In this document: in pieces, positions 1-64,000 of the stretch
Numbering within the stretch: position 1 is the first letter of the stretch
Layout: each line of letters opens with the position of its first letter
NCBI GenBank assembly: GCA_024404495.1
Contig: JAKSPT010000002.1
Location: 41,410-105,409, forward strand
DNA length: 64,000 bases
Source of the DNA: Lachnospiraceae bacterium
GTDB lineage: Bacteria; Bacillota; Clostridia; Oscillospirales; CAG-272
Reading direction: 5' to 3'
Translations under genes and position numbers: made by a program
Notes under the pieces: model-generated
The model's input: the letters and a program-made list of their open reading frames with translations, nothing else
Told to the model about the DNA's origin: nothing
Databases searched by the model: none

Positions 1-287
1 GCGAGACCGAAGGCGCCGGTGACGTTCGTGACCTGCACGTTTTCGGGGATGACGCCCGGCTTCATGTAGCTGTCCACGCCCGACATACTGAACTGGATCC
101 AGCGGAGGTTCTTCGCCTTCGCGATGCTTTCGGGCGTCGGCTGACCGATGATGATCCCGGCTCTTGCCAGCGCCTCCTCGCCGGGCTCGGCGGGCGTGCC
201 GTAGGAGAAAACGGCGTCGGGATACGCGAGCGCGAGCTTTTCGCGGTCGGCGGGTTCGAGAGAGGCTAAAACGAGAACGTTCGTCAT
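1..287 (-). CDS. N-terminal part of a D-isomer-specific 2-hydroxyacid dehydrogenase-like protein; partial, runs off the window start; in frame with truB with no intervening stop
   Basis: ATG at 287..285 (rc). Translation MTNVLVLASLEPADREKLALAYPDAVFSYGTPAEPGEEALARAGIIIGQPTPESIAKAKNLRWIQFSMSGVDSYMKPG resembles N-terminal domains of D-2-hydroxyacid or phosphoglycerate dehydrogenases. Confidence 0.4.
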   Translation of the reverse strand, partial: MTNVLVLASLEPADREKLALAYPDAVFSYGTPAEPGEEALARAGIIIGQPTPESIAKAKNLRWIQFSMSGVDSYMKPGVIPENVQVTNVTGAFGL

Positions 288-1244
288 GGTTTTGTTCTTC
301 CTTTCATCATCGGCGGAGGGGACGGCTTGGGGCAGCTCGAGCTGGCGGACCGGCTTGATCGCGGGTCCCTCCGGATAGGCGCGGACCTCGCCGAGCGCGA
401 ACAGTCCGGTTTTTCCGGTCAGACGGACGAGGGTGCCTTCTTCAAGCTTCAGCCCGATCTTTTTCAGATAGATCTCGCAGCCCGAACGCGCGAGCCGCTC
501 GAAAAAGGGCGTCAGAGGCGCTTCGGGCAGGGAATCGAAGAGGGAGGAGACCGGGAGAAGGACGGCGTTTCGTTCCTCTCCGGTCATCGCGCCGAGCGCG
601 TCGAGGGTGACGGCTTTTCCGATCGGGAATCCGGCGTTTTCGGTCCGCCGGAGCGAGGACATCACGGCGCCGCAGCCGAGCTTTTTTCCGATATCCGCGC
701 AGAGCGTGCGGATGTAGGTGCCCTTCGAGCACGCGACGTCGAGGCGGTAAACGCGGGGATCGGAAGTGCGTTCGACCGTGAGCGAGGTGATCTCGATCTC
801 ACGGGGCTCCCGTTCCACGGTAACGCCCTGCCTTGCGAGGTCGCAGAGCTTCTTTCCGCCGACCTTCAGCGCGCTGACCATCGGGGGGATCTGCTCCGAT
901 TTGCCGAGGAAGGACGCGGCGCAGGCACGGAAGGCTTCTTCGGTCGGGATCGGGACGCCCGTTTCCTCGGTTTTGCCCCAGATATCCTCGGTGTCCGAGA
1001 CGACGCCGAGCGTGATTTCGGCAAGATACCGCTTGGAGGAGGCGGTGACGAATTCGGAGACCTTCACCGCTCTCCCGACGAGAACGACGAGGACGCCGGT
1101 CGCCATCGGGTCGAGCGTGCCGGTGTGCCCGACCTGCTTCGTCCCGTAGAGGGCGCGGACGCGGTTGACGGCGCCCTGCGAGGTGATGCCCGCCGGTTTG
1201 TCGAGCAGAAGAACGCCCGGGACCGGGGCTTCGTTATGAGGCAT
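288..1244 (-). CDS. truB: tRNA pseudouridine(55) synthase TruB
   Basis: My own rc translation starts MPHNEAPVPGVLLLDKPAGITSQGAVNRVRALYGTKQVGHTGTLDPMATGVLVV (TruB catalytic HTGTLDP motif) and ends with a PUA-like domain (EGTLVRLTGKTGLFALGEVRAYPEG). The 3' boundary is uncertain because no stop codon precedes the downstream ATG at 287. Confidence 0.8.
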
Positions 1245-1274
1245 CGGGGATCGCCGTCCTTTCATTTCGGATCG

Positions 1275-2936
1275 TTATTTTCCGCCGAAGGGGCGGGGAA
1301 CGGTAAAGCGGTTGATAAGGGGCGTCAGGGCGTTCGCGGCGACGACGCCGATCGGCGCGCAGTTGACGATCCCGGTATAGTGGCGGAGCAGCAGGGTGAA
1401 CGTTCCGGCGAGGAAGCCGAAGACGATCTTTCCGGTCCCGGAATAGGGGACGGTCGCGGTATCGGCACCGCAGAAGAGCGCGCAGAGGAGGAAGGTGCCC
1501 GAGCAGGTCTCGAAAAGCACGGTCTGCAGGAGGATCATATCGGTCCGGACCGCCGTGCGGGGCAGCAGCGCCGCAAAGAGGACGCCGGAGAGCAGCATCG
1601 CTGCCGGAACCTGCCACGGCACCGCCTTTCTGACGAGCAGATAAACGAGGGCGATGAGGACGAAAAGCACGGGGAGAAGTCCCGCCGCGTTTCCGAATAT
1701 GAGCGAAACGAGGGAATCGGAGGGGAGAACGCCCTCACGGAGGGAGGCAAGGATCGGATTCCCCACGCCGTAGGCAGCCGGATCGGGCGAGGCGAGCAGA
1801 AGAGGCGCGCGCACGCCGGGGATCGCACCGAAACGGTCAAGCCCGTTCCAAAGGAGAAGGAGCAGGGAGAACGCCGCCATCGCGGGATTCAGGGGATGGG
1901 AGCGGACGGAAGAGGTGCGGAGCCCGAGAACGCCCCGGAACAGGATCACGGCGAGCCCGCAGAGCGCGGCGATCGCCCAGAGGGGCAGATTCGGGGAGGA
2001 AATGAGCGTGACGGTCAGCGCCGTGACGGCAAAATTCCGATCCTTCAGCGCGGACGGCGGGTCTTTCCGCGAGATCAGCGCGAAAGCAAGCTCGGAAAAC
2101 AGACAGGCGAGCAGGGCGGTGAGCAGGACCGTCACCGTGCGCCAGCCGTAATGCCAGATCCGCACGCCGAGGATCGGGAGCGCGGCGATATAAAGATCAA
2201 CGGCGAGGGAGGAGATTTTTTCGGAGGTCCGTAAGAACGGAGCGGAAAGCGGGGACTCCTCCGGCTCTTCGGGTGCGGAAACGGCAGCCGCTTCGGGCAC
2301 GGGCTCCGGTTCGGGAGCGATTACGGGCGCGGGAACGGGTTCCGCTTCTTCAATCGGCTTTGCGGCCGGTTTTTCTTCCGCGATCGGTTCGGGCGCGGGA
2401 GCGGATTCGGCGGCGATTTCCGGTTCGGTTACGGCTTCGGGTGCGGGCACCGATTTCGGAAGCGGCGCGGCTTTTTCTTCGGAAACGGCGCTGACGGGCT
2501 TCTTTCCGGGCACGGCAAGCACGCGTCTTCCTTTTTTCCGTAAGGAGGGGGCCGCCTGCTTTTCCCGCGGAGCCTCTTCCGTTTCCGGAGACGCTGCGGG
2601 AGCCGGTACGGCTTCCCGGAGGGCTTCTCCGGCGGCGCTTTCCGGCGCGTCGGACGGCTTGGAAACGTCCGGGATCAGGACGGCGGACGGCTCGTCTGCC
2701 GTTCCGGGTTCCTCCGGGGGCAGGACGATCGGTTCGGTAACGCCCGGATCGGCGGTTTCCTCCCCGGGAAGCAGGTCAAGCGGCGCGGAAAGCGCGTCTT
2801 CCCCTTCGGGGGAAAGCGTTTCCTTCTCGCTTTCGTCGTTCTGATACAGGATCGAAAGGAAGGTTTTTTCCAGACTGCTGTCGGTTTTGAAGGAGGGCGC
2901 GCCCTTCTCCGGTTTGTTGTCAGGCTTTTCCGCCAC
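1275..2936 (-). CDS. RnfD/NqrB-like polytopic membrane protein with a ~230-aa Pro/Glu/Ala-rich low-complexity N-terminal extension
   Basis: 553-aa ORF with GTG start; the C-terminal 320 aa are multi-TM and end ...NALTPLINRFTVPRPFGGK, typical of the RnfD family; it overlaps the upstream RnfC-like gene by 17 nt. Confidence 0.6.
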   Translation of the reverse strand: MAEKPDNKPEKGAPSFKTDSSLEKTFLSILYQNDESEKETLSPEGEDALSAPLDLLPGEETADPGVTEPIVLPPEEPGTADEPSAVLIPDVSKPSDAPESAAGEALREAVPAPAASPETEEAPREKQAAPSLRKKGRRVLAVPGKKPVSAVSEEKAAPLPKSVPAPEAVTEPEIAAESAPAPEPIAEEKPAAKPIEEAEPVPAPVIAPEPEPVPEAAAVSAPEEPEESPLSAPFLRTSEKISSLAVDLYIAALPILGVRIWHYGWRTVTVLLTALLACLFSELAFALISRKDPPSALKDRNFAVTALTVTLISSPNLPLWAIAALCGLAVILFRGVLGLRTSSVRSHPLNPAMAAFSLLLLLWNGLDRFGAIPGVRAPLLLASPDPAAYGVGNPILASLREGVLPSDSLVSLIFGNAAGLLPVLFVLIALVYLLVRKAVPWQVPAAMLLSGVLFAALLPRTAVRTDMILLQTVLFETCSGTFLLCALFCGADTATVPYSGTGKIVFGFLAGTFTLLLRHYTGIVNCAPIGVVAANALTPLINRFTVPRPFGGK

Positions 2937-4329
2937 GTCCGGTCACCTCGCTTTCGGTCGTTTCGGTTTCTTCGACTTCCTCAAAGAAGAAGTCGGTCAG
3001 GATCTCCTTGAGTCCGCGCGCGGGCGCCTTCGGCGCGTCGGACGGCGGAACGGAACGGTCGGCGACCGCTTTTGCCTTTTTCACGGCGTCGGAGACCGGG
3101 ATCCCGGCGGGGCAGACGTAGGTACAGGTGCCGCAGCCGAGGCAATAGTGCGCGCCGGAGTCGGTCAGCGCTTTTTCTTTCCCGCTTTCCAACGCCTTCA
3201 GAATCAGCGGCGGGACGAGATAGGCGGGGCAGGCGGCGGTGCATCTGCCGCAGTTGTCGCAGGGGAGAAGATCGCCGCCGACGCCGAGCGCACGGGGCGA
3301 GGAGGCGAGAACGACGCGGTCCTCGGGACGCAGATGCCCGTCCGGCTGTTCTTCGCGGCCCGACATCGGACCTTTTCCGCAGACGAGGAGGGACGCCTTG
3401 CGAAGGGATCCGCCGCAGCACTCCACGCAGTCGGAAAGGGAAAGACCGACCGGGAGACGGGCGAGGATCGGCTTGGAAAGCGCGCTTCCGCCGACGAAAA
3501 CGGGGGCGAAAAGATAGGGAACGCCCTCGGAAAAGGCGTAATAGACCTCGGCGCAAAGCTCGGGGGTAAGGGTGAACATCCCGGTTTTTTCAAGAAGAGC
3601 GGCGGGGGAGTCTGCTTCGGGCGGAAGCTCCGCTCCGATCAGCATGGAGATCAGACGCCGGGGATCCGAGGCGGGATAGGCTGCCTTTTTCATCACGCAG
3701 ACGCGGAAAAGACGGCTGCCGGCGATCGCTTTTTCGACCAGATTCAGCAGCTTCACGTCGCTGTCCGGGAGCACGAAGATCGCCCGACGCGCGGAGGCAG
3801 TCTTCATCACGATCTTGAGCCCGCCGATGACGGCGGCGCTTTCCTTTGCGAGGACGGTACAGAGGAGAGCTTCAAACCCCGGTTCCTGCCCGGCGACGTT
3901 CAGAATCAGCGTTCTGCCTTTTTCGCCGACCGGACGGAGGGCGATTTCGGAGAGCTCGTCCGAAAGGAGCCCGCCGCGGGTGCCGGGGATGCCGGAGGCG
4001 GCAAGCACCGCGAGCAGGTCGGCGGGGGAGCTGTCGCGCAGGGAGCGGCGATAGCCGACGAAGGGAAGGGTGTCCTCGCCCTCACAGCAAAGCTTCAGGA
4101 CTTTCCCGTCCGCGAAGGCGACCGTTCCGGAATAGGGCGCGTGATGGATCCGGTCGAGCGGCTGTCCCGCGAGGACCTTGTCCCCGACCGAAACGAGCGG
4201 CTCTCCGGCAATATCAAAGGTCAGCAGAAAAGGGAAGTCCGGAAGCACGACGGAAGAAAATTTGCTTCTTTCCCTTCCGCCCGGAAGAGCGGCGCCCGGA
4301 TCGGCGCCCCGGTTCCAACTGATGTTCAT
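2920..4329 (-). CDS. RnfC-like iron-sulfur protein with two 4Fe-4S ferredoxin motifs
   Basis: Two CxxCxxCxxxCP clusters (CDNCGRCTAACP, CLGCGTCTYVCP). Start trimmed to MNISWNRG at 4329 with a GGAGG RBS 7 nt upstream; the longer ORF to 4533 runs through the AT-rich promoter region. Confidence 0.6.
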   Translation of the reverse strand: MNISWNRGADPGAALPGGRERSKFSSVVLPDFPFLLTFDIAGEPLVSVGDKVLAGQPLDRIHHAPYSGTVAFADGKVLKLCCEGEDTLPFVGYRRSLRDSSPADLLAVLAASGIPGTRGGLLSDELSEIALRPVGEKGRTLILNVAGQEPGFEALLCTVLAKESAAVIGGLKIVMKTASARRAIFVLPDSDVKLLNLVEKAIAGSRLFRVCVMKKAAYPASDPRRLISMLIGAELPPEADSPAALLEKTGMFTLTPELCAEVYYAFSEGVPYLFAPVFVGGSALSKPILARLPVGLSLSDCVECCGGSLRKASLLVCGKGPMSGREEQPDGHLRPEDRVVLASSPRALGVGGDLLPCDNCGRCTAACPAYLVPPLILKALESGKEKALTDSGAHYCLGCGTCTYVCPAGIPVSDAVKKAKAVADRSVPPSDAPKAPARGLKEILTDFFFEEVEETETTESEVTGRGGKA

Positions 4330-4522
4330 GAAAAAGCCTCCAAGAATAAAACATACATATACACAGTATATTATATAATAAAAAGATGAAAAAAACAAGA
4401 CAAAACAGATGCTTTCTTTCGCCTCGGAAGAAAAAAATGCGGCGGAAACGGGCACAAAGCGCCGTCCGGCGGAAGCCCGAAGGACATCCTGCGGGCTGAA
4501 ATAAATTTTTTCAAAAAACACT

Positions 4523-4551
4523 TGACAAGACAAGCTTTATCTGCTATAATA
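4523..4551 (+). promoter_or_regulatory. Sigma70-type promoter of the tRNA operon
   Basis: TTGACA (4523-4528), 17-nt spacer, TATAAT (4546-4551), about 30 nt upstream of the tRNA 5' end. Confidence 0.7.
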
Positions 4552-4579
4552 TTCAAGCGTCGGAAAATCCGGTGCATTT

Positions 4580-4656
4580 GGCGGAATAGCTCAGTTGGCT
4601 AGAGCATTCGGTTCATACCCGACAGGTCGTTGGTTCAAATCCGACTTCCGCTACCA
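4580..4656 (+). tRNA. tRNA-Met (anticodon CAT); elongator, initiator or Ile2-lysidine identity not resolvable by eye
   Basis: Cloverleaf folded by hand: acceptor GGCGGAA/TTCCGCT, D arm GCTC-AGTTGGCTA-GAGC, anticodon loop TTCATAC, T arm GTTGG-TTCAAAT-CCGAC, encoded CCA. Confidence 0.8.
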
Positions 4657-4731
4657 GGCCCGTTGGTCAAGCGGTTAAGACACGGCCCTTTCACGGCTGT
4701 AACATGGGTTCGATTCCCGTACGGGTCACCA
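4657..4731 (+). tRNA. tRNA-Glu (anticodon TTC)
   Basis: Matches the classic Firmicutes tRNA-Glu: GGCCCGTTGGTCAAGCGGTTAAGACA...CCTTTCACGG...GGGTTCGATTCCCGTACGGGTCACCA; anticodon loop CTTTCAC; encoded CCA. Confidence 0.85.
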
Positions 4732-4735
4732 CAAA

Positions 4736-4775
4736 AAAGAAAGCATCGCAAAAGCGATGCTTTCTTTTTTGTGTT
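4736..4775 (+). terminator. Rho-independent terminator of the tRNA operon
   Basis: Hairpin aaagcatcgc-aaaa-gcgatgcttt followed by cttttttgtg. Confidence 0.75.
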
Positions 4776-4965
4776 ACCCCGTACCAAACGTCGCCCCACC
4801 GCAGCCTCCGTTCGCAGGCGAGCGGGGGCTGCGATTGGGTTCGTATCCGCGAGCGGAGGCGTCTGCAAGCTCGCTTGCAAGCGCCGAGCGAGCAGGGATC
4901 CGGAGCGTGCCGCTCCGATTCCCGTATTTGCCATCACATAAACGAAGGGCTTAATACCGCAGCCG

Positions 4966-6258
4966 TTATTCCGCGTCCAGCTGCTTCGCAAACCAGTTTA
5001 CGACGGCAGGCTCGGATTCCGGAGAGGTCTGGGGGATCAGGTACCAATGAGCGGCACCGGCGACCTCGTACCCGCCGACTTCAAATTCTTCGGGCGGCGC
5101 AAGATAGCCGTTTACCGAGTTGGAATAGCCGCATACGAAAACGGTTGCCGGGTCAAAGCCCGCTTTGACGAAAAGGGCTTCGATTTTGTCGCCCGGCAGG
5201 GTCAGAAGCTCGAAAGGAACGAACGCAAAGGCAAATTCCTTTCCGATTTTTATCATCTGCATCGGTACGGTCAGGCTGAAATCTCCGCCGCTTTCGGCAA
5301 TTTCTAGCATTTTTCTCGTCCACTGCAGCTCACGGAGATAATAGTGCTTGTTCCAATCGGAGAAGGGAAGGCTCAGATATCTATCCTCCCATTCCTTTTT
5401 CTGCCTTTTCAGTTCTGCCGTGTCATCCATCCGCATCATCGGAACTTTCAGCAGCTCGTAACGGATATCCGGCACCCCCTCCGCACGGCGCGTTATGCCT
5501 TCTCCGGAGCGGGCAAAGGCTTCGACCGGGATCGAAAGCTGTCTGCCGACGGCGGCGATCTGTTCGTCAAGGGTCTCCCCGATGACAACGGGATTGATAT
5601 CCGCGCCTCTGCCCTGGAAGAAGAAATACGGAACCTCATCGGTGGAGAGACGGTTCAGCTCCGCGAGCCAGTCAGCGGAGACCGTGAAATCGGTGTTCAG
5701 AACCGCGTGGCACGCAGCATTCGACAGAACCGCGCGCAGGTTTCCGTTTCCGTCTGTGAAGGCGGCAGCCTTGATCCTCCGGTCGATGAAGGGTCTGCCG
5801 CGCCGGTTCAGGGAGGCGGTTAGCTCGCTTTCAAGGATCGCAAAGCGGAAGGAACCTTCGGTCAGCCTTCCGATGGCGCGGAGCGCGGCACGCCCCATTT
5901 GCTCTCCGGCATAGGCAAAATAATCTACATTGATCGGCATTTCGGCAAGGATGCCCGCCTGCGGCGCAGCGTGGGTATGGACGAAGACAAGCGAGATCCG
6001 CTCGCGCGGAACGCCGGTCAAGGCAGTGATCTGATCGGTAACGAGCCGGTAAAGCGGGGGATTCAGACCGATCAGGTCCACCGCATAGATCAGAGAAAGC
6101 GTCCCCTCCGATTCCATTGCCATGACCTTGGCGTGAAGGTCGTCGTGTATGCCGGTCGCGGGGGTGAGGCGGTGTCCGTAACCGTCAAGAACGATCGTGG
6201 AAAGATCGGGCGGCGTGATGATTTCATCGGCAAAGCCAAAGCGGATAGTGCTCATCAT
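4966..6258 (-). CDS. Hypothetical protein (430 aa), possibly a hydrolase
   Basis: Clean ORF with an AAGGAG RBS before the ATG at 6258; no confidently recognised motif. Confidence 0.5.
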   Translation of the reverse strand: MMSTIRFGFADEIITPPDLSTIVLDGYGHRLTPATGIHDDLHAKVMAMESEGTLSLIYAVDLIGLNPPLYRLVTDQITALTGVPRERISLVFVHTHAAPQAGILAEMPINVDYFAYAGEQMGRAALRAIGRLTEGSFRFAILESELTASLNRRGRPFIDRRIKAAAFTDGNGNLRAVLSNAACHAVLNTDFTVSADWLAELNRLSTDEVPYFFFQGRGADINPVVIGETLDEQIAAVGRQLSIPVEAFARSGEGITRRAEGVPDIRYELLKVPMMRMDDTAELKRQKKEWEDRYLSLPFSDWNKHYYLRELQWTRKMLEIAESGGDFSLTVPMQMIKIGKEFAFAFVPFELLTLPGDKIEALFVKAGFDPATVFVCGYSNSVNGYLAPPEEFEVGGYEVAGAAHWYLIPQTSPESEPAVVNWFAKQLDAE

Positions 6259-6290
6259 TTTAACTCCTTTTGCCGTTTCGGCAGAAAATG

Positions 6291-7199
6291 TCAGGTTTGT
6301 TTCCTGAGCGTTCCGGGCGGGACGCCGTAGAATTTGCGGAACAGCCTTGTGAAGTAACCGGGGTCCGAGAAGCCGACTGCGGCAGCAATCCCGGAGACGG
6401 TATCGGAGGTTGTGAGAAGAAGAGCCTGTGCCTTGGTCAGCCGGTATTCATTTACGTAGGTGACGGCAGTTCTTCCGGTGACTTCGCGGAACCGTCTGCA
6501 GAAATAGGAACTGTTCATACAGCAGGCGGAAGCAAGTGACGATAGGGGGATGTCCTCCGCGTAATGATCGGCGATATAGCGGAGTGCCGGGAGGACGTTT
6601 TCCTGGCTGCTGCTTTTTCTCTCGGCTTTTTCGGGAGACCGGAAGAACAGCGCGAGCAGCCGCAAAAGATTGCCCTTGACTGCAAGTTCAAAGCCTTCCC
6701 CGCCATCCCGGTAGGCGCCGATCAGCTCGTCAAGGATTTCGCGTGCCTGCGCTTTTCCCCCCTCGTCCTCCATTACGGTCTGAAAGCGGATCCGATGGGA
6801 GATCAGCGGCTCCATATATTTCTGCAGAATGATGTCGTCCCTGCCGCCGCACAGCTTCGTGTCGATCATCAGACAGTGGTACCTTGCGTCGGCGCAGCCG
6901 TCCGGCTCGATCGCGTGCGCCTCGCAGGGGTTGAAAACGGCAACCTCGCCCGCAGGGCAGCGGCGCCGTCGGAAATCGCTGACACAGATCAGGCTTCCTT
7001 CCTGAACATAAATGATCTCAAGCTGTTCGTGCCACGAAAATATCGGCACGGAGGAGGGAGGGGGCAGCGCAGAGGTCGTCATATCGCTGATAATATAAAA
7101 AGGAAAGGTTTCGTCGCTGAAGCGGATCGCTTCGTAGCTGCTTTCCAGCAGTGCTTCCGAATCGGAAAAGGAAGTCGATAATTCACGGAACTCTGCCAT
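6291..7199 (-). CDS. AraC-family transcriptional regulator (cupin sensor plus HTH)
   Basis: The C-terminus carries the AraC HTH signature (LSSLASACCMNSSYFCRRFREVTGRTAVTYVNEYRLTKAQALL...GFSDPGYFTRLFRKFYGVPPGTLR). Start trimmed to MAEFREL at 7199. Confidence 0.75.
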   Translation of the reverse strand: MAEFRELSTSFSDSEALLESSYEAIRFSDETFPFYIISDMTTSALPPPSSVPIFSWHEQLEIIYVQEGSLICVSDFRRRRCPAGEVAVFNPCEAHAIEPDGCADARYHCLMIDTKLCGGRDDIILQKYMEPLISHRIRFQTVMEDEGGKAQAREILDELIGAYRDGGEGFELAVKGNLLRLLALFFRSPEKAERKSSSQENVLPALRYIADHYAEDIPLSSLASACCMNSSYFCRRFREVTGRTAVTYVNEYRLTKAQALLLTTSDTVSGIAAAVGFSDPGYFTRLFRKFYGVPPGTLRKQT

Positions 7200-7496
7200 G
7201 ATGGAAGCCCTCCTTTCACTACCGGGACCGTTTTTGCCTCGCGAAGTCCGCAAAACGGTGCCTTTTCTCATTTGCTTTTGTGGTTTTATTATACTATTGA
7301 TCCCCGTTTCTGTCAATAGATGTGAAAAATGTCTGATTTTTCGTCAACTCTGTCCATATTCCGTCTCCGAAAATGTCAATATTGTCCCATTATCCGCCAA
7401 CTTTCTTATGGACGAAAACGGGCTTTTGCGGTATACTGAAAACGGTAAATGTTTTGGCGGCAATGACTGCAAAATGCAGGGAAGGAAAGACTGCGT

Positions 7497-8423
7497 ATGG
7501 CAGATAAGAAGATTATCATCGGAATCGACGGCGGCGGAACAAAAACCGCGCTTGCCGCGTACCGGGAAGGGACTCCGGTCGCTTCGGCGAAAACCGGGCC
7601 GATGAATTACAATTTTATCGGTGCGGATCGGGCGGCGGAAAACGTCCTTGCCGGTGTGAGGGCGCTCGGAATCCCGGTCGGAACGATCGGGGCGATCGGG
7701 ATAGGCGATCCGTCGATTGACGATACGGTCGGAACGGATCCGGATTCCGTGAGCGCGAAATTCGTCTCCCTGCTGAAAAAGGCGCTCGGCGTTCAGGTTT
7801 TTGTAAGAAGCGACGCCTATATGACGCTGTTCGGATTGACCGAAGGGAGAAAACCGGGCGTTCTGATCCTTTCCGGGACCGGTGCGATGGGGATCGCACA
7901 GAATCCGGAGGGACATCTGTTCTTAGCGGGAGGCTGGGGAAGAATATCTGGAGACGAGGGGAGCGGATATTATATCGCCGTCGAAGCGATCAAGGCCGCG
8001 CTTCGTGCTATCGACGGCATTGCTCCCGCAACGGCGCTGACCGATGCGCTGACCGGATATTTCGGTGTCGGCACGCCGAGGGAACTGATCACCCGCTTCT
8101 ATCCCGAAAACGGAGAGCCGGATATCGCGGGATTTGCCGAGGCGGCAGCATCCTGCGCCGAAAAAGGCGATGCCTGCGCAAAAAAGATCCTTACGGACGC
8201 AGCCGGTTTCCTCGCCTCATACGCATCGGTGCTGATGGAACGCACGGGCAGCCGCACGGTCGGCATTTACGGGAGCGTTCTGACCCGGAACCGCACGGTC
8301 AGAGCGGAATTTGAGCGGCTGATTCTGGAAAAATACCCGGATGCCGGTATTATGACTCCCGCCGTTTCCCCGGAACGAGCGGCGGCGATCTACGCCGGGC
8401 TGCAGGTTCTGAGGGAAAGGTAA
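7497..8423 (+). CDS. BadF/BadG/BcrA/BcrD-type ATPase (N-acetylglucosamine kinase-like sugar kinase)
   Basis: N-terminus KKIIIGIDGGGTKT and the overall ASKHA-kinase pattern. Confidence 0.65.
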   Translation: MADKKIIIGIDGGGTKTALAAYREGTPVASAKTGPMNYNFIGADRAAENVLAGVRALGIPVGTIGAIGIGDPSIDDTVGTDPDSVSAKFVSLLKKALGVQVFVRSDAYMTLFGLTEGRKPGVLILSGTGAMGIAQNPEGHLFLAGGWGRISGDEGSGYYIAVEAIKAALRAIDGIAPATALTDALTGYFGVGTPRELITRFYPENGEPDIAGFAEAAASCAEKGDACAKKILTDAAGFLASYASVLMERTGSRTVGIYGSVLTRNRTVRAEFERLILEKYPDAGIMTPAVSPERAAAIYAGLQVLRER

Positions 8424-8444
8424 AAAAGGAAGGACACAGATAAT

Positions 8445-9179
8445 ATGAACGCAATGGAAACCTATCTCGGAATCATCCGGGATCTGATGGACGCGGTCGC
8501 CGAAAAGCGGTCGGACGCGATGGAAAAAGCGGCACGGCTGACGGCGGACGCGCTGATGAATGACGGATTCGTCTTTACCTTCGGGACGGGGCATTCCCAT
8601 ATCCTTGCCGAAGAGATCTTTTACCGTGCGGGAGGGCTGGCGCGCGTCTGTCCCATTCTGGAAGACGCGCTGATGCTTCATACTCACGCGGCGCGGAGCA
8701 GTATGTTAGAGCGCGCGCCCGGACTTGCCGCCCTGCTTCTCGACGATATCGACTGTGTGAAATACGGCGGCGTCCTCTTCCTCTTTTCCAACAGCGGCGG
8801 AAACACCGTCGCGGTCGATATGGCGGAGGAAGCAAAAAAACGCGGGCTGATACCGATCTGCATTACGAACGTCACGCACAGTCAGAAAATCACTTCCCGT
8901 CATCCCGAAGGGAAGAAGCTGATGGATGTCTGCGACGTGGTGATCGACAACATGGGCTGCTATGGAGACGCGGCGGTGGAGATCGGGGAAGTGACGACCG
9001 GCGCGACTTCGACCGTGATCGGTGCGATGATCATGCAGGCGATCGTCTGCCGCGCTATCGAGCTCTGCCGGGATGCCGGAAAAACGCCCGAGGTCTTCCA
9101 TTCCGCCAACACGAAGGGCGGAGACGAGGCGAACGAAGAATATATCCGGAAATACAAACCGCTCGTCAAGGCGCTCTGA
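8445..9179 (+). CDS. SIS-domain (sugar isomerase/phosphosugar-binding) protein
   Basis: FVFTFGTGHSHILAEE and FLFSNSGGN motifs typical of the SIS_2/UPF0309 family. Confidence 0.6.
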   Translation: MNAMETYLGIIRDLMDAVAEKRSDAMEKAARLTADALMNDGFVFTFGTGHSHILAEEIFYRAGGLARVCPILEDALMLHTHAARSSMLERAPGLAALLLDDIDCVKYGGVLFLFSNSGGNTVAVDMAEEAKKRGLIPICITNVTHSQKITSRHPEGKKLMDVCDVVIDNMGCYGDAAVEIGEVTTGATSTVIGAMIMQAIVCRAIELCRDAGKTPEVFHSANTKGGDEANEEYIRKYKPLVKAL

Positions 9180-9214
9180 TTACAACAAAAAATAATAATG
9201 GAGGAGATAGAAGT

Positions 9215-10405
9215 ATGCTGGCAATTCACGGCGGGGAACCGCTGAAAAAGGATGGATTTCCCGGTTGGCCCCGGACAGGAGAAATCGACCGGGAGATGCT
9301 TTCCCGTGCCGTTTCGGCGATGGGAAAAAGCAATTACCGCGCACAGTTTGAGGAGAGGTTTGCCCGGGACTGTGGCGTGAAGCATTGCTTTGCCGTGGCG
9401 AACGGGACCGTTTCGCTTGAAATGATTCTGCGGGCGATGGAAATCGGTTACGGAGACGAGGTCATTCTGCCCCCATACACTTTCGTTGCCACGCTCTCTT
9501 CGATCATCTTCGCGGGAGCCACTCCGGTTTTCGCGGATATTGATGAAGGAACTTATAATCTTTCTCACGAAACGCTCGAGGAAAAGATCACGCCGAAAAC
9601 GCGAGCCATTATCGCGGTCGCCGTCGCGGGCTGCCCGCCGAAGCTTGACGAGCTGAGCGCGATTGCGAAAAAGCACGGCGTAAAGCTGATCATCGACGCG
9701 GCGCAGGCGGTAGGCGCGGTGTGGAACGGAAAGAATATCTGCGCGTGGGGGGATGCCGCCTCGGTATCCTGCCAGAATTCCAAAAACCTGACCTGCGGCG
9801 AGGGCGGGATTATCACAACCGATGATGACGGTCTTGCCGAAAAGCTCACCCTGATTCTGCACGGAGGCAAAAAGGACGGCTGCTATATTTCAGCGGCACA
9901 GGATCACAATCTCAGCGAGTTGCAGGCGGCGGTTCTGCTTTCCCAGTATGAAAAACTGGAAGAGGAAATGTATCTGCGCGAGAAAAACGCGGCGTATCTT
10001 GCCGGGCGTCTGAAGGACCTTCCGTTTGCATCTCCCGCTGATTACGATCCGCGGATCGGCAGACACGCTTACCATCTGTTCCTCATCCGCCTCCGTTCGG
10101 AGGTCCTCGCCTCGCGCGGACTTGACAGGAACACCTTCCTGAACGCGCTCAACGCGGAGGGGATCCCGCTCTGCGCGGGTTACAGTCCGCTTTATGCGTT
10201 TCCGTGCGTGACTGCGCCGGAAACCGAGCGGATCATCGGCACGAAAATCGACGTGACGCCGCTTCCGAACGCGGAAAAAGCGGGGTATGAGGAGGGAACC
10301 TGGCTGTATCAGGCTTGCCTGCTCGGAACCCGGAAGGATATGGATGATATCGCAGACGCGATGCTGAAGGTCTGGGAGCACGCGGACGAGCTGAACGGCA
10401 AGTGA
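9215..10405 (+). CDS. DegT/DnrJ/EryC1/StrS-family PLP-dependent aminotransferase (amino-sugar)
   Basis: Fold-type I aminotransferase pattern with the conserved Lys region SCQNSKNLTCGEGG. Confidence 0.7.
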   Translation: MLAIHGGEPLKKDGFPGWPRTGEIDREMLSRAVSAMGKSNYRAQFEERFARDCGVKHCFAVANGTVSLEMILRAMEIGYGDEVILPPYTFVATLSSIIFAGATPVFADIDEGTYNLSHETLEEKITPKTRAIIAVAVAGCPPKLDELSAIAKKHGVKLIIDAAQAVGAVWNGKNICAWGDAASVSCQNSKNLTCGEGGIITTDDDGLAEKLTLILHGGKKDGCYISAAQDHNLSELQAAVLLSQYEKLEEEMYLREKNAAYLAGRLKDLPFASPADYDPRIGRHAYHLFLIRLRSEVLASRGLDRNTFLNALNAEGIPLCAGYSPLYAFPCVTAPETERIIGTKIDVTPLPNAEKAGYEEGTWLYQACLLGTRKDMDDIADAMLKVWEHADELNGK

Positions 10406-10418
10406 GGAGGAACGGAAC

Positions 10419-11234
10419 ATGACGGAAAAACTGATAAACAGAGAGCTTGAGATTCTTGCCTCGGGCGGCTGGGGCACCATCAATCCCCATTCGGTCTCGG
10501 CGGCCGCCGCGCTCGCCGGATACGTCGGTGCGGAATACGGTCTCCTTTGCCATAGTGCCGATTCCGCATACGAGGCACTCCTGCGACAGTTCGGCGCCGC
10601 GCACGGCGATGCGATCGTTGCGGGGGAGATCAGTCTGCCCTCCGATTCCCTGGTCGCGCTGATCACCGGCGCAAAAACAATCTTTGCCCCGGTCTGCGAA
10701 CGGTGCGGTATGATCCGTCCGAAGGGGCTTGCGGAGATCCTGACGGAGAACAAAAACGTGAAATGCGTCGTTCTCGATATCGTTCCGGAAACGCTGGAGG
10801 AATATAAGCTCGACAAGATTTTTGCGATTACCCGTGAGTACGGCGTCGGGCTGATTCTGAACGCCGGAGGTGCCTTTTCGGCAAAGTGGAACGGAACGCC
10901 GCTCGTGAAACTGTGCGATGCGGTGCTGTACTCCTGCGAAGAAGGAAGCGAGATTTTCTGCGTCAAGGGCGGCTTCATTGCGACCGACGCGGAACCGGTA
11001 TATTCGGGTGCTTTCGCCTATCACAACTGCGGGCGCAGCTTTGGAGAGGGCTGCTCGTTGGATATCGACGGCATCGTTGGCGGCGATTTCCGTGTGACGG
11101 AGTTTACCGCAGTGATCGCGGAGGAAATCCTGGAAAGCGGACACTTTTCCGCGTTTGTCCCCGGTAAACGGGAAAAGATGGCGGATCAACCGGTCTTTTC
11201 ATCCGACTACGCGATAAAAATGACCGGAAACTGA
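10419..11234 (+). CDS. Truncated DegT-like paralogue (271 aa, lacks the N-terminal ~100 aa)
   Basis: Similar to the C-terminal two thirds of the upstream DegT gene (SCEEGSEIFCVKGG). Confidence 0.45.
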   Translation: MTEKLINRELEILASGGWGTINPHSVSAAAALAGYVGAEYGLLCHSADSAYEALLRQFGAAHGDAIVAGEISLPSDSLVALITGAKTIFAPVCERCGMIRPKGLAEILTENKNVKCVVLDIVPETLEEYKLDKIFAITREYGVGLILNAGGAFSAKWNGTPLVKLCDAVLYSCEEGSEIFCVKGGFIATDAEPVYSGAFAYHNCGRSFGEGCSLDIDGIVGGDFRVTEFTAVIAEEILESGHFSAFVPGKREKMADQPVFSSDYAIKMTGN

Positions 11235-11322
11235 CCGTTTCGGTCACAAAAACCAACGGAACGCTTTCCGGTCGGAAAGCGTTCCGTTTTTGATTGATTA
11301 CTTTGAAATACCGCACCCGTCT

Positions 11323-12066
11323 TTATACCCGCAGTCCTTTTTCTTCGAGATACGCGATCAGCGGTCTCGGGTCGTTCGCGGTGATGAGGGACGCGCCGTG
11401 GGTGACGCAGAAATCCACGTCCTCGGTCGTGTCGGCGCAGTAGAAGTGCATCGGAAGCCCCTTTTTCCGGTAAATCTCCAGAATCTCCGACCGGACGTAT
11501 TTCATTTCGAGCCCGATCTCGTCGTAATCGTCGTAGGAGGTGAACTCGCGCATCAGAAAATCGGGATAGCCCATCGTGCGCGCGCCGTACTTCCTTTTAA
11601 GATAGCTGATGATCCGCCCGTTGAAGGCGTAGAACCAGCAGCGGTCGAAAATCCCGTACTTTTTGAGGAGCGCGACCGAAAGATCGACCGTTTCCTCGGT
11701 GTATTCCTTGATCTCGACGCCGAGGGACATCCCGGGATTCTTCTCCCTGACCAATTCAAGCAGCTCTTCGAGCGTCGGGACCCTGACCTGCCCCGCGAAC
11801 CGGTCGCCGAATTTCGCGCGGAAGCAGGGATCGAGCATCTTGATCTCCTCCAGCGTCATATCCCGCAGGTGCCGCGGCTCCCCGCCGCAGGTGCGGCTGA
11901 CGTTCCCGTCGTGCATCAGCACGGGAACCTTGTCCTTCGAGAGCCAGATATCGAACTCGAAGGCGTCCGCGCCGAGCTCGATCGCCTTTTCGTAGGAAAG
12001 AAGCGTGTTTTCGGGATACAGTGCGCAGAAGCCTCTGTGTCCTTCGACGTAAATTCCGTTTTTCAT
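11323..12066 (-). CDS. Glycerophosphodiester phosphodiesterase (GDPD family)
   Basis: VEGHRGFCALYPENTLLSYEKAIELGADAFEFDIWLSKDKVPVLMHD is the GDPD catalytic signature (HRG...E.D). Confidence 0.8.
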   Translation of the reverse strand: MKNGIYVEGHRGFCALYPENTLLSYEKAIELGADAFEFDIWLSKDKVPVLMHDGNVSRTCGGEPRHLRDMTLEEIKMLDPCFRAKFGDRFAGQVRVPTLEELLELVREKNPGMSLGVEIKEYTEETVDLSVALLKKYGIFDRCWFYAFNGRIISYLKRKYGARTMGYPDFLMREFTSYDDYDEIGLEMKYVRSEILEIYRKKGLPMHFYCADTTEDVDFCVTHGASLITANDPRPLIAYLEEKGLRV

Positions 12067-12198
12067 GCCAAAGCCTCTCTTTCGGATCCTTTTTTTCCAT
12101 TATAATCCCGAAATGTGAACGATTCTGCCTTCCGTTCCGACCGACGAAGCGTAATCGGCCGCGTTTTTTCTTTTCGGGAACGGCTTTTGAAAACCGAC

Positions 12199-12227
12199 TT
12201 GTCAAAAGCCGTCGGATATGATACAAT
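12199..12227 (+). promoter_or_regulatory. Sigma70-type promoter for the hydrolase gene
   Basis: TTGTCA (12199-12204), 17-nt spacer, TACAAT (12222-12227). Confidence 0.55.
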
Positions 12228-12300
12228 AATGGAAGAAAAAGGGGCATCCGTGCGTTTTCCGCCGCTTTTTTACGGATTTCACAAAAAGGAGAAACCGAAA

Positions 12301-14535
12301 ATGACCGGGAAAAGAGTGCTTTTCATCGTATTGACCGCGGTGATCCTGATCGCTTCGCTGTCGTGGTACGCGCAGCCCGCCGCCGCTGCCGGGGCGTATC
12401 CGACCGACTTTGACAGTATGCTTGCGCGCGCGGAGGCGATTATCAATTATAAGTGGACCCCGCCCGTCGATATCGCGACGTGGAACAACAGCACCTACAA
12501 CGGCGCCAAGGTCTTCCGCAAGGGCTCAACGGTGACCGGAATGCCCTATTCTCTGTTCGTGTACGAGCTGGGGTTTGATTCCCTGCTGTCTCTGGCACAG
12601 TATAAGAAGATCGTGAACTCCAACTACTCGACCACGAAATACTGCGTCAGCGTCAGCGCCGACAGGACCGGTCCCGCCTACGGCTCCTGCTGCGCCACCT
12701 TCGTCAGCGAGGTGTTCGGCGGCGACTTCATGAACGGGGACAATCCGAGATACGACAGCGTCCTCAAAATCAAGGAGAGCCCGTATTCCTATACCTTTAC
12801 CGGAACGGTCGACAAGATCAAGCCGGGCGACGCGCTCAGCACGTCGAACAACGGGCACATCATCTGGGTGGGCGGCGTTTCTTCGACCTCTCTGACGATC
12901 TACGAGCAGACCCCTCCCGTCGCGAGAAAACGGACGGTGAGCAAAACCTCCGTTGACGGGAGCGGATATCTGATCTACAACGGTTCGACTTATAAAACCG
13001 TCTCGCGCCCTGCCGGAAACGGCGGGAATACCGACTGCGAATGCTCGACCGCCTATGCCGGGACCTACGTCTGCACGACGAACAGCGGCGATCTGAATAT
13101 CCGCGCCGGGCACGGCTCCTCCTACGGGATCGTGGGCGTCATTCCTCACGGCGCGGAGGTCACCGTGACGAAGGCGAGCGGATCGGGCACCGGCGATTGG
13201 GCGCACGTCTCCTATAACGGCATCACGGGCTGCGCCTCGATGAAATATCTGACGAAGAAAAACGACGCGCCGGCAGACTGCGGCTGCTCGGATTCCTACG
13301 CCGGGACCTACGTCTGCACGACGAGCAGCGAGGATCTGAACATCCGCGCAGGGCACGGCTCCTCCTATCCAATCGTCGGCACCATCCCGCGCGGCGCGGT
13401 CGTCACCGTGACGAAGGCGAGCGGGGAAGGGAGCGGGAACTGGGCGCACGTCACCTATAACGGCGTTTCCGGGTTCGCGTCGATGGGCTATCTGAAGAAG
13501 CAGAGCGGCGCGGTCTGCGAGCATCGGTTTACCGCGGCGGCAGAAAAGCCGGAGGCGCTGAAATCGGCGGGGAACTGCCGCGACGGGGCGGTATATTACT
13601 ATTCCTGCTCTGTCTGCGGCGCCGTGGAAAAGAACGATTCCAACACCTTTACCGGAGGCAAAAACCCCTCCGTCCACGTCGGCGGCACGAAAGTCGTCAA
13701 CGCGAAGGAAGCCGACCACAAGAATCAAACCGACGGATATACCGGGGACACGGAATGCCTCGGATGCGGCGCGATCCTCTCCCGGGGCACCGTGATCCCG
13801 TCCGGAGCGCACGTTTCCTCGGGGGAGAACGCGGCGACCTGCTGCAAAAAAGCGGTCTGCGATCTCTGCGGCGAAGAGTACGGAGACCTTCTGCCGCACG
13901 AATACGGAACCGGGTATTCGTCCGACGCCTCCGGGCACTGGCACGCCTGTACGACCGGGGGCTGCACGGAAAAGAGCGGCTTTGAAGCCCATACGCCCGA
14001 CCGCGCCGGGGACGACGGAAGCGCGGTCCGGTGCGGCGTTTGCGGCTTCGTCATCAGGGAAGGGCACGAACACGATCTGAAGAAAACCGACGCCGTTCCG
14101 CCCTCCTGCGAAAAAAGCGGGACCGAAGCCTGTTGGACCTGCGCCGGATGCGGAAAGCTGTTTGCCGACGAAGCGGGAACCGAAGAGATCGGCGCGCCCG
14201 TTACGGTCCCCGCCCTCGGACACGATTTCGGCGAATGGAAAGTGACGAAGGAAGCGACCGCAGACGAAACGGGGCTTTCGGAGCGCGTCTGCTCCCGCTG
14301 CTCCGAAAAGGAGACCGGGATCCTTCCGAAAAAGGAAGCGCCCGTCACGGAGGAAACGACCCTCCCGGGCGACACCTCCGCGCCGGAGGGCACCGGGGAG
14401 AGCGGCGCGAAGAAAGAGGACGAAAGCCGTCTTCCCGGCTGGGTCCTGCCCTCGGCGATCGGCGCTGCCGTTCTCGCCGCGATCGCGATCACGGCCGCCG
14501 TGCTGACCGGAAAGAAAAAGGCAAAGAAGCGATAA
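12301..14535 (+). CDS. Secreted, membrane-anchored cell-wall hydrolase-like protein: CHAP/NlpC-like amidase domain, two SH3b domains, a Cys-rich CxxC repeat region and a C-terminal TM anchor
   Basis: Signal peptide MTGKRVLFIVLTAVILIASLSWYAQPAAAAGA; CHAP-like YGSCCATFVSEVFG...GHIIWVGG; two SH3b repeats (LNIRAGHGSSY..VGVIPHGAEVTVT...WAHVSYNG); repeated CxxC motifs; hydrophobic C-terminus followed by KKKAKKR. Start trimmed to 12301 (AAGGAGA RBS). Confidence 0.6.
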   Translation: MTGKRVLFIVLTAVILIASLSWYAQPAAAAGAYPTDFDSMLARAEAIINYKWTPPVDIATWNNSTYNGAKVFRKGSTVTGMPYSLFVYELGFDSLLSLAQYKKIVNSNYSTTKYCVSVSADRTGPAYGSCCATFVSEVFGGDFMNGDNPRYDSVLKIKESPYSYTFTGTVDKIKPGDALSTSNNGHIIWVGGVSSTSLTIYEQTPPVARKRTVSKTSVDGSGYLIYNGSTYKTVSRPAGNGGNTDCECSTAYAGTYVCTTNSGDLNIRAGHGSSYGIVGVIPHGAEVTVTKASGSGTGDWAHVSYNGITGCASMKYLTKKNDAPADCGCSDSYAGTYVCTTSSEDLNIRAGHGSSYPIVGTIPRGAVVTVTKASGEGSGNWAHVTYNGVSGFASMGYLKKQSGAVCEHRFTAAAEKPEALKSAGNCRDGAVYYYSCSVCGAVEKNDSNTFTGGKNPSVHVGGTKVVNAKEADHKNQTDGYTGDTECLGCGAILSRGTVIPSGAHVSSGENAATCCKKAVCDLCGEEYGDLLPHEYGTGYSSDASGHWHACTTGGCTEKSGFEAHTPDRAGDDGSAVRCGVCGFVIREGHEHDLKKTDAVPPSCEKSGTEACWTCAGCGKLFADEAGTEEIGAPVTVPALGHDFGEWKVTKEATADETGLSERVCSRCSEKETGILPKKEAPVTEETTLPGDTSAPEGTGESGAKKEDESRLPGWVLPSAIGAAVLAAIAITAAVLTGKKKAKKR

Positions 14536-14575
14536 GGACGCGGAACGACCGTTCTTCCGTCCGAAAAAGATGATC

Positions 14576-14612
14576 CAAAAACCGACGCGGAGCGTTTTCG
14601 CGTCGGTTTTTT
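14576..14612 (+). terminator. Rho-independent terminator
   Basis: aaaccgacgcg-gagcgttttc-gcgtcggttt followed by tttt. Confidence 0.7.
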
Positions 14613-14634
14613 ACTTGAAAAGTCGGCAAAAGCA

Positions 14635-14663
14635 TTGCTTTTCGTACGGAATTCTGCTACAAT
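14635..14663 (+). promoter_or_regulatory. Sigma70-type promoter for the M20 peptidase/YfcC operon
   Basis: TTGCTT (14635-14640), 17-nt spacer, TACAAT (14658-14663). Confidence 0.5.
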
Positions 14664-14725
14664 GGTAACGTGATACTTTAATAAAGGAAAGTTTCGCCGT
14701 TCCAAGGCGGAAAAGAGCAAAAAGT

Positions 14726-16039
14726 ATGGACGAACGTTTGGAAAAGTATATAAACGATCTGTCTCTTTTGATCAATATCCCCACGGTTTCGGACGCTCCG
14801 GTCCCGGACGCGGAGGCGTTTGCCGCGTTCCGGCGGCAGCTCCGGGAGCTGTTCCCGAACGTGTTCCGCGCATTTTCGTATGAGGAATTCCACGGCGCGA
14901 TCCTGCTCTCCCTCGACGGGAAGGGCGGCGATCCGGTCCTTTTTATGTCTCATCACGACGTGGTCTCCGAAAACGGGACGTGGGTCCACGAGCCCTTCCG
15001 GGCGACCGTGGAGGACGGAAAGCTGTACGGCAGAGGGACGCTTGACACCAAGGGGAACCTTTGGGCGATCCTGACCGCGATCGAGGAGCTGCTCGGAGAG
15101 GGATACGTCTTCGGCAGACCGGTCTTTATCGAATCCTCCTGCAACGAGGAAACGACGGGGCAGGGCGCTTACGAGATCTCGCGGGAACTGAAAAAACGCG
15201 GCGTCCGGTTTTCCTTCACGATGGACGAGGGCGGTATGATCGTCTACGATCCGATCGGCGGCGCCGACGGGTACTTCGCGATGGTCGCGACCGGGGAAAA
15301 GGACTGCATCGACCTCGTTTTCACGGCGAGATCGAACGGCGGTCACGCTTCCACCCCGGACAAAAACAATCCGCTTTCCCGCCTCTCCCGCTTTATCGTT
15401 GACGTGGAAAAGCGAGGGCTTTTCAAGCCGAAGCTTGACGACGTGACGGTCGAAACGCTCTCACGGCTGTCCCATAAGATGAAAAACCCGCTTCGCTTCG
15501 TCTTCCGGCACGCGGGAGGGCTCCGTCACCTCCTCGCGCGGGTCATGACGAAATTCTCCCCGACCGCGAATTCGATGGTCAGGACCACCCTCTGTTTCAC
15601 GAGGGCGAAGGGCTCGGATGCCTATAACGTCATCCCGACCGAGGCGTTCGTCACCGGGAATATGCGCCTTTCCCCGCACGACGACAAGGCGGAGGTGCTG
15701 AAAAAGCTCGGTAAGATCGCGGAAAAATACGGTATTGAGATCACCGAGCACGATCCCGGTTATCCGACGGCGGTCTGCGATCACGGCAGTCCCGAATTCC
15801 GGATGCTGGAGGAAACGGTCTCCGAATGCTTCCCCGGCGTCATCACCGCGCCCTATCTCTCGACCGGGGCTTCGGATTCCAAGTATTTCGGCGATCTGAC
15901 CGAAAACGCCTTCCGCTTCGCGCCCTTCACGGTGACCGACGAACAGCTCGACGCGATGCACGCAAGGGAAGAGAATATTGATATTTCCACGCTGATCCCC
16001 GCCGTTGATTTCTATAAAAAACTGATGAGGAAGCTGTAA
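14726..16039 (+). CDS. M20/M25/M40-family metallopeptidase
   Basis: Metal-ligand motifs MSHHDVV and GRGTLDTKGN, plus a dimerisation domain. Confidence 0.75.
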   Translation: MDERLEKYINDLSLLINIPTVSDAPVPDAEAFAAFRRQLRELFPNVFRAFSYEEFHGAILLSLDGKGGDPVLFMSHHDVVSENGTWVHEPFRATVEDGKLYGRGTLDTKGNLWAILTAIEELLGEGYVFGRPVFIESSCNEETTGQGAYEISRELKKRGVRFSFTMDEGGMIVYDPIGGADGYFAMVATGEKDCIDLVFTARSNGGHASTPDKNNPLSRLSRFIVDVEKRGLFKPKLDDVTVETLSRLSHKMKNPLRFVFRHAGGLRHLLARVMTKFSPTANSMVRTTLCFTRAKGSDAYNVIPTEAFVTGNMRLSPHDDKAEVLKKLGKIAEKYGIEITEHDPGYPTAVCDHGSPEFRMLEETVSECFPGVITAPYLSTGASDSKYFGDLTENAFRFAPFTVTDEQLDAMHAREENIDISTLIPAVDFYKKLMRKL

Positions 16040-16041
16040 TT

Positions 16042-17418
16042 ATGGAAGAAAAGAAAAACAAACTCGAGTCGATCAGTCTGAAATCCTATCTTTCCAGTAT
16101 CATCATCATCCTTTGTCTGATGATCGCGACCTACGCCCTGACCTTCGTGATGCCCGCGGGGCAGTACGTAAACGAGCAGTATCACGTGCTCGAGGACGTC
16201 AGCTTTCCGTTTTACAGGTTCCTTTTGTCCCCGATCCTCGTCCTCGGCAGCGACGGCAACACGCTGCTGATCGCCATCCTCGTTTTTCTGCTCGTCATCG
16301 GCGGGGTGTTCGAGGCGCTGACAAGATGCAATTTTATGGAATATCTGCTGAAAAAGCTCGTCAAAAAGTTTTATAAGAGAAGATATTCCATCATCTACGT
16401 GATCGTTCTGTTCTTTATGCTGCTCGGATCGTTCGTCGGGTCGTTTGAGGAAGTGATCCCGATGATCCCGTTCGTCTGCGCGCTCTGCGTTTCGCTCGGG
16501 TTCGACAATATGATCGGGCTCGGCATCAGCCTGCTCGCGGTCGGCGGCGGCTTCGCCTCCGGCATCATGAATCCGTTCACGGTCGGCATCGCGCAGCAGA
16601 TCGCCGAGGTGCCGCTCTTCTCGGGCGCATGGATGCGCATCCTGACCTTCGGGGTGATCTATCTCCTGCTGACGACCTTCCTTCTGAACCGCGCAAAGCG
16701 GGTCGAAAAGCAGAACGGCGCGGCGGTGAAGGAATTCGAGGTCGATTTCGTAAAGGGCAAAAACCTCGACCGCGCGGTGCTGCTCTTCGGGCTGATCCTC
16801 GGGACCGGGCTGCTCCTCTGCGTGGCGTCTGCCGTGATCACGGTCTTGCAGGACTACACGCTGATCATCATCGCGCTCTGCTTCCTCGTCGGCGGAATCA
16901 CGGCGTCGCTAACCGCGAAGATGAGCGGTAAAGACCTGCTGAAAGCCTTCGGCAAGGGCGCGTTCATCATGCTGCCGAGCCTCCTGCTGATCCTGCTTGC
17001 CTCGTCGATCAAATTTATCCTCGTCGAGTCCTGCCGCCTCGATTCGCTCGTTTATCAGCTGATGAAGGTCGCGGGCGGGCTTTCCCCGTATCTGCTGATC
17101 CTCTTTATCTATCTGGTCGTGCTTTTGACCGAGCTGTTCATCGCGAGCGGCAGCGCAAAGGCGTTTTTGCTGATCCCGCTGATCCTTCCGATCGCGTCCG
17201 CCTTCGATATCCCCGCCAATCTCGTCGTGCTCGCCTATATCTTCGGCGACGGCTTCGCGAACTACATTTACCCGACCGACGCCGCGCTGCTCATCTCCCT
17301 CAAGCTGTCCGATTATACCTACGTGAAATATATGAAGGACACGTGGATCTACCATCTGCTTTCCTTCCTTCTCACCTGCGGCATCCTGCTCTTCGGTCTC
17401 GCGGTGGGGTATCATTGA
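16042..17418 (+). CDS. YfcC-family membrane transporter (C4-dicarboxylate anaerobic carrier superfamily)
   Basis: 458-aa polytopic membrane protein; YfcC genes typically pair with M20 peptidases; 2-nt gap to the upstream gene. Confidence 0.65.
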   Translation: MEEKKNKLESISLKSYLSSIIIILCLMIATYALTFVMPAGQYVNEQYHVLEDVSFPFYRFLLSPILVLGSDGNTLLIAILVFLLVIGGVFEALTRCNFMEYLLKKLVKKFYKRRYSIIYVIVLFFMLLGSFVGSFEEVIPMIPFVCALCVSLGFDNMIGLGISLLAVGGGFASGIMNPFTVGIAQQIAEVPLFSGAWMRILTFGVIYLLLTTFLLNRAKRVEKQNGAAVKEFEVDFVKGKNLDRAVLLFGLILGTGLLLCVASAVITVLQDYTLIIIALCFLVGGITASLTAKMSGKDLLKAFGKGAFIMLPSLLLILLASSIKFILVESCRLDSLVYQLMKVAGGLSPYLLILFIYLVVLLTELFIASGSAKAFLLIPLILPIASAFDIPANLVVLAYIFGDGFANYIYPTDAALLISLKLSDYTYVKYMKDTWIYHLLSFLLTCGILLFGLAVGYH

Positions 17419-17427
17419 TCGGTTTTT

Positions 17428-17465
17428 CGTTCCGGGGCTGCGTTTTCGCGTCAGCCCCGGAATTT
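17428..17465 (+). terminator. Rho-independent terminator after yfcC
   Basis: ccggggctg-cgttttcgcgtc-agccccgg followed by aattttt. Confidence 0.6.
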
Positions 17466-17467
17466 TT

Positions 17468-17602
17468 GGCTCTTCATATTTTTTGGTGTGTGAAGGTTTA
17501 TTGTTCTCCTTGATGCCGAAGCATAGCCTGCCGCGCAGAAGGTTCCGGAAGTCCCGCCCTACGAGGCGAATCTTCGGTCAACGGACGAGAATGAGGAAAA
17601 AG
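17468..17602 (-). repeat. Copy E of the GC-hairpin terminal-inverted-repeat element family: internally deleted, inverted orientation
   Basis: The rc of 17468-17602 matches the left arm (cctcattctcgtccgttgaccgaag...cgtagggcggga) fused directly to the right arm (cttccggaaccttctgcgcggcaggctatgcttcggcatcaaggagaacaataaaccttcacacaccaaaaaatatgaagagcc) of copy C (53830-54166). Confidence 0.8.
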
Positions 17603-17720
17603 CACCGATATTTATGAAGAACCAATTTTTATGCGGGTGCGTCATATTTCCTCTTCGGTTATCGACTTATAGGGTGAACGGCAAAGCGCGCACGCCGTTC
17701 GGACGAAAGAAAGGATCATC

Positions 17721-18281
17721 ATGGAAGACGAAGCTATCATCGGAATGCTCTTTGACAGGAACGACGCCGCGCTTCCCGAAATCGCAAAAAAGTACGGGAG
17801 GCTGTATGCCGGCGTTCTTCGCGGGATCCTGAACGAAGAGAGCGATATCGAGGAATGTGCGAACGACGTTCTGCTTTCGGCGTGGAACAGCATCCCGCCG
17901 AACCGACCGGAAAGACTCGCGCCATATCTCTGCACGCTGGCAAAGCGGACCGGGATCGACCGGGTGCGGTACAATACCCGGCAGAAACGGAGCCCCGGCT
18001 TTCTCGTTCTGCTGTCGGAGCTGGGGGAATGTTATCCGGGGGAAGAACCCGCCGCGCCGGACGATACTGCCGGAGAAGTGCTCCGGGACGCGATGAACCG
18101 GTTTTTAAGAGGGCTTGACCCCGCGGAACGGATCCTGTTTTTGCGGCGGTACGTTTACGGCGAATCGCCCGCCTCCCTTGCCGGACGGTTCGGAATGAAG
18201 GAAAACACGGTCTGCGCAAGGCTGTCGAGAACGAGAAAAAAGCTGAAACGCTTCCTGACGAACGAGGAGATCACGATATGA
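17721..18281 (+). CDS. ECF-type RNA polymerase sigma factor (sigma-70 family)
   Basis: Region-2-like DVLLSAWNSIP and region-4 HTH (ESPASLAGRFGMKENTVCARLSRTRKKLKR). Confidence 0.75.
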   Translation: MEDEAIIGMLFDRNDAALPEIAKKYGRLYAGVLRGILNEESDIEECANDVLLSAWNSIPPNRPERLAPYLCTLAKRTGIDRVRYNTRQKRSPGFLVLLSELGECYPGEEPAAPDDTAGEVLRDAMNRFLRGLDPAERILFLRRYVYGESPASLAGRFGMKENTVCARLSRTRKKLKRFLTNEEITI

Positions 18282-19258
18282 AAGAGAATAAAGCCGAAAA
18301 ATTATATCTGGCGCTTTCCGAAGCGGACGATGATCTGCTCCGCGAGGCGGAGGAGACCGATTCCCGCGAAAAACTGAACGGCAAAAGCGGGGCAGATTCC
18401 GGAAAGATCCGCCGCAAAAGGATCGTGAGAACGGTTTCCGCGCTCGCGGCCTGCCTCGCCGTGGTGCTGACGGTGACGTTCGTCGCGCCGCTTCTGAAAA
18501 ATGACACGATCCCGGCGTGGATCACGGAGACGGTCGGCGGAAAGCTCGACTGCTTTGACGCCGTGAACTATTACGGCGCGAAAACGCTTCTGATGCGGGA
18601 AGCGGGGATCGACCTTGAAAGCGCGGGAACGGTGAAGCAGACCGCGTTCCTTCCCGCACCTCCTTCCTTCCGCTTCCTTTCGGCTGTCGGAACGGAAGAG
18701 GAAACGGAATTCTTCGGGGACGAGGAAACGAAACCCGACGAGGATATCTATTATTATGAGATCGACCCGAACGAGCGGTTCAGGATCACGAAGGTCATCG
18801 CGTTTCAGATCGGTCTGACCGATCCGGAAGGCTTTCTCGCCAAAAGGCTCGGGACCGGGATCGTTGACGTCGTGATTACCGAAAGCAATCTGGAAATTAT
18901 GATCACCTTCCACGCGCACGGAAAATACTATACCTGCCTTATGAACGGCGGCGGGAAGACAAATTATCAGTTCTCCACGCACAAATATATCGAAGGGTTC
19001 CATATCGTCAAGAATTTTGAACAGGTCAACTACGCTTTTGCGATTGATATTGCCGAAGGGCACGTGACCGGGCTTACCTGCTCCGGAGGTTACGGTTACG
19101 GTTCCGACTGTCCGCCCGACCGCGCATTCGTCGTGGAAGGCTCCGACTATATGAAAAAAGTGAACGGTTCCTTTACCGTGCCGGAGCTTGAAGGCATTAT
19201 CAGCAATCTGCCGCCGGAAAGTGCTTTCGTATCCGGAAAGGAGGAGGAGAGCGTATGA
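18278..19258 (+). CDS. Putative membrane-anchored anti-sigma factor
   Basis: ATGA overlap with the sigma gene; single TM (IVRTVSALAACLAVVLTVTFVAPLL) after a charged N-terminal domain. Confidence 0.5.
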   Translation: MKENKAEKLYLALSEADDDLLREAEETDSREKLNGKSGADSGKIRRKRIVRTVSALAACLAVVLTVTFVAPLLKNDTIPAWITETVGGKLDCFDAVNYYGAKTLLMREAGIDLESAGTVKQTAFLPAPPSFRFLSAVGTEEETEFFGDEETKPDEDIYYYEIDPNERFRITKVIAFQIGLTDPEGFLAKRLGTGIVDVVITESNLEIMITFHAHGKYYTCLMNGGGKTNYQFSTHKYIEGFHIVKNFEQVNYAFAIDIAEGHVTGLTCSGGYGYGSDCPPDRAFVVEGSDYMKKVNGSFTVPELEGIISNLPPESAFVSGKEEESV

Positions 19259-19677
19259 AAAAATCACTTCGTATTCTGTGCCTTGCGCTCCTTTGGCTGA
19301 CGCTGTTTTCCCTCGCTTCGTGCGGATCGGGTGCGGACGACGCAAAGGCGCTTGCCAATTATCTGCAATGGTTTGACGAGCCGGGAAGCGTTCCGATCCA
19401 TGCTTATGAAAAAGCGGAATTCAAGGAAGCCGTTAATTATTATCTCGACAGAGGACCCTGTGAACCGGACGACCCGGAATCCGTGAAACTGATCATCGTT
19501 TACGACAAGAAGCAGAAGACTTATACGAACTGCTTTGTATTGGATATGGAATACGGTCTGCACACCGAATTTCTGACGCGGTGGGAAGGACGGCAGTACA
19601 ACGCAAAATCGATCACCGTTTTCACGGAAGAAGAGATCCGTTCACTCGTCGAAAAAGCCGCAGAATACTGTAAATAA
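19255..19677 (+). CDS. Small lipoprotein of unknown function
   Basis: Lipobox signal peptide MKKSLRILCLALLWLTLFSLASC; start overlaps the upstream stop. Confidence 0.6.
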   Translation: MKKSLRILCLALLWLTLFSLASCGSGADDAKALANYLQWFDEPGSVPIHAYEKAEFKEAVNYYLDRGPCEPDDPESVKLIIVYDKKQKTYTNCFVLDMEYGLHTEFLTRWEGRQYNAKSITVFTEEEIRSLVEKAAEYCK

Positions 19678-19682
19678 CGCAA

Positions 19683-19718
19683 AAGAGGAAATCTCATCCG
19701 GGATTTCCTCTTTTTTCA
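19683..19718 (+). terminator. Rho-independent terminator
   Basis: agaggaaatc-tcatccgg-gatttcctct followed by tttttt. Confidence 0.8.
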
Positions 19719-19752
19719 TAGCCGCGTGCGCTGTTTCCGCCGGGCGGGCTAT

Positions 19753-19780
19753 TGTAAAAGCGGCTTTTTTCTGTTATACT
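19753..19780 (+). promoter_or_regulatory. Sigma70-type promoter for the sigma-fusion gene
   Basis: TTGTAA (19753-19758), 16-nt spacer, TATACT (19775-19780). Confidence 0.5.
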
Positions 19781-19884
19781 AAAAATGCAGCATTTTTTCT
19801 GATCGCCCAACCTTTTTCGGTTCCCGCGTGTCTATAAGACAGGTACCGAAAAAAGGAATATTCCGAAAAGAAAGGAGACCGCGT

Positions 19885-22800
19885 ATGAACTATCTGCAAA
19901 GCGAACCGGACGAAACGCTCGTGCTTCTGACGCTTGCGGGGGAGCAGACCGCCTACGAGGTCCTTGTGACCCGGTATCAGAGCAGGGTGATCTTATCGGC
20001 GGCGTCGGTCACAAAAAGCCGCTTTCTTGCCGAGGACGCGGCGCAGGACGCCTTCGTTTCGGCTTGGATGAAGCTGAATACCCTGACCGAGCCCGGAAAA
20101 TACGGCGCGTGGGTCTGCCGGATCGCAAAAAACTGCGCTTTGAATATGATTACCCGTTACCGCCGTTTTCTGCCGCTTGAAACCGTGGAAAATACGGTGT
20201 TTGACGGGGATATCTCGCAGGATCCGGAGAAGCTTTACGCGGAAACCGAGGAACGGAACGAGGTCGGCGCAAGCGTTGACAAACTGCCCGGGCGGGTCGG
20301 AGAGATCATCCGCCTTCATTATTACGAAGGGCTTTCGGTCGCGGAGATCGCCGACCGGATGCGCATCTCCGCCGGAACGGTCAAATGGCAGCTCCACGAG
20401 GGCAGAAAACAGATCAGAAAGGAATTATGTGCAATGGATGAGAAATACGGTGACACGCTGGTACGGCGTGTGATGAAAAAAGTCGAAGAACTCAAGCTCT
20501 GGCAGCTCCCGAACGACAAAAGCGGGTTTGAAACGATCTACCGGGACGTACTGCGCGAGGTGGAGGAGCTTCCCGAGTGCGCCGAAAAACAGCACGCGCT
20601 CGCCGACGTGCTGATGCGCGGCTGGTGGTGGCTCCCCGGCAAAAAGAACGACGCGATGCTCGCACGGATCGCCGAAGCGGCGGAGGCGGGCAAAAATGAG
20701 GAGGTTATGGGCTTCCTCGTCGAGCGGGAGGACAACAAGGTCTGGGGCGACGCGCGGGGCGAATTTATCCGCGACAAGCAGATCCCGCGCCTGGAAAAGG
20801 CGGGCTTCCCGAAGCTTCTCGGCACCGAATGGTTCCGCCTCGGCAGTCAGCTTCTCCGGGACGGAAAAACGGAGGAAGGGCTTGCCGCACTTGCGAAGGC
20901 GGAAACGCTCCTTTCCCGCGGGGATCTCACGTTCTCTCTGCTGCCGGGCGTACGGAAGGCGGCGGAGCGGAAGACGGCGCGTTTCAAACCGCTTCCGGAA
21001 AAACAGTACGAACTCTCCGTTCTGGCGGAGGAATGCCGCGTGATCGACGGCGGGCTCCGGTACTGGAAGAGGGAATACGGCGGTTCCGACGGGGAACTCG
21101 TTCTGCACCCGGAGGCGACCGGACTGATCGGCAATGCCGCCCGCTGTGACAGCTTCTTCTTTGCCGGTCTTTCGCTCGGTGGGACGCTGACCGGCTCCGA
21201 CGGGACGACGCTTTCCTTCCTCTCGGACAAAGAGACCGTCGAAACGCCGGCGGGGCGCTTTGAGAACTGTGCGCTTTTCGAGGGAAGGCACTGGGATTGG
21301 GCAGGAAAGACGGTCTGCCGGACGTATTATCGGGACGGCATCGGCATCGTGCGGCAGGAGCTCGCCGAAAACGGCGTGAAAACCGTCCATACGCTGAACG
21401 CTTACGAGATCAAAGGCGGAAAAGGGCTTCTTCCCCTCGCGGAGGGGAACCGCTGGGAATACGGCGGGGACTATCTTTCCGATAAAGTCAGCCATTACGC
21501 GGAGATCGCCGTCGCGTACGCGGAGGAGGATCGCGTGATCCTGACCACCTATGAGGAAACGGAACGCAGCGGCTACGACGAGACCTCGTGGACCGACACG
21601 GTAAGGCAGATCGCGAACGAGTATTATACCGAAACGGAAGGCGGAGGCTGTAAGATCCGCGATATTTACGACGTGATCGACCGCGCCGGGGCGCTTGCGG
21701 TGACCCCTTTTCAGAAGGCGTACACCAAAGCCGCCGCCTCGACGGCAAGACGGATCCTCGATACCGATCCGCTTTTCCGTCCCGGCTGTCCCGTGACCGG
21801 ACACTGGAATTTCTTCCACGCAAATACCGTCCGGAAGCAGAACGGGCGCGTGACGCTTTCCGGCTATGACGGTCAGTACGGCTTTGAATGGAAAAACTAC
21901 TCCGACGGCGTCGATGCGCTTCTGTACAATGACGTTTACGGCATCCTTTGCGACGCGGCGAACGCGCTCTGGTCGGAGGAATGGCGAATCGGCGCTTCGC
22001 CCGTCGTGGAATACGACTGGTACGTTTACAACATCCGCACGAAGATCACCTGCGAGGACGGCGGAGAGAAGACCGTGAAGGCGGGGACCTTTGCAAACTG
22101 CCTGAAGCTCACGCTCGATTCCGAGGGTCTGAAGGACGGGCTCGGGTACCGCTCCGGGAAAAAGGTTTACTGGTTTGCCGACGGGGTCGGGATCATCCGC
22201 ATGGAAAACGAGGTCTGCGAAGGGAAAAACGTCGTTTACGAGCTGACTTCGTACAGCGGGACCGGGGAGGGCTATATGCCGCTTGCCGACGGGATGACGC
22301 GCCGGTACGAGGGACTTGACCTGACCGACGGCTATTTCGGCGCGGCGGATTACACATACGCCGCCGATGAGGACGGCGATATCGTGATCTTTGCCGACCG
22401 TACGGGCATCCGCCGCCTTCCGCCGCCGATCACGGAATACGGCTTTATTGAGAAAGAGCTGACCGAGGAACGGCTGTGGAATGAAGGAAAATACGAAGAG
22501 AGCCGCCTCTGCCACGATACGAACAACTTCCGTCTGATGTGCCATTTTCTCGGCAGGCAGAGCAGATACCAGGGTGTCCCCGAAAAGGCGATCGCGTGGA
22601 ATCTCTTCCGTCTGAAAACGATAGAGAGCTTCGGCGGCGGGACCGTGCCCGAAGCGTGGCTCGGGCGCTACGCAGCCGTGAGCTTCCGTACCGCGTGTGC
22701 GATGTTCGGCTGCGGAAGAAAAGAAGAAGGCTACGAATGGCTTGAAAAAGCGTTCGAGGCGTTTCCGAAGTGGGAAGCAATCCCGGACGGCACCGAAACG

Positions 22801-23043
22801 GAAACGGGAGACCCGATAATCTTCGGCGGGATCCGGTTCGTCAAGGGGAAAAATATCCTCCGGATGCCGGACGGAACGGCAGAACCGGTTTCCGATGCCT
22901 GGCGGTTTAACGAGAATATCGGACTGCTCCATTACGGACTGACCGCTCCCTCCGGCTGGGAATGGTTCAACCCGGTCAGAAACGAGGAAAGATACAAGGA
23001 ATACGTCGCCCGCGCCGAAAAAATAGCGGAAGCGATGAACTGA
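19885..23043 (+). CDS. Sigma-70/ECF-family sigma factor domain fused to an ~860-aa cytoplasmic C-terminal extension of unknown function
   Basis: The N-terminal 190 aa carry region 2 (DAAQDAFVSAWMKL) and region 4 (LSVAEIADRMRISAGTVKWQLHEGRKQIR); no TM segment; the C-terminal domain contains internally repeated ~150-aa modules (TFENCALFEG..GIGIVRQE versus TFANCLKLTL..GVGIIRMENE). Start at 19885 with an AAAGGAGA RBS. Confidence 0.65.
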   Translation: MNYLQSEPDETLVLLTLAGEQTAYEVLVTRYQSRVILSAASVTKSRFLAEDAAQDAFVSAWMKLNTLTEPGKYGAWVCRIAKNCALNMITRYRRFLPLETVENTVFDGDISQDPEKLYAETEERNEVGASVDKLPGRVGEIIRLHYYEGLSVAEIADRMRISAGTVKWQLHEGRKQIRKELCAMDEKYGDTLVRRVMKKVEELKLWQLPNDKSGFETIYRDVLREVEELPECAEKQHALADVLMRGWWWLPGKKNDAMLARIAEAAEAGKNEEVMGFLVEREDNKVWGDARGEFIRDKQIPRLEKAGFPKLLGTEWFRLGSQLLRDGKTEEGLAALAKAETLLSRGDLTFSLLPGVRKAAERKTARFKPLPEKQYELSVLAEECRVIDGGLRYWKREYGGSDGELVLHPEATGLIGNAARCDSFFFAGLSLGGTLTGSDGTTLSFLSDKETVETPAGRFENCALFEGRHWDWAGKTVCRTYYRDGIGIVRQELAENGVKTVHTLNAYEIKGGKGLLPLAEGNRWEYGGDYLSDKVSHYAEIAVAYAEEDRVILTTYEETERSGYDETSWTDTVRQIANEYYTETEGGGCKIRDIYDVIDRAGALAVTPFQKAYTKAAASTARRILDTDPLFRPGCPVTGHWNFFHANTVRKQNGRVTLSGYDGQYGFEWKNYSDGVDALLYNDVYGILCDAANALWSEEWRIGASPVVEYDWYVYNIRTKITCEDGGEKTVKAGTFANCLKLTLDSEGLKDGLGYRSGKKVYWFADGVGIIRMENEVCEGKNVVYELTSYSGTGEGYMPLADGMTRRYEGLDLTDGYFGAADYTYAADEDGDIVIFADRTGIRRLPPPITEYGFIEKELTEERLWNEGKYEESRLCHDTNNFRLMCHFLGRQSRYQGVPEKAIAWNLFRLKTIESFGGGTVPEAWLGRYAAVSFRTACAMFGCGRKEEGYEWLEKAFEAFPKWEAIPDGTETETGDPIIFGGIRFVKGKNILRMPDGTAEPVSDAWRFNENIGLLHYGLTAPSGWEWFNPVRNEERYKEYVARAEKIAEAMN

Positions 23044-23061
23044 ACTCTCTTTTATAACAAA

Positions 23062-23098
23062 AAGACACCGTATTTTTTCAGTACGGTGTCTTTTGTCA
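23062..23098 (+). terminator. Rho-independent terminator
   Basis: aagacaccgta-ttttttcag-tacggtgtctt followed by ttgtc. Confidence 0.7.
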
Positions 23099-23265
23099 TA
23101 TTCGGGTTTATGATTCGCCGGAACCTTTCTTCCGCCAATCAAAAAGGCTCCTGTTCTTTTCTCCTTTCGGAAATACCGTGCAGTGCACGGTATTTCCGAA
23201 TCAAAAGCCGGGAAAAGCAGACGTTTGCTTTTCCCGGCTTTCGGTTGTGTTAAGGAATCATCGTT

Positions 23266-24801
23266 TTACGGCTGAATGCCCTCGTCCGGCGCGCTCTTTT
23301 CCACGGTGAGCACCGGCGGTTCTTCGACCGTCTGCGCGGCGGCTTTCAGCTTGTCTATGCCGCTGACGCGCTGCACGAGGTCGGCTTCAAGCACGCCGAG
23401 CAGCTTTTTGCCGTTGTCGTCACCGGCGGCACGGGCGGCGGACATCGCGGCGCGCTGACGGTCAAAGTAGCTGACGCCGTTTTCGTCGGGCTCCATGCAG
23501 TTCTTAAAGGCTTCCGACTGCTTGATCTTCTCGACCGCTTCCTCGTAGACCGTTTCGTCCCTGCAGACGACGCCGTTCTTTTTCATCAGCGCCGAAACGA
23601 GGATCCTTGCCATCGCGTCGCCGAGCGCCTCCCCGGTCAGCGTTTCGTCGTCGAGCGAACGGTAGGCGGCGTCGGACTGTTCCTTCGCGACGTTCCGGTT
23701 CGCACGCTTTTCCGCCCAGCCCTCGGGCCATTTGTCCTTCGGGAATTTGCCCTCGCACTGCGCGAGGAAGGTGAGCTGATTGCCGATCATGTAGTTCAGC
23801 AGGTCTTTTCCGCTCATCCCGTCGATGAAATCCTTCGTCTGCTGCTTCCCGGCACCCTCCCACATTACCTGACGGTTGGTCAGATCGCCGTCCTCGGTCT
23901 CCTCGTCAAGCCAGCGGGAAAGCCCGTCGGCAAGCTCCTTTGCCTCGGCGTCGGTCAGCTCGGAGAGGTTCTTCTTTCCCGTCATATAGCGGAAGGAACG
24001 GTCCATTTCCTCGGGACTCATATCTCTCGGGTCGCCGGTCTTTCCGGAAACGCCGTAGGTGATCCGGTAAAGCTGCGGGTTCTTTTTGATCAGACGGCTG
24101 ATCTCTCCCGCGGCGGGAGACGGCACCGGAGGATTCTTTTTCTCTTCTTCTTTTTTCGCGAGGACCTTTTCGGGGTCGGTGAAGTCCTTCATCGCGGCTT
24201 TCAGCGTCTCGAAGGATGCCTTTCTCGCGTTCTGACGCTCCACGGCAGCCTCGTACGCTCTCTGCTCGGAGGTCTTGATGCCGATGTAGTTCAGCATCCG
24301 GGAGAAGAAGCCGACCTTTTCCGGCTCGGACTGCGAGATCGCGGTTTCGACCGAGGCAAGGAGCTCGTCTCCGGTCATGAGCTCGCCGTCCTTGTCCTTT
24401 GCGAAGGGGACGATGCCGATCGCCGGGTGATACCCGAAGATAACGCCGTTTTTGTCAAGCACGACGTCGACCTCGTTCGGAGTCAGGCTCTCGACCTCGC
24501 GCTCCTGCGCGTTTTCGAGCGAGACGTAGTATTTCAGCTCGCTGCGGACGCCGTTCAGCACGGTATTCATACGGTTCGCCCGGCGCTCCTCGGCGCGGCG
24601 CTTCTTTGCCTCCGCCTCGGGGGAATTGTTCTTTGCCGTTTCCTCGCCGATATTGAGGTTTTCCGCGATATCCTCGTCGTTTAATACGGGCGCTTCCTTT
24701 TCGGGCTCTTCCGCGGGCACTTCATCAAAGTCGATCCCCTCCGCGGCGAGCACCGTCTCCGCGAGGACTTCTCTGTAATCTTTCTTTCCGAAACGGGACA
24801 T
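23266..24801 (-). CDS. Hypothetical acidic protein (511 aa)
   Basis: Clean ORF with RBS and a downstream hairpin-plus-T terminator (rc of 23207-23243); no recognised domain. Confidence 0.5.
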   Translation of the reverse strand: MSRFGKKDYREVLAETVLAAEGIDFDEVPAEEPEKEAPVLNDEDIAENLNIGEETAKNNSPEAEAKKRRAEERRANRMNTVLNGVRSELKYYVSLENAQEREVESLTPNEVDVVLDKNGVIFGYHPAIGIVPFAKDKDGELMTGDELLASVETAISQSEPEKVGFFSRMLNYIGIKTSEQRAYEAAVERQNARKASFETLKAAMKDFTDPEKVLAKKEEEKKNPPVPSPAAGEISRLIKKNPQLYRITYGVSGKTGDPRDMSPEEMDRSFRYMTGKKNLSELTDAEAKELADGLSRWLDEETEDGDLTNRQVMWEGAGKQQTKDFIDGMSGKDLLNYMIGNQLTFLAQCEGKFPKDKWPEGWAEKRANRNVAKEQSDAAYRSLDDETLTGEALGDAMARILVSALMKKNGVVCRDETVYEEAVEKIKQSEAFKNCMEPDENGVSYFDRQRAAMSAARAAGDDNGKKLLGVLEADLVQRVSGIDKLKAAAQTVEEPPVLTVEKSAPDEGIQP

Positions 24802-25044
24802 ATTGTTTCCTTCCTTTTCTCCGGACCTGCCGGAACACGTTCTTTTTCTATGAAAAATATAGCACGGATCGCGCGCGGTGTCAACCGTTTTCGGTCGGTT
24901 CCTCCGCTTTTTTCGCTTTCAACCTTAATACCCCGGGGGAAGGAAAAAAATTACGTCGGGATCCGAATTTCATTCGTTTTTCGCAAAAGACTTGCTCAAA
25001 GGAAAAAACTGTGATAAAATAGAAGAAAACGGGGGGATCCGGGA

Positions 25045-25641
25045 ATGAAAAAGAAACTGATCCTCGTCGCGGCGCCGCCCGCGAGCGGGAAAAACGCCGT
25101 GACGGCGAAGATCGCGGAAGGTCTCGGGCACGCGGCGGTTTTCGACAAGGACGACCTCTGTCCGCTCGTCAGCCGGGTCTTCGACGCGACGGGGAACGAG
25201 CGGGATATGGACGGCGCCTTTTACCGGGAGCATATCCGGGACGCCGAATACGGCACGCTCTTCCGCCTCGCCCTTTCGGCGCTGACGTTCGAGGACTGTG
25301 TGATCGTCAACGCGCCGCTCGGGAAAGAAATCCGGGATACGGCGTTCATGACCGGACTGAAAGCGGACGCCCGGGAAAGAGGCGCCGCGCTGTACGTCGT
25401 GTGGCTGCTTTCCTCCCCGGCGCTCTGCCGGGAGCGGATGGCAAAACGGGGCGCGGAGCGGGACGTGAAAAAGCTTGCCGATTTTGAAAGCTACGCGAAA
25501 ACCGTCCGGTACGACCCTCCCCTCGCGCTCGCGGAGGCAAACGCCGTCGACAGACTGATCCTGTTCGGCACGGCGTCGCCCGAAGCGTTTGAAAAATCTC
25601 TGAAAAACACACTTGAAATTTTGAAAGAAGCCGGTGATTGA
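25045..25641 (+). CDS. P-loop NTPase (AAA/kinase-like ATP-binding protein)
   Basis: Walker A motif ILVAAPPASGKNAV. Confidence 0.55.
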   Translation: MKKKLILVAAPPASGKNAVTAKIAEGLGHAAVFDKDDLCPLVSRVFDATGNERDMDGAFYREHIRDAEYGTLFRLALSALTFEDCVIVNAPLGKEIRDTAFMTGLKADARERGAALYVVWLLSSPALCRERMAKRGAERDVKKLADFESYAKTVRYDPPLALAEANAVDRLILFGTASPEAFEKSLKNTLEILKEAGD

Positions 25642-25642
25642 T

Positions 25643-26320
25643 ATGGCTAACCGTGAAACGGTCATCAGAACGATCGAAGAAAAGAAAATCATCGTCATCA
25701 TCCGCAGTCTCGACCCCGAAACGCTGAAAAAGGCGGTCGGCGCGATGATCGACGGCGGGATCGGGCTTGTGGAGCTTCCGTTCGACCAGAGCGGAAGGAC
25801 GCCCGACGAAGAGACGGCGGAGAACATCCGGATGCTGAAAAAAGCCTTTCCGGATAAGCTTTGCGTCGGCGCGGGGACGGTACTGACCGTCGAAGAGGCG
25901 GAGCTCGCGGCGGAGGCGGGGGCGGAATACATCGTTTCGCCCGATACCTACGAGCCGGTGATAAAGAAAACGCGCGAGCTGGGGCTCGTTTCGATCCCCG
26001 GCGCCTTCACGCCGACCGAGGCGACGAACGCGCACCGCTGGGGCGCCGATTTCGTCAAGCTCTTCCCGAATTCCGAGATTGAGCCGAGCTATCTCCGCGC
26101 GCTCGTCACGCCGCTTTCCCACATCAGGTTCCTCGCGGTCGGCGGAGTGACGCTCGACAGCATCCGTCCGCTCCTCGACGCGGGCGCGCGCGGCTTCGGC
26201 ATCGCCTCCGCGATCGCGGACAAAAAGAAAATCGCGGCGGGGGATTTCGCCGGGATCACCGCCGTATCAAAACGGTTCGTCGAAGCCGTGAACGGAAAGA
26301 AAAAACTGGCCTATTTGTAA
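25643..26320 (+). CDS. eda: 2-dehydro-3-deoxyphosphogluconate/4-hydroxy-2-oxoglutarate aldolase (KDPG aldolase, Eda family)
   Basis: Typical KDPG-aldolase layout (IIVIIRSLD...GLVELPF...GAGTVLTVEEAELAAEAGAEYIVSP...FVKLFP); alternative GTG start at 25634. Confidence 0.7.
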   Translation: MANRETVIRTIEEKKIIVIIRSLDPETLKKAVGAMIDGGIGLVELPFDQSGRTPDEETAENIRMLKKAFPDKLCVGAGTVLTVEEAELAAEAGAEYIVSPDTYEPVIKKTRELGLVSIPGAFTPTEATNAHRWGADFVKLFPNSEIEPSYLRALVTPLSHIRFLAVGGVTLDSIRPLLDAGARGFGIASAIADKKKIAAGDFAGITAVSKRFVEAVNGKKKLAYL

Positions 26321-26335
26321 TACAGGGAGATTATT

Positions 26336-28423
26336 ATGGCTGAAAAACGGGAAAAACTGCCGGTCGATCCGCGCGAAAGGATCACCAAACGAAGAGGGAC
26401 CGTCTTTTTTATCCTTGCCTTTCTGCTTGTTATGGGCGCGGCGGTCCTCGGCATCTTTCTGAACCGTGCGTATTCGTTCATCGCGCCGGACACCGCTGAA
26501 ATTCTTGCCGTCGTGCTCTTCCTGCTTCCGTTCCTTGTGATCGTTTCGTTTGCGGTCGCGGGAACCGTGATCGGAAAGAAGTTCAAGGGGATGAAGGTCG
26601 CCGAAGGGCAGAAATATCTCCTTTCCCACAGAGAAAACGCGGAGAAAACCGCAAAGAAAATCGAAAAGAAGCTGATCCGCAACCGGTTTCTGACCGACCT
26701 CTGGGCGGTCGCGCTCGGTCTGTTTGCCGTTTCTTCCTCGTTTTTCAACGGCTGCGGCGACGAAACGGGCTTTCTGACCTTCCTCGCGCTTCCCGAGCTG
26801 TATTTTATGACCGCCGCGCTCTCGCAGATCCGTCTCCCGCTGCCTGAGGTCAACGAGGAGGAGGAGCAGAAGACCGAGATCCCGAAAGAGACCTGCCCGA
26901 CCCTCTACGCGCTTGCCCGAAAAGCCATAGAGCAGACGGGATGCGGCAAAAAGGACGTGCGGATCTTCCGGAACGAGGACGCCTACTCGCCGGTCGGGAT
27001 CGGGGAGATCGGGGAAAACGCCGCGCTGTATATCGAATCGGTGACGATGAACCTTCTGACCGAGGACGAGATGTACGCGGTCTTCCTGCACGAGTTTTCC
27101 CATATCGGGGGAAAGAACGAAACCGCGAAATCGTTTCAGAAGTATCTGAACCGCTTCGGCTTCCGTCCGGCACCGGTATGGACCGTTCCCGGTCTTGCCT
27201 TCGATCTCCCCGAAAGCCTGTTCGTGATGAACCATTTTCTGTATCAGTACGCCTCCTCGATCGGGAGAGAAGCCGAGGCGGACAAGGCGATGCGGCAGAT
27301 GCCGCTTCCGGCGGCGACCGCGCTGATGAAAATTCATTTCCGCGGCTTTTTCGACAGGGAATTTTCAAGCTTCTTTCTGAACTATCCGCCGGTCTTTGAG
27401 CCGGAGAACGTACCGGAGCACTATTGGTCGGAAACCCTTGCGCGGTTCCGGAAGGAATACGAACGGAGGAAGGACTTCTGGGTTGGTCTGATCCGCAAAG
27501 AGATCCAGTCGCGCTCGGCGACCCATCCCACGATCTTCTCCCGCATCCGGGAGCTCGGCTTCGACGATCTGCCAGAGGCCGGGGAATTCCCTTCCGGGCA
27601 GTATCTTGAGGAATGCAAAGCGGTCCTCGAAGAAGCCGACCGCGGGCTGACCGAGGCGATGAAGAACGACTACGAAAAGCTGCACAAAAACAATTATCTC
27701 GACCCGCTCGAAGAGGTCACCGCGTGGGAAAACGAGGGGAAACCTCTTTCTGCGGAAAAGTACGCAGACCTTCTTTGGGATCTCGGCGCGCTCGGAAGGA
27801 TCGACGAAAAGCTGGCGCTTGCCGACCGCGTGATCGAAGAGATCCCGGGTCAGGCGGCGCACGGCGCGTATTTTGAAAGAGGAAAAACGCTGCTTTCGAG
27901 GTACGATCCCGCCGGAATTGAAGATATCTACCGCGCGATGGCGGAAAACGGCAACTACGTTGAGCAGGGGCTGGATCTGATCGGTCAGTTCTGCTGTTTG
28001 ACGGGGATGCAGGAAGAGCTTGATACCTACCGCGAAAAGGCGATGGAGATCGCGCAGAAGTATAACGACGAGGGCGCGAACCTGCGCGGGCTCTCCAAAA
28101 AGGACGCCCTTTCCGAGGATCATCTGCCGGACGGCTTGCTGGAACGGAACCTTGACTATATGAAGTCGGTTTCGGAGGGAAAGATCGAAAAGATCTATCT
28201 TGTCCGCAAGACCGTTTCCGAGACCTTCTTCGCAAGCACCTTCGTCATCCGTTTCGTACCCGATACCGACGATGACAAAGTCGGGGAGATCATGCATCAG
28301 ATCTTCCGCTATCTCGATTCCACGCCCGAGGACTGGCAGTACGACCTTTACGACTACCGCGACGTGCCTTCCGGACTGCTTGAAAAGATCCCCGGCACGC
28401 TGGTTTATACCAAAGAAGAATAA
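26336..28423 (+). CDS. Membrane-anchored M48-like zinc metallopeptidase (HExxH)
   Basis: N-terminal TM helices; HEFSH zinc motif (FLHEFSHIGGKNE); 695 aa. Confidence 0.55.
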   Translation: MAEKREKLPVDPRERITKRRGTVFFILAFLLVMGAAVLGIFLNRAYSFIAPDTAEILAVVLFLLPFLVIVSFAVAGTVIGKKFKGMKVAEGQKYLLSHRENAEKTAKKIEKKLIRNRFLTDLWAVALGLFAVSSSFFNGCGDETGFLTFLALPELYFMTAALSQIRLPLPEVNEEEEQKTEIPKETCPTLYALARKAIEQTGCGKKDVRIFRNEDAYSPVGIGEIGENAALYIESVTMNLLTEDEMYAVFLHEFSHIGGKNETAKSFQKYLNRFGFRPAPVWTVPGLAFDLPESLFVMNHFLYQYASSIGREAEADKAMRQMPLPAATALMKIHFRGFFDREFSSFFLNYPPVFEPENVPEHYWSETLARFRKEYERRKDFWVGLIRKEIQSRSATHPTIFSRIRELGFDDLPEAGEFPSGQYLEECKAVLEEADRGLTEAMKNDYEKLHKNNYLDPLEEVTAWENEGKPLSAEKYADLLWDLGALGRIDEKLALADRVIEEIPGQAAHGAYFERGKTLLSRYDPAGIEDIYRAMAENGNYVEQGLDLIGQFCCLTGMQEELDTYREKAMEIAQKYNDEGANLRGLSKKDALSEDHLPDGLLERNLDYMKSVSEGKIEKIYLVRKTVSETFFASTFVIRFVPDTDDDKVGEIMHQIFRYLDSTPEDWQYDLYDYRDVPSGLLEKIPGTLVYTKEE

Positions 28424-28437
28424 AACGCAGAGGCAGC

Positions 28438-28720
28438 ACCGGACAATCGTCTTCGGGCGCGTCCGGAGCGTAAACGGAACACGTCGTAGGGCGGGGCCTT
28501 GTGTCCCGCCGCGGAATAATCAGCGAAAGGCGGAGTAGAAACCGACGTGCGTCACCGTGCGAAATACGGAGAAATGACGATTCCGGAAACGGCGGGTTCC
28601 GAATGAAAAATGACACGCAGCGGTTTTTTATGTCCGTTCGATCTTCTTCCCGCGGCGGGACACAAGGCCCCGCCCTACGACATCGCCCGAAGAGAAGCGG
28701 ACGAGCACGAAGAAGGGCGG
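28438..28720 (+). repeat. Copy A of the GC-hairpin terminal-inverted-repeat element family
   Basis: Left repeat cgtagggcggggccttgtgtcccgccgcg at 28485-28513, right repeat (its rc) at 28651-28679; the 137-bp internal segment is ~80% identical to copy C; the outer arms also form inverted repeats (cgtcttcgggcg versus cgcccgaagag). Confidence 0.85.
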
Positions 28721-28778
28721 TCATGGGCGAGTGACGGAACGCTTTTGCAATTCATTTCATTCCGCAGGAGGTGAGAAA

Positions 28779-30032
28779 ATGCCATACAGCGAGCTGATCA
28801 AGAATTTTTCCCGCGTGCGCGACTATATGCGGGAATTCTACGTTTACGGCTTCAAGAGCCGCGACGAATACACGAAAAAGAGCGCCCGTTCCTACGACGA
28901 CGAGAAGCGCCGGATGGAGAGCCTGCTCGGCGACCGGATGCGCTTCCGCAGGACGGCGGAAGGAAAGAACGTCTTCCTTTCGATCGACACCCGCGTTTCC
29001 CGCCGCAATCCGCTGTACAAGGCGTGGAAGGCGAAAAGCTTCACCGACGGCGATATCACGCTCCATTTTCTTCTGCTTGACCTTCTTGCCTCCGAAAAAA
29101 GCGGTCTTTCCGTTCCGGAGATCACCGACCGACTTTCGGGCGTCTTCCCGGATTCGGCGCGCGTTTTCGACGAATCCACCGTCCGAAAAAAGCTGAAGGA
29201 ATACGAAGCCGAGGGGCTGGTCCGCACCGAAAAGAGCGGGAAAAGCCTTTTGTATTCTCTTTCCTGCCCGAACGATCTGGCGCCCTGCGCCGATATGCTC
29301 GGGTTCTTTTCCGAGGTCTCGCCCTGCGGCGTGATCGGTTCCTTCCTGCTTGACAAGACCGACGCGGGGGAGGGAAGCTTCGCGTTCAAGCATCATTACA
29401 TCACCGGCGCGCTCGACAGCGGGATCGCTGCTGAACTGTTCGCCGCGATGCGGGAAAAGCGGAGCGTGATCCTCGAAAACGCGAACCGGAAGAACGACAG
29501 CGTCGCAAAGATCGTCGCCGTGCCGCTGAAGATCATGTGCAGCGCGCAGAGCGGAAGGCAGTATCTGATGGCGTTTGTGCCGCGGTTCCGCAGGATCACC
29601 TCGTTCCGGCTTGACAATATCCTGTCGGTCACGGCGGGGGAGGAATGCGAACGGTTCGATGAATACCGTGCCGCGCTTGCCGGAATGCGGAAAAATATGT
29701 GGGGGATCAGTACGCAGAGCCGGGGCGGCGACAGGCTCGAACACGTGGAATTCACCGTCCGGTATGGAAAAAACGAACCGTACATCCGTCAGCGGCTCGA
29801 ACGGGAAAAACGGTGCGGAACGGTCGAGGATATCGACGGGAACACCGCGAAATTCTCCGCCGACGTGTTCGACGCGAGCGAAATGATCCCGTGGATCCGC
29901 ACCTTCCTCTGCCGGATCACCGAAATTCATTTTTCGGACCCGGACACGGAAAAGCGGTTCCTTGACGATCTTCACGCGATGTACGGTCTGTACGGGCTCG
30001 GAGAGGAGGCGGACGGAAATGCTGTTCAGTGA
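28779..30032 (+). CDS. WYL-domain transcriptional regulator-like protein (HTH-WYL-WCX type, PafB/PafC/YafY-like), first of a tandem pair
   Basis: The N-terminus MPYSELIKNFSRVRDYMREFYVYGFKSRDEY resembles the conserved N-terminus of clostridial WYL regulators; AGGAGG RBS; 14-nt overlap with the next gene. Confidence 0.5.
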   Translation: MPYSELIKNFSRVRDYMREFYVYGFKSRDEYTKKSARSYDDEKRRMESLLGDRMRFRRTAEGKNVFLSIDTRVSRRNPLYKAWKAKSFTDGDITLHFLLLDLLASEKSGLSVPEITDRLSGVFPDSARVFDESTVRKKLKEYEAEGLVRTEKSGKSLLYSLSCPNDLAPCADMLGFFSEVSPCGVIGSFLLDKTDAGEGSFAFKHHYITGALDSGIAAELFAAMREKRSVILENANRKNDSVAKIVAVPLKIMCSAQSGRQYLMAFVPRFRRITSFRLDNILSVTAGEECERFDEYRAALAGMRKNMWGISTQSRGGDRLEHVEFTVRYGKNEPYIRQRLEREKRCGTVEDIDGNTAKFSADVFDASEMIPWIRTFLCRITEIHFSDPDTEKRFLDDLHAMYGLYGLGEEADGNAVQ

Positions 30033-30930
30033 GCTTTACGGCGCATACTACAACGCCGTCGCCGCGATCCTGAAAAAAGCCGCGGAAAAACCGCTGACGA
30101 AAGAAGAAATGCGGCAGACCGTGGAAAAATACGCCTTCGGGGAAAGCTTCGTGACCATTGAAGCGGCGCTCCGGAACGGCGACTGGCCGCTGCTCGGGGA
30201 AGACGGCAGGTCGGTTCTGAAAAACGCGCCCGAAATGCCGCTGACCCTGCTTCAGAAGCGGTGGCTGAAGGCGATCTCGCTCGACCCGAGGGTGAAGCTG
30301 TTCGGCGACTGTATTCCGGACTTTCCGGAGGTCGAACCGCTTTTCACCGGGGAAGATTACGAGGTTTTCGACCGCTATTCCGACGGGGACGATTATTCCG
30401 ACGAGGGGTATATCGGCAGATTCCGTCTGATCCTCCGGGCGATCGGAGAACGGACCCCCCTGCGGTTCGAGGTGAAAAACCGGACGGGAGCGGTCAGCCG
30501 CTTCACGGCGATGCCGGAATACCTCGAGTATTCCGAAAAGGACGATAAATTCCGCCTGATGACCTCGGGCTGCCGGTACGGCTCGGTCGTCAACCTCGGC
30601 AGGATCGTTTCCTGCGAGGAGTGCTTCGGGGAACTCCGGGGCAGCCCGCCGAGGGAACGGCGCCGCGCGGAGGAGACCCTCGTCTTCGAGATCACGGACG
30701 AAAGAAAAGCGCTCGAACGGGTTTTAATGCACTTCGCCCACTTTGAAAAGGAGGCGGAGCGGATCGGGGAAAAGACCTACCGCGTCTCGCTCCGGTACGA
30801 TAAGGACGACGAGACCGAGCTCGTTATCCGCGTTCTGTCCTTCGGACCGTTTCTCCGGGTGGTTTCTCCGCAAAGCTTCGTCAATCTGATCCGGGAGCGC
30901 CTGATGATGCAGAAAAAATACGGACTGTAA
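30019..30930 (+). CDS. WYL-domain protein, paralogue of the upstream gene (PafC-like partner)
   Basis: N-terminus MLFSELYGAYYNAV parallels the first gene; C-terminal WCX-like end RVVSPQSFVNLIRERLMMQKK. Confidence 0.5.
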   Translation: MLFSELYGAYYNAVAAILKKAAEKPLTKEEMRQTVEKYAFGESFVTIEAALRNGDWPLLGEDGRSVLKNAPEMPLTLLQKRWLKAISLDPRVKLFGDCIPDFPEVEPLFTGEDYEVFDRYSDGDDYSDEGYIGRFRLILRAIGERTPLRFEVKNRTGAVSRFTAMPEYLEYSEKDDKFRLMTSGCRYGSVVNLGRIVSCEECFGELRGSPPRERRRAEETLVFEITDERKALERVLMHFAHFEKEAERIGEKTYRVSLRYDKDDETELVIRVLSFGPFLRVVSPQSFVNLIRERLMMQKKYGL

Positions 30931-31083
30931 TCAAAAACGTCGGAAATTTCCGGCGTTTCAGAGGATGTAAAAAAAGGAAACTTTTTTTACATCCTCTGTT
31001 TTCGCAGCTTTTTTTCCGTGATAATCCTTGTTTTCTATGGTATGATGGTATTGCGGAAACGGAAACGGGTGAATGAAATCACC

Positions 31084-31212
31084 GCGCTGCGCGGGGAGAT
31101 TCCGAAGCGTATGGCGGTTTCCGGATTTGCAAAGGGCAATCACGCACAGTGATGGGGTTCAACTCCCCGCTATATCGCAGGTTCGAATCCTGCCGTGCGC
31201 CGCTTTTTGTGC
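31084..31212 (+). ncRNA. Structured ncRNA with a tRNA-like T-arm; candidate Y RNA/YrlA-like tRNA mimic upstream of rtcB
   Basis: Possible -10 (tatgat) at ~31043; an 11-bp closing stem gcgctgcgcgg (31084-31094) pairs with ccgtgcgccgc (31193-31203), followed by a T-run. Internal hairpins include gggg-ttcaact-cccc and a near-canonical T-arm gcagg-TTCGAAT-cctgc. It lacks an anticodon arm and CCA, so it is not a functional tRNA. Confidence 0.45.
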
Positions 31213-31435
31213 GTATCGCCAGTGGATTGGTGTAAAAATTGCTCCGAAAAAACGCTTATCCCGTCCGGCAGAAATGCCGGACAGCGGGGAAACGGCCCTG
31301 CCGGGGAGGGGATACCGCCGTATCCCGACAAAGATCAGACCTTGCGTCCCGTCTTTGAAAGGAGCGGCTCAACGTTCCCGCCGCCGTTTTCCCGCGGATA
31401 AGCGAACGAAAATCATACCGAAAGGATAACATATT

Positions 31436-32566
31436 ATGAAAAAGGTTATTATCAACGAAAAACAGAAGGGCTTTCTTTTTAAGAACGGAAAATACGTCCG
31501 CACCGTCGGCGCGGGAAAATATCTCCTTTGGGGTGGGAAAACGGTCGAGGTCTCGGAGCTCGGAGGCGAGATCGTCTGCGCCGGGTGCCCGCTCGACGTA
31601 CTGCTGGAGGACGAGGCGTTCGCTTCGCAGGTCACGGTCGCCGAGGTCAACGACGAGGAGCTCGTTCTCCATTTCGTGAACGGGAGATTTGCGGGCGTCC
31701 TCCGCACGCGCGGAAAACACGCCTTCTGGAACGGAAAGGATGCTCACGAATTCCGTTCCGTGGACGTCTCCTCCCCCGAAGTCGGGGAAGACGTTCCGAG
31801 ATATCTGTTCGAGTCGCTTCATCCCTCGCTGTACGAGAGGATCGAGGTGGCGGAGTATCAGAGAGGGAGGCTGTTCCTCGATAACCGCTTCGTCCGCGTT
31901 CTCGAACCGGGGACCTATTATTTCTGGAGGACGGGCGTGAAGGTGGAGGTCAATACCGTCGATACCCGTCTGACGAAGATGGAGATCACCGGGCAGGAGA
32001 TCATGACGCAGGATAAGGTGGCGCTCCGCATCAATTTCGTCTGCAATTACCGCGTAACCGATTTCGTCCGGGTCCTGACCGAGATCGACAACTATGAGGA
32101 ACAGATGCACGTCGCGGCACAGCTTGCCCTTCGCGATTACGTCGGCAGATACAGGCTCGACGAGATCCTCGAAAACAAGGACGGTCTTTCCCGCTTCGTA
32201 TGCGAAAAGCTGAAGGAGAAGGAAAACGAGCTCTTCGTGGAGATCAAGGACGCCGGGGTCAAGGATATCATCCTTCCCGGCGAGATCCGCGATATCATGA
32301 ACACGGTCCTGCTCGCGGAAAAGAAGGCGCAGGCAAACGTCATCACCCGCCGCGAAGAGGTCGCCTCTACCCGTTCGCTTCTGAACACGGCGAAGCTGAT
32401 GGAGGAGAACCGTACGCTTTACAAGCTGAAGGAACTGGAATATGTGGAGCACATCTGCGAAAACGTCGGCAATATCACGCTGAACGGGAGCGGAGATATG
32501 CTCTCCCAGCTCCTCGGACTCATGAGGGGCGGAAAACAGACGGAAGAAGGGGATTTTGATGTTTGA
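31436..32566 (+). CDS. SPFH/band-7 (slipin/stomatin-like) domain protein
   Basis: Band-7 core pattern (EITGQEIMTQDKVALRINFVCNYRVTD...) followed by a coiled-coil; overlaps rtcB by 8 nt. Confidence 0.6.
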   Translation: MKKVIINEKQKGFLFKNGKYVRTVGAGKYLLWGGKTVEVSELGGEIVCAGCPLDVLLEDEAFASQVTVAEVNDEELVLHFVNGRFAGVLRTRGKHAFWNGKDAHEFRSVDVSSPEVGEDVPRYLFESLHPSLYERIEVAEYQRGRLFLDNRFVRVLEPGTYYFWRTGVKVEVNTVDTRLTKMEITGQEIMTQDKVALRINFVCNYRVTDFVRVLTEIDNYEEQMHVAAQLALRDYVGRYRLDEILENKDGLSRFVCEKLKEKENELFVEIKDAGVKDIILPGEIRDIMNTVLLAEKKAQANVITRREEVASTRSLLNTAKLMEENRTLYKLKELEYVEHICENVGNITLNGSGDMLSQLLGLMRGGKQTEEGDFDV

Positions 32567-33836
32567 CATACAGGGAAAAGTCACGACCGCCGTCTGCTAT
32601 GCGAAGGTGGTCGAGGACGCGGCGATCGAGCAGATCCGCAGAATGTGCGACTCCCCGCTGACCGAGAATGCCAAGGTCCGCGTCATGCCCGACGTTCACG
32701 CGGGCAAGGGCTGTACGATCGGGACGACGATGACGGTCACCGACCGGGCGTGCCCCAACGTGGTCGGGGTCGATATCGGGTGCGGGATGTACACCGTGAA
32801 ACTTGCCGACAGGGAGCTCGATTTTGAAAAGCTTGACGGGGCGTGCCATTTCATTCCCTCCGGAAAGAAGGTCTGGGAGGGAAGGATGGAGCGCTTCGAT
32901 CTGACCGGACTGCGCTGTTACCGTTCACTCCGCGACGCCAAACGGCTGGAGCGGTCGCTCGGTACGCTCGGCGGCGGGAACCACTTCATCGAGGTGGACA
33001 AAGCGGCGGACGGCACCTTTTATCTCGTCATCCATTCCGGAAGCCGGAACCTCGGCAAACAGGTCGCCGAGATCTATCAGCAGCTCGCGGTCGATCTGCA
33101 TTCCGGAAAAGAAGAGTACTTCAATAAGTGTGAGGAGATCATCCGTACCTACAAGGAGCAGGGAAGGCGCGCAGAGATTCAGGATACGCTGAAGGCGCTC
33201 AAAAAGGAATTCAAGTCAAAGGATCCCGACGTCCCCGAGGACCTCTGTTGGCTTTACGGCACTTATCTTGACGACTACCTTCACGACGTGGAGATCTGTC
33301 AGGCATTTGCCCGCAGAAGCCGCGAGCGGATGGCGGAAATCATTCTCGAAAGGACCGGAATGACCGCCGTCGAGTCCTTCCATACCGTTCACAACTACAT
33401 AGACACCGGGGAAAGGATCCTCCGCAAGGGCGCGATCGCAGCGCACGCGGGCGAGAAGGTCCTCATCCCGATCAATATGCGCGACGGTTCGGTCATCGCG
33501 ACCGGACGCGGCAATCCCGAGTGGAACTTTTCCGCTCCCCACGGCGCGGGGCGCGTGATGTCGAGAGCCACGGCGAAGGAAACGCTCGATATGGAGACCT
33601 ACCGCGCGGCGATGGAGGGAATCTATACGACTTCCGTTAATCCCGATACGATCGACGAGGCGCCGATGGCGTATAAATCGCTTGAGGACATCATCGACGT
33701 GATCCGCGATACCGTGGACGTGATCGAGGTCATGAAGCCGGTCTACAACTTCAAGGCATCCGGAAACGGCACCCCGTGGGAGAACGGGAAAGAAGACCCG
33801 AGCGGGGATGACGGCGCGCAGAACGAGGCGGAATAA
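32559..33836 (+). CDS. rtcB: RtcB-family RNA ligase (3'-phosphate/5'-OH RNA-splicing ligase), short 425-aa form
   Basis: RtcB metal- and GTP-binding motifs (VMPDVHAGKGCTIG, GGGNHFIE, APHGAGR); ATG at 32559 (the ORF track's 32556 is a TTG). Confidence 0.8.
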   Translation: MFDIQGKVTTAVCYAKVVEDAAIEQIRRMCDSPLTENAKVRVMPDVHAGKGCTIGTTMTVTDRACPNVVGVDIGCGMYTVKLADRELDFEKLDGACHFIPSGKKVWEGRMERFDLTGLRCYRSLRDAKRLERSLGTLGGGNHFIEVDKAADGTFYLVIHSGSRNLGKQVAEIYQQLAVDLHSGKEEYFNKCEEIIRTYKEQGRRAEIQDTLKALKKEFKSKDPDVPEDLCWLYGTYLDDYLHDVEICQAFARRSRERMAEIILERTGMTAVESFHTVHNYIDTGERILRKGAIAAHAGEKVLIPINMRDGSVIATGRGNPEWNFSAPHGAGRVMSRATAKETLDMETYRAAMEGIYTTSVNPDTIDEAPMAYKSLEDIIDVIRDTVDVIEVMKPVYNFKASGNGTPWENGKEDPSGDDGAQNEAE

Positions 33837-33916
33837 AAACGAAGGGGTACTGCAGAAACGGGCGGTATCCCTTTTTTGCGGAAAAATGCCGGAGAGGAAA
33901 AGCGCGTGAAAGCCTC

Positions 33917-33945
33917 TTGCGTTTTTGAGGGAACTGTGATACAAT
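33917..33945 (+). promoter_or_regulatory. Sigma70-type promoter
   Basis: TTGCGT (33917-33922), 17-nt spacer, TGnTACAAT (33940-33945). Confidence 0.5.
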
Positions 33946-34041
33946 TTTATGTGAAAAAGGACCGGACGGACGTTCGGCACACTGACGAGCCTTGCCGCCG
34001 TGACGGTCTGATTTCCGACTGCCTGAAAAGAGGGAACGACG

Positions 34042-34713
34042 ATGAAACGAAAACTGCTGATCGGAGCGCTTTCCAAGTTTCTTGCCGGACTTTTTCTGCT
34101 CGGTTTGCTTCTTTTCGTCCCTGCCGGAACGGTCCGGTTCCCCGGCGCGTGGAGGCTGATCGCGATCCTGTTCCTGCCGATGCTGATCCTCGGTGCCGTG
34201 CTGTTCTTCAGGGCGCCGGATCTTTTGGAAAAGCGGCTGAACAGCAGGGAAAAGTCGGGCGTGCAGAAGACCGTTGTCGCTCTTTCCGCGCTTGAATTCA
34301 TCGCGTGCTTCGTGCTTGCCGGGTTGGATTTCCGGTTCGGATGGTCGCACCTTCCGGCATGGCTGATCGCGGCGGCGTGCGTTCTGTTCGTCGGCTGCTA
34401 CGGGCTCTACGCCGAGGTGATGCGGGAAAACGCTTATCTTTCCCGGACCGTGGAGGTGCAGGAGGGGCAGAAGGTGATCTCGTCGGGGCTGTACGGGCTT
34501 GTGCGGCATCCGATGTATTTTTCCGTGGTGCTGCTTTTCTGGGCAATGCCGCTCGTGCTCGGTTCCGTGCCGGCGTTTCTCGTGATGCTCCCGTTCCCCG
34601 CGCTTCTGGTCAGAAGGATCAAAGACGAGGAAGCGATATTGGAAGAAGGTCTGCCGGGATACCGTGAATACGAAAAAAAGGTCAGATTCCGTCTGATCCC
34701 GTTTGTCTGGTGA
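34042..34713 (+). CDS. Isoprenylcysteine carboxyl methyltransferase (ICMT)/phospholipid methyltransferase-family membrane protein
   Basis: Multi-TM protein with the C-terminal motif RHPMYFSVVLLF...EE..L...G..Y..Y typical of ICMT/PEMT. Confidence 0.65.
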   Translation: MKRKLLIGALSKFLAGLFLLGLLLFVPAGTVRFPGAWRLIAILFLPMLILGAVLFFRAPDLLEKRLNSREKSGVQKTVVALSALEFIACFVLAGLDFRFGWSHLPAWLIAAACVLFVGCYGLYAEVMRENAYLSRTVEVQEGQKVISSGLYGLVRHPMYFSVVLLFWAMPLVLGSVPAFLVMLPFPALLVRRIKDEEAILEEGLPGYREYEKKVRFRLIPFVW

Positions 34714-34734
34714 CGGCAGAAGAAAGGAAATCCC

Positions 34735-35262
34735 ATGAAAAGAAAAAGTGCCGGCGGATTCCTCGCGGCTGTCGTTTTATGCCTGCTGCTTGCCGGATGC
34801 GCGGTTCCCGGCGGGGAGCCGGAAACCACGGAAAGGCAGGATACCGATCCGCCGGTGACGCAAACCGAAGCGGTCACGGAAGCGCCCGGAACGGAAACAA
34901 TACCGGAACCCGCGCCCGGAACGGCGCCGGAAACGCAGCCGGAACCCGCTGACCCGTACCGTCAGGTCTCCCCGGAGGAAGCCAAGCGGATCATGGATAC
35001 GGAAAACGGATATCTGATCCTTGACGTGCGCACCGAAGAGGAATACGCGGAGGGGCATATCCCCGGCGCGGTCGTGATCCCGGTCGAGGAGCTCGGAGAG
35101 CGGGCGGAAAAGGAGCTGCCCGACAAAGACCGGCTGATCCTCGTTTACTGCCGCGGCGGCGTCAGAAGCAAGGCGGCGGCGCAGACCCTTGCCGGACTCG
35201 GCTATACGAATATCGTTGAATTCGGCGGGATCCTTTCATGGCCCTACGAAACAGAACAATGA
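34735..35262 (+). CDS. Rhodanese-domain lipoprotein (sulfurtransferase-like)
   Basis: Lipobox LLLAGC; rhodanese active-site loop VYCRGGVRS. Confidence 0.75.
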   Translation: MKRKSAGGFLAAVVLCLLLAGCAVPGGEPETTERQDTDPPVTQTEAVTEAPGTETIPEPAPGTAPETQPEPADPYRQVSPEEAKRIMDTENGYLILDVRTEEEYAEGHIPGAVVIPVEELGERAEKELPDKDRLILVYCRGGVRSKAAAQTLAGLGYTNIVEFGGILSWPYETEQ

Positions 35263-35267
35263 AAAAT

Positions 35268-35310
35268 GACCGGAAAGAGAAATACGGATTCTCTTTCCGG
35301 TCTGTTTTTG
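35268..35310. terminator. Bidirectional rho-independent terminator between convergent genes
   Basis: accggaaagagaa-tacggat-tctctttccggt flanked by T/A runs on both strands. Confidence 0.65.
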
Positions 35311-35319
35311 CGAAAAAGA

Positions 35320-36237
35320 TCAGAACAGATCGAGCATACTGTCGAGATAGAGCTCTTCTCTGACCTTCAGCCGGTATTCCGGCTTCGTCAGATAATACAG
35401 TAAAAATTCCAGAAGCACGGCGCTGCCGAGCCCGCGCCCCTCGATCTTGAAGTCGGAAAAGCCCATCGGCAGATAAACGTCCCGGATGGCGTCGGTCCCG
35501 ATGAAGGCGGGGCTTTCCATCGCCCGCGAGAACCGATAACCCTCGCTGCCGCCCGGCGCGCGGCAGATATGGTCGGGACAGGGCTCGCCGAGGCATTTTC
35601 GGCTGACGTTTTCGTAGCAGGCTTTTCTTTCGGTACAGCCGATATCGCAGCATTCGTTGCAGAGGAATTCCACTTTCGCTTTTTCGGCGTCGGAGAGGGA
35701 AGCGAGCCGGTCGAACCGTTTGTTCAGCCGGAAATCGGGAACGACGAAACGGAATTCGTCCCGGTCAAGCTCGGCTTTGAAATCGTCAAAATCGGTCAGT
35801 ACCTTCGTCGTCGAGGAGACGAGATACAGCCCGGGGTATTCTTTTTTCAGACGGTCGGTCAGAAGCTCCGAATGGACGATGACGCCGTTCGGAACGCCGC
35901 TTTCCAAGCCCTTCTTTTCAAAAAGCGAACAGAGACGATTGCATTTCCGGTCGGAAAGATGCTCGGGCCGCAGCAGGGAATTGCTGAAGGTGAGCCGGGC
36001 GGAGATGCCGTACTCCCCGAGCAGGGCGAGAACGTCCTCCGCGTTGTTTTCGCCGTCTCCCACTCTGCCGCCGCCCCAGATACAGCCGGCGGGTGCGCCG
36101 TAGACCGAGGCGATCGCGGCGTCCGGGTAAAAATATTCCGGGCGGCTGAAGAAAAGCGGGAAAAACGCCTGATAGAATTCGTAAAATGCAAAGAGCCCGG
36201 GCAGATGGAAGCGGGCGGTTCCGAGCGGACGGTTCAT
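35320..36237 (-). CDS. Hypothetical protein with a C-terminal Cys-rich region (possibly peptidase U32-like)
   Basis: Start trimmed to MNRPLGT at 36237 (GGAGG RBS); Cys cluster FLCNECCDIGCTERKACYENVSRKCLGEPCPDHIC. Confidence 0.45.
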   Translation of the reverse strand: MNRPLGTARFHLPGLFAFYEFYQAFFPLFFSRPEYFYPDAAIASVYGAPAGCIWGGGRVGDGENNAEDVLALLGEYGISARLTFSNSLLRPEHLSDRKCNRLCSLFEKKGLESGVPNGVIVHSELLTDRLKKEYPGLYLVSSTTKVLTDFDDFKAELDRDEFRFVVPDFRLNKRFDRLASLSDAEKAKVEFLCNECCDIGCTERKACYENVSRKCLGEPCPDHICRAPGGSEGYRFSRAMESPAFIGTDAIRDVYLPMGFSDFKIEGRGLGSAVLLEFLLYYLTKPEYRLKVREELYLDSMLDLF

Positions 36238-36355
36238 TCTGTTCCTCCGGTTATATATTGTATGTATTGTAATACCGTTTCCGGATTCTGTCAAGGCGGG
36301 CGGAAAAGATCGCACGGCGTTTCCGAAAGAAAGAGTGAGGGATCCGTATTTTGTA

Positions 36356-36384
36356 TTGCATTTTTGAAAAGCCTATGGTACAAT
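36356..36384 (+). promoter_or_regulatory. Sigma70-type promoter
   Basis: TTGCAT (36356-36361), 17-nt spacer, TACAAT (36379-36384). Confidence 0.5.
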
Positions 36385-36467
36385 AAGAAAAAACGGAGAA
36401 TCACCGCTCCGTCTCCCACGGGCATCATATCATCGGGATCATTACGACAATTACGGAGGAAAAAGTC

Positions 36468-37289
36468 TTGAAATCGTTCAAAATCGGACAAAGTATTGAA
36501 AAAAGCCTGTACCCGATCGAAAGCAGACTGGAAGAAATGAACCGGGAAAGAAAAGAAGGAGAGAGAAAGCTCGCGGAGATCTGCGTCCCTGCTCTCGTTT
36601 CCGCGCTTCTGACCGCCGCCGTTTCCGACCGGCTGCTGTACGTCGATCCCATCAAGCCGTCGCTTGCGTTTAATTGGTACGAGAAGATCGTTTCCAACGG
36701 CTTCGGTATGATCGCCGTTTATCTTCTGACCTTTGCGGTGATCGCGCTTGCCGTTTTCGGCGTCATCCGGCTGATCCGCTTCTTCCTCGAAAAAAAGAGC
36801 GGAACGAAAGCCGCGCCCGCGAAAGACGAATACGCGGACAGATTCTATAAGATCATCATCCCGGAGATCATCACCGGAAGCGGAATGTTCGAGAAGGCGT
36901 ACGAGATCGAATGCGGAAACGTTGACGCCGAGGAGCTGACAGAAGGCGCGTCTGCTGCCGCGATGAACGCGGAGAATATCCGTCTGGAGGAGATCCCGAC
37001 GAAGGATATCAACCGCAAGGCGATGCTGTATTATTACGAGGCGCTTTATCATTTCCGCTCGATCATCCCCGAGCTTGAAACGATCATCTATTCCGAAGAC
37101 GCCCTGAACGCCGATCCCGTCGAGCGTTACCGCCGTATCGGGCAGGACGCCGTGACGGATGCGCTCCTCATCTGCCGCCACTGCGTGAACGAGATCTGCA
37201 AGCGCACCGAGGACGCGCACGAGGAGGAGATCATCGAGGCTTACGGCGACTACCTCCGCAAGGTCAGCGAGGTACAGTTCGACCGCTGA
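36468..37289 (+). CDS. Hypothetical membrane protein (273 aa), TTG start
   Basis: GGAGGA RBS 8 nt before the TTG; two TM helices; the C-terminal ~105 aa are duplicated immediately downstream. Confidence 0.5.
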   Translation: MKSFKIGQSIEKSLYPIESRLEEMNRERKEGERKLAEICVPALVSALLTAAVSDRLLYVDPIKPSLAFNWYEKIVSNGFGMIAVYLLTFAVIALAVFGVIRLIRFFLEKKSGTKAAPAKDEYADRFYKIIIPEIITGSGMFEKAYEIECGNVDAEELTEGASAAAMNAENIRLEEIPTKDINRKAMLYYYEALYHFRSIIPELETIIYSEDALNADPVERYRRIGQDAVTDALLICRHCVNEICKRTEDAHEEEIIEAYGDYLRKVSEVQFDR

Positions 37290-37630
37290 CAGACGGCGCG
37301 TCTGCTGCCGCGATGAACGCGGAGGACATCCGGCTGGAGGAGATCCCGACGAAGGATATCAACCGCAAGGCGATGTTGTATTATTACGAGGCGCTTTATC
37401 ACTTCCGCTCGATCATCCCCGATTTTGAAACGATCATCTTTTCGGAGGATGCCGACGACGCCGATCCGGTCGAGCGTTACCGCCGTATCGGGCAGGACGC
37501 CGTGATGACCGCGCTTCTCGCCTGCCGCCACTGCGTGAACGAGATCTGCAAGCGCACCGAGGACGCGCACGAGGAGGACGTGATCGCCGCCTACGGCGAG
37601 TTCCTGCGCACGGTCAGCGAGAAAAAATAA
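36946..37630 (+). repeat. Tandem direct duplication (~340 bp x2, ~90% identity)
   Basis: 36946-37289 versus 37290-37630 (gcgtctgctgccgcgatgaacgcggag...cgcaccgaggacgcgcacgaggagga repeated). Confidence 0.85.
37313..37630 (+). CDS. Duplicated C-terminal module (105 aa) of the upstream gene; independent small gene or gene fragment
   Basis: ~88% amino-acid identity to residues 169-273 of the 36468-37289 product (MNAEDIRLEEIPTKDINRKAMLYYYEALYHFRSIIP...). Confidence 0.4.
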   Translation: MNAEDIRLEEIPTKDINRKAMLYYYEALYHFRSIIPDFETIIFSEDADDADPVERYRRIGQDAVMTALLACRHCVNEICKRTEDAHEEDVIAAYGEFLRTVSEKK

Positions 37631-37791
37631 AAAGCATAAATATTAGCGCGGGAAAAAGATAAAGCGGTGTACAACCCAGTGAAGTGCTATGCGGCGAATG
37701 ATGTTTGATAAGTCAGAACCGGAAAAGCAATGGCATTATACTGATTTGTATACCGCCTTTTCGTTTTGTAAAAAAGAAAGCGCTCGAAATT

Positions 37792-40700
37792 ATGGAAAAA
37801 CAAACAATACAAAAAGAGATTACACGTTTGAAAGAAAAACAGATTTCGCCTTTGGATATTTCTGAAGAAGATAAGTATAATCCGATTCTCGCAAAATATG
37901 AAAGAGAAAGCGGACTTCTTTTGACCGATCGTAGAGGTTTTGATATTATTTCTAACCGGTTCTTTGTTGAAGAACGAATATCGAAAGTGATGCCTCCCTC
38001 CGCTGATTGCTTTCAAGTGGATAATAAATATTTTGATTCGTTTGATGAGTATTATGAGTACCTGAACGGATCGGTATATGACGAATCCTGTTATTCCTTT
38101 TGCCCGGAGGATAAGCTGATTTCAAAATATGAAATCGACAAAGAAAGACTTTTTTCCAAAAAGGCATTTACCACTGAAACGATAGACGAGTATCTTTCAT
38201 TGATTACAGATGCCGAGATGAGCGAATATCGGGAAAGAGAAAAAACTCATAAATTGTGTTGTAATTGGAGAAAAAAGTATCTGAATTGTCACAGCGGAAA
38301 AGACTTGATTGGTCTGATTGATAAGTACAGTCATTCTGTAATCGCAGACACAATGGATTATCAGTTCTTTTTGTCTTGCTATCTGACAGAGTTTTCTCGG
38401 GAAAAATTCTGTTTTGATTCGATAATAGAACTGATGGCTTCTGATATCTATTTGGATAATAGTTTTCTGTCAAGCTTATGCGTTATTTTTGATCCTGAGA
38501 TTATTCTTGATGCCTTAAAGCGATTTCCGCATTCCTATGGGATTAAAAAAATCAGAAAAATTTATCGAGATATTAAGCACAAGATTGGGGACGAAAAGCC
38601 TGTTTTCTATGTGCGTGGGAAATTTGATCCGGCTACACATTTCTTCTGCGAGGAGATATCAGAGTATTCAGGCAATAAATGGGTCGCAACATTTAACAGA
38701 TATTTTGAATCGTTTGAGGATTTTGCAACATACCGTAAAGGCAATCTCAGACATTGTGATTTTTCAAAGTGTCTGGAAAATATGGATAATATCGATTATT
38801 CCGGATATATGATTGATGAAACCACCGTATTGCCACTGCTTTCATATCATAAATGTCGCTATGAAATAAGCAAAAGATACCGGAAGAATGAATTTCTGGT
38901 ATCCATTCGTTGGTATGATACCAATGAGAATGAAGTTAAAACCGTCAAAAAAAGCTTTCAATATTTTTTTGATTTCGTTTCGTTTTTGAAAAACGATTTA
39001 TCTGATGCCTATTTGATTTCCTGCGACGGCTTACAGAATCTCGAGAGCGGTTCGGACATTGATTTTACGGGTGTAAGATTAACAAGCAATCTTTGCAAAA
39101 AGATGCATATCAAATATGAGCCCTGCTCGCTTTTGCTTGGTAGCGCATGGAGTTTTGCGGAAACAGAACGAAATGAAAAAGAAACAGAACTGATTTTATC
39201 TGAAAGCAGAGAAATCGTAAGTTCTCACGAAGATAAAAGTTTGTTGGGCTTCACGGATTACGACAGTCATTGTCAAAGAGTTCATTATATTTCCGATCTT
39301 CATTTGATGCATAAAATAATGAATGCCGGATGCGTCACCGAAAACGACGTGTTTTATGTGATTGATAAAATTGCCAGAACAATCGCCGAAGAAGCAGAGT
39401 CTCTTTTGTTGATTGCCGGAGATGTGTCCTCTGATTTCAACATTTTTCGCTTGTTTGTGAAATGTCTATCAGCGGCGAAAAGTTCGCAGTGTGTCGTTGT
39501 TTTTACTCTCGGAAATCATGATTTGTGGGGTATTGGAGGAAAAACCTTTTCGGAAATAACAGGAATATATCGTGAGCTAATAGAAAAGCACGGTATGTAT
39601 CTGCTTCAAAACGGTATTCTGTATCGGAATGACTATAGGATATGGGAGAATCCGTCAGCAAGCGTAAGAACGATACCATACGAAGATCTTTGCAGAAAAA
39701 CAGATAAACAGTTAACAGATGATTTGAGAAAGGCGCGATATGTGATTTTTGGCGGTCTGGGTTTTTCCGGACAGAATGAAATCTTCAATGCAAATCAAGG
39801 AATATATCTGGATGTGGTGACAAGAGAGGAAGAAATCAAAGAATCGGAAAAATTTGCTCATTTATATGACCGGTTGCTTCCCATCCTGACTACGAAAAAC
39901 GCCATAATAATGACGCATACCCCGAAAAGCGATTGGAGCGAAAACGGCGACTGCGATGATAATCTGGTATTTGTAAACGGACACACTCATAAAAATCAGT
40001 TTTATGATGACGGGTGCTATCGCCTTTATGCGGACAATCAGATTGGTTACAGCAATAAAAATCCTCATTTGAAATCATTATTGCTGGATGGCGATTATGA
40101 TTGTTTTTCGGACTATGATGACGGAATTTATTCGATTACCAGGGAACAGTATTGTGATTTCTATCGCGGAAAAAACATAATGATGACGTTTACGCGAGAT
40201 TACCCGATTACGATGTTGAAAAAAAGAGGGTATTACTGCTTTTTGGTTCAAACGAAGAAGGGCGTCTTGTCGATATTGAACGGCGGAAGTATGAAACCTC
40301 TTCCCGGAAATAGCGTTCAGTATTTCTATGATAATATGGGTTCTGTAATTGCCAATATAAATACCCCGCTTATGAAATACACAGAATATCAAAAAGTAGT
40401 CGCGGATGAAATAAAAAAGATCGGCGGCGACGGGACGATCCACGGGTGCATTGTGGATATTGACAAGTGTAATCATATTTATGTAAACCCTATAGATAAA
40501 AAGCTGACGGCATATTATGCTCCAAAAGATATAATCGACAAAACAGTATACCCATCCATTGTTTCTTTATTGGAAGAACAATGCCCTAAACTGTATCAAA
40601 TATATGAACGTTTAATGCTGGCAGAAGGACAACCAAATGCACTAATACAACAGCAAAATGGTTCGACCAAACCAACAAAATATTTGAGTACGGATATCTA

Positions 40701-40842
40701 TGAAGCGTCACGTGTCATAAAAAAGATGCAGAAAATTCATTCCAATATTTTGAGCATTTGGGCTGAAACTTCTGATGAAATTATCGACCTTACGAAAACA
40801 AATGCGATTCCAAGCGAGTATGAATGGTTGTTGCAAAACTAA
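37792..40842 (+). CDS. Large (1016 aa) protein with a C-terminal calcineurin-like metallophosphoesterase domain, on an AT-rich island
   Basis: MPP motifs in order: HYISDLHL, IAGDVSSD, LGNHD, GGLGFSG, MTHTP, NGHTH. N-terminal ~500 aa without recognisable motifs. Start trimmed to MEKQTIQ at 37792. Codon usage and GC differ clearly from neighbours. Confidence 0.6.
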   Translation: MEKQTIQKEITRLKEKQISPLDISEEDKYNPILAKYERESGLLLTDRRGFDIISNRFFVEERISKVMPPSADCFQVDNKYFDSFDEYYEYLNGSVYDESCYSFCPEDKLISKYEIDKERLFSKKAFTTETIDEYLSLITDAEMSEYREREKTHKLCCNWRKKYLNCHSGKDLIGLIDKYSHSVIADTMDYQFFLSCYLTEFSREKFCFDSIIELMASDIYLDNSFLSSLCVIFDPEIILDALKRFPHSYGIKKIRKIYRDIKHKIGDEKPVFYVRGKFDPATHFFCEEISEYSGNKWVATFNRYFESFEDFATYRKGNLRHCDFSKCLENMDNIDYSGYMIDETTVLPLLSYHKCRYEISKRYRKNEFLVSIRWYDTNENEVKTVKKSFQYFFDFVSFLKNDLSDAYLISCDGLQNLESGSDIDFTGVRLTSNLCKKMHIKYEPCSLLLGSAWSFAETERNEKETELILSESREIVSSHEDKSLLGFTDYDSHCQRVHYISDLHLMHKIMNAGCVTENDVFYVIDKIARTIAEEAESLLLIAGDVSSDFNIFRLFVKCLSAAKSSQCVVVFTLGNHDLWGIGGKTFSEITGIYRELIEKHGMYLLQNGILYRNDYRIWENPSASVRTIPYEDLCRKTDKQLTDDLRKARYVIFGGLGFSGQNEIFNANQGIYLDVVTREEEIKESEKFAHLYDRLLPILTTKNAIIMTHTPKSDWSENGDCDDNLVFVNGHTHKNQFYDDGCYRLYADNQIGYSNKNPHLKSLLLDGDYDCFSDYDDGIYSITREQYCDFYRGKNIMMTFTRDYPITMLKKRGYYCFLVQTKKGVLSILNGGSMKPLPGNSVQYFYDNMGSVIANINTPLMKYTEYQKVVADEIKKIGGDGTIHGCIVDIDKCNHIYVNPIDKKLTAYYAPKDIIDKTVYPSIVSLLEEQCPKLYQIYERLMLAEGQPNALIQQQNGSTKPTKYLSTDIYEASRVIKKMQKIHSNILSIWAETSDEIIDLTKTNAIPSEYEWLLQN

Positions 40843-40887
40843 AACAGAATGTTTTTACGGGTTTTCAAACAATCCTCGTCTATCGAA

Positions 40888-40925
40888 TAAAAGAAAAGCG
40901 CGGATACCGTGAGGTGTCCGCGCTT
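40888..40925. terminator. Bidirectional terminator between the island gene and aroA
   Basis: aaagcgcggatacc-gtgag-gtgtccgcgcttt flanked by A/T runs. Confidence 0.65.
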
Positions 40926-40929
40926 TGAT

Positions 40930-42156
40930 TTACAGGAGAGAAGCGGAAAGTCCGAGCGTTTTCAGCGTGTCATAATAGGCGGGAAAGCTCTTGTTCACCG
41001 CCTCCGCGCCGTCAAGAACGCCGCCGAAGCGGGAAAGGATGACCGAAAGCGCCATGACGATCCGGTGATCGTTATGGGAGGATAGGGGAACGGAGGGGGC
41101 GCGGAGCTGACCGCCGGGGACGGTGACGCTGTCCTTTCCGACCGAAAGCGTCACGCCGCACTTTTTCAGCTCTTCCTCCATCGCCGCGACGCGGTCGCAT
41201 TCTTTCAGCCGGAGTCTTTCGGTGTGAACGAACCGCGCGCCGTGTTCCGAAGCCGCGGCGGCAAACAGAACGGGACCGAGGTCGGGGCAGTCGGCAAGGT
41301 CGATTTCCGGCGTGCCACTCCGGAGCGCCTCAAGGTGTCTGACGGCGATCTTATCTCCCTGCAGGCTGTCCGGATCAAGTCCGATGACGGTAACGTCCGG
41401 TCCGAGAGCGAGCAGAGCGGCGGCGTTCGACCAGTCGCCCTCGACGGTAAACGACGACGGACGGCAGGTCTGATCGCCGGGAACGGAATACGAATATTGC
41501 CCGTTCCGTTCGATCCGGATGCCGAAAGCCCGCAGAACGGAGAGGGTCATTTCAATATAGGGGGCGCTCGTGACGGGGGGCAGAACGGTCAGTGTGCTGT
41601 CTCCGTGCAGAAGCGGCAGAGCAAGGAGCAGCCCCGACGCGAACTGGCTGCTTTCTGCGCCGGAAATGACGAAATTCCCCGGGCGGAGTCCCCCGCATAC
41701 GGTCAGGGAACGTGCCGAGCGGGAAAAGGTCAGTCCCTGCTCCGCGGCGATCTTTTCATATACGCCGAGCGGGCGGGAAAGGAGCCGCTCCGTGCCGGTA
41801 AACACGGTTTTTCCCTTCAGCGACATGGCGAGCGGGATCAGAAAACGCAGGGTGCTGCCCGACTCGTAACAGTCGAGGGGAAGAGACGGAAGATCGAATT
41901 TCCGTCCGGACCCGCGGACAACGCTCCGGTCAAAGCCCCGTACCGTAGCCGTCCCGTCTTCGGAGACGTTGATCCCCGTGCCGAGCGTGCGCAGACAGGT
42001 CAGCTCTGCGGCGATATCGTCGGACTCCGAAATTCCTCCGATCCTGCTTTCCCCGTCGGCAAGCGCCGCGCAGATCAGACAGCGGTGCGCATAGCTTTTG
42101 GAGGGCGGCGCGGAAACGGTTCCGGACGCGCGGGAGGGTTGGAAAACGACGTTCAT
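40930..42156 (-). CDS. aroA: 3-phosphoshikimate 1-carboxyvinyltransferase (EPSP synthase)
   Basis: N-terminus ...SGTVSAPPSKSYAHRCLICAALADGESRI and the overall EPSP synthase pattern. Confidence 0.85.
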   Translation of the reverse strand: MNVVFQPSRASGTVSAPPSKSYAHRCLICAALADGESRIGGISESDDIAAELTCLRTLGTGINVSEDGTATVRGFDRSVVRGSGRKFDLPSLPLDCYESGSTLRFLIPLAMSLKGKTVFTGTERLLSRPLGVYEKIAAEQGLTFSRSARSLTVCGGLRPGNFVISGAESSQFASGLLLALPLLHGDSTLTVLPPVTSAPYIEMTLSVLRAFGIRIERNGQYSYSVPGDQTCRPSSFTVEGDWSNAAALLALGPDVTVIGLDPDSLQGDKIAVRHLEALRSGTPEIDLADCPDLGPVLFAAAASEHGARFVHTERLRLKECDRVAAMEEELKKCGVTLSVGKDSVTVPGGQLRAPSVPLSSHNDHRIVMALSVILSRFGGVLDGAEAVNKSFPAYYDTLKTLGLSASLL

Positions 42157-42160
42157 TGTT

Positions 42161-42604
42161 TTAAGACCTCTCCCGATCGGTGCCTTTCAGAAGGCGGATC
42201 GCGTCGAGGTAACCGTCAAAACCCCGACCGGAAACGGTTCCGACGCAGACGCCGCGAAGGAAACTGACCTGACGGAAATCCTCTCTTGCCGAAACGTCGG
42301 AAATATGCACTTCGACCGTCGGGATCCCGACCGACGCGATCGCGTCGCGGAGGGCGACCGAGGTATGGGTGAAGGCGCCGGGATTGATGACGATGCCTTC
42401 GGTCCCGTCGAAATACGCCTGCGCGATCCGGTCGGCGAGCTCCCCCTCGTGATTCGACTGAAAGAAGGAGACGGTATCCCCGTTTTCCGCAGCGTCTGCG
42501 CGGAGCAGGGAAACGAGATCGGCGTAGGAGGAGGTCCCGTAGATCTCCGGTTCCCGGATGCCGAGCAGGTGCAGGTTCGCGCCGTTGACGACGAGTATCT
42601 TCAT
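42161..42604 (-). CDS. aroQ: Type II 3-dehydroquinate dehydratase
   Basis: 147 aa; MKILVVNGANL...FQSNHEGEL...VHISDVSAREDFRQ motifs. Confidence 0.85.
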   Translation of the reverse strand: MKILVVNGANLHLLGIREPEIYGTSSYADLVSLLRADAAENGDTVSFFQSNHEGELADRIAQAYFDGTEGIVINPGAFTHTSVALRDAIASVGIPTVEVHISDVSAREDFRQVSFLRGVCVGTVSGRGFDGYLDAIRLLKGTDRERS

Positions 42605-42616
42605 GGGGGGCTCCTT

Positions 42617-43852
42617 TCAGATCAGATTCTTGCCGAGCAGATCGGCGATGACTTCCGAGACCGTTCCGGAGGCGTCGATGCGCAGATCGGCTGCCGCCTC
42701 GTAGATCGGACGGCGTTCGCGATAAAGCGCCGCAAGCTTTTCCGCGTCGCTTGAAAGCGGGCGCCTTGCGCTCGGGCGGAGCAGGGAAAGCGGGCGGTCG
42801 AGCCAGACGAGGACGCCGTTTTTCTTCAGCGCGGCGACGTTCTCCTCCCGCAGTACCGTTCCGCCGCCGACCGCGATCACCGAGGAATTTTCCCCGGCGA
42901 TCCCGGCGACGGTCTCCGCCTCCGCGTCGCGGAAGGCTTTTTCGCCGTGAATGCCGATATACGCCGCCGGGGAAAGCGCGTATTTTTCCCGGAAAAGCGC
43001 GTCGGTATCGAAAAAACGCTTTTCGGAAAGGAAGGCTGCCTTTTTTCCGACCGTGGATTTCCCGCAGGTCGGCATCCCGATGAGAACGAGATTCCGCTTT
43101 TTCCGGAGCAGAGCACGGTAAACGGCTTCCGTATCGGCGGGGGCACGGTCGGGAAAGAAAAGCGACGCGGCGGCGACCGCCTGCGAAACGAGCATATAGA
43201 GCCCGCCCGCGGTTTTCAGCCCGCGCTTTTCCGCTTCGAGGAGAAGCGTGGTGCGGAGCGGATTGTAAACGACGTCGACCACGCCTTCCAGCTTCGGGAA
43301 AAGGTCCGGGTCGGTCGGCGCGGGCGCGAGCTCCGGGTACATTCCGCAGGGAGTGGCGTTGAGAAGGATCTCCGCGTCGGCGTGACGCGAAGCGGCGTCG
43401 GCGTAGGTGACCGCGCCGTCCCTTCCCGTCCGGCTGACCCGCACGATCTCGCGGGCGCCGAGATCCTCCGCGACGGCAGAGGCGGTTTTCGCCGTGCCTC
43501 CGGTGCCGAGGATCAGGACCTTTTTCGCTTTCAGGTCGATTTTTTCGCGGGAAAGCAGCGCGGAAAGCCCGATATAATCGGTGTTGTCGCCGTAAAGTCT
43601 GCCGTCCCGGCGGACGACCGTATTGACGGCGCCGATCCGTCCGGCACGGTCTGAGATCCCGTCGAGATACGGGATGACCGCCTGCTTATACGGGATCGTG
43701 ACGTTGACTCCCTTGAAATCCGCGTCGGCGAAGAAGCCCGGCAGCTCGTCTTCGCGGAGCTGCTTCAGTTCATACCGGTAACCGCCGATCAGACGGTGGA
43801 TCTCCTCGGAGTAACTGTGTCCGAGCGGATTGCCGATACAGCCGTATTCCAT
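42617..43852 (-). CDS. aroE/aroK: Fused shikimate dehydrogenase (AroE) and shikimate kinase (AroK)
   Basis: N-terminal AroE pattern (MEYGCIGNPLGHSYS...NVTIPYKQ...GAVNTV), C-terminal kinase P-loop NLVLIGMPTCGKSTVGK. Start trimmed to 43852 (GGAGG RBS); the 595-aa ORF to 44404 is an Arg-rich artefact. Confidence 0.8.
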   Translation of the reverse strand: MEYGCIGNPLGHSYSEEIHRLIGGYRYELKQLREDELPGFFADADFKGVNVTIPYKQAVIPYLDGISDRAGRIGAVNTVVRRDGRLYGDNTDYIGLSALLSREKIDLKAKKVLILGTGGTAKTASAVAEDLGAREIVRVSRTGRDGAVTYADAASRHADAEILLNATPCGMYPELAPAPTDPDLFPKLEGVVDVVYNPLRTTLLLEAEKRGLKTAGGLYMLVSQAVAAASLFFPDRAPADTEAVYRALLRKKRNLVLIGMPTCGKSTVGKKAAFLSEKRFFDTDALFREKYALSPAAYIGIHGEKAFRDAEAETVAGIAGENSSVIAVGGGTVLREENVAALKKNGVLVWLDRPLSLLRPSARRPLSSDAEKLAALYRERRPIYEAAADLRIDASGTVSEVIADLLGKNLI

Positions 43853-43872
43853 CAGAGAACCTCCTGCGTTTT

Positions 43873-44967
43873 TTATTTCTGCGCGATCCAGTCGGTGCCG
43901 TAGCGGGTCGCGAGCAGATCGGCGAGGACGATGGCGGTCACGCCGTCCACGACCGCGCGCGCCCGGTGGACGATGGCGGGATCGTGTCTGCCGCAGAGCT
44001 TGAGCGGCATCGGCTCCCCGGTGACGAGGTCGACCGATTCCTGCTCCCGGAAAATGGAGGGGGTCGGCTTGATCGCCGTGCGGAACACGATCGGCATTCC
44101 GGTCGTGATGCCGCCGAGAATGCCGCCGCAGCGGTTCGTTTTCGTGACGATCTTCCCGTTTTCCACCGTGAAGGGATCGTTTGCCTGACTGCCGCGCAGC
44201 TCGGCGAGCCCAAAGCCGCCGCCGAATTCCACGCCCTTGACGGCAGGGATCGAATAGAGCGCGTGCGCGAAAACGCCCTCCACCGAGTCGAACCACGGCT
44301 CTCCCACGCCGGCAGGCATTCCGATGACGGCGGTTTCGAGGATCCCGCCGACGCTGTCGCCGTCGGCGGCGGCTTCGAGGATCGCCGCCTTCATCTTTTT
44401 GCACGCCTCGTCGTCAAGGATCGGAAAGACCTTGGAATTGAGGGCGGGAACGTCCTTATCGAGGTCGCCGAAGGGGATATCGTCGATCCCGGCGACCCGT
44501 GCGGCGTGCGTACCGATCTGAATGCCCTTCTTTTCGAGCGCGCTCATCAGGATCGCGCCGCCCGCGACGAGGGCTGCCGTCACTCTGCCGCTGAAATGCC
44601 CGCCGCCGTAGGGATTTTCAAAGCCGTGGTACTTGACGTGCCCGGTATAGTCGGCGTGGCCCGGGCGGGGGAGGCGTATCGTTTTTTCATAATCCCCGGA
44701 GCGGGCACACTCGTTCGGGATCATGATGCAGAGCGGCGTTCCGGTCGTTTTGCCGTTCCAGACGCCCGAAATGATCTGAAAGCGGTCGGGTTCTCTGCGC
44801 GAGGTCGAAACCGCTCCGGTCGGGCGGCGGAGAGAGAGGCGGGAACGGATATAATTCTCGTCAACTTCAAGCCCGGGGGCGATGCCGTCGAGAATGATGC
44901 CGAGTCCGGGGCCGTGGCTTTCGCCGAATATCGTCGCGGTAACGGAGCTGCCGAAGGTATTTTTCAT
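43873..44967 (-). CDS. aroC: Chorismate synthase
   Basis: FGESHGPGLGIILDG...GRSSARET-like core (RLPRPGHADYTG). Confidence 0.85.
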   Translation of the reverse strand: MKNTFGSSVTATIFGESHGPGLGIILDGIAPGLEVDENYIRSRLSLRRPTGAVSTSRREPDRFQIISGVWNGKTTGTPLCIMIPNECARSGDYEKTIRLPRPGHADYTGHVKYHGFENPYGGGHFSGRVTAALVAGGAILMSALEKKGIQIGTHAARVAGIDDIPFGDLDKDVPALNSKVFPILDDEACKKMKAAILEAAADGDSVGGILETAVIGMPAGVGEPWFDSVEGVFAHALYSIPAVKGVEFGGGFGLAELRGSQANDPFTVENGKIVTKTNRCGGILGGITTGMPIVFRTAIKPTPSIFREQESVDLVTGEPMPLKLCGRHDPAIVHRARAVVDGVTAIVLADLLATRYGTDWIAQK

Positions 44968-45053
44968 TTGTTGATCGTCCTTTCGGGAGGTCTCTGCCGG
45001 AGATTGCCCGGCAAAGTGGAAAAACGTTTAACCAAAGATTACCGTACGTCTTT

Positions 45054-45082
45054 ATTATACAGCACGGAAATCCCGTTGTCAA
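45054..45082 (-). promoter_or_regulatory. Consensus sigma70 promoter of the aroC operon (minus strand)
   Basis: The rc reads TTGACA (45082-45077), 17-nt spacer, TATAAT (45059-45054), ~85 nt upstream of aroC. Confidence 0.7.
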
Positions 45083-45224
45083 GAATAAGGTTCTTCATTC
45101 ATATCGGGGTTTTGGAACGGCGGGGGTAAGAACAACCGGACCGAAAAGAAAAGCGGACGCGCCCGGAGAGGCTTTGTTCTCTTCCGTTTCCTTTCTCTCA
45201 ACGGGACACCTCATACAGATCAGC

Positions 45225-45705
45225 TTCGGGTTCTGCTTTCCTCGTTCTCGCCCGCGTGACTTCGGGCGATGTCGTAGGGCGGGGCCTTGTGTCCCGCCGC
45301 GACAGGAGAGCGAGCGGCAGGGCAGAGAGCGTAATACGTCACGAGCCGGGATACGAAGAGCGGTTCTTTTCCGGAATAATGATTGGTTCTATGGGTTGAT
45401 TATGATTCCTTTGATTTATGCCGCCGCAGCGGCTGAATTCGGGATCTGAAAGGGAAGAGCGATTTCTCCGTATCAAGCACGGTGACGTACCCTGCTCACC
45501 ACTTCGCCTTTTGCCTGATTTATCGCGGCGGGACACAAGGCCCCGCCCTACGACGCATTCCGTTTGCGCTTCGGACGCGCTCGAAGACGGGCGTCAGCGC
45601 GCTACGACGCGTTCCGTTTGCGCTCCGGACGCGCTCGAAGGGCGTCGTCTGAAGAGAAGCAGACGCGGAAGAAGGCAATCAATCTTCACGCACCAAAAAA
45701 GCAGA
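45225..45705 (+). repeat. Copy B of the GC-hairpin terminal-inverted-repeat element family; internal segment inverted relative to copy D
   Basis: Left repeat 45273-45301, right repeat 45524-45552. The internal 222 bp equal the rc of copy D's internal segment plus a ~95-bp insertion bounded by gaagagcg direct repeats. The right arm carries a tandem ~55-bp duplication (ctacgacgcattccgtttgcgcttcggacgcgctcgaag... twice). Confidence 0.85.
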
Positions 45706-45716
45706 AAGAACCAATA

Positions 45717-45750
45717 AAAAAGAACCGTTTCCGGTCGGAAACGGTTCGGA
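45717..45750 (-). terminator. Rho-independent terminator of the DUF3737-like gene
   Basis: The rc reads aaccgtttccg-accg-gaaacggtt followed by cttttttatt. Confidence 0.7.
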
Positions 45751-45752
45751 CG

Positions 45753-46613
45753 TTATGCGTTTTTCGTAATGACCTTCGCCTTGCATTCGCAAACGGCGTC
45801 GTCGGTGAAGAGGATCTCACCGAAGGAATCGGCGACGATCTCGCCGGATTTCGGGTTCTTGACCGAAACGATATTGCCGTTCACGGTCGCCTTCACGTCG
45901 GAATACTCGAACGAAAGGTCGGTTTCCTCCATCGTGCAGTCAACGAGCGTGAGGTTTTTGCAGTAGCAGAGCGGCTGCGTGCCGACGATCGTGCAGCCGA
46001 TCAGCGTCAGACCGTCGGAATACCAGCCGAGGTATTCGCCCCGGATGACCGAATTCTTTACGGTGACGTTTTTCGTGTGCCAGAAGGCGTCCTTCGTGTC
46101 GAACTCGGAGTCGGCGATCGAAACATTCCGGCAGTACTGGAAGGAATATTTGCCCTTCATTTTCAGCCCGGTGATGCGGATCTTGTCCGAGCCCATCAGG
46201 AAATATTCGGATTCGATCTCGGAGTCGGTGATCTTCAGCCCGCGGCATTTCCAGCCGAACTCGGGAGAGACTGCTTTGACGCCGGTCAGGGTGATATTGC
46301 GGCATTCTCTGAGGCACTTGACGCCCGTGATCTCGGTGTTTTCGATCCGGCCCTTTTCGGAGTACCAGATCGGCGCGCGGGTTTTTTCGTCCATCGTCGA
46401 ATCGGCGAGAACGAATCCGATATCGTGCCACAGCGGATAGCGGAGCGAGAACGAGCAGTTTCTCACCGCGATATCACGGCATTCCTTCAGCGCGGATTCG
46501 CCGTCGGCGGGACCCGCAAAAACGCAGTCGCGGACCTCGGTTCTTTTCAGACCGTACAGGGCGCGCTCCTTGTCGAGCGTCTGCCCTTCGATTTTTTGTT
46601 TCTTTAGCGTCAT
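45753..46613 (-). CDS. DUF3737-like right-handed beta-helix repeat protein
   Basis: 286 aa with repeated beta-helix rungs (NCSFS, NITLTGVKA, NVSIADSEF, NVTVKNSVI). Confidence 0.5.
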   Translation of the reverse strand: MTLKKQKIEGQTLDKERALYGLKRTEVRDCVFAGPADGESALKECRDIAVRNCSFSLRYPLWHDIGFVLADSTMDEKTRAPIWYSEKGRIENTEITGVKCLRECRNITLTGVKAVSPEFGWKCRGLKITDSEIESEYFLMGSDKIRITGLKMKGKYSFQYCRNVSIADSEFDTKDAFWHTKNVTVKNSVIRGEYLGWYSDGLTLIGCTIVGTQPLCYCKNLTLVDCTMEETDLSFEYSDVKATVNGNIVSVKNPKSGEIVADSFGEILFTDDAVCECKAKVITKNA

Positions 46614-46663
46614 ATCTCAAACCCCTCCTTTTTCTGTTTTTGCGGAAGAAGCGGCGAGACTGA

Positions 46664-48166
46664 TTACCACTGCTTGCCGGAGTTTTTCAGAAGAACGTCG
46701 TGCGCGCCGCCCTCGACGATCGAGACGGCGGAAACGAGCGTGAGCTTTGCCTTTTTCTGCAGCTCGGGGATCGTGAGCGCGCCGCAGTTGCACATCGTGG
46801 AGCGGACCTTCGCGAGGGAGAGCTGCACGTTGTCGGAAAGCTTGCCGGCGTAGGGGACGTAGGAATCGACGCCTTCCTCAAAGGAGAGCTTCGCGGCGCC
46901 GCCGAGGTCGTAACGCTGCCAGTTGCGGGCACGGTTGGAGCCTTCGCCCCAGTACTCCTTGCGGAGCGTGCCGTCGATGTTGATCTTCGCGGTGGGGGAT
47001 TCGTCAAAGCGGGCGAAATATCTGCCGAGCATCATGAAGTCGGCGCCCATCGCGAGCGCGAGGGTCATGTGGTAGTCGTGGACGATACCGCCGTCGGAGC
47101 AGACCGGAACGTAGACGCCGGTCTCTTCAAAATACTTGTCGCGCTCTCTGCAGACGTCGATCAGCGCGGAGGCCTGTCCGCGTCCGATGCCCTTGGTCTC
47201 ACGGGTGATGCAGATCGAACCGCCGCCGATGCCGACCTTGACGAAGTCCGCGCCGCACTCGGCGAGGAAGCGGAAGCCTTCGCCGTCAACGACGTTGCCC
47301 GCGCCGACCTTTACGGTGTCGCCGTAATTTGCGCGGATCCACGCGAGGGTGCGCTTCTGCCATTCGGAGAAGCCCTCGGAGGAGTCGATGCAGAGGATAT
47401 CGGCACCTGCCTCGACGAGAGCGGGAACGCGCTCGGCGTAGTCTCTGGTGTTGATGCCCGCGCCGACGATGTAGCGCTTCTTGCTGTCAAGCAGCTCGTT
47501 CGGATTTTCCTTGTGCTCGGTGTAGTCCTTGCGGAAGACGAAGCAGATCAGTCTGCCGTCGTCGCTGACGATCGGGAGGGAATTGAGCTTATGCTCCCAG
47601 ATGATATCGTTCGCGACCTTCAGGGAGGTGTCCGCGGGAGCGGTGATCAGCTTTTCGAGGGGGGTCATAAAGGAAGAAACGGGAGCGTCGAGGGACATAC
47701 GGCTGACGCGGTAGTCTCTGCCGGTGACGATGCCGAGCAGCTTGCCGTTCGCGGTGCCGTCCTCGGTGACGGCGACGGTGGAGTGACCGTTCTTTTCCTT
47801 GAGGGCAAGGATATCGGCAAGGGTATTGTCGGGACGGATGTTGGAATCGCTGGTGACGAAGCCCGCCTTGTAATCCTTGACGCGCTTGACCATCGCCGCC
47901 TCGTCGGCGATCGACTGGGATCCGTAAATAAAGGAGACGCCGCCTTCTTTCGCGAGGGCAATGGCAAGACGGTCACCCGAGACTGCCTGCATGATCGCGG
48001 AGGTCAGCGGGATGTTCATCGAGATCGCGGGCTCTTCTCCCTTTTTGAACTTGGTAAGAGGAGTTTTCAGACTGACGTTTGCGGGAATGCAGTCCGCGGA
48101 GGAATAGCCGGGAACCAGCAGATACTCGCTGAAGGTATGCGATACGTCCTGATAATAAGTTGCCAT
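46664..48166 (-). CDS. guaB: Inosine-5'-monophosphate dehydrogenase
   Basis: Catalytic loop [23 protein letters not shown] plus a CBS pair; start trimmed to MATYYQD. Promoter on the minus strand: -35 TTGACA (rc of 48235-48240), -10 TAAAAT (rc of 48211-48216). Confidence 0.8.
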
Positions 48167-48369
48167 AATGACGCTCTCCTTTGAAGATTCTGTTTTTTTG
48201 ATTATCAATCATTTTACCATATTTGCGGGCATTTTGTCAAGTGATAAGAATGCACGATTTTCGCAAATGTAATTTTGGTCCTTTGGTGAAAAGGCAGACG
48301 GCAGCGGGGGGGAAGAGAAGCAAAGGTCCCGCGCCCTTTCCCCGGAGGGAAGGGCGCGGGACGGATCGG

Positions 48370-50946
48370 TTACTGGAGAAGCGATTTTTCGTTCTTGTCG
48401 CCGATGGTCAGACGGTTGTAGATCGCAAGACCGCTCGCCTTGTCGGCGCTGTAGGAATTGCCGTTGTAGCGCATCAGGTTGCAACCCGAAACGAAGCTGT
48501 TGCTGAAGGTCATATAGGTGCCGCCGATGTTGTCGGCGCCGAGGTTGAACAAGAAGACGTCCTTCGATCCGGAGACGCGGAGGAGGGCGTTGCAGCCGTA
48601 GCAGAAGGTGTTGTAAACGACCTCGCCCTCTGCCTTCTCGATGATCATATAGGTGCAGCGCTGACGGGTGATCGGGTCGAAGAGGAGCGTGAAGAGGTCG
48701 CCCTCGGAGATCCAGCCCTGCGCGTTCGGGACGGCGCTTCTCGAAATGGCGGTGCCGTTCTGGAGGTTGCCCTCAACGTAACCGTTCTTGCCGCCGACCT
48801 TGACCATGTTGGAGTAGCAGCAGCCGACCAGCTTCTTGATGAAGTGGTTGTCGCAGCTGCTGAAGTCGACGCCGTAGGCAGCCGCGGAAATGCCGCAGTT
48901 GACCATATAGACGCCGGAAGCCTTGCCGCGGACGACGTAGGGGGTCGTCTTGCAGATCGTGGGGCCGTTCTTGTAGTAGGTGAAGCGGATGCCGTTGACG
49001 CCGCTGTTTTCACCGGCGAGGGTGACGAGCGCGGTATCGGATGCCTTGCCGCCCATACCGTAGGCGGAAATGATCAGCGTGCCGGCGTCAAGACCGCCCT
49101 GACCGCGGTTTGCGACCGAGCTCGCGCCGCGCAGTTCCACGCCCGCAGGGACGGAGACCGGAGCGTCAAGCAGATAGACGCCTGCCGGGATGTAGAGGAC
49201 GCCGCCGCCGCGCTTGCCGACCTCGGTCAGCGCGAGCTGAAGATCCGCGGAGATATCCACGTCGCCGCCCGCCGTGAAATCGACGGTGTAGAGCTTGGCG
49301 ACCGGTTTCGTATAGCTTCTGTTGTAATCGACCTTGTATTCCTTGAGGGAGGTGGAGTCGTTCGTGATCTCACCGGGACCCTGAACCTTGCCGGTGGTCT
49401 TGACGTCGACCATCTTGACTCTGCCGCCCGTCTTGTTCAGAATGGCGTATTCGGAGCCCTCGAAGGAGGAGCGGCCGACGACCATGCCCCAACGGTCGTC
49501 CATATCCTCAACGTAAAGACCGATGCCGCAATCGGAGACGGTGAAGTCGAACAGCGAGCCCGCGAACTGGATACGGCTGCAGTGGACGATATCCACGCCG
49601 ACCTTGCAGGAGGCGACCTGCGTGTTCGAGAATTCTGTCCATTCCAGACCCGCGAGGATCAGACCGGTGGTGTTCTTCTTGGTGTACGCCTTGATGTCGG
49701 CGAGGGAGGGAGCGTTGTATTCGCTGCCCGCGTTCGCCCAGTACTGCGGACCGATCGAAAGGTTCTTCCAGGTACCGACGTCCGCCTGATTGTAGGCTTC
49801 GGCGCCGCAGAAGAGGAAGGTGCCCTTCACGTTGTCGATCGTGAACTGTTCGTGCGCGTTGGTATCGGGCTTGCAGGCGCCGATGCCCATATAACCGTTG
49901 ATGACGGTGACGTCCTGCACGTTCGCGAGCATATAGGAGGTGCCCGCGCCGGTGGTGTAGAAGGTGTAGGGGTACTGCTTGACGTTCGTCAGGCTCTGCT
50001 CGGGATAGAAGACGGTCAGACCTCTGACGCCGGCGCTTCCGCCGATGATGAAGAGAGACTGATCGAAATCGGTCGTTCCCGACTTCTGATAGTCGAGGAT
50101 GACGGTGCCGTAATCGTTGCCCTTCTCGGGATCCTGCCAGTCACCGCGGAGCGTGCAGAAGGGCGGAACGCTGATCGATCCGGTGACCTTGTATTTGCCC
50201 GCGGGGAGGAAGACGGTGCCGCCGCCCGCCTTGGAGACGTCGTTCAGCGCCTTCTGGATGGCGGACTTGCTGTCCTTTTCGCCGGTGGGGTCGGCGCCGT
50301 ACTTATCGTCGGTGGCGACGATATCGGCGATGACGACGTCGGACTGCGGATATTTCAGCTCGGGGATGCAGGGACGGTCGGAGGAAGAAAGCTCGATCAG
50401 CTCGATCGTGAACTCGCCTCTGCTTTCCATTCCTTCGGGAACGGTGATCGTCTTGCCGTCGCCGAGCCACTGCTCAATGAAGAGGTTCGCGGCGGTTTTG
50501 ATGCCCTTCAGGGATTTGGAGTTGATGACGATCTTGTTGTCGATGACCTTGACGATATAGTCGTTGTCGCCGAGTCCTTCGAGCGCCTTGTCCGATTCCT
50601 GACGGTTGGTGTTGCCGACGAGGATCTCGTAGTAGGTGGAAAGGACCTCGGGGTCCTTGTTCTTTTCAAAATCGGTGACGAATTCGTAGGTCATGCCCGA
50701 GGCGCCCGTCAGCGCGCGGTTGACGGCGGCTGCCGCGGCGACCTCGTAGTCGTTCGCGACGTCGGGACGGACCAGACGGTACTTCGCCGTGCCGTCTTCG
50801 TTCAGAAGAGAGAGCTTTCCGTCAACGACGGAAGGCGTCGTGTCGCCCGTCGTCTCGGTCGTTTCTCCGGGCGTCTTGTCGCACGAGAAGCAGCAGACAA
50901 GCGTCAGAGCGGCGAGAAGCAGGCAGAGAATGGTTCTTGCTTTCAT
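48370..50946 (-). CDS. Lipoprotein with tandem pectate-lyase-fold beta-helix domains (glycoside hydrolase family 55-like)
   Basis: Lipobox LTLVCCFSC; two repeats of the motif ADPTGEKDSKSAIQKALN... / ...DISADLQLALTEVGKRGGGVLYIPAGVY typical of Pectate_lyase_3/GH55. Promoter on the minus strand (rc): TTGACA 51026-51021, TAAAAT 51003-50998. Confidence 0.5.
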   Translation of the reverse strand: MKARTILCLLLAALTLVCCFSCDKTPGETTETTGDTTPSVVDGKLSLLNEDGTAKYRLVRPDVANDYEVAAAAAVNRALTGASGMTYEFVTDFEKNKDPEVLSTYYEILVGNTNRQESDKALEGLGDNDYIVKVIDNKIVINSKSLKGIKTAANLFIEQWLGDGKTITVPEGMESRGEFTIELIELSSSDRPCIPELKYPQSDVVIADIVATDDKYGADPTGEKDSKSAIQKALNDVSKAGGGTVFLPAGKYKVTGSISVPPFCTLRGDWQDPEKGNDYGTVILDYQKSGTTDFDQSLFIIGGSAGVRGLTVFYPEQSLTNVKQYPYTFYTTGAGTSYMLANVQDVTVINGYMGIGACKPDTNAHEQFTIDNVKGTFLFCGAEAYNQADVGTWKNLSIGPQYWANAGSEYNAPSLADIKAYTKKNTTGLILAGLEWTEFSNTQVASCKVGVDIVHCSRIQFAGSLFDFTVSDCGIGLYVEDMDDRWGMVVGRSSFEGSEYAILNKTGGRVKMVDVKTTGKVQGPGEITNDSTSLKEYKVDYNRSYTKPVAKLYTVDFTAGGDVDISADLQLALTEVGKRGGGVLYIPAGVYLLDAPVSVPAGVELRGASSVANRGQGGLDAGTLIISAYGMGGKASDTALVTLAGENSGVNGIRFTYYKNGPTICKTTPYVVRGKASGVYMVNCGISAAAYGVDFSSCDNHFIKKLVGCCYSNMVKVGGKNGYVEGNLQNGTAISRSAVPNAQGWISEGDLFTLLFDPITRQRCTYMIIEKAEGEVVYNTFCYGCNALLRVSGSKDVFLFNLGADNIGGTYMTFSNSFVSGCNLMRYNGNSYSADKASGLAIYNRLTIGDKNEKSLLQ

Positions 50947-51091
50947 CGGTTACTCCTTTTCATTATATAGCGGTGTGGAAAAAAGGATACTATAGGAATT
51001 TTATCACGGATGGAGGGAAATGTCAAGGGAGAAAAAAACGAGAACCGCTTGCGGTTGGCGGTTCTCGAGCTGCCGTACGGCAGCGCTTGTT

Positions 51092-51328
51092 TCATTTCTT
51101 TTCGGGGATTTCTTTTTCGTTCTTGCAATAGGGGCATTCGATCATATGATAGCCGCAGATACGGTACGCTTTTTCCTGCGCCTCTGCGGCAGGAAGAGGG
51201 TGTCCGCCGTCCATTTCGCGGTCAATGATGCTATCAAACTTTTCTTGATCATTGGGAACCTTGATTTGTTTGGTGTCTTGACAATAGGAACAGTTGTAAT
51301 TCATAAGAGAGATTCCTTTCAGCGTCAT
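51092..51328 (-). CDS. Small zinc-ribbon protein (two CxxC pairs)
   Basis: 78-aa ORF (MNYNCSYCQD...ECPYCKNE) with a downstream hairpin-plus-T terminator (rc of 51036-51068). Confidence 0.4.
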   Translation of the reverse strand: MTLKGISLMNYNCSYCQDTKQIKVPNDQEKFDSIIDREMDGGHPLPAAEAQEKAYRICGYHMIECPYCKNEKEIPEKK

Positions 51329-51599
51329 TTTGTGATAATCGGTTGTTAACCGCTTATCAGTATTATACTGCTTTTTCGTTTCGGCGTCAAGAAGCCGGAA
51401 CCGAATACCGGGAGACGGGAATCCCGAAAACGATCATGGATCCCTTGCTTCCCGACCGCATCGTGACCGTCAGTCACGACCGGTTTTCACAGCATTTCGA
51501 AATGAACAGACCGCTTCAGAAGCGGTGAACCGGGAAATAACGGTTGACATTTTTTGGCGGAAGTGCTATGATAAAAACAAAGAATGAGAGGATCTCTGC

Positions 51600-52625
51600 A
51601 TGAAGGAAATCACCGAATATTTATTGAAGAATGCGTCAATCAAGACGAATATCATTTCCGGGGATCGGCTGAAAGACGATAGTAAGCTTTGTATGAAATA
51701 TATTATCGAAGACGCTTTCAAACTCGGAAAGAATGGTATTGATTGCAAATATTATGACGCCGTGGTGCAGGGAGAGGGAAAAGAAAAGGATAAGATCAAC
51801 TCCCTTTACTCCAGCTCGCTTCAGTCTCTGCTTGTGTTTTGCGGGGTAAGCGCGGACAATCCGATCACCGTTGATGGAATCGAATACACGAAAGTCATGT
51901 TTGAATACAAAAACAAGGTGATCGGGTATCCGTCTTCCGTTGACGTTGTTTTGATGTCAAAGGACGAAAAGAAAGTGCTGTTTATCGAGTCCAAGCTATA
52001 CGAGATTGTTCGGGATTCTGATAAAGAAGGCAAATGTGAAGTCGGTCCGTCATATCTGTCAACTGACGAAAACGGGTATAAAAAGCTGGGTTTGTGTCAG
52101 GACGATCTGACAGAAATCGGAATAGACTTAAAGGACACCGGAATTTTCGGAACGAAAAACCCTTCCGATATGAAGAAGCATATATTAGGTTCATCAAATC
52201 AACCGACAAGAGACGGGAACGGATGGGTCAGAATAAAACCGATAAAGGGAAACGAGTATGTTTATTCGTACGGGATCAAGCAGTATTTAAGTCATATCAT
52301 CGGGATCATGAATTATAAAACCCCGGATACTAATTGCTCGACGGGATTAAAGGATCGGCTTTTTTCCAAAATCGGTTTCCTGATTCTGTATAATGACCTG
52401 CCCGGTTATACGAAGGAGGACGCAAAAGAAAAAATCAAATCTTTCAAGAAACATTGCGAGACGGTTAAAGGCGTTCTGGAGAAAAAGGCGATTCATGTGG
52501 ACGGAATCCCGATTGACATATCGATGGAATCCTATCAGAAATTGGCAGAGGAAGCAAAGCCATATTTTGATAAAATGCCTGCAACGGTCAAAGAGTATTA
52601 CCATCTTAACGAAAGAGAAACCTGA
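51600..52625 (+). CDS. Hypothetical protein with a PD-(D/E)xK nuclease-like motif, in an AT-rich islet
   Basis: Beta-strand pair ...SSVDVVLMSKDEKKVLFIESKLYE fits the (P)D...(D/E)xK core; low-GC, Lys-rich composition unlike its neighbours. Confidence 0.45.
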   Translation: MKEITEYLLKNASIKTNIISGDRLKDDSKLCMKYIIEDAFKLGKNGIDCKYYDAVVQGEGKEKDKINSLYSSSLQSLLVFCGVSADNPITVDGIEYTKVMFEYKNKVIGYPSSVDVVLMSKDEKKVLFIESKLYEIVRDSDKEGKCEVGPSYLSTDENGYKKLGLCQDDLTEIGIDLKDTGIFGTKNPSDMKKHILGSSNQPTRDGNGWVRIKPIKGNEYVYSYGIKQYLSHIIGIMNYKTPDTNCSTGLKDRLFSKIGFLILYNDLPGYTKEDAKEKIKSFKKHCETVKGVLEKKAIHVDGIPIDISMESYQKLAEEAKPYFDKMPATVKEYYHLNERET

Positions 52626-52668
52626 ACGAAAATACAATTCAAAACAATCTTTGAAGGGAGCAAACACT

Positions 52669-53778
52669 ATGAAGAAACTGTTATCGCTCGTTCTCAGCAT
52701 TCTTCTTCTTTCCGCATCCTTGATCCCGCTCGCGTCGTGCGATCAAAGCGGAAAACCGGGAGAAACGACCGCGCCGGAGGGCACCGGAGCCGAAGCGACC
52801 GGGGCGGACGCGACCGAGCCCGAAACGGAAAAGCCGGAGGAAAAAGGAATGGAACTGATCCCCGATCTGAAATTTGAAAAAGGGCTCGAGCTGCTCAGTC
52901 AGAAGGACCACGCAAACGGCGACGCGATCAAAACGCTCGGTACGCACAGCTTTTACGCCGATAAAACGGCGGAGAACCCGGTCTGGCGTCTGGCACAGTG
53001 GGATTCCGGTCCCTGCCTGATCGAAAACCGGGTGGATCGGGGCGTTTCCGAGATCACCGACGGCGCGTACCGCAGTTTTTCCTATCTGCCCGCAAAAAAC
53101 GAGATGACCTTCTTCCTCGACACCTCGCTTTATTATCAGGGCAAGCCCGCGAAGCAGGGCGACTACTGGCCGCATCTGCTGATCGAGGAAGGCGACTTCG
53201 GCTATCAGTCCCTGCCTGCAGAAACGAAGGCGTATTATTCCTGCGGAGCCGAAAAGCTGGTCTTTTCGATGGATGTGAGAATGGACGAATACGACCTGAC
53301 CAAGATCACGGGCGACTGGGTGCGCGCGGCGCAGTTCCTTGTCTATTTCTACGTCAAGGGGATCGAAAGCAATGATTTCTGCTGGTTCGGCGTGCAGATC
53401 TTCGACAACCGTTCCGAGCTGAGCGACAACTACATCGGTTATGACGGCGGCAAGCCGGATGCCTCCTCCGCGATGATCTACTCGATCGGCAGGAAGAACG
53501 TCTATCCGTCGGCAGACGAGGGCGGCTGCCCCTTCTGGTACGAGGGCAAGCCCCTCGCAAGCGATGACTGGATGCACGTCGAGATTGATCTGAAACCGTA
53601 TCTCGAAGATATGCTGAACGTCGGAAAGAAAAACGGCTATTTCAAGGTCGATTCGCTCGATGATCTCTGCATCAATGGGATGAACATCGGTTGGGAAACG
53701 ATCGGCACCTTCTGCCACTCCATGTCGGTGAAGGATATGTCGCTCCGCTCCTATCTCGAAAGCGACCTTGCCGAATAA
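52669..53778 (+). CDS. Lipoprotein of unknown function
   Basis: Lipobox LLLSASLIPLASC; GAAGGGAG RBS; start trimmed from the ORF-track 52393. Confidence 0.55.
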   Translation: MKKLLSLVLSILLLSASLIPLASCDQSGKPGETTAPEGTGAEATGADATEPETEKPEEKGMELIPDLKFEKGLELLSQKDHANGDAIKTLGTHSFYADKTAENPVWRLAQWDSGPCLIENRVDRGVSEITDGAYRSFSYLPAKNEMTFFLDTSLYYQGKPAKQGDYWPHLLIEEGDFGYQSLPAETKAYYSCGAEKLVFSMDVRMDEYDLTKITGDWVRAAQFLVYFYVKGIESNDFCWFGVQIFDNRSELSDNYIGYDGGKPDASSAMIYSIGRKNVYPSADEGGCPFWYEGKPLASDDWMHVEIDLKPYLEDMLNVGKKNGYFKVDSLDDLCINGMNIGWETIGTFCHSMSVKDMSLRSYLESDLAE

Positions 53779-53829
53779 ACAAATAAGTCGGGATGCCGCA
53801 TTGTGCGGCATCCCGTTTTTTTAGGTTCT

Positions 53830-54166
53830 TCATATATATTGGTGTTTTATCCTCGTTCTCGTCCGTTGACCGAAGGTCCGCCTCGTAGGGCGGGGCCTTG
53901 TGTCCCGCCGCGGGAAGATAAGCAATAGGCGAAGCGGAAGCCGATGCGCGTCACTGTGCGAAATACGGAGAAAAGACGGTTCTTGAAACGTCGGATTCCG
54001 AATGCAAAGTGACGCGCAATGCTTTGTTTACGTCCGTTCGGACTTCTTCCCGCGGCGGGACACAAGGCCCCGCCCTACGAGGCTTCCGGAACCTTCTGCG
54101 CGGCAGGCTATGCTTCGGCATCAAGGAGAACAATAAACCTTCACACACCAAATAATATGAAGAGCC
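53830..54166 (+). repeat. Copy C of the GC-hairpin terminal-inverted-repeat element family (most canonical copy)
   Basis: Left repeat 53884-53912, right repeat 54051-54079; the outer arms are also inverted (ttcttcatatatattggtg versus caccaaataatatgaagag); lies between convergent gene ends. Confidence 0.85.
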
Positions 54167-54170
54167 TTTT

Positions 54171-55883
54171 TTAATGGTTGACGATCGGGTAAACGCTGAA
54201 GGGTTCGTCGTGAATATCGAGGTACGCCATATACTCGTGCGCGCCGTCGTGACGCATCGCGAAGCGGCGTCTGCTTCCGGGGATCGGAACGAACTCGTCC
54301 TCCGGATGGTCGGGATCCCACGCGACCCCGACCGTGGCGGGACCGAGCGCGGCGTAAAGCAGAGGTCCGTATTCGAGGGCGAAGCGATCCTTTCCGGGGA
54401 TTTCCTCGCCGCCCGTGTATTTCGTGACGCGGAAGCCCATCGGCAGGGTGAACGCAATTTCGTCCCCCGCTTTGATACCGGTCAGCTCCGCGTAGCCGGG
54501 ACCCGCGGTGAGCGCTTTTTTCCCGTTTTTCATCAGCGTCACCGGGGCTGTGACCCAGCGCGGGATCCGGAACCGGAACGAAAAGGGCTTTTCCGCGTGT
54601 GTGACGGTGAAGGTCACCCCGCCGTCGTCCGGCATGGCGGTGCGGCATTCGACCGAAACGGCGTTTCCGTTCAGGTCGAGATCCGCCTCACTTTCGGCGT
54701 ACAGGTCGGCGTAAAGGACGTCCTTTGCCGTCGTATAGAGAAACTGCGGGAGCATTCCGGCAAGCCTCGTTCCGAGCGAGGCACAGCAGGTGCAGCGGTC
54801 GAGATAGCGGGAATCCTTGCCGCCCTCAAGGAAATTCAGGTAGTGATAGCCCTCGCTGCCGACCTGCGAGGCGAGGAGGACGTTATAGACCGAGTTTTCG
54901 ATCTCGTCGGCGTAGTGGGAGTTGTCCGGTTCAAGCAGGCGCATCCTCTGATTCAGGAAGATCCAGAAATTCGTGGAGCAGAGCTCGTTGTAGTTGTGCT
55001 TCATGCTCAGCCAGTTGCAGCCGGGGTAATAGGTGTCCATCTCGCACATATTGATCCCGCCGCCGACGTGCTGCCACTTGTCCTCATACATTTTCAGCGC
55101 TCCTTTGACGGCACGCAGATAGGTTTCGTCCCCCGTGACGCGGTAGAGATCGAGATATCCCTCGAGCGTGGTCAGCAGGGTGGAATGAGGATGGTTCCCG
55201 GGGTGCGCGTAAATCGCCTTATGATCGCCCGCGATGCATTGGCCGAGCCACCATCTTTCCTCGTAGGCGCGGACCGTCACGTCGATGTCCTCCTTTTTCC
55301 CGACCGGGGAATCGTAGACGCGCGTTCCGATCAGCAGCCCCTGAAAGCCGAGGTTCATATCCTTGACCGTGTCGAGCAGATCGCAGGAATTGAAGAAATC
55401 GGTCATCCCGCGCGCGAGGCCGAACGCGCCGCCGATCCCGGCGTAACCCGCGTCGAGCAGACCGTAGGTCACCCACGCGCGGGTATAGTTCGGGTATTCC
55501 TTGGTGCGCCATTCGTTCCGGTCGATCGGCAGGAAGAAGCCGTCCTCATCCCGGCAGGCGGCGATCTCTTTTACGATCTCCTCCGCCATACCGCGTAAGG
55601 TTTCGTCCTCCTCCCAAAGCAGGGAGGTGCAGGCGCCCATCAGAAATTCGCCCGCCGTCTGTCCCTTGAGATTCCGCTCGAAATGCCCCGACTGCCAGCA
55701 GTAGGGCACGCCGGGCGCGGGCTTTCCCTTATGGACGCGGTAATAGTAGAGGATGCGGTCGGTGTCGAAGCCATGAAGAAAGGCGATATTGTTCCGGAAC
55801 GCTTTTTCAAGTCTTCCTCCGGTCAGCCTTACCCCCTTCGTCGGGGCGGAGGCTGCGTAGGGAACGACGTATTTCTTGTCCAT
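54171..55883 (-). CDS. Glycoside hydrolase family 127-like (DUF1680; beta-L-arabinofuranosidase-like)
   Basis: 571 aa after trimming to MDKKYVV; Cys-rich zinc motif YLDRCTCCASLG and the (alpha/alpha)6 pattern of DUF1680. Confidence 0.5.
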   Translation of the reverse strand: MDKKYVVPYAASAPTKGVRLTGGRLEKAFRNNIAFLHGFDTDRILYYYRVHKGKPAPGVPYCWQSGHFERNLKGQTAGEFLMGACTSLLWEEDETLRGMAEEIVKEIAACRDEDGFFLPIDRNEWRTKEYPNYTRAWVTYGLLDAGYAGIGGAFGLARGMTDFFNSCDLLDTVKDMNLGFQGLLIGTRVYDSPVGKKEDIDVTVRAYEERWWLGQCIAGDHKAIYAHPGNHPHSTLLTTLEGYLDLYRVTGDETYLRAVKGALKMYEDKWQHVGGGINMCEMDTYYPGCNWLSMKHNYNELCSTNFWIFLNQRMRLLEPDNSHYADEIENSVYNVLLASQVGSEGYHYLNFLEGGKDSRYLDRCTCCASLGTRLAGMLPQFLYTTAKDVLYADLYAESEADLDLNGNAVSVECRTAMPDDGGVTFTVTHAEKPFSFRFRIPRWVTAPVTLMKNGKKALTAGPGYAELTGIKAGDEIAFTLPMGFRVTKYTGGEEIPGKDRFALEYGPLLYAALGPATVGVAWDPDHPEDEFVPIPGSRRRFAMRHDGAHEYMAYLDIHDEPFSVYPIVNH

Positions 55884-55953
55884 TTTCCTGTCCTTTTTGC
55901 AAAGATCCGGCTGAAACGCGACGGGATCGTTTTTCAGCCGGATCGTTTGATTT

Positions 55954-56901
55954 TTAATCGGGGTAGACCGAGGAGAAACCGTAATATTCCTCCATCGTTC
56001 CCGCCTCCGTGATGGCGCGGCAAAGCTCGGGCGAGCCGATATAGCGGACGTGCCACGGCTCGTACATATAGCCGGTGACGCTCTCCTTGCCCTTCGGATA
56101 GCGGATGATGAAGCCGTAATCGCAGCAGTGCGCGGCGAGCCAGATGCCTTCCTTCGTCGTTTCAAAGACGGTGTGGCAGTCGATGACGTCGATCGCAAGT
56201 CCGGTCTCATGCTCCGAGTGACCGGGGCGCGCGGAGAAGCGGTCAGCCTGTGCCTTGCCGTGGCTCTGGATATAGGAATTGTAGAGCCATTCCTGCGTCG
56301 GGTAATCGCGGAAGCTCGAAACGCTGTAAAAGCGGATCCCTTCCTTCGCGGCGTCGGCGCACATCCGGTTGAACGCCGCTCTCGTTTCGGGCGTGACCGG
56401 ATAAGGATCGCCGTCGCGTTCGTAATCGAGCGCCGGGTAGTAGTCGGCGGGGAGGGAATAGGTCTTGTTCGCGATGACCTGCCCGTCGATATAGGTGACG
56501 CCGTTCTTGACCTCGATCGGGTAGCCTTTGGAGGTATATCCGGTGATCACGGCGCCCGGAACCTTCGCGGGCTTTTCAAAGGGCTCGGTTTCGGGTTCCG
56601 TTTCGGGCACCGTCTCGGGCTCCGTTTCCGGCACCGTCTCGGGCTCCGTTTCCGGGACCGTTTCGGGTTCGGTTTCGGGAATTGTCTCGGGTTCCGTTTC
56701 GGGAATTGTCTCGGGTTCCGTTTCGGGAACGGTCTCCGGAGCCGTTTCGGGCTCGGTTTCCGGGTCGGTGACGGGGGCGGTTTCCGGTTTCGTTTCCCGC
56801 AGGGATTCATACGGAGGATCGGGGCGCTTTGAGACCCACGCGCAGGAGGAAAGAAGCGCGGTCAGGAGAAGAACGAGGGTGATTTTCAGACTTGATTTCA
56901 T
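55954..56901 (-). CDS. M15-family D-alanyl-D-alanine carboxypeptidase (VanY-like) lipoprotein with a (PETE)n linker
   Basis: SEHETGLAIDV and EPWHVRY motifs; lipobox LLSSCAW; ~20 tandem ETEP/ETVP repeats. Confidence 0.75.
   Translation of the reverse strand: MKSSLKITLVLLLTALLSSCAWVSKRPDPPYESLRETKPETAPVTDPETEPETAPETVPETEPETIPETEPETIPETEPETVPETEPETVPETEPETVPETEPETEPFEKPAKVPGAVITGYTSKGYPIEVKNGVTYIDGQVIANKTYSLPADYYPALDYERDGDPYPVTPETRAAFNRMCADAAKEGIRFYSVSSFRDYPTQEWLYNSYIQSHGKAQADRFSARPGHSEHETGLAIDVIDCHTVFETTKEGIWLAAHCCDYGFIIRYPKGKESVTGYMYEPWHVRYIGSPELCRAITEAGTMEEYYGFSSVYPD
56560..56810. repeat. Tandem 12-nt coding repeats (ETEP/ETVP linker)
   Basis: ccgtttcgggaa/ttgtctcgggtt-type units repeated ~20 times. 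Confidence 0.8.
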
Positions 56902-56905
56902 TTTT

Positions 56906-58273
56906 TCAGAGCTCGGTGACGTTGTTTTCAAGAAGGACGGAGACGTTTTCTTTGCCGGTGATCGCGCGGGTGCTGCCGACCGTGACGATATCCTTTGCGT
57001 CAAGGAGATCGACAGAGCCTGTCGGATGGACGGCAAGCAGCGTGCCGGAGCGCTTTACGCCCTTGTCCTTCGCGGAAAAGACGTTTTTGAGGATCAGATT
57101 GCCGATCTCGCCGTAGACCGAGAAGACCTCCATGTTTTCGGAGTCTCCGTTTTCGAGAACGGTCACGCCGTCGATGATGAGATTCCGGATCTTATGGGTC
57201 TTTCCGCCCGCCGCGACGTAGGCGTCGATCGTGCGCGGCGTCGTGGAATGGAACGGGAAGCCGAATTCGCCGACCGCGCGGGCGTCGATCGGGTATTCGT
57301 GGCGGATGTTCTTCAGCGTGAGGCAGCGGATATCGCCGCCGACCGAGAAGAGCATCGGCGGACGGTAGTCGTAGTTCGGCGCGGTGTGGGTGAGGCTGAC
57401 GTTTTCGATGAAGATATCACCGAAATTTCCCGCCGTTTCGTCCGGGAACCACGAGTTGATGTAGAACCCGAAGGAACGGTAGGAGCCCGAGACGTTGCGG
57501 ATCGTGACGCGGTCGCAGAGACCGGTGCCGCGCGAAAGGATGCGGATCGCCTGATCGGCGTCGTCGAGGAAGACGCCGTCAACGAGCACGTCGGTGATCG
57601 AAGAAACGCCGTCGCCCTCGTCGGGACCGATGTTCATGAAGTCGTCGCCGACCTTGCCGCCGACGTTGCGGATGGTCAGAAATTCGCCGGGACCCCAGAA
57701 GTGGAAGCCGTCCTGATTCTGCGCCTGCATCCGGTGGGGCAGATCGACCCACGAATCCTCGATGGTGCAGTTGCGGAAATTGGTGAGCATAAAGGCGTAG
57801 GTGCGGAAATCGACGATGCGGATGCCGCGGACGAGGAGATCCTCAACGCCGCAGAATTCGATCGGAACGGTGCCGTGACGGCCGTTGAAGGTGTTCGCGC
57901 CGTTCATCCACGGGTCCTCGGGATAGTCGTGGATCTGATCCGGGCAGTTGCCGTTATAGGTGCCGCCGATCAGAGAGATGTTTCTCGCGGTGCGTACCTT
58001 GCGGTCCCAGATCTCGTTGCGGATCAGCGGATGGTTGGACTGCCCCTTCTGGAAGAAGCCGCAGTCGGAGGTGAGACATTCAATGGTCGTATTGGAATGG
58101 ACGACGAGCTCGGAAACGAGCGCCGCACCGTCCATCACGAGGCGGACGCCGCCCGAACGCTTCGCTTCGTCGAGCGCGTTCTGAATTTCTTTCGTTACGT
58201 CGGTGCCGCCGCCCGTGCGGACGTCGGAGTCGAGGACGGCGATATCACTTGCGAGAATGGTTTTGATCGTCAT
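56906..58273 (-). CDS. Right-handed parallel beta-helix (pectate-lyase-fold) glycoside-hydrolase-like protein
   Basis: 455 aa with repeated NxxI beta-helix rungs (NISLIGGTY, NCTIEDSW, NVSGSY, NVSLTH); 5 nt from the downstream M15 gene. Confidence 0.5.
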   Translation of the reverse strand: MTIKTILASDIAVLDSDVRTGGGTDVTKEIQNALDEAKRSGGVRLVMDGAALVSELVVHSNTTIECLTSDCGFFQKGQSNHPLIRNEIWDRKVRTARNISLIGGTYNGNCPDQIHDYPEDPWMNGANTFNGRHGTVPIEFCGVEDLLVRGIRIVDFRTYAFMLTNFRNCTIEDSWVDLPHRMQAQNQDGFHFWGPGEFLTIRNVGGKVGDDFMNIGPDEGDGVSSITDVLVDGVFLDDADQAIRILSRGTGLCDRVTIRNVSGSYRSFGFYINSWFPDETAGNFGDIFIENVSLTHTAPNYDYRPPMLFSVGGDIRCLTLKNIRHEYPIDARAVGEFGFPFHSTTPRTIDAYVAAGGKTHKIRNLIIDGVTVLENGDSENMEVFSVYGEIGNLILKNVFSAKDKGVKRSGTLLAVHPTGSVDLLDAKDIVTVGSTRAITGKENVSVLLENNVTEL

Positions 58274-58285
58274 AATGTTTTCTCC

Positions 58286-60349
58286 TTAATGATTCTTGGA
58301 CTTTCCGGTGATGCGGGCGATTTCATAAAGCATCCAGCTTGCCTGCTCCTGATTCGCGGAGTCTGCCATTTTGCCGGTATTGAGCCAGGTCTCGGGATAG
58401 GTGTCGCGGGAACGGCCGTCGATGAAGGTGAGCATTTCGTTCAGACGTTCGGTATTGCCGGTCACCCACAGATAGTGGATCTCCCACGCAAGACCCTTGC
58501 CGATGACGTGATTGCCCTTGCCCGTGATCTCGTCGTTCTCGTTCAGAACGACGGTGACGGGGAGCATATCGTGCCCGTCGTATTTTTCGCACGCGGTCAG
58601 ATACGCTTCGTAGGTGTTCGCCATGATCTCCTCGTCCATCGCGTACCAGTCGCAGGCGATCGGCGCGAGGTTGACGAAGGAGAAGCCCTTGTATTCCTTG
58701 CCCTTTTCGTCAAGCGCGATCATCTCGGTGTAGATCGTCTTTCCGTTGAAGTCGGAAACGAGCGTTTCGTGCACGGCGGCGGCGATCGCGTCGGCTTCGG
58801 AGGCAAAAGCGTTCCTGTCGGATTCATACCCGAGGAGGGCGGCGACCGCGCTCATCTTGTGCAGCGCCTCGGAGGCGAAGCAGTTGGTGATCGGGTCGTA
58901 GCAGTCCCAGTATCTGCCGTCGCGGGAATGCTCGTAGTTCGGGTTGCGGAGCAGACCGTTTTCGTGGTGATAGTTCTCGTCCTCAAGGAAGTACCACGCG
59001 AAATCCGAGAACAGATCGTAGCTTTCCTTTACCATATCGCGGTATTCGGGCAGATCGAGGAGGGCGAACATCGCGAAGGCGTTGACGAACATATAGTTGC
59101 CGTCCACCTGAACCTTTTCGGAGATCGCGTTGAGCTTCGAGAAGGTGACGAGCGCCGCGGGGGTGCCGTTCGTGCCGTACAGCTCGGCGCCCTCGACCGT
59201 GATCGACCACGGTCCCTTTTCATCCTTCGTGAAGGTGGGGAGCGGGAAATCGACGGTGACGGTTTCGGGCTTGCCGGTCAGCTCTTTTTCGACCGTGCCG
59301 ACGACCCTGTCGCCGTATTTCAGCGTGATCTTCGCCTTTGCGCCCGAGAGGACGAGATCGGCGGAGGTGAGGAAGGCGGCGTTTTTGTCGGCCGGGAAGA
59401 CGATCTCGTTCTCGTCGGTCTTCACCGTGCCGTCGGGGGAGAGGGTATCCTTGGAGGGCGCCTTTCCGATGCGGAAGGCGAGGGTGTTTCCGGTTTTTGC
59501 CCAGCCGCCGTAGGCGGGCTTGTCGTAGTTATAGGAAATCACCTTGCCGCCGCCCGTGATGCCGGAGAGGACGACGTTGCCGTCGGCGTCCTGCGCGGCG
59601 ATCGTCATGACGTAGGTCTCGCCCGGTTCGACGCTGACGGGGGTCTCAAAGGGGACCGTCACGAAGCCGCTCTTCATCCCGTTCAGATCGGCCTCGGCCG
59701 AAGCGATCGAATCGTCGTCGGGCGCTGTGCCGATCTTCACGAAAAGCGTTCCCTCGGAGGCGCTGTTCTGCAGATAGAAGCTGACCTCACTGAAGGAGGA
59801 GAACGGAACGGAGAAGGTCTGTGCGGCGGCGTTCGTGGGCAGGGTGATCTTATAGAGCGCGATCGCGCTGCTTTCCTGAAAATAGGTCGATTCGTCGGGC
59901 TCTTCGATGACGGAGAGGGTGGAGTACAGCTCCTTTTTCTTCGGCTCGTCCATGATATGCACGGCGAAATCCTTTTTCATTCCGCGGTGGAAGCCGATCA
60001 TATAGGAGAGCAGGGAGGCGGCGTAATCGTAGTCGCCGTTCGCGACGTGCGCCATGACCTGGATCGAGGCGTCGCGGACGAACATTCCGGAGTAGGCGCC
60101 GGTCAGCGAGGTCTGCGCGTAGCCGTTACCGTGCGTGCGGTCGAGCATCGTCTGATAGGTGGCGTCGTAAAGGGACTGCCCTTTTTCTGTGAGTCTGACG
60201 TAGTTGATCATTTCGGGTTCCTCTTTGGTTTCGGTTGGGTCGGTATCTGCGGGAGGAGGAGACGGGGGCGTTTCCCTCGTGCAGGCGGGCAGGAGTAAAA
60301 GCAGAGAAAGCAGGAGTGCGGGGAGCCGGATCAGGTGTTTCCGTTTCAT
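58286..60349 (-). CDS. Lipoprotein, putative (alpha/alpha)6-type glycoside hydrolase
   Basis: Lipobox LLLLLPACT; 687 aa; family not resolved. Confidence 0.4.
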   Translation of the reverse strand: MKRKHLIRLPALLLSLLLLLPACTRETPPSPPPADTDPTETKEEPEMINYVRLTEKGQSLYDATYQTMLDRTHGNGYAQTSLTGAYSGMFVRDASIQVMAHVANGDYDYAASLLSYMIGFHRGMKKDFAVHIMDEPKKKELYSTLSVIEEPDESTYFQESSAIALYKITLPTNAAAQTFSVPFSSFSEVSFYLQNSASEGTLFVKIGTAPDDDSIASAEADLNGMKSGFVTVPFETPVSVEPGETYVMTIAAQDADGNVVLSGITGGGKVISYNYDKPAYGGWAKTGNTLAFRIGKAPSKDTLSPDGTVKTDENEIVFPADKNAAFLTSADLVLSGAKAKITLKYGDRVVGTVEKELTGKPETVTVDFPLPTFTKDEKGPWSITVEGAELYGTNGTPAALVTFSKLNAISEKVQVDGNYMFVNAFAMFALLDLPEYRDMVKESYDLFSDFAWYFLEDENYHHENGLLRNPNYEHSRDGRYWDCYDPITNCFASEALHKMSAVAALLGYESDRNAFASEADAIAAAVHETLVSDFNGKTIYTEMIALDEKGKEYKGFSFVNLAPIACDWYAMDEEIMANTYEAYLTACEKYDGHDMLPVTVVLNENDEITGKGNHVIGKGLAWEIHYLWVTGNTERLNEMLTFIDGRSRDTYPETWLNTGKMADSANQEQASWMLYEIARITGKSKNH

Positions 60350-60361
60350 AAAGAAGCCTCC

Positions 60362-61408
60362 TTATTCTTTTTCGCCGCGGAACGCCCTCCAAGGCAGCTC
60401 CGCGTCTTTGCGGTTCGTTAAAATATCGTCGATGTGGAAGAGCAGAGGAAAATCCCGGGCGTCGAGCTTTCCGTTTGCCGCCGCGATCCGTACCGCGCGG
60501 GCGACGCGCCCGGCAACGACGAGCGATTCGAGGGTGACGCCGTTCAGCTTCGCCTTTGCCTCCTCGATCGGAAGCCCCTCGCCGAGCAGGATGCCGATCA
60601 GACGGGTGCGCCCGCCGTAGACCGTGACGTAGAGGTCGCCGAGCCCGACCGCGAGGTTGTTCAGATCGGAAGCACCCTGATATGCGAGCAGCTTCGCCAT
60701 TTCGCGCACGCTCTGCCCGAAGACCGCCGCCTGCGAGTTGTAATGCAGCGTTTCGTCGCCGAAACGGCGGTGATTCAGCCCGATCGTCAACGCGATGCCG
60801 AGGGCGTAGCCGTTTTTGAGTGCGACCGCCGACTCGATGCCGACGACGTCGGTCGTGATGCCGACGTTATAGTAATCGGTCTCCATGATCGAGCGGAGCT
60901 TTTCGAGGATCTTCAGGTCGCGTCCGCAGAAGAAGACCTCGGTCCGGTCGTGCGCGACAAGCTCGTAGCTCGTGCAGGGACCGCCGACCGCGTTCATCGG
61001 GACCGACTTGCCGAGGGAGGCGAGCTTCTTTTCAAAAAACGCGGGATAGGTGGAAAGCGTGCCGTCCGGCTCGTCGAAAAGTCCCTTCGTGACCGTGAGC
61101 ACCGGGGTCCCGTCGGGGATCAGCGGCAGGACCGTGTCGGCGAACCATTCGACGCCGAAGGAACTGACGCCGCCGATGACGAGGTCGGCGCCGTCTATCG
61201 CGTCCTTTACCTCTTCGATCTGATGATAAGTGACCCCGGCGGGAAAATCCCGGTCGAATTTCGGGTGTCTGCCGGTATTTTTGCAGGTATCTATGATTTC
61301 CCGGTCGAGGTGGGTGCCGACGAGGCGGACCTCGTGTCCGTTTTCGCGTGCCGGGAAGGCAAGCGCCGAGCCCATCATACCGGAGCCGACGATCGTGACG
61401 ATGGCCAT
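60362..61408 (-). CDS. NAD(P)H-dependent glycerol-3-phosphate dehydrogenase-like (GpsA family)
   Basis: N-terminal Rossmann motif IVGSGMMGSALAFPARENGHEV plus C-terminal GpsA-like region. Confidence 0.5.
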   Translation of the reverse strand: MAIVTIVGSGMMGSALAFPARENGHEVRLVGTHLDREIIDTCKNTGRHPKFDRDFPAGVTYHQIEEVKDAIDGADLVIGGVSSFGVEWFADTVLPLIPDGTPVLTVTKGLFDEPDGTLSTYPAFFEKKLASLGKSVPMNAVGGPCTSYELVAHDRTEVFFCGRDLKILEKLRSIMETDYYNVGITTDVVGIESAVALKNGYALGIALTIGLNHRRFGDETLHYNSQAAVFGQSVREMAKLLAYQGASDLNNLAVGLGDLYVTVYGGRTRLIGILLGEGLPIEEAKAKLNGVTLESLVVAGRVARAVRIAAANGKLDARDFPLLFHIDDILTNRKDAELPWRAFRGEKE

Positions 61409-61515
61409 AAGGAGCATCTCCTTTTTCGTTCTTTTTTCTTCATTATATCCGATACGGAGCGGTTTTTCAAGGCGTTTTCAAAGATTTTACGGTTTTTTTC
61501 GGCGCGGGAATGCTC

Positions 61516-61544
61516 TTGACTTTCTTTCCTCCTTATGTTATACT
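61516..61544 (+). promoter_or_regulatory. Sigma70-type promoter for the solute-binding protein gene
   Basis: TTGACT (61516-61521), 17-nt spacer, TATACT (61539-61544). Confidence 0.55.
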
Positions 61545-61592
61545 GACCTTGTACGAACCGTACGAACGAAAATAGCATAAGGAGAAAACGAC

Positions 61593-63086
61593 ATGAAAAA
61601 ACGTATAGCCGCTCTGGTTCTCGCTCTGCTGACGATTCTCTCCGTTCTTGCCGCCTGCGCGGAAACGAAGGAGCCCGGCAAGGAGACCGTTCCCCCCGGA
61701 AGCGAGACCGAAGGCGAAACCGCCGCAAAGCTCGGCGTTCCCGAGGAGCTGGATTACGACGGGCGCACCTTCACCGTCCTGACCTGCCCCGGTGAAAATC
61801 AGACGACCGAGATCTACTGGACGCATTTCGGCGTCGAGGAAGAGACCGCCGACGACCTGAACGACGGCGTTTACCGTGCCAACGCGAGAACCGAGGCGTA
61901 TCTCAATATCGAATTCGAGAACGACACCTCCGGCAGCCTCGTCGATACCTCGGTTTACCGTCAGCACATCGCCGCGGACGACGGCGCCTTTGACGAAGCG
62001 ATCTGGATCGACCGTTTCGCGCTTGCGCTCGCCGAGGACGGTATGGTCTATTCGATGAACGACCTCGCCGATTATCACGTTGATCTCGATCAGCCGTGGT
62101 GGTACGCCACGCTGAACGAATATCTGTCGATCGACAATAAGCTGTATCTTGCCGCCGGTTATTCCGATATCTCTCTCTTCGGCGGTATGGCGATCATGCT
62201 CTTCAACAAGACGATCGCCACCGACCTGCAGCTCGGCAACATTTATCAGATGGTCTACGACGGCACCTGGGATTTCGACACGATGTACACGATGATGACC
62301 TCTGCCGCGAAGGAGCTTGACGGCGACCAGAAGATGACCGACGCCGACCAGTGGGGCGCCGTGTGGGTCGATACCTACTGGAACAACCCCTTCCACGCGG
62401 TCAACGGCGTCTTTATCATCGACAAGGACGAATACGATATGCCGTATCTCTCCGCGACCGAGGACGAAGACCTGTACAATATCTGGGAGTTCATGCTTGA
62501 AAACTTCCACGACCCGGCGTGCTCCTACGATATCAAGAACACCTCGAAATACAGCGCGGGTCATCCCTACGAGAACGTCGTGAATATGTTCGCCGACAAC
62601 AAGGCGCTCTTCACCGGCACCGTTCCGTTCTACCTCTACCTCCTCCGTGAAAAGGCGGACTACGGCATCATCCCGTTCCCGAAGACCGAAGCGGTCGAGC
62701 CCGGTACGCCCTACTATACCTACAGCACCGGTATCGTCGCGCACTTCGCTCCCTCCACGACGAAGGATCCCGAATTCACCTCCGCCGTGCTCGAAACGAC
62801 CAACTATTACTACTATAAGGACGCGATCCCGAACTATCTCGACGTCGTCCTCGCGTACAAGCAGACCCGTGACGACGACTCCGCGAATATGCTCGATATG
62901 GCGATCAAGTACCGCCGCCTCGAGCTCGGTCAGACCTTCTGGTTCGATTCCGCGATGGGCGCCGCGAGCACGGTTTACGGCTCGAAGAACGGCGTCGGCG
63001 TCTTCGCCTCCACCTTCGATTCCTACGCGGCGAAGATCGAGAGCGCGATCGAACGCACCGTCGATATGTTTGAAAAGCTCGGCTGA
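61593..63086 (+). CDS. ABC-transporter-type extracellular solute-binding lipoprotein (carbohydrate)
   Basis: Lipobox LSVLAACA; 497-aa family-1-like substrate-binding protein pattern; terminator ccccgcgctccggcgcggggg-tttttt at 63096-63125. Confidence 0.5.
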   Translation: MKKRIAALVLALLTILSVLAACAETKEPGKETVPPGSETEGETAAKLGVPEELDYDGRTFTVLTCPGENQTTEIYWTHFGVEEETADDLNDGVYRANARTEAYLNIEFENDTSGSLVDTSVYRQHIAADDGAFDEAIWIDRFALALAEDGMVYSMNDLADYHVDLDQPWWYATLNEYLSIDNKLYLAAGYSDISLFGGMAIMLFNKTIATDLQLGNIYQMVYDGTWDFDTMYTMMTSAAKELDGDQKMTDADQWGAVWVDTYWNNPFHAVNGVFIIDKDEYDMPYLSATEDEDLYNIWEFMLENFHDPACSYDIKNTSKYSAGHPYENVVNMFADNKALFTGTVPFYLYLLREKADYGIIPFPKTEAVEPGTPYYTYSTGIVAHFAPSTTKDPEFTSAVLETTNYYYYKDAIPNYLDVVLAYKQTRDDDSANMLDMAIKYRRLELGQTFWFDSAMGAASTVYGSKNGVGVFASTFDSYAAKIESAIERTVDMFEKLG

Positions 63087-63189
63087 TCTCAGCCGGTCAA
63101 TAGTCCCCCGCGCTCCGGCGCGGGGGATTTTTTACGCAAGAAAACGGCAGATCCCGGTTTTCGGGACTCTGCCGTTTTCCAAAGAGATT

Positions 63190-63500
63190 TTTCCTCGTTC
63201 TCGTCCGCGTTTCTTCGGGCGGTGCCGTAGGGCGGGGCCTTGTGTCCCGCCGCGATAAAAAAGGCAAAAGGCGAAGCGGGAAGCGAGGCGCGTCACCGTA
63301 CTTGATACGGAGAAATCGCTCTTCGTATCCCGGTTCGTGACGTATTACGCTCTCTGCCCCGCCTCCCGCTCTCCTGCCGCGGCGGGACACGAGGCCCCGC
63401 CCTACGATGTATTCCCAAAGTGAAGCGGACGCGCTCGAAGGGCGTCACCTGAAGAGAACCGGACAATAAAGACGATAAATCTTCACACGCCCAAAGAGGG
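63190..63500 (+). repeat. Copy D of the GC-hairpin terminal-inverted-repeat element family
   Basis: Left repeat 63226-63254, right repeat 63378-63406; the internal segment is itself a nested palindrome (gcgtcac...gatacgg...ccgtatc-like symmetry) and is the rc of copy B's internal segment. Confidence 0.85.
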
Positions 63501-63518
63501 GAATACCATTTTCATGTT

Positions 63519-64000
63519 TTATCGGTTCAGGGCGTTCCGGTCGAGCGTGAAGGATTTCCCCTTGAAGGTGACCGAAAGGATGCCGTCGGCATCCTCCGAG
63601 ATCACGGGAAGCGCTTCGCCCTTGCGGACCGGAAAGAGCAGGGTGGTGAAGTGGCGGCTCTCGGTCGGCGCGGCGTCCCAGAGCAGGGTGGTCGCCGGGT
63701 GATTGCGCTCCGCGTTTCTGCCGATGAACCACCCGAGGTATTCGGGCTCGGTCTGACCGGAGGCGGTGCGTGAGGTCGGGACGCTTTCGCCCCTGTCGGT
63801 GACCGGAACGAGGAGCAGGTCCCATTCCTTTCCGAAATCGGCGTAATACGCGCCGGGGGAGGCGGGGCAGGGCGCGACGTTCAGCGTGTCCATGTGGAAA
63901 CGCACCGAATAGACGTGAGGATTTCCGTCGTTCGCGGTGACCGTGTCGCGGACGATAAAGAATTCCGGCTTGCAGAAGCGCACCTCGCGGCGGTGGACGG
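63519..64000 (-). CDS. C-terminal part of a hypothetical protein (runs off the window end)
   Basis: Open minus-strand frame from the window end to a TAA at 63519-63521. Confidence 0.4.
   Translation of the reverse strand, partial: VHRREVRFCKPEFFIVRDTVTANDGNPHVYSVRFHMDTLNVAPCPASPGAYYADFGKEWDLLLVPVTDRGESVPTSRTASGQTEPEYLGWFIGRNAERNHPATTLLWDAAPTESRHFTTLLFPVRKGEALPVISEDADGILSVTFKGKSFTLDRNALNR

Follow-up and report, generated by a model that had tools for sequence, protein, structure and literature searches.

An AT-rich one-gene cassette beside aroA encodes an uncharacterised metallophosphoesterase that is a candidate immune protein

Introduction

Calcineurin-like phosphoesterases have been described in bacterial immunity. 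In the PUA-Calcineurin-CE-HAD system (Metis), as its description has it, such a phosphoesterase serves as an immune effector domain, and fusions of bNACHT proteins with calcineurin-like effector domains are likewise described as part of bacterial immunity. The metallophosphoesterase superfamily (PF00149) also includes Mycobacterium tuberculosis PptH (6unc), Mre11/SbcD and Lmo2642. PDC-S61 is a candidate defence nuclease that also matches a DRT-associated PD-(D/E)XK model; the single paper found to name it does so in a list.

Here we describe a gene encoding a metallophosphoesterase of another domain composition, located in a window (the whole stretch of DNA analysed) of 64,000 nucleotides from contig JAKSPT010000002.1 of a Lachnospiraceae bacterium. 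An earlier note on this DNA had singled out an AT-rich genomic island next to aroA. We regard the AT-rich stretch as a horizontally exchanged one-gene accessory cassette whose product is likeliest a stand-alone anti-phage or anti-mobile-element immune protein of the sensor-effector type, and we put the chances of this reading at about even.

Results

Composition and layout of the AT-rich island

The island extends over bases 37622-40890 and has a GC content of 35-40%, against ~58% around it in the window. GC was 0.345-0.405 in 400-bp windows across 37600-40999 and 0.51-0.66 on either side, in agreement with the sharp drop in composition that the earlier note had placed at ~37640-40900. This is the deepest GC dip of the 64-kb window, in which one other dip was found (0.45-0.46 at 51-53 kb). 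As had also been claimed, the island holds a single large gene (37792-40842, + strand). The GC content of this gene is 0.372, compared with 0.580 for the remaining window, and its GC3 is 0.376, compared with 0.729 in aroA and 0.741 in the gene starting at 36468 on the other side. The composition of the island is foreign to its surroundings, and the non-coding leader (37622-37791, + strand) is AT-rich as well as the gene. The leader, identified from the sequence and its alignment, is conserved in the three related loci described below and presumably holds the promoter and 5′ UTR of the island gene.

At the right end, folding revealed a hairpin at 40895-40926 (-28.1 kcal/mol on the + strand, z -5.9; -21.9 kcal/mol on the - strand, z -4.9) with U-tracts on either side. 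This two-way intrinsic terminator, common to the island gene and aroA and kept in two of the related loci (L187 and L089), corresponds to the bidirectional terminator proposed previously; the output of a simple consensus terminator scan did not contain it. Rfam gave no match within or near the island. The hairpin is followed by aroA (EPSP synthase; 40930-42156, - strand; Pfam PF00275, E 1.4e-64), the first gene of a native aro cluster that continues with aroQ, aroE/K and aroC. Scanning of the neighbours at the window locus detected no integrase or recombinase, no attachment site and no flanking direct repeat. The tandem repeats of the window do not bracket the island, and the nearest tRNA genes are 33 kb from it. 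An RtcB gene of native composition lies 4 kb upstream of the island, with four genes between.

The gene flanking the island on the left (36468-37289, + strand) is native in composition and encodes a 273-aa protein with one transmembrane segment, a hydrophobic segment near residue 82. The gene had no Pfam family and no PADLOC match, and only 6 homologues of its product were found in 5.8 billion proteins. Its last 350 bp constitute copy 1 of a tandem duplication with a period of 350 and 91% identity between the copies. The existence of this duplication, previously placed at 36946-37630, was confirmed by repeat detection and alignments (five-way for copy 1), with coordinates shifted slightly to 36935-37284 for copy 1 and 37285-37621 for copy 2 (both + strand). 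A 13-nt filler, GTACAGTTCGACC, at the 3′ end of copy 1 (37272-37284) is absent from copy 2 and gives the flanking gene a new end, VQFDR*. Copy 2 holds an intact 105-aa ORF (37313-37630) ending with SEKK*, which is also the ending of the single-copy genes in L187 and L188. From ~37320 on, copy 2 is near-identical to L188, and its dN/dS against the L089 copy was 0.11.

The same site in related lineages

Each relative of the flanking gene that was found (L089, L187 and L188) has either the island or what a deletion left of it in this position, and no empty site was found among them. The view that the island is a simple, recent insertion between two native genes is therefore not borne out. In L187, a 2.7-kb internal deletion has reduced the island gene to a remnant; the island gene is thus dispensable. 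The GTDB representative genomes contained no relative of the flanking gene; the best match to aroA there was 54% identical, and no closer genome was found.

Comparison with L188, which covers only the start of the island because the L188 contig stops 170 bp into the island gene, showed 98.6-99.1% identity over duplication copy 2 and the island start, with 99.1% in the leader. In the 5′ part of the adjoining gene the identity was only 69%, and the gene upstream of it in L188 differs from that in the window. This jump from 99% to 69%, against an unrelated background, indicates a recent lateral exchange of alleles at the locus; the exchanged tract has its left edge at the partial tandem duplication. 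The synonymous divergence between the window and L089 was similar in the island (0.31) and at the 3′ end of aroA (0.46). Relatives with the island at the same site, together with a divergence like that of aroA, indicate that a small clade has long had the island at this locus and that alleles of the island have been exchanged between lineages. The cassette adjoins a rare membrane-protein gene and aroA in several related lineages, and its alleles have passed from one lineage to another by recombination.

The "recent horizontal acquisition" of the earlier note therefore holds for the foreign composition, the mobility of the family and the recent exchange with L188, but not as a recent simple insertion. 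Conservation of the gene at this position in all relatives, which the same note had named as evidence against acquisition, was observed in part, as L089, L187 and L188 share the site.

Architecture of the island protein

The ORF spans 37705-40842 and its real start is the ATG at 37792, the start called also in L089. The product is a soluble 1016-aa protein that matches database protein P0001 from end to end at 100% identity; the ORF, its homologues and a structure model (pLDDT 83.5) assign it to an uncharacterised metallophosphoesterase family. Three parts, all encoded on the + strand, were recognized.

The N-terminal region (aa 1-480; 37792-39231) contains three repeats (~aa 40-105, 268-330 and 353-415), each modelled as a three-stranded sheet plus helix, with a helical insert among them. 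No other part of the protein varies as much (dS 0.87 for aa 1-130). The second part (aa 494-750; 39271-40041) is a calcineurin-like metallophosphoesterase core, which the model shows as the beta-sandwich of this superfamily. Pfam PF00149 (Metallophos) matched residues 496-734 over profile positions 2-190 of 191, with 31.6 bits against a gathering cut-off of 21.5. The DxH, GD, GNH(D/E), H and GHxH motifs are all present with the metal ligands conserved, and D502, H504, G543, D544, G574, N575, H576, H709, G730, H731 and H733 are invariant in 40 homologues. Judged by these intact active-site residues, the core should be catalytically competent. The C-terminal module (aa 751-1000; 40042-40791) was delimited from its homologues and from the motif IGGxGxIHGxI(I/V)DID..NH(I/L)YVNPxD. 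The dN/dS against L089 was ~0.2 in every domain, and the island gene is under purifying selection.

In a structure search the core resembled PptH and generic phosphodiesterases most and nucleases less specifically, and a profile search of PDB sequences returned a single marginal match, again PptH. Solved structures offered no counterpart for the C-terminal module, modelled alone, or for the N-terminal region in a search with the whole protein. Nothing in Pfam or NCBIfam covers the protein beyond the generic Metallophos domain, and PHROGs contained no whole-protein family. Membership of Mre11/SbcD was rejected, as NCBIfam TIGR00619 (sbcd) scored 22.6 bits against a cut-off of 77.65 and aligned with the first 80 domain residues only; the acc_ester score in NCBIfam was likewise far below its cut-off. 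No Rad50/SbcC ATPase partner was found in the window or in the homologue contexts examined. An RNA-repair enzyme (Pnkp/Hen1 or Tpt1-linked) was also considered, in view of the upstream RtcB gene and of a precomputed Tpt1 Pfam tag on the homologue P0065, and was rejected: Pfam detected no kinase or ligase domain, all but 65 residues of P0065 fall within the shared region, and RtcB is native in composition with four genes between it and the island.

Family size, variants and mobility

The family is large, with 1049 cluster representatives (50% identity) at E<1e-30. Its N-terminus is modular, being swapped in variants with DUF4116 repeats and in ~800-aa forms, and some variants add CapR/treble-clef zinc fingers at the C-terminus. 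The 92 loci investigated fall into 60 unrelated flank contexts, mostly of housekeeping genes, among which most homologues sit alone and outside defence islands. Homologues hold ~31% GC across hosts of 25-68% GC (slope of gene GC on host GC, 0.17), and at 63 of 67 loci they are more AT-rich than their flanks; one distant homologue, whose host has ~25% GC, is native in composition. In a cluster of 17 loci, the homologue occupies the cargo slot of a mobilizable element with a MobV relaxase, RepA_N, Cys_rich_VLP and an XRE regulator. The same backbone, driven by a serine recombinase, carries the antibiotic-resistance gene aadE in records from Pusillibacter, Subdoligranulum and Campylobacter. The conserved hairpin tail of one such element (L106) gave only a sub-threshold match in Rfam. 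By these sequence contexts the gene family is demonstrably mobile.

Links to defence genes

The PADLOC search proposed in the earlier note was run, and none of the 5027 models in PADLOC-DB v2.0.0 matched the island protein at E<=1. In one clear defence island, a homologue is flanked by four PADLOC candidate defence genes and by serine recombinases. When the 150 nearest neighbours in 44 contexts were scanned, without a matched control, strong matches were obtained to AbiU (5e-152), a DRT-associated helicase (1.5e-146) and PtuA (9e-116), as well as to PD-T7-3, PDC-M13A/B, PDC-M10A, AriA, AbiLi and MADS proteins. The scan includes generic HTH and helicase models, and its GajB match could be UvrD/PcrA.

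The C-terminal module is common to the island protein and a candidate defence nuclease. A 569-aa protein on the Limosilactobacillus reuteri plasmid pAN417A combines a full-length PDC-S61 domain (E 7e-81) with a homologue of the module, which is 30% identical to that of the island protein over ~230 residues and retains the motif. The gene for this PDC-S61/DRT-associated PD-(D/E)XK nuclease adjoins a restriction-modification system and a toxin-antitoxin gene. A search with the C-terminal region of the L. reuteri protein found one relative only.

Discussion

We infer a role in defence for the island protein, and with it a division of labour between its domains and a type of substrate. The protein would be a cytoplasmic single chain of three parts, with variable repeats at the N-terminus, the metallophosphoesterase core in the middle and the conserved module at the C-terminus. 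An infection cue may be detected by the N-terminal region, perhaps together with the C-terminal module; detection would unleash the phosphoesterase on nucleic acid or on a nucleotide, and the cleavage would halt the invader or the infected cell. In favour of this reading are the large size of the family, its mobility, the intact active site, the swapped N-termini, the C-terminal module in common with a candidate defence nuclease, the defence genes near some homologues and the loss of the gene in one lineage. Against it are the lack of any PADLOC match, the mostly solitary homologues among housekeeping genes, a core nearer to PptH and generic phosphodiesterases than specifically to nucleases, and the absence of solved-structure counterparts that would support a sensor. 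More tentatively, the family may represent a new and widespread single-chain immune class in gut Firmicutes, in which two hitherto undescribed domains control a metallophosphoesterase effector: a sensor made of three N-terminal repeats, and the C-terminal module, which also joins with PD-(D/E)XK nucleases. That the family stays at ~31% GC even in hosts reaching 68% GC would then be due to constant lateral flux or to selection, and not to chance.

A different explanation, which we consider rather unlikely, is that the gene encodes an accessory metabolic or nucleic-acid-processing phosphoesterase, for example in nucleotide or phosphodiester scavenging, RNA-end healing or removal of phosphopantetheinyl-type groups, that benefits its host in the gut niche without conferring immunity and owes its AT-richness to an origin in low-GC Firmicutes. 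The mostly housekeeping genomic contexts agree with such an enzyme, as do the distant homologue of native composition and the fact that the mobile element elsewhere has a resistance gene, a generic adaptive trait, as its cargo. However, ~750 non-catalytic residues with swapped N-termini would be unusual for a metabolic enzyme, and neither a conserved partner gene nor a pathway context was found. The C-terminal module shared with a candidate defence nuclease, the strong defence neighbours in several contexts and the deletion of the gene in one lineage also argue against it.

A part in counter-defence or in the establishment of mobile elements is improbable. In that case a phosphodiesterase travelling on mobilizable elements and prophage-like regions would help the element to settle, by destroying host immune signalling nucleotides or by processing DNA ends. 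A homologue is cargo of the mobilizable element, 8 matches occur in IMG/VR viral contigs, and phage phosphoesterases that help to evade bacterial immunity have been described (PMC12287305). Against these, 50,697 phage genomes contained no match, four of the eight IMG/VR matches (L091, L093, L094 and L098) begin within ~1.7 kb of a contig end, and for the one IMG/VR contig compared with the phage collection, the match to a known phage extended over 116 bases only. In the window and at most loci, moreover, the gene is part of a chromosome and is not surrounded by an element. Known anti-defence enzymes such as Acb1 and Apyc1 are small, single-domain proteins, not multi-domain proteins of 1000 residues.

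Still less credence can be given to a selfish addiction or toxin-like gene, kept because its loss is costly or because it promotes itself, without advantage to the host. Its solitary occurrence in very many different sites, mostly without a recombinase, and its AT-rich composition regardless of the host would fit, but there is no conserved antitoxin-like partner, L187 has lost the gene by a clean deletion, a homologue in L007 is interrupted by an insertion sequence, and the searches turned up no family of nucleases or recombinases that is known for mobilising DNA. That the stretch is not foreign at all, its low GC being native to the gene through, for instance, amino-acid composition, is hardly credible, as the same site in every relative found is outweighed by a GC3 of 0.38 against 0.73-0.74 in the neighbouring genes, the AT-rich leader, homologues in 60 contexts and on a mobile element, and the identity jump against L188, which already contradict it.

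If the immune reading is true, the family would be an uncatalogued single-gene immune family with more than 1000 clusters at 50% identity, common in human-gut Clostridia, and its effector type, a metallophosphoesterase, and two accessory domains would be ones barely explored in bacterial immunity; if it is wrong, the island holds just an AT-rich accessory enzyme gene. The locus is a clean natural example of spread without a recombinase of its own. Four states of the cassette were seen: it rides on a mobilizable element that carries antibiotic resistance in other records, it is exchanged as a naked gene by recombination among related chromosomes, one copy has a partial tandem duplication at its left border, and one is left only as a remnant after deletion.

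Comparison with known systems

In the 17 loci with a homologue as cargo, the backbone (MobV, RepA_N, Cys-rich VLP, XRE regulator and conserved hairpin tail) is 84-85% identical to that of the aadE-bearing integrative mobilizable elements of gut Clostridia. The window protein is only 47% identical to these cargo copies, and the window has just the gene with 170 bp upstream and ~50 bp downstream, and no backbone, relaxase, replication initiator or recombinase. Within the metallophosphoesterase superfamily, the likeness is confined to the core, ~250 of the 1016 residues; the ~480 N-terminal and ~270 C-terminal residues are without counterpart there, and a conserved insert (GGLGFSG.N..FNAN.GIY) lies between motifs III and IV. 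Compared with the pAN417A nuclease, the island protein has a metallophosphoesterase in place of the PD-(D/E)XK domain and does not match PDC-S61 itself. Unlike Metis and the bNACHT fusions, it contains no PUA, HAD or NACHT/STAND NTPase domain detectable with Pfam, which finds only Metallophos, and both the flanking domains and the hosts, here gut Clostridia, differ. What these two systems have in common with the reading preferred here is the precedent of a calcineurin-like phosphoesterase as the catalytic part of an immune protein.

Composition and borders of the island

The sharp drop in base composition between ~37640 and ~40900 claimed in an earlier note on this DNA was borne out by the GC content of 400-bp windows across 37600–40999 (34.5–40.5%, compared with 51–66% on both sides), and the island (37622–40890) is the deepest GC dip of the 64-kb window. 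A single large gene had also been predicted, and one ORF (37705–40842) does fill the stretch; with the true start at ATG 37792, it encodes a 1016-aa product identical to a database protein of a 'Lachnospiraceae' metagenome-assembled genome (assembly GCA_024500545.1). The GC content of the gene is 37.2%, compared with 58.0% for the remainder of the window. A second, milder dip at 51000–53000 (0.45–0.46 vs ~0.58) may be another acquired patch; its ORFs 51600–52625 and 52393–53778 matched no Pfam family.

The tandem duplication reported at the left border is real and was placed at 36935–37284 and 37285–37621 (period 350, identity 91%), with a 13-nt filler closing the upstream copy into a new gene end. 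At the right border, the bidirectional terminator proposed before aroA corresponds to a hairpin at 40895–40926, which has a U-tract on either side and a folding energy of −28 kcal/mol for the + strand and −22 kcal/mol for the − strand; it was absent from a simple consensus terminator scan. To the right of the island lie aroA, aroQ, aroE/K and aroC, and to the left two genes without family assignment and genes for a rhodanese, a PEMT/ICMT-like methyltransferase and RtcB. The RtcB RNA ligase gene (32556–33836), 4 kb upstream, has native composition, and no connection to the island emerged. The window contains no mobility genes, attachment sites or flanking repeats, and the only RNA genes detected there were adjacent tRNA-Met and tRNA-Glu genes (4580–4731). 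The flanking 273-aa membrane protein (36468–37289) is very rare (six homologues among 5.8 billion proteins), and its cytosolic C-terminal domain has a second, separately encoded 105-aa copy (37313–37630) under purifying selection.

History of the locus

The synteny comparison suggested earlier yielded no close genome among the GTDB representatives. The best matches to aroA (40930–42156) in that set showed 53–54% identity and came from Ruminococcus and Oscillospiraceae-type metagenome-assembled genomes, not Lachnospiraceae; thus, the 'Lachnospiraceae' label may be imprecise, and the lineage is poorly sampled. The history of the locus is read from three short metagenome contigs, L089, L187 and L188, all of which carry the island or its remnant at the site. 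L089, at 88.8% identity, represents the same locus and covers duplication copy 2, the island and part of aroA. Between the window and L089, dN/dS was ~0.2 in every domain of the island gene, and synonymous divergence was 0.31 for the island and 0.46 for the aroA end, though very uneven within the island gene (0.87 for residues 1–130, 0.11 for the catalytic core).

L187, found via the flanking gene, has this gene in a single copy ending in SEKK* like copy 2. The island leader and codons 1–100 of the island gene follow, after which the sequence resumes at the very end of that gene and continues into the terminator and aroA. L187 carries an L089-type allele (98.4% identity) from which 2.7 kb inside the island gene have been deleted; its positions 1450–1760 correspond to window 37792–38092 joined to 40828, leaving a 100-codon ORF. 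Identity to L089 was 98.4% on the left side but only 91.7% at the aroA end on the right, suggesting another recombination mosaic. The flanking gene is also single-copy in L188, where the upstream gene differs from that of the window and encodes a LOR-domain protein. Across copy 2 and the start of the island (656 nt), L188 shared 98.6% identity with the window, and 99.1% in the leader and first codons (the comparison extends 170 bp into the island gene, to the contig end), but only 69% in the 5′ portion of the flanking gene; near-identity sets in ~35 nt into copy 2.

From these comparisons, we infer that, in a small clade, the cassette has long been resident between aroA and the gene for the rare membrane protein, that at least two alleles circulate, and that recombination recently moved alleles between backgrounds, the window lineage being either donor or recipient. 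In the window, the partial duplication and its 13-nt filler would fall at the left boundary of the exchanged segment. Copy 2 is an intact ORF with a dN/dS of 0.11 relative to L089 and is not a decaying scar. Recent horizontal acquisition, as put forward in the earlier note, holds insofar as the DNA is foreign and recently exchanged, yet the cassette is an old tenant of the site in related lineages and no fresh insertion.

Domain structure of the protein

The only Pfam match of the 1016-aa protein was a calcineurin-like metallophosphoesterase domain (residues 496–734). The PADLOC check gave no match even at E ≤ 1, and NCBIfam and PHROGs yielded nothing beyond weak generic phosphoesterase matches. 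In an alignment of 40 homologues, metal-binding D502, H504, D544, N575, H576, H709, H731 and H733 were invariant, and invariant residues were also dense in the C-terminal 250 residues. The AlphaFold model built from this alignment was confident (pLDDT 83.5, pTM 0.73) and has three parts, with a disordered linker at residues 474–491. In the N-terminal region, a module made of a three-stranded sheet and a helix occurs three times, surrounding a helical insert, and a sequence of the type YF(E/D)SF(E/D)EF..Y..GDL recurs; the middle part is the phosphoesterase core, and the C-terminal part is an alpha/beta module with a 35-residue helix.

A word-indexed search returned 123 clusters at 90% identity, almost all of ~1000 aa and for the most part without a name, and an exhaustive profile search returned 1690 representatives of 50% identity clusters at E < 1e-3 (1049 at E < 1e-30), most sharing the full architecture. 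In the ~800-aa forms the N-terminus is short and of a different kind, one variant has N-terminal DUF4116 repeats, and some homologues carry an extra C-terminal CapR/treble-clef zinc finger; the constant unit of the family is the core plus the C-terminal module. This module also occurs without the phosphoesterase in a 569-aa protein encoded on Limosilactobacillus reuteri plasmid pAN417A, preceded by a domain with a full-length match to the PADLOC candidate PDC-S61 (7e-81) and a match to a DRT-associated PD-(D/E)XK nuclease model. That plasmid gene lies next to genes for restriction-modification, integrases and a MazF toxin.

Mobility of the family

Among 71 loci with enough flank, homologues had ~31% GC in hosts of 25–68% GC, were lower in GC than their flanks in 68, and followed host GC with a regression slope of 0.17. 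A distant homologue in a ~25% GC host is compositionally native, which points to a low-GC origin. The 92 loci comprised 60 unrelated flank contexts, and where genes were called, the neighbours were usually housekeeping genes, different every time. No match was found in 50,697 phage genomes; relatives were present on eight IMG/VR contigs, four of the matches starting no more than ~1.7 kb from where a contig ends.

A cluster of 17 loci shares, beyond the homologue itself, a ~6.6-kb unit encoding a MobV relaxase, RepA_N, a Cys-rich VLP protein, an XRE regulator and the homologue, with a conserved GC-rich hairpin tail. The backbone and tail share 84–85% identity with elements recorded for Pusillibacter, Subdoligranulum and Campylobacter, whose cargo is an alpha/beta hydrolase gene and the aminoglycoside-resistance gene aadE; the Pusillibacter element has a serine recombinase at one end. 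In L007, the homologue within the same unit is split by an insertion sequence. The tail in the reference locus L106 (13000–13352), also seen in L007, L101, L103 and L120, is GC-rich, non-coding and conserved downstream of the cargo gene. It forms two tandem hairpins (..CACACTACACTTTGC..GCAAAGTCGTGTG.. and CCAAAGGG..CCCTTTGG), and for 10 of the 16 other cluster loci similarity to L106 breaks off at one common position (+3352). Rfam gave only a sub-threshold match, to Clostridiales-2. This tail could be the element end or a transfer-related site. Elsewhere, a pair of neighbouring MatE fragments (149 and 102 aa; L004 6370–7097) adjoins the AT-rich leader of a homologue, suggesting disruption of a transporter gene near the insertion, and an IS200/IS605-type Y1 transposase gene (L099 9167–9952), another possible vehicle, ends 49 bp upstream of a homologue.

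Function of the island protein

The reading we favour, at about an even chance of being correct, is that of a stand-alone defence protein. The gene stands alone, is foreign in composition, has a patchy distribution and can be dispensed with; a homologue occupies the cargo slot of a mobile element; a conserved catalytic unit is framed by modular, variable ends; and the C-terminal module is also found in a candidate defence nuclease, all of which argue for defence. So does a homologue lying among genes matching four PADLOC candidate families, PDC-S50 (Schlafen AlbA_2), PDC-S42, PDC-M04A and PDC-S31, in a region bracketed by serine recombinases. The 150 nearest neighbours in 44 contexts, scanned with no control set, likewise included very strong matches to AbiU, a DRT-associated helicase, PtuA, PD-T7-3, PDC-M13A/B, PDC-M10A, AriA, AbiLi and MADS proteins, although some matched models are generic. 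Against defence, the protein matches no catalogued system, homologue neighbourhoods are mostly housekeeping, and the catalytic core gives no specific pointer to nucleic acid; an accessory metabolic or processing phosphoesterase is the next reading, though an unlikely one. A counter-defence factor of mobile elements is improbable, and a selfish addiction gene is more improbable still. Native composition is hardly credible for the island gene, with its GC3 of 0.38 beside 0.73–0.74 in the two adjoining native genes.

The island as such is unremarkable, and what makes the locus interesting is its protein, a member of a large family without assigned function, from a known effector superfamily and with two undescribed accessory domains. 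Defence is further favoured by precedent, since calcineurin-like domains already serve as immune effectors in the PUA-Cal-HAD/Metis system and in bNACHT fusions.

Follow-up and report, generated by a model that had tools for sequence, protein, structure and literature searches.

A solitary, horizontally circulating metallophosphoesterase gene of gut Firmicutes as a candidate single-protein conflict module

Introduction

The Calcineurin-CE clade of conflict effectors, which Nicastro et al. are said to have described in 2023, reportedly consists of effectors fused to or encoded beside PUA, NACHT, SAVED, HAD and similar domains. A calcineurin-type phosphoesterase module is also found in Pnkp, a large bacterial polynucleotide kinase-phosphatase-ligase, where it acts on nucleic-acid ends. 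Two anti-phage systems, DS-8 (MPP plus NACHT) and DS-9/PUA-Cal-HAD, require catalysis by their metallophosphoesterase (MPP) for defence. DS-8 (DefensePredictor; WP_032203427.1, E. coli) is a single protein of ~1014 aa with a gene span of 3,045 bp, annotated “metallophosphoesterase”, in which an N-terminal MPP (D52, N84) is followed by a NACHT P-loop (K375). PUA-Cal-HAD is made up of two genes, with a PUA-like sensor domain of about 180 aa N-terminal to the calcineurin-like phosphoesterase effector and a HAD phosphatase; a preprint reports depletion of dNTPs by this system and an ability to cleave NAD+. An immunity-evading phage MPP has also been reported (PMC12287305).

Here we describe an MPP gene from a Lachnospiraceae bacterium, located in a window (the whole stretch of DNA analyzed) of 64,000 nucleotides from contig JAKSPT010000002.1 of assembly GCA_024404495.1. 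An earlier note on this DNA, made from the sequence alone, had singled the gene out as a possible phage-defence gene of an undescribed type.

Results

We examined the open frame that spans 37705 to 40842 on the forward strand. The ATG at 37792 gives a product of exactly 1016 aa with the N-terminus MEKQTIQ, and homologues start at the position matching this ATG, so that frame, start codon and homologue starts all agree with the single 1016-aa ORF that had been proposed. The product is identical to an NCBI protein from a metagenome-assembled genome, “metallophosphoesterase [Lachnospiraceae bacterium]”. The GC content of the gene is 37.2%, versus 56.7% in the 10 kb upstream and 60.0% in the 10 kb downstream, bearing out the suggestion of a solitary, horizontally acquired island. 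With a genome GC of ~58% the host is not a low-GC organism, and the low GC is confined to the MPP gene. The island lies between a gene for an unknown membrane protein and the shikimate operon aroA-aroQ-aroE/K-aroC, which is the conserved operon that the earlier note had placed alongside. The MPP gene and aroA are convergent, and the GC-rich hairpin between them, whose right arm overlaps the aroA stop codon, is probably a bidirectional terminator for both. The features are collected in Table 1.

Table 1. Positions of the MPP gene, its island and the modules of its product in the window
Feature	Position	Strand	Description
MPP gene CDS	37792..40842	+	complete, 1016 aa plus stop; from ORF and translation
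Low-GC single-gene island	37631..40889		~3.26 kb: ~160 bp leader, CDS and ~45 bp trailer; from composition profile, GC comparison and sequence
Repeat module R1	37897..38127	+	residues 36-112; three beta strands and a helix
All-helical domain	38128..38580	+	residues 113-263
Repeat modules R2 and R3	38581..39111	+	R2 residues 264-345; R3 residues 348-440
Linker with long helix	39112..39276	+	residues 441-495; AF2 helix H456-484
Calcineurin-like binuclear MPP domain	39277..40071	+	residues 496-~760; active site intact
Novel conserved C-terminal domain (CTD)	40108..40809	+	residues ~773-1006, about 230-250 aa
GC-rich hairpin	40890..40931		inverted repeat I5: 19-nt arms, 84% complementary, 4-nt loop

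The island ends showed neither att-like sites nor direct or inverted terminal repeats, and no recombinase was seen at the island. A promoter and terminator scan gave a signal no higher than background, and Rfam reported only two tRNAs in the window, at 4.6 kb, and only tRNAs at four related loci. An empty, uninserted allele was not found; a metagenome scan with AroA gave no relative closer than 53%. Upstream of the gene the window carries tandem paralogous small ORFs and, at ~4 kb, RtcB. We considered the upstream RtcB/WYL/SPFH cluster as a functional partner and rejected it, as it is DNA of host GC outside the island and is not recurrent beside homologues.

The same island with the same flanks is present in a contig of a sister lineage, L101, at 88.8% DNA identity. 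In this pairwise comparison, dN/dS was 0.24 for the MPP gene and 0.20-0.22 for the flanking host genes, and the gene is therefore maintained under purifying rather than diversifying selection. Along the gene dS varied from 0.12 to 0.84, a hint of intragenic recombination.

The earlier note had divided the protein into an N-terminal domain of about 500 aa and a C-terminal MPP domain at residues ~530-800. The MPP domain stands, but it is central rather than C-terminal; the conserved CTD that follows it had been missed, and the N-terminal half consists of three repeats and a helical domain, giving the order R1, helical domain, R2, R3, linker helix, MPP, CTD. The repeats are homologous beta3-alpha units of ~60 aa. 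By hhalign, R1 matched R2 at 93% (E 2.6e-7) and R3 at 69%, and R2 matched R3 at 96% (E 7.6e-9). In the AF2 model, R1 is formed by strands E43-51, E56-64 and E74-81 followed by helix H84-90, R2 by E271-305 and H308-314, and R3 by E356-389 and H392-398; the confidence of the model is low beyond residue 479, within the linker. R1 closes with the motif F-D-x-F-D-x-Y-Y-x-F-L-N-G, and in the alignment of homologues the R2/R3 region has the invariant residues F305, L319, W374, F392, D394, F395, L399, L403 and L408. The segments after the repeats (e.g. NDLSDAYLISCDGLQNL) bear a visual likeness to pentapeptide repeats, a reading that we rejected, since none of the pentapeptide families in Pfam gave a match at E ≤ 1.

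We next consider the catalytic domain. All of the motifs listed in the earlier note are present (DLH 502-504, GDVSSD 543-548, GNHD 574-577, GGLGFSG 654-660, MTHTP 707-711 and GHTH 730-733), with the correction that the second has the form GDxxxD, not GDxxD. The five ordered motifs of the superfamily (DxH, GD, GNH[DE], H, GHxH) and the metal ligands D502, H504, D544, N575, H576, H709, H731 and H733 were invariant in 41 homologues of 32-85% identity. Pfam Metallophos (PF00149) matched residues 496-734 with E 2.9e-7 and 31.6 bits, above the curated cutoff of 21.5, and together with the MPP fold this places the domain in the superfamily. The intact motifs predict an active enzyme. Its top structural neighbours are PptH, Lmo2642 and Mre11/SbcD, and the fold does not tell which substrate is used, as the nearest structures span a phosphopantetheinyl hydrolase, a cyclic-nucleotide phosphodiesterase and Mre11. 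A sequence-profile search of the PDB with the MPP family returned only 6unc, at E 0.57. NCBIfam TIGR03729 (acc_ester phosphoesterases) scored 34.8 bits against a cutoff of 148.25, and TIGR00619 (Mre11/SbcD) scored 22.6 bits against 77.65 and covered only residues 498-577. The N-terminal half of the MPP domain weakly matches the phage metallophosphoesterase PHROGs 1649 and 547.

Compared by description rather than by sequence, DS-8 resembles the window protein in being a single large MPP polypeptide of similar size (~1014 vs 1016 aa); the window protein has its MPP between the beta3-alpha repeats and the CTD and has no Walker A motif. Like PUA-Cal-HAD, it may have a sensor N-terminal to a calcineurin-like effector, and it is set apart, again by description, in being solitary, in having the extra CTD and in lacking both a PUA or HAD match in Pfam and a conserved partner gene. 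The immune architecture of the Calcineurin-CE type was thus not found, with no such domain in the protein and no HAD partner conserved across loci. Neither the Walker A motif ([GA]xxxxGK[ST]) nor the ligase KxDG motif occurs anywhere in the protein, and the argument that a protein with no P-loop is not Pnkp therefore holds: both the P-loop kinase and the ligase are missing. Hen1, the partner of Pnkp, is not among the commonest neighbour Pfam families, and SbcC/Rad50, the partner expected of Mre11/SbcD, is absent from the window; no neighbour of either kind is conserved across loci. PptH (Rv2795c, PDB 6unc) and the Lmo2642-type phosphodiesterases share 17% and 11% identity with the window protein, have chains of 278 and 409 residues, and lack both the N-terminal repeats and the CTD. 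The protein has neither a transmembrane segment (maximum KD19 1.49) nor a signal peptide, its N-terminus being charged, as the earlier note had said. The note's description of the type as undescribed has also held up: PADLOC-DB v2 (5,027 defence protein models) gave 0 families at E ≤ 1, Pfam leaves the N- and C-terminal parts uncovered, and no PDB fold matched the N-terminal half.

The CTD, with the core motif GG-x-GTIHG-x-I-x-DID-x-x-NHIYVNP-x-D, recurs in a second, sister family (hhalign E 4.7e-43) of more than 100 clusters, whose members of about 570-730 aa have a head of ~255 aa in place of the N-terminal repeats and MPP. An example is WP_174892039 (569 aa) of L. reuteri pAN417A. The invariant residues of the head, D172, D181-x-K183 and Q197-xxx-Y201 (pattern D...D-x-K...QxxxY), suggest from motifs alone that it is PD-(D/E)xK-like; the best match of the sister family in a PDB profile search was non-significant (E 0.062), and none fell in the head. 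The head is also found fused to RNase_T or DUF4391. Full-length members of this uncharacterized family have no precomputed Pfam domain and, like the MPP gene, are solitary, low in GC and placed among housekeeping genes. The MPP family itself also exchanges modules. In one relative (P0065) residues 1-112 are replaced by the N-lobe of Tpt1/KptA, and in others the N-terminus is swapped for DUF4116 repeats or is shorter. Such mixing and matching in the two families would be typical of conflict systems.

The MPP family is a large one, with 1,693 clusters at 50% identity, but its distribution is patchy. The earlier note would have given up its proposal had the homologues been core housekeeping genes; they are instead accessory genes. 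Of ~185,579 species genomes, 265 carry a relative, in a scatter that takes in Lachnospiraceae, Oscillospiraceae, Clostridium, Erysipelotrichaceae and Bacilli. The genomic contexts fall into 74 groups or more, and the GC of the homologues is far below that of the host. Over 91 loci the GC of the gene was 0.21-0.46 (mostly about 0.3) and that of the flanks 0.24-0.63, with a mean deficit of 0.106 and a deficit greater than 0.05 at 64 of the 91. No neighbour or partner gene was conserved across the family loci. Between unrelated contexts, DNA identity of 88-94% stops within ~30-140 bp upstream and ~40 bp downstream of the ORF. In a sub-clade of 1008-aa proteins, upstream homology reaches the 3′ end of an XRE gene or its remnant, and a structured element of about 300 nt lies 3′ of the gene, so that the exchanged unit there is not always a bare ORF. 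Some loci adjoin serine recombinases or XRE regulators. There was no match in 50,697 GenBank phage records and no full-length match in plasmids. Relatives are present at eight loci on viral contigs. Four of these matches are near full length, and three of the four sit at the extreme end of the contig, a place where host DNA is often included in prophage calls. The MPP gene is real, intact and horizontally acquired, and belongs to a large uncharacterized family of gut Firmicutes proteins that circulates horizontally as an accessory gene.

To assess association with defence islands, as the earlier note had advised, we used 149 neighbours of 32 non-redundant loci. Single neighbours matched models of Wadjet JetBCD, AbiEi/Eii, PDC-S04, type IIG RM and type I MTase. 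With these five clear systems, at most ~5 of the 32 loci adjoin known defence genes, a raw count with no background rate. The window's own neighbourhood holds no defence system. The Wadjet assignment, at L045, rests on gene order and sizes, and a PDB phmmer search with two neighbouring ORFs there returned nothing. SMC_N matches among the neighbours accompany ATPases of the ABC_tran/AAA_21 type, and at L010 AAA_21-RloB lies about 9-10 kb upstream of the relative. Upstream of the gene at L002, L004 and L005 are several small ORFs and a member of the Imm26 family. Most of the neighbours are housekeeping genes (ABC transporters, MatE, glycosidases, DnaE, PFK).

Discussion

Our best explanation, held tentatively, is that the MPP gene encodes a single-protein conflict module with a phosphodiesterase or nuclease effector. 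The most likely role of this cytoplasmic single polypeptide is plausibly anti-phage or anti-mobile-element defence of the abortive-infection type, a reading helped by analogy with the validated MPP-effector systems DS-8 and PUA-Cal-HAD. In its favour are also the intact active site, the accessory and mobile habit of a gene that is nevertheless maintained, the exchange of modules in both families, and the defence genes, serine recombinases or XRE regulators beside some relatives. Against it count the zero PADLOC matches, the predominance of housekeeping neighbours, the defence-free surroundings of the gene in the window, the lack of matches in GenBank phages and of full-length ones in plasmids, and selection that is purifying and not diversifying. 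We infer the defence role, the class of substrate and the division of labour between sensor and effector. The variable N-terminal region would sense an invader-derived molecule or a nucleic-acid feature, and sensing would free the central binuclear MPP, which would then attack nucleic acid, the nucleotide pool or signalling nucleotides at their phosphodiester bonds. The CTD may be a shared regulatory or assembly module able to drive different nuclease-type heads.

It is unlikely, though worth weighing, that the gene is instead selfish, a mobile gene of the nuclease type in the manner of free-standing homing endonucleases or addiction genes, its main “function” being its own spread or retention, with the MPP or the sister head cutting DNA and the CTD and N-terminal domains picking the target. 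A nearly bare ORF with sharp homology boundaries, inserted between housekeeping genes at many loci with no recombinase or terminal repeats at the window's island, is what such a gene would look like; a sister family with a nuclease-like head lives in the same way, a GC deficit that has persisted suggests that the gene resides in a mobile pool, and the uneven dS is consistent with recombination within the gene. However, for a homing endonuclease the protein is unusually large and has many domains, 74 unrelated contexts speak against site-specific homing, inheritance has been stable since the split from the L101 lineage, and the 1008-aa sub-clade does not always exchange a bare ORF. The purifying selection on the gene and its mostly housekeeping neighbours could also point to an accessory cellular enzyme with no immune role, in RNA or DNA end-healing or repair (as in the Pnkp phosphatase module or SbcD/Mre11) or as a phosphodiesterase whose substrate is phosphopantetheine (PptH-like) or a nucleotide, cyclic or otherwise (Lmo2642/Icc-like). 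The top structural neighbours are such enzymes, the similarity to TIGR03729 and SbcD points weakly the same way, one relative bears the RNA-binding lobe of Tpt1, and RtcB lies upstream in the window. We consider this improbable, given the patchy family, the strong GC deficit in most hosts, NCBIfam scores far under their cutoffs, the missing P-loop and ligase motif, and the lack of any conserved partner or of SbcC/Rad50, Hen1, a ligase or a kinase nearby; RtcB itself is host DNA and is absent from the recurrent neighbours and commonest neighbour Pfam families elsewhere.

Two further readings appear much less likely still. A counter-defence enzyme that came from a phage or mobile element, breaks down the signalling nucleotides of immune systems and is now chromosomal would fit the PHROG matches, the relatives on viral contigs and the precedent of the immunity-evading phage MPP. 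We give it a very low probability, as GenBank phages have no match, most of the near-full-length viral matches are at contig ends, and 1000 aa with sensor-like repeats would be atypical of anti-defence enzymes. The Imm26-family gene and small ORFs at three loci, and the small paralogous ORFs in the window, recall polymorphic toxins or effectors that are secreted and encoded next to an immunity gene, but we regard this as highly improbable: the protein has neither a signal peptide nor a transmembrane segment, Pfam finds no LXG, WXG100 or Rhs domain and no other one known from secretion or trafficking, no adjacent immunity gene is conserved over the 74 contexts, and the catalytic domain is central rather than C-terminal.

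Returning to the reading as a conflict module, a broader and more doubtful proposal is that the CTD defines a previously unrecognized class of single-gene conflict modules in gut Firmicutes, with the CTD driving interchangeable phosphodiesterase heads (MPP or PD-(D/E)xK-like) and a new beta3-alpha repeat as sensor, spread in the form of AT-rich cassettes that hold little more than one gene. Should the defence reading be true, it would add a widespread single-protein immune system, common in human- and animal-gut Lachnospiraceae. The architecture, absent from PADLOC and Pfam, would then be an addition too, and both the beta3-alpha repeat and the CTD would count as new types of domain. The theme of MPP effectors seen in DS-8 and PUA-Cal-HAD would then reach Gram-positive anaerobes, and the CTD would be a handle for finding more systems through domain swapping. 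Whatever its function, the gene is an unusually clean case of a gene living in the mobile pool: a 3-kb ORF whose GC stays at ~30% even where that of the host reaches 63%, with little or nothing co-travelling in most lineages, calls for a mechanistic explanation.

The metallophosphoesterase gene and its surroundings

The plus-strand open reading frame 37705..40842 encodes, from the ATG at 37792, a 1016-aa protein whose N-terminus lines up with the starts of its homologues in alignment. The identical protein is present in an NCBI MAG (P0001; assembly GCA_024500545.1), where its only name is "metallophosphoesterase [Lachnospiraceae bacterium]". The GC content of the gene is 37.2%, versus 56.7% and 60.0% in the 10 kb on either side, and the low-GC stretch contains this gene alone. 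Upstream, a tandem duplication (repeat D1) of the 3' part of a 273-aa ORF creates a 105-aa ORF; neither ORF had a Pfam or PADLOC match, and the island-side copy of the duplication is also present in L101, a contig of the sister lineage.

Elsewhere in the window, a cluster of host GC encodes two tandem WYL/WCX-domain regulators (a PafBC-like pair) together with a small ORF, an SPFH/Band_7 protein and the RNA ligase RtcB. This cluster, which lies outside the island and does not recur beside homologues of the metallophosphoesterase (MPP) gene, is possibly an operon for stress responses or RNA repair. A second low-GC patch (45-46% versus ~58%) may be another small acquired island; its two ORFs matched nothing in Pfam or PADLOC. 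A pair of tRNA genes sits side by side near the window start, where local GC is lower (~55%).

Positions of features in the window and in loci carrying relatives
Feature	Sequence	Positions	Remarks
Low-GC stretch	window	~37631 to 40889	from GC profile
273-aa ORF	window	36468..37289	5' of MPP gene; membrane-anchored look by eye
105-aa ORF	window	37313..37630	touches island left edge; tandem copy of C-terminal part of 273-aa ORF
Repeat D1	window	36990-37271 / 37340-37621	~86% identical
Shikimate operon	window		3' of MPP gene, opposite strand; EPSP synthase, type II dehydroquinase, shikimate dehydrogenase/kinase, chorismate synthase
WYL-RtcB cluster	window	28731-33836
Second low-GC patch	window	51000-53000	ORFs 51020..51349, 51600..52625
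Two tRNA genes	window	4580-4728
XRE-type gene	L016	9184-9999	example
Downstream element	L016	13028-13372
Downstream element	L018	6925-7268
Downstream element	L033	13016-13361
Downstream element	L014	3696-4036
Downstream element	L019	4532-4857
Downstream element	L028	13034-13380
Downstream element	L022	3261-3568
Downstream element	L093	3028-3317
Downstream element	L013	6991-7265
Downstream element	L001	3071-3324
Downstream element	L037	2143-2287
Downstream element	L011/L012	12928-13028	partial copy
Sister-family gene	L182 (L. reuteri plasmid pAN417A)	11720-13429	record positions; homologues P0268-P0387

Domain architecture

The earlier note had described an open reading frame with an MPP domain in a one-gene island, all of which held, and had placed that domain at the C-terminus, which did not: the MPP is central and a further domain (CTD) follows it. 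Pfam Metallophos matched residues 496-734 above the gathering threshold, and all MPP metal ligands are kept across homologues of 32-85% identity. No Walker A, KxDG motif or hydrophobic segment was found in the 1016 residues. Two AlphaFold2 models built from a 41-sequence alignment, covering residues 1-495 and 492-1016, were both confident (pLDDT 85.6 and 85.9, respectively). In the model of the N-terminal half, a module with three beta strands and one helix occurs three times (R1, 43-90; R2, 271-314; R3, 356-398); the first two copies are separated by a helical domain (140-265), and the third is followed by a long linker helix (456-484). Profile-profile comparison gave 93% for R1-R2 (E 2.6e-7), 96% for R2-R3 (E 7.6e-9) and 69% for R1-R3, while controls against the helical domain gave 0.1-0.2%; judged by these profiles, the three modules are homologous. 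Nowhere in the protein are invariant positions packed more densely than within the CTD (~773-1006), where they include G878, G879, G881, H884, G885, D889, H895, N899 and P900; no PDB match revealed such a domain.

A tblastn search of plasmids returned a Limosilactobacillus reuteri "hypothetical protein" (WP_174892039, 569 aa) that matched over the CTD only. Its family, hereafter the sister family, has over 100 clusters, with proteins of ~570-730 aa; none of the full-length members carries a precomputed Pfam domain. Alignment of the two family profiles gave 100% probability (E 4.7e-43), with residues 773-1006 corresponding to sister residues 285-565. The invariant residues of the sister N-terminal head (G169, D172, D181-x-K183, Q197-xxx-Y201) suggest a RecB/Cas4-type PD-(D/E)xK nuclease signature; a PDB profile search returned nothing for this head, which is fused elsewhere to an RNase_T exonuclease (P0387) or DUF4391 (P0383). 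Sister genes are also solitary among housekeeping genes, at 34-37% GC in hosts of 49-60%, and the one on pAN417A is surrounded by IS30 and IS200/IS605 elements, integrases, an Eco57I-type enzyme and a MazF toxin. Among MPP-family relatives, one has residues 1-112 replaced by the N-lobe of the RNA 2'-phosphotransferase Tpt1/KptA, those on viral contigs have DUF4116 repeats and a single beta3-alpha module, and those of ~800 aa are shorter at the N-terminus. What stays constant is thus a core of one repeat module, MPP and CTD, behind a variable front end.

Distribution and mobility

A word-indexed search found 123 clusters of relatives. When 1.84 billion representatives were searched exhaustively with a profile, 1,693 matched at E <= 1e-3 and 1,049 at E <= 1e-30; the majority are ~1000 aa and matched at full length. 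Relatives occurred in 265 of ~185,579 species-representative genomes, the hosts being Lachnospiraceae (Blautia, Roseburia, Eisenbergiella, Acetatifactor), Oscillospiraceae, Clostridium, Erysipelotrichaceae and Bacilli. Annotated phage records held no relative and plasmids no full-length one; eight IMG/VR contigs had relatives, and three of the four near-full-length matches were right at the end of the contig as fetched. Many members, including clusters of 148-336 sequences, were on contigs of 2.3-4.5 kb ending a few hundred bases from the gene (L001, L014, L037, L048, L062, L066, L068, L084), a pattern consistent with assemblies breaking where a strain-variable or multi-context cassette begins or ends.

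Across 91 loci with usable flanks, GC was 0.21-0.46 in the gene (mostly ~0.3) and 0.24-0.63 in the flanks, with a mean deficit of 0.106 and a deficit above 0.05 in 64 loci. The higher gene GC in the window and other high-GC hosts (0.38-0.43) would reflect partial amelioration. The ~100 loci fell into 74 context groups, with no neighbour common to loci beyond sub-clades, and between loci with unrelated neighbours a DNA identity of 88-94% ended ~30-140 bp upstream and ~40 bp downstream of the ORF. In L101 both the island and its flanks correspond to those of the window (88.8% DNA identity), so the insertion in this lineage is not recent. Nei-Gojobori dN/dS between the two was 0.24 for the MPP gene versus 0.20-0.22 for flanking host genes, which argues that the gene is maintained by selection. 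Along the gene dS was uneven, ranging from 0.12 in the MPP to 0.84 in residues 1-112, a hint of recombination within the gene.

The exception to this exchange of an almost bare ORF was a 1008-aa sub-clade with an upstream XRE-type gene, or its remnant, and a downstream structured element. In L013, L014, L016, L018, L019 and L033 a 270-aa XRE-type HTH gene reaches to within 1-8 nt of the MPP start codon, and in L002, L020, L025 and L028 only ~100-140 nt of its 3' end are left, which suggests an ancestral XRE-MPP pair that was repeatedly truncated. Immediately 3' of the MPP stop codon is a conserved, GC-richer element of ~280-340 nt, past which the loci diverge; it is missing from the window and from L020, although L020 has retained the same XRE gene downstream. 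The element had an RNA fold z-score of -6.4 and no Rfam match. The fold is closed by a long-range helix, and compensatory changes occur at three pairs, of which two belong to the central hairpin. It could be an ncRNA that travels with the gene or an element of the 3' UTR.

Search for defence genes

The MPP protein matched no PADLOC model. We scanned the 149 genes within three genes on either side at 32 non-redundant loci; the Pfam families were for the most part housekeeping ones, but two serine recombinases and two Eco57I/MmeI-type enzymes were also present. Strong single PADLOC matches were JetB, JetC and JetD, a type IIG RM, a type I methyltransferase, AbiEi and AbiEii, and PDC-S04, five systems that by raw count lie at no more than ~5 of the 32 loci. 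Matches to mad2/3/8 and AriA were probably ABC-ATPase cross-matches. At one locus (L010) an AAA_21-RloB pair lies ~9-10 kb upstream. The window's own flanks had no defence match, only the WYL regulators 7-9 kb away.

Possible functions

Our best guess, held tentatively, is that the protein is a putative conflict-system protein with a defence function, because it combines an intact phosphodiesterase and a variable N-terminus with a shared C-terminal module that has interchangeable nuclease-type heads, and because it is a solitary insertion with a patchy distribution and a persistent GC deficit. There is precedent for MPP catalysis as a validated immune effector in DS-8, a single protein with MPP and NACHT, and in DS-9/PUA-Cal-HAD, reported to deplete dNTPs and to be capable of NAD+ cleavage. 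Our protein has none of their sensors or partners, and in it the MPP occupies a central instead of an N-terminal position; it therefore belongs to neither system and is at most of the same kind. Going by the swap for a putative PD-(D/E)xK-like head and by the Tpt1 N-lobe variant, we lean towards a nucleic-acid substrate.

Mobility and nuclease-type heads might also be expected of a selfish nuclease-type mobile gene, and an intact phosphodiesterase among mostly housekeeping neighbours might be an accessory repair or nucleotide phosphodiesterase; we consider either of these unlikely. An anti-defence enzyme is improbable, and a polymorphic toxin more improbable still. The phage-defence interpretation of the earlier note found partial support: the family proved undescribed and mobile as proposed, and a defence role remains the best guess. 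What the window carries is a member of an uncharacterised, widespread and clearly mobile MPP family with two new domain types.

Follow-up and report, generated by a model that had tools for sequence, protein, structure and literature searches.

The stretch of DNA analysed here, called the window below, is 64 kb long and comes from a metagenome-assembled genome (MAG). Its approximately 50 ORFs, examined with Pfam, encode shikimate pathway enzymes, IMPDH, Rnf subunits, glycoside hydrolases, sigma factors and other housekeeping functions. Five copies of a repetitive element, which we designate A to E, lie between these genes, and their parts are listed in Table 1. Based on GC3-based gene calls, copies C and D are located between convergent genes, whereas the two neighbours of B are on the minus strand and those of A and E on the plus strand; B adjoins the upstream region of aroC, and A lies upstream of a WYL gene. 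A coding role for the elements was rejected, since the ORFs that overlap them lack the GC3 bias of real genes. Our comparison is based on these five copies together with eleven orthologous or neighbouring loci (L029 to L039).

A pattern search with the 25-mer GTAGGGCGGGGCCTTGTGTCCCGCC yielded eight occurrences in the window, arranged as four inverted pairs (A, 28486/28678; B, 45274/45551; C, 53885/54078; D, 63227/63405), and no match to the pattern in 100 shuffles. The proposal of a first-pass annotation of this DNA that one repeat type serves several loci is thereby borne out. All eight arms are intergenic and seven of them have an identical sequence. A repeat search showed perfect inverted repeats of 32 nt in B, 39 nt in C and 29 nt in D, and in all four copies the bounded segment lies between inverted repeats of 29-39 nt that are 97-100% complementary. 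The segments between the arms, hereafter called modules or spacers, measure 123-222 nt and are partly palindromic.

Table 1. Coordinates of the repeat elements and associated features in the 64-kb window.
Feature	Position	Strand	Description
Composite B	45089..45712	+	ISL3-like MITE with ends GGTTCTTCATTCATAT... / ...GCAGAAAGAACC, carrying REP dimer and module; between DUF3737 terminator and aroC promoter
B left 8-bp target-site duplication AAGAATAA	45081..45088	.	Right copy AATAAAAA at 45713-45720; empty site of relatives AATAATAA
B left REP-like arm, GTC-GTAG-GGCGGGGCCTTGTGTCCCGCC-GCGA	45271..45302	+	32 nt, 100% complementary to 45523-45554
B right REP-like arm	45523..45554	-	Exact reverse complement of left arm
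B module (spacer)	45303..45522	-	Opposite to the orientation shared by the modules of A, C and D
99-nt segment	45355..45453	.	In B and L036, not in D; 8-nt direct repeat GAAGAGCG at borders
Two tandem 54-nt units, B right MITE arm	45548..45655	+	Each begins CTACGACGC
Composite D	63190..63500	+	MITE arms around REP dimer and module; left TIR missing, right TIR degenerate; between convergent genes
D left REP-like arm	63226..63254	+	From inverted repeat and pattern search
D right REP-like arm	63378..63406	-	One substitution relative to the other arms
D module (spacer)	63255..63377	+	Orientation as in A and C modules
Composite A	28449..28721	-	Truncated MITE arms, reversed; REP arms 28483-28514 and 28650-28681; module 28515-28649 on + strand
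Composite C	53824..54166	+	Complete MITE with TIR GGTTCTTCATATATATTGGTG / CACCAAATAATATGAAGAGCC, flanked by TTTTTTTA / TTTTTTAA
C REP arms	53880-53918, 54045-54083		Module 53919-54044; module-to-arm orientation as in D
Copy E	17468..17623	-	C-type MITE without REP dimer; GTAGGGCGGG alone kept at junction; flanked by AAAAATT direct repeats
Native aroC promoter	45054..45082	-	TTGACA-17-TATAAT, 12/12; outside composite B

Copies B and D show the peculiar relationship from which this analysis started. The first-pass annotation had claimed that the internal segment of B is the reverse complement of that of D while the outer arms keep their orientation, and both parts of this description hold. When the arms were excluded, the B spacer aligned with the reverse complement of the whole D spacer with 108 of 122 identities (88.5%) and a single gap of 99 nt, located in D; the local score was 71 for the reverse complement versus 13 for the forward orientation, with a maximum of 14.4 in 300 shuffles. 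With the arms included, the repeat search returned 94 nt at 93% and 99 nt at 90% complementarity. The flanks of B and D, on the other hand, are collinear in direct orientation (37/43 identities on the left, 42/52 on the right). The extra 99 nt of B, bordered by the 8-nt direct repeats GAAGAGCG, were either inserted in B or lost from D by slippage.

Given that the source is a metagenome-assembled genome and that the family is repetitive, one could ask whether the orientation of a segment between inverted repeats was simply mis-resolved in the assembly. We regard such an artefact as extremely improbable. The 29-32 nt arms are shorter than reads and than typical final k-mers, so that reads span the arm-spacer junctions, and the B and D spacers differ at 11.5% of their positions, which identifies them as distinct loci and not as collapsed copies. 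Moreover, L036, an independent assembly from another sample, carries composite B in the same orientation.

In an alignment of all four modules, those of A, C and D lie on the plus strand and that of B on the minus strand, while among their outer arms only those of A are reversed, the other three pairs being direct. Relative to its outer arms, the module thus has the same orientation in A and B, opposite to that shared by C and D. The copies group differently depending on the character considered: A and C versus B and D by module type, A, B and D versus C and E by arm subtype, and A and B versus C and D by module-to-arm orientation. All four combinations of module type and orientation are present among A to D. 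The family is therefore a mosaic, and no fewer than two flips or exchanges are needed to account for these four copies; since A and C share their module type but not their arm type, the module must have been exchanged between arm subtypes at least once. The 99-nt extra segment of B, the orientation contrast between A and C and the fifth, module-less arm copy E all go beyond what the first-pass annotation had described.

What are the inverted repeats? Each arm carries GTAG directly 5′ of a GC-rich hairpin consisting of GGCGGG, a 9-nt loop and CCCGCC. In a scan with one genome per species, the same 25-mer was found in 28 contigs, from MAGs of uncultured Oscillospiraceae, Faecousia, Flemingiibacterium, Acutalibacteraceae, 'Eubacteriales' and 'Clostridia', the closest repeat-bearing genomes being Oscillospirales, and the REP sequences are identical across several genera. 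At most of the 28 loci, the 25-mer serves as left arm in a head-to-head dimer (GTAG ... CTAC) with a spacer of a few tens of nt, and the partner arm has a slightly different loop, GTAGGGCGGGGGCTTGCTCCCGCC or ...GGTTTACT...; further arrangements in the related loci are singletons, a single tail-to-tail pair and head-to-tail placement next to other GTAG hairpins. GTAG stands immediately 5′ of 72 of the 424 GC-rich perfect hairpins in these loci, followed by AAAA with 19, an excess that is partly due to the choice of loci. About two dozen GTAG hairpins are other variants with covarying stems (GCGG/CCGC, GAGG/CCTC, ACCG/CGGT). Judged from these sequence features, the 29-32 nt inverted repeats are GTAG-tagged REP-like hairpins that are widespread in Oscillospirales MAGs.

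The window arms differ by one substitution in 200 nt, while the spacers are approximately 11-37% divergent and the outer arms approximately 14-22%. Because the REP arms are far better conserved than either, something sequence-specific must maintain them, candidates being a REP-associated transposase, a recombinase and some structural role. A REP-associated tyrosine transposase (RAYT, Y1 HUH) was found neither among the window ORFs nor among 10 REP-flanked ORFs of related loci, all of which are housekeeping or of unknown function (0 Y1 transposases). We also considered a REP pair 2.6 kb apart in L026 as the possible flanks of a RAYT gene and rejected it, as the enclosed genes are ordinary. A spacer of L022 that looks reversed next to that of L020 was likewise dismissed as an example of flipping elsewhere, because flanks and spacer are reversed together and the arm types differ by two loop bases. 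Metagenome scans gave 0 matches, both for the two-arm pattern with a spacer of 120-150 nt and for the conserved module core CGTCACYGTRCNNRATACGGAGAAA, and a full-text literature search with the repeat sequence returned unrelated eukaryotic or aptamer matches only.

The DNA outside the REP arms turned out to have a structure of its own. Terminal inverted repeats (TIRs) were found in copies B (GGTTCTTCATTCATAT / GCAGAAAGAACC), C and E (both GGTTCTTCAT... / ...ATGAAGAGCC, the ends listed for C in Table 1 being shared by E), giving a consensus end GGYTCTTCATA; the target duplication is AT-rich and 8 bp long. The arms of copy E are 90-97% identical to those of C, and both copies are bordered by AT-rich direct repeats of 7-8 nt. 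ISL3 elements end in GGCTCTTCG with 8-nt direct repeats, as for example in a Microcystis MITE (PMC11448079). The apparently fixed flanks can be recognised by these ends as the two arms of a small non-coding MITE with ISL3-type termini. No transposase domain was detected by Pfam among the approximately 50 window ORFs, and searches of plasmid and phage collections gave no match to composites B or C. As single-stranded DNA, composite C is predicted to fold end to end into a hairpin of -113 kcal/mol (z = -15), and composite D also folds as a long hairpin (z = -7.2). We examined whether these structures correspond to a known structured RNA and rejected this possibility: at gathering thresholds, Rfam found two tRNAs and nothing else over the window, permissive scans gave nothing for B, and those for D gave far-sub-threshold matches to plant miRNA hairpins on both strands, as expected of generic long hairpins.

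Comparison with relatives showed that the composites are recent arrivals. The site of composite B is empty in L029, L030, L031 and L039, whose DUF3737 genes are 83-97% identical to that of the window, as revealed by alignment in the first three and by a 153-nt gap in gene coordinates in L039. In these four relatives the spacer between DUF3737 and aroC is about 150 bp long and consists of the terminator GAACCGTTTCCGACCGGAAACGGTTC, TTTATTATT, followed by the promoter TTGACA-17-TATAAT. At this site the window is longer by about 632 bp, corresponding to the element and an 8-bp duplication (AAGAATAA / AATAAAAA, as opposed to AATAATAA in the empty site). Similarly, at the D site of L032, L033 and L035 (92-95% protein identity) the convergent genes are about 100 bp apart, compared with 432 bp in the window; this absence was seen by alignment in L032 and L033 and as a short gap in gene coordinates in L035. 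L034 (97.6% identity) carries a separate insertion of the same MITE family, in the opposite orientation; it follows immediately on the first terminator, at a distance of about 60 bp from the D site. These patterns show that the whole composite behaves as insertion DNA at both B and D and not as a conserved switch.

Only one of the relatives compared carries composite B. L036 (MAG GCA_045629025.1), whose DUF3737 is 97.6% identical to that of the window, has it in the same position; the two versions are 97% identical at the nucleotide level and differ by a few substitutions, including one in a REP arm, and the right arm of the L036 copy contains 43 extra nt in the 54-nt tandem repeat, equivalent to a partial third unit. 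The module orientation is the same in both genomes, a comparison of one orthologous pair of consensus assemblies, and no orthologous pair with opposite module orientations was found among the relatives. The first-pass annotation had itself held that a fixed orientation among related strains would speak against active inversion; the agreement between L036 and the window points in that direction, within the scope of two genomes.

The family is also unstable in other ways. At locus A of L037 (97.1% identity), the MITE arm continues as far as GTCGTAGGGCGG and then gives way to unique downstream sequence; about 226 bp are missing, with which the second MITE arm, the REP dimer and the spacer have been lost. 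The missing segment is bounded in the window by direct repeats AGGGCGG (28488-28494 and 28714-28720) at the base of the hairpin. Since window copy A has both arms in the standard arrangement, the L037 state is a deletion derivative. Copy E, in which only GTAGGGCGGG is kept, is probably a similar deletion remnant. We had considered copy E as a clean empty site for REP insertion, an idea that was abandoned because its junction keeps GTAGGGCGGG and because the A/L037 pair shows that such remnants arise by deletion. At locus E, the MITE of L038 (98.5% identity) shares the left junction but has a different interior of about 425 bp that lacks the GTAG REP dimer; the downstream gene also differs from that of the window, so this is a chimeric MITE at a synteny break.

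These observations bear on a first alternative for the reversed module, according to which the REP dimer and its spacer form a mobile REPIN-like unit, mobilised by a REP-associated Y1 transposase or a similar enzyme, that was inserted separately into the centres of MITEs without any inversion. The quasi-palindromic target being symmetric, such a unit could land in either orientation. REP dimers do occur in other nests: elsewhere the same dimer is centred in at least three unrelated outer palindromic repeats, and GTAG/CGTC REP dimers inserted within longer palindromes have been described (Di Nocera et al. 2013, PMC3733652). The related modules of A and C in different arm subtypes imply one or more events in which the module changed its arms, by movement or exchange, and MITE copies without a GTAG REP dimer exist (copy E and L038). 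However, the two 'empty' versions are not clean, as both keep GTAGGGCGG(G), and at locus A the L037 state reflects deletion. B and D share both their arm and their module subtype at similar divergence, which fits a common composite ancestor and one flip, and no RAYT or Y1 transposase was encountered in the window or among the REP-flanked ORFs sampled. We find separate insertion unlikely.

The second alternative is the one put forward in the first-pass annotation, which had interpreted the B/D difference as the signature of an invertase-mediated switch. Invertase-controlled segments are well known, such as fimS with FimB/FimE, hix with Hin and the Mpi-controlled promoters of Bacteroides, and can be detected with PhaseFinder. 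In programmed phase variation of this kind, a trans-acting serine or tyrosine invertase would recognise the 29-32 nt repeats and flip modules reversibly at many loci. The perfect inverted repeats with fixed flanks at four loci would be in line with such a system, as would the much better conservation of the repeats compared with the DNA between or around them and the layout of each arm, in which two half-sites surround an asymmetric centre (GGCGGG-9 nt-CCCGCC); the presence of all four combinations of module type and orientation implies that flipping or exchange has recurred. Several lines of evidence nevertheless make programmed switching improbable. The arms belong to a class of REP-like hairpins that elsewhere are mostly singletons or dimers with a partner differing in its central loop, as is expected of a REP and not of a recombination site. 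The flanks are those of a MITE with TIRs and an 8-bp duplication, and the composites are recent insertions that are missing from the orthologous B and D sites of close relatives. The orientation at B is shared with the sister MAG L036, and the module content differs among copies.

A simple consensus scan revealed no sigma-70-like site inside the B or D module; the only strong promoter it detected was the native aroC promoter, which lies outside B and is also preserved in relatives without the insertion. The -35 hexamer of this promoter starts 6 bp away from the end of the MITE and shares 2 nt with the beginning of the left duplication copy. The native promoter downstream of the inserted B is intact. 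C and D, for their part, lie between convergent genes. The first-pass annotation had suggested looking for a co-occurring invertase gene, and Pfam identified no recombinase or invertase among the approximately 50 ORFs of the 64-kb window. Of the original proposal, a past inversion between the repeats remains a plausible origin of the B/D difference, while the invertase mechanism is left without support.

A more far-reaching version would combine mobility with switching: the REP-bounded modules could form a 'portable inverton', actively and reversibly flipped at many MITE copies throughout the genome by a trans-acting recombinase or by a REP-associated transposase acting as an invertase. We consider this quite improbable. 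If modules were actively flipped, the family would represent a mobile, self-spreading carrier of invertible DNA in uncultured gut Clostridia, which would be new.

The explanation that we favor, as a reasonably probable one, is that the B/D flip is a fixed structural difference between paralogous copies, which arose when the symmetric REP arms occasionally served for inversion or exchange driven by homology. Each copy is a nest, with an outer ISL3-type MITE, a head-to-head REP pair at its centre and a spacer module within the pair, and the whole nest can fold into one long hairpin. As the REP arms are perfect reverse complements of each other, homology-driven events that use them could set the module either way without displacing the MITE arms, which are asymmetric. 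Such an event might be intramolecular recombination, a template switch when the hairpin is replicated, or an interaction with another copy through gene conversion or crossover, among others. The flip would then be a by-product of the symmetry of the element and not a regulated switch operated by an invertase. That B and D share arm and module subtypes at similar divergence (81-86% identity in the arms, 88.5% in the spacer) is consistent with one common composite ancestor followed by a single flip. The end states of such events are seen in the paralogous copies, and the homology-driven route between them is the step that we infer.

Processes of this type have precedents. Inversion by strand switching between inverted repeats, independent of recA, was reportedly observed in E. 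coli plasmids by Bi and Liu in 1996, and small inversions of hairpin loops recur in chloroplast spacers. Two observations weigh against a homology-driven origin: two or more flips or exchanges in a set of four copies suggest a process that is not very rare and that a dedicated enzyme would also explain, and the strong conservation of the arms implies that something sequence-specific maintains them.

Our results carry a caution for the discovery of invertons, given that nested foldback repeats can mimic a 'flipped core with fixed flanks' between paralogous copies without any evidence of a switch. They document GTAG-tagged REP-like hairpins in several genera of uncultured Oscillospirales and indicate that elements of the REP type are both abundant and active in gut Clostridia. 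These elements are now reshaping intergenic regions among genomes with 92-99% protein identity, as seen from insertion DNA that ends 6 bp short of a promoter, from sequence lost at the base of hairpins, from tandem repeats that vary in number and from a break in synteny.

The anatomy described here can be compared with four known systems. It shares with the fimS, hix and Mpi invertible segments a short DNA bounded by inverted repeats, the occurrence of both orientations against fixed flanks, and a single repeat type that is common to several loci. In contrast to those segments, the modules of the window show no promoter or coding cargo and have no recombinase nearby, the locus is not conserved in relatives, the one orthologous pair compared shows no orientation polymorphism, and the repeats derive from a REP family that is also found singly. 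The element also resembles non-programmed inversions at inverted repeats in E. coli plasmids and chloroplast genomes, where a spacer between short perfect repeats flips repeatedly within fixed flanks without a dedicated enzyme, and where stable hairpins and deletions at the hairpin base also occur; the spacer in our element is longer than those of typical chloroplast loop inversions, and the likeness is drawn by analogy.

The outer part of the nest corresponds to ISL3-family MITEs (PMC11448079) in its GGYTCTTCATA ends, its 8-bp AT-rich target duplication, its small non-coding size, its presence/absence polymorphism among close relatives and its insertion beside terminators. It differs from them in a highly mosaic interior that holds a REP dimer, and no autonomous ISL3 element with matching ends was present in the sequence examined. 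The inner part matches the GTAG-tagged REP, BIME and REPIN sequences (PMC3733652; Nunvar et al. 2010, PMC2817692), with which it has in common the GTAG 5′ of a short GC-rich hairpin, the extragenic location, the occurrence as singletons, head-to-head dimers (GTAG outside) and tail-to-tail dimers, the ability of the dimers to fold as one long hairpin, the residence of some families within longer palindromic repeats, and the many stem variants side by side in related genomes. The REP literature that we found makes no mention of Firmicutes, whereas the host of our element belongs to the uncultured Clostridia/Oscillospirales. The window dimers are also perfect homodimers, with spacers of 123-222 nt as opposed to the 20-100 nt reported, and all four lie inside one MITE family. 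We are dealing with known kinds of elements, GTAG-tagged REP dimers nested inside an ISL3-like MITE, from an under-described lineage.

The composites of the window, in which ISL3-like MITE arms enclose a REP dimer and spacer module, vary at the orthologous sites of close relatives (see table). At the locus of composite D, a member of the same MITE family has inserted independently in the 97.6%-identical relative L034. It follows immediately on the first of the terminators behind the 497-aa gene, at a distance of about 60 bp from the D site, and the contig ends within it. At the locus of E, a MITE lacking the REP dimer, the element found in the 98.5%-identical relative L038 has a different interior, with a hairpin GGGAGGGCTCCCTTGTGTAAAGGGAGCTCCC and no GTAG REP; a matching target duplication is absent from this element, and the downstream gene, unlike that of the window, encodes an MFS transporter. 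Synteny is broken at this point, and the L038 element is a chimeric MITE. At the locus of A, the deletion in the relative L037 has removed the REP dimer, the module and one MITE arm.

The module of composite B contains a 99-nt segment that is shared by the sister MAG L036 and missing from D. This difference reflects either a small insertion accompanied by an 8-bp duplication or slippage that deleted the segment from D. One portion of it, AGATCCCGAAT, is similar to the hairpin at the centre of the A and C modules. The MITE arm on the right side of B holds a 54-nt tandem repeat, which is present as two units in the window, while L036 has 43 additional nt corresponding to a partial third unit; the length of this repeat therefore differs among close relatives.

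Repeats were also observed within ORFs of the window. The 12-nt-period repeat lies in the N-terminal portion of ORF 55954-57036, a VanY-domain D-Ala-D-Ala carboxypeptidase, where it codes for a linker of the form (P-E-T-E/V/I-P-E-T)n (...PETEPETVPETEPETIPETEP...), and the 243-nt duplication corresponds to the repeated bacterial SH3_3 domains of an 806-aa ORF (12115-14535). The paired 300-nt repeats, which look like a recent partial gene duplication, cover ORFs 36468-37289 and 37313-37630, neither of which has a Pfam match. Elsewhere, a hairpin overlapping the end of a tRNA-Glu gene is probably the terminator of a tRNA operon.

In other MAGs, the same REP dimer, a head-to-head pair of GTAG-tagged hairpins, is also enclosed centrally by outer palindromic repeats, which belong to at least three unrelated families. 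In the first of these families, the non-identical REP arms are placed alike relative to the outer arms at all seven loci (7/7).

Repeat and hairpin features of the window and of related loci
Feature	Location	Details
54-nt tandem repeat, B right arm	window 45548-45655; L036 about 5990-6140	unit start CTACGACGC
99-nt segment, B module	window 45355-45453	edges, 8-nt direct repeat GAAGAGCG
MITE, independent insertion	L034 2500-2589	orientation opposite to D
MITE, orthologous E site	L038 2137-2517	about 425 bp; left junction shared with window
Deletion, about 226 bp	L037 6100-6170 vs window 28488-28720	between 7-nt direct repeats AGGGCGG, hairpin base
Outer palindromic family 1 around REP dimer	L001-L028	...TTTGTGTTCCC / GGGAACACTTT...
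Outer palindromic family 2 around REP dimer	L001-L028	CATTGGGGACGGTTC...
Outer palindromic family 3 around REP dimer	L001-L028	GCAAAATGAC...GTCATTTTGC
Adjacent tRNA-Met and tRNA-Glu genes, then hairpin	window 4580-4784	
Hairpin after tRNA pair	window 4719-4784	31-nt, 90%-complementary
12-nt-period tandem repeat	window 56540-56830	17 registers; minus strand
300-nt direct repeats	window 36935-37234 and 37285-37584	91% identical, 350 nt apart
243-nt tandem duplication	window 13017-13502	78% identity
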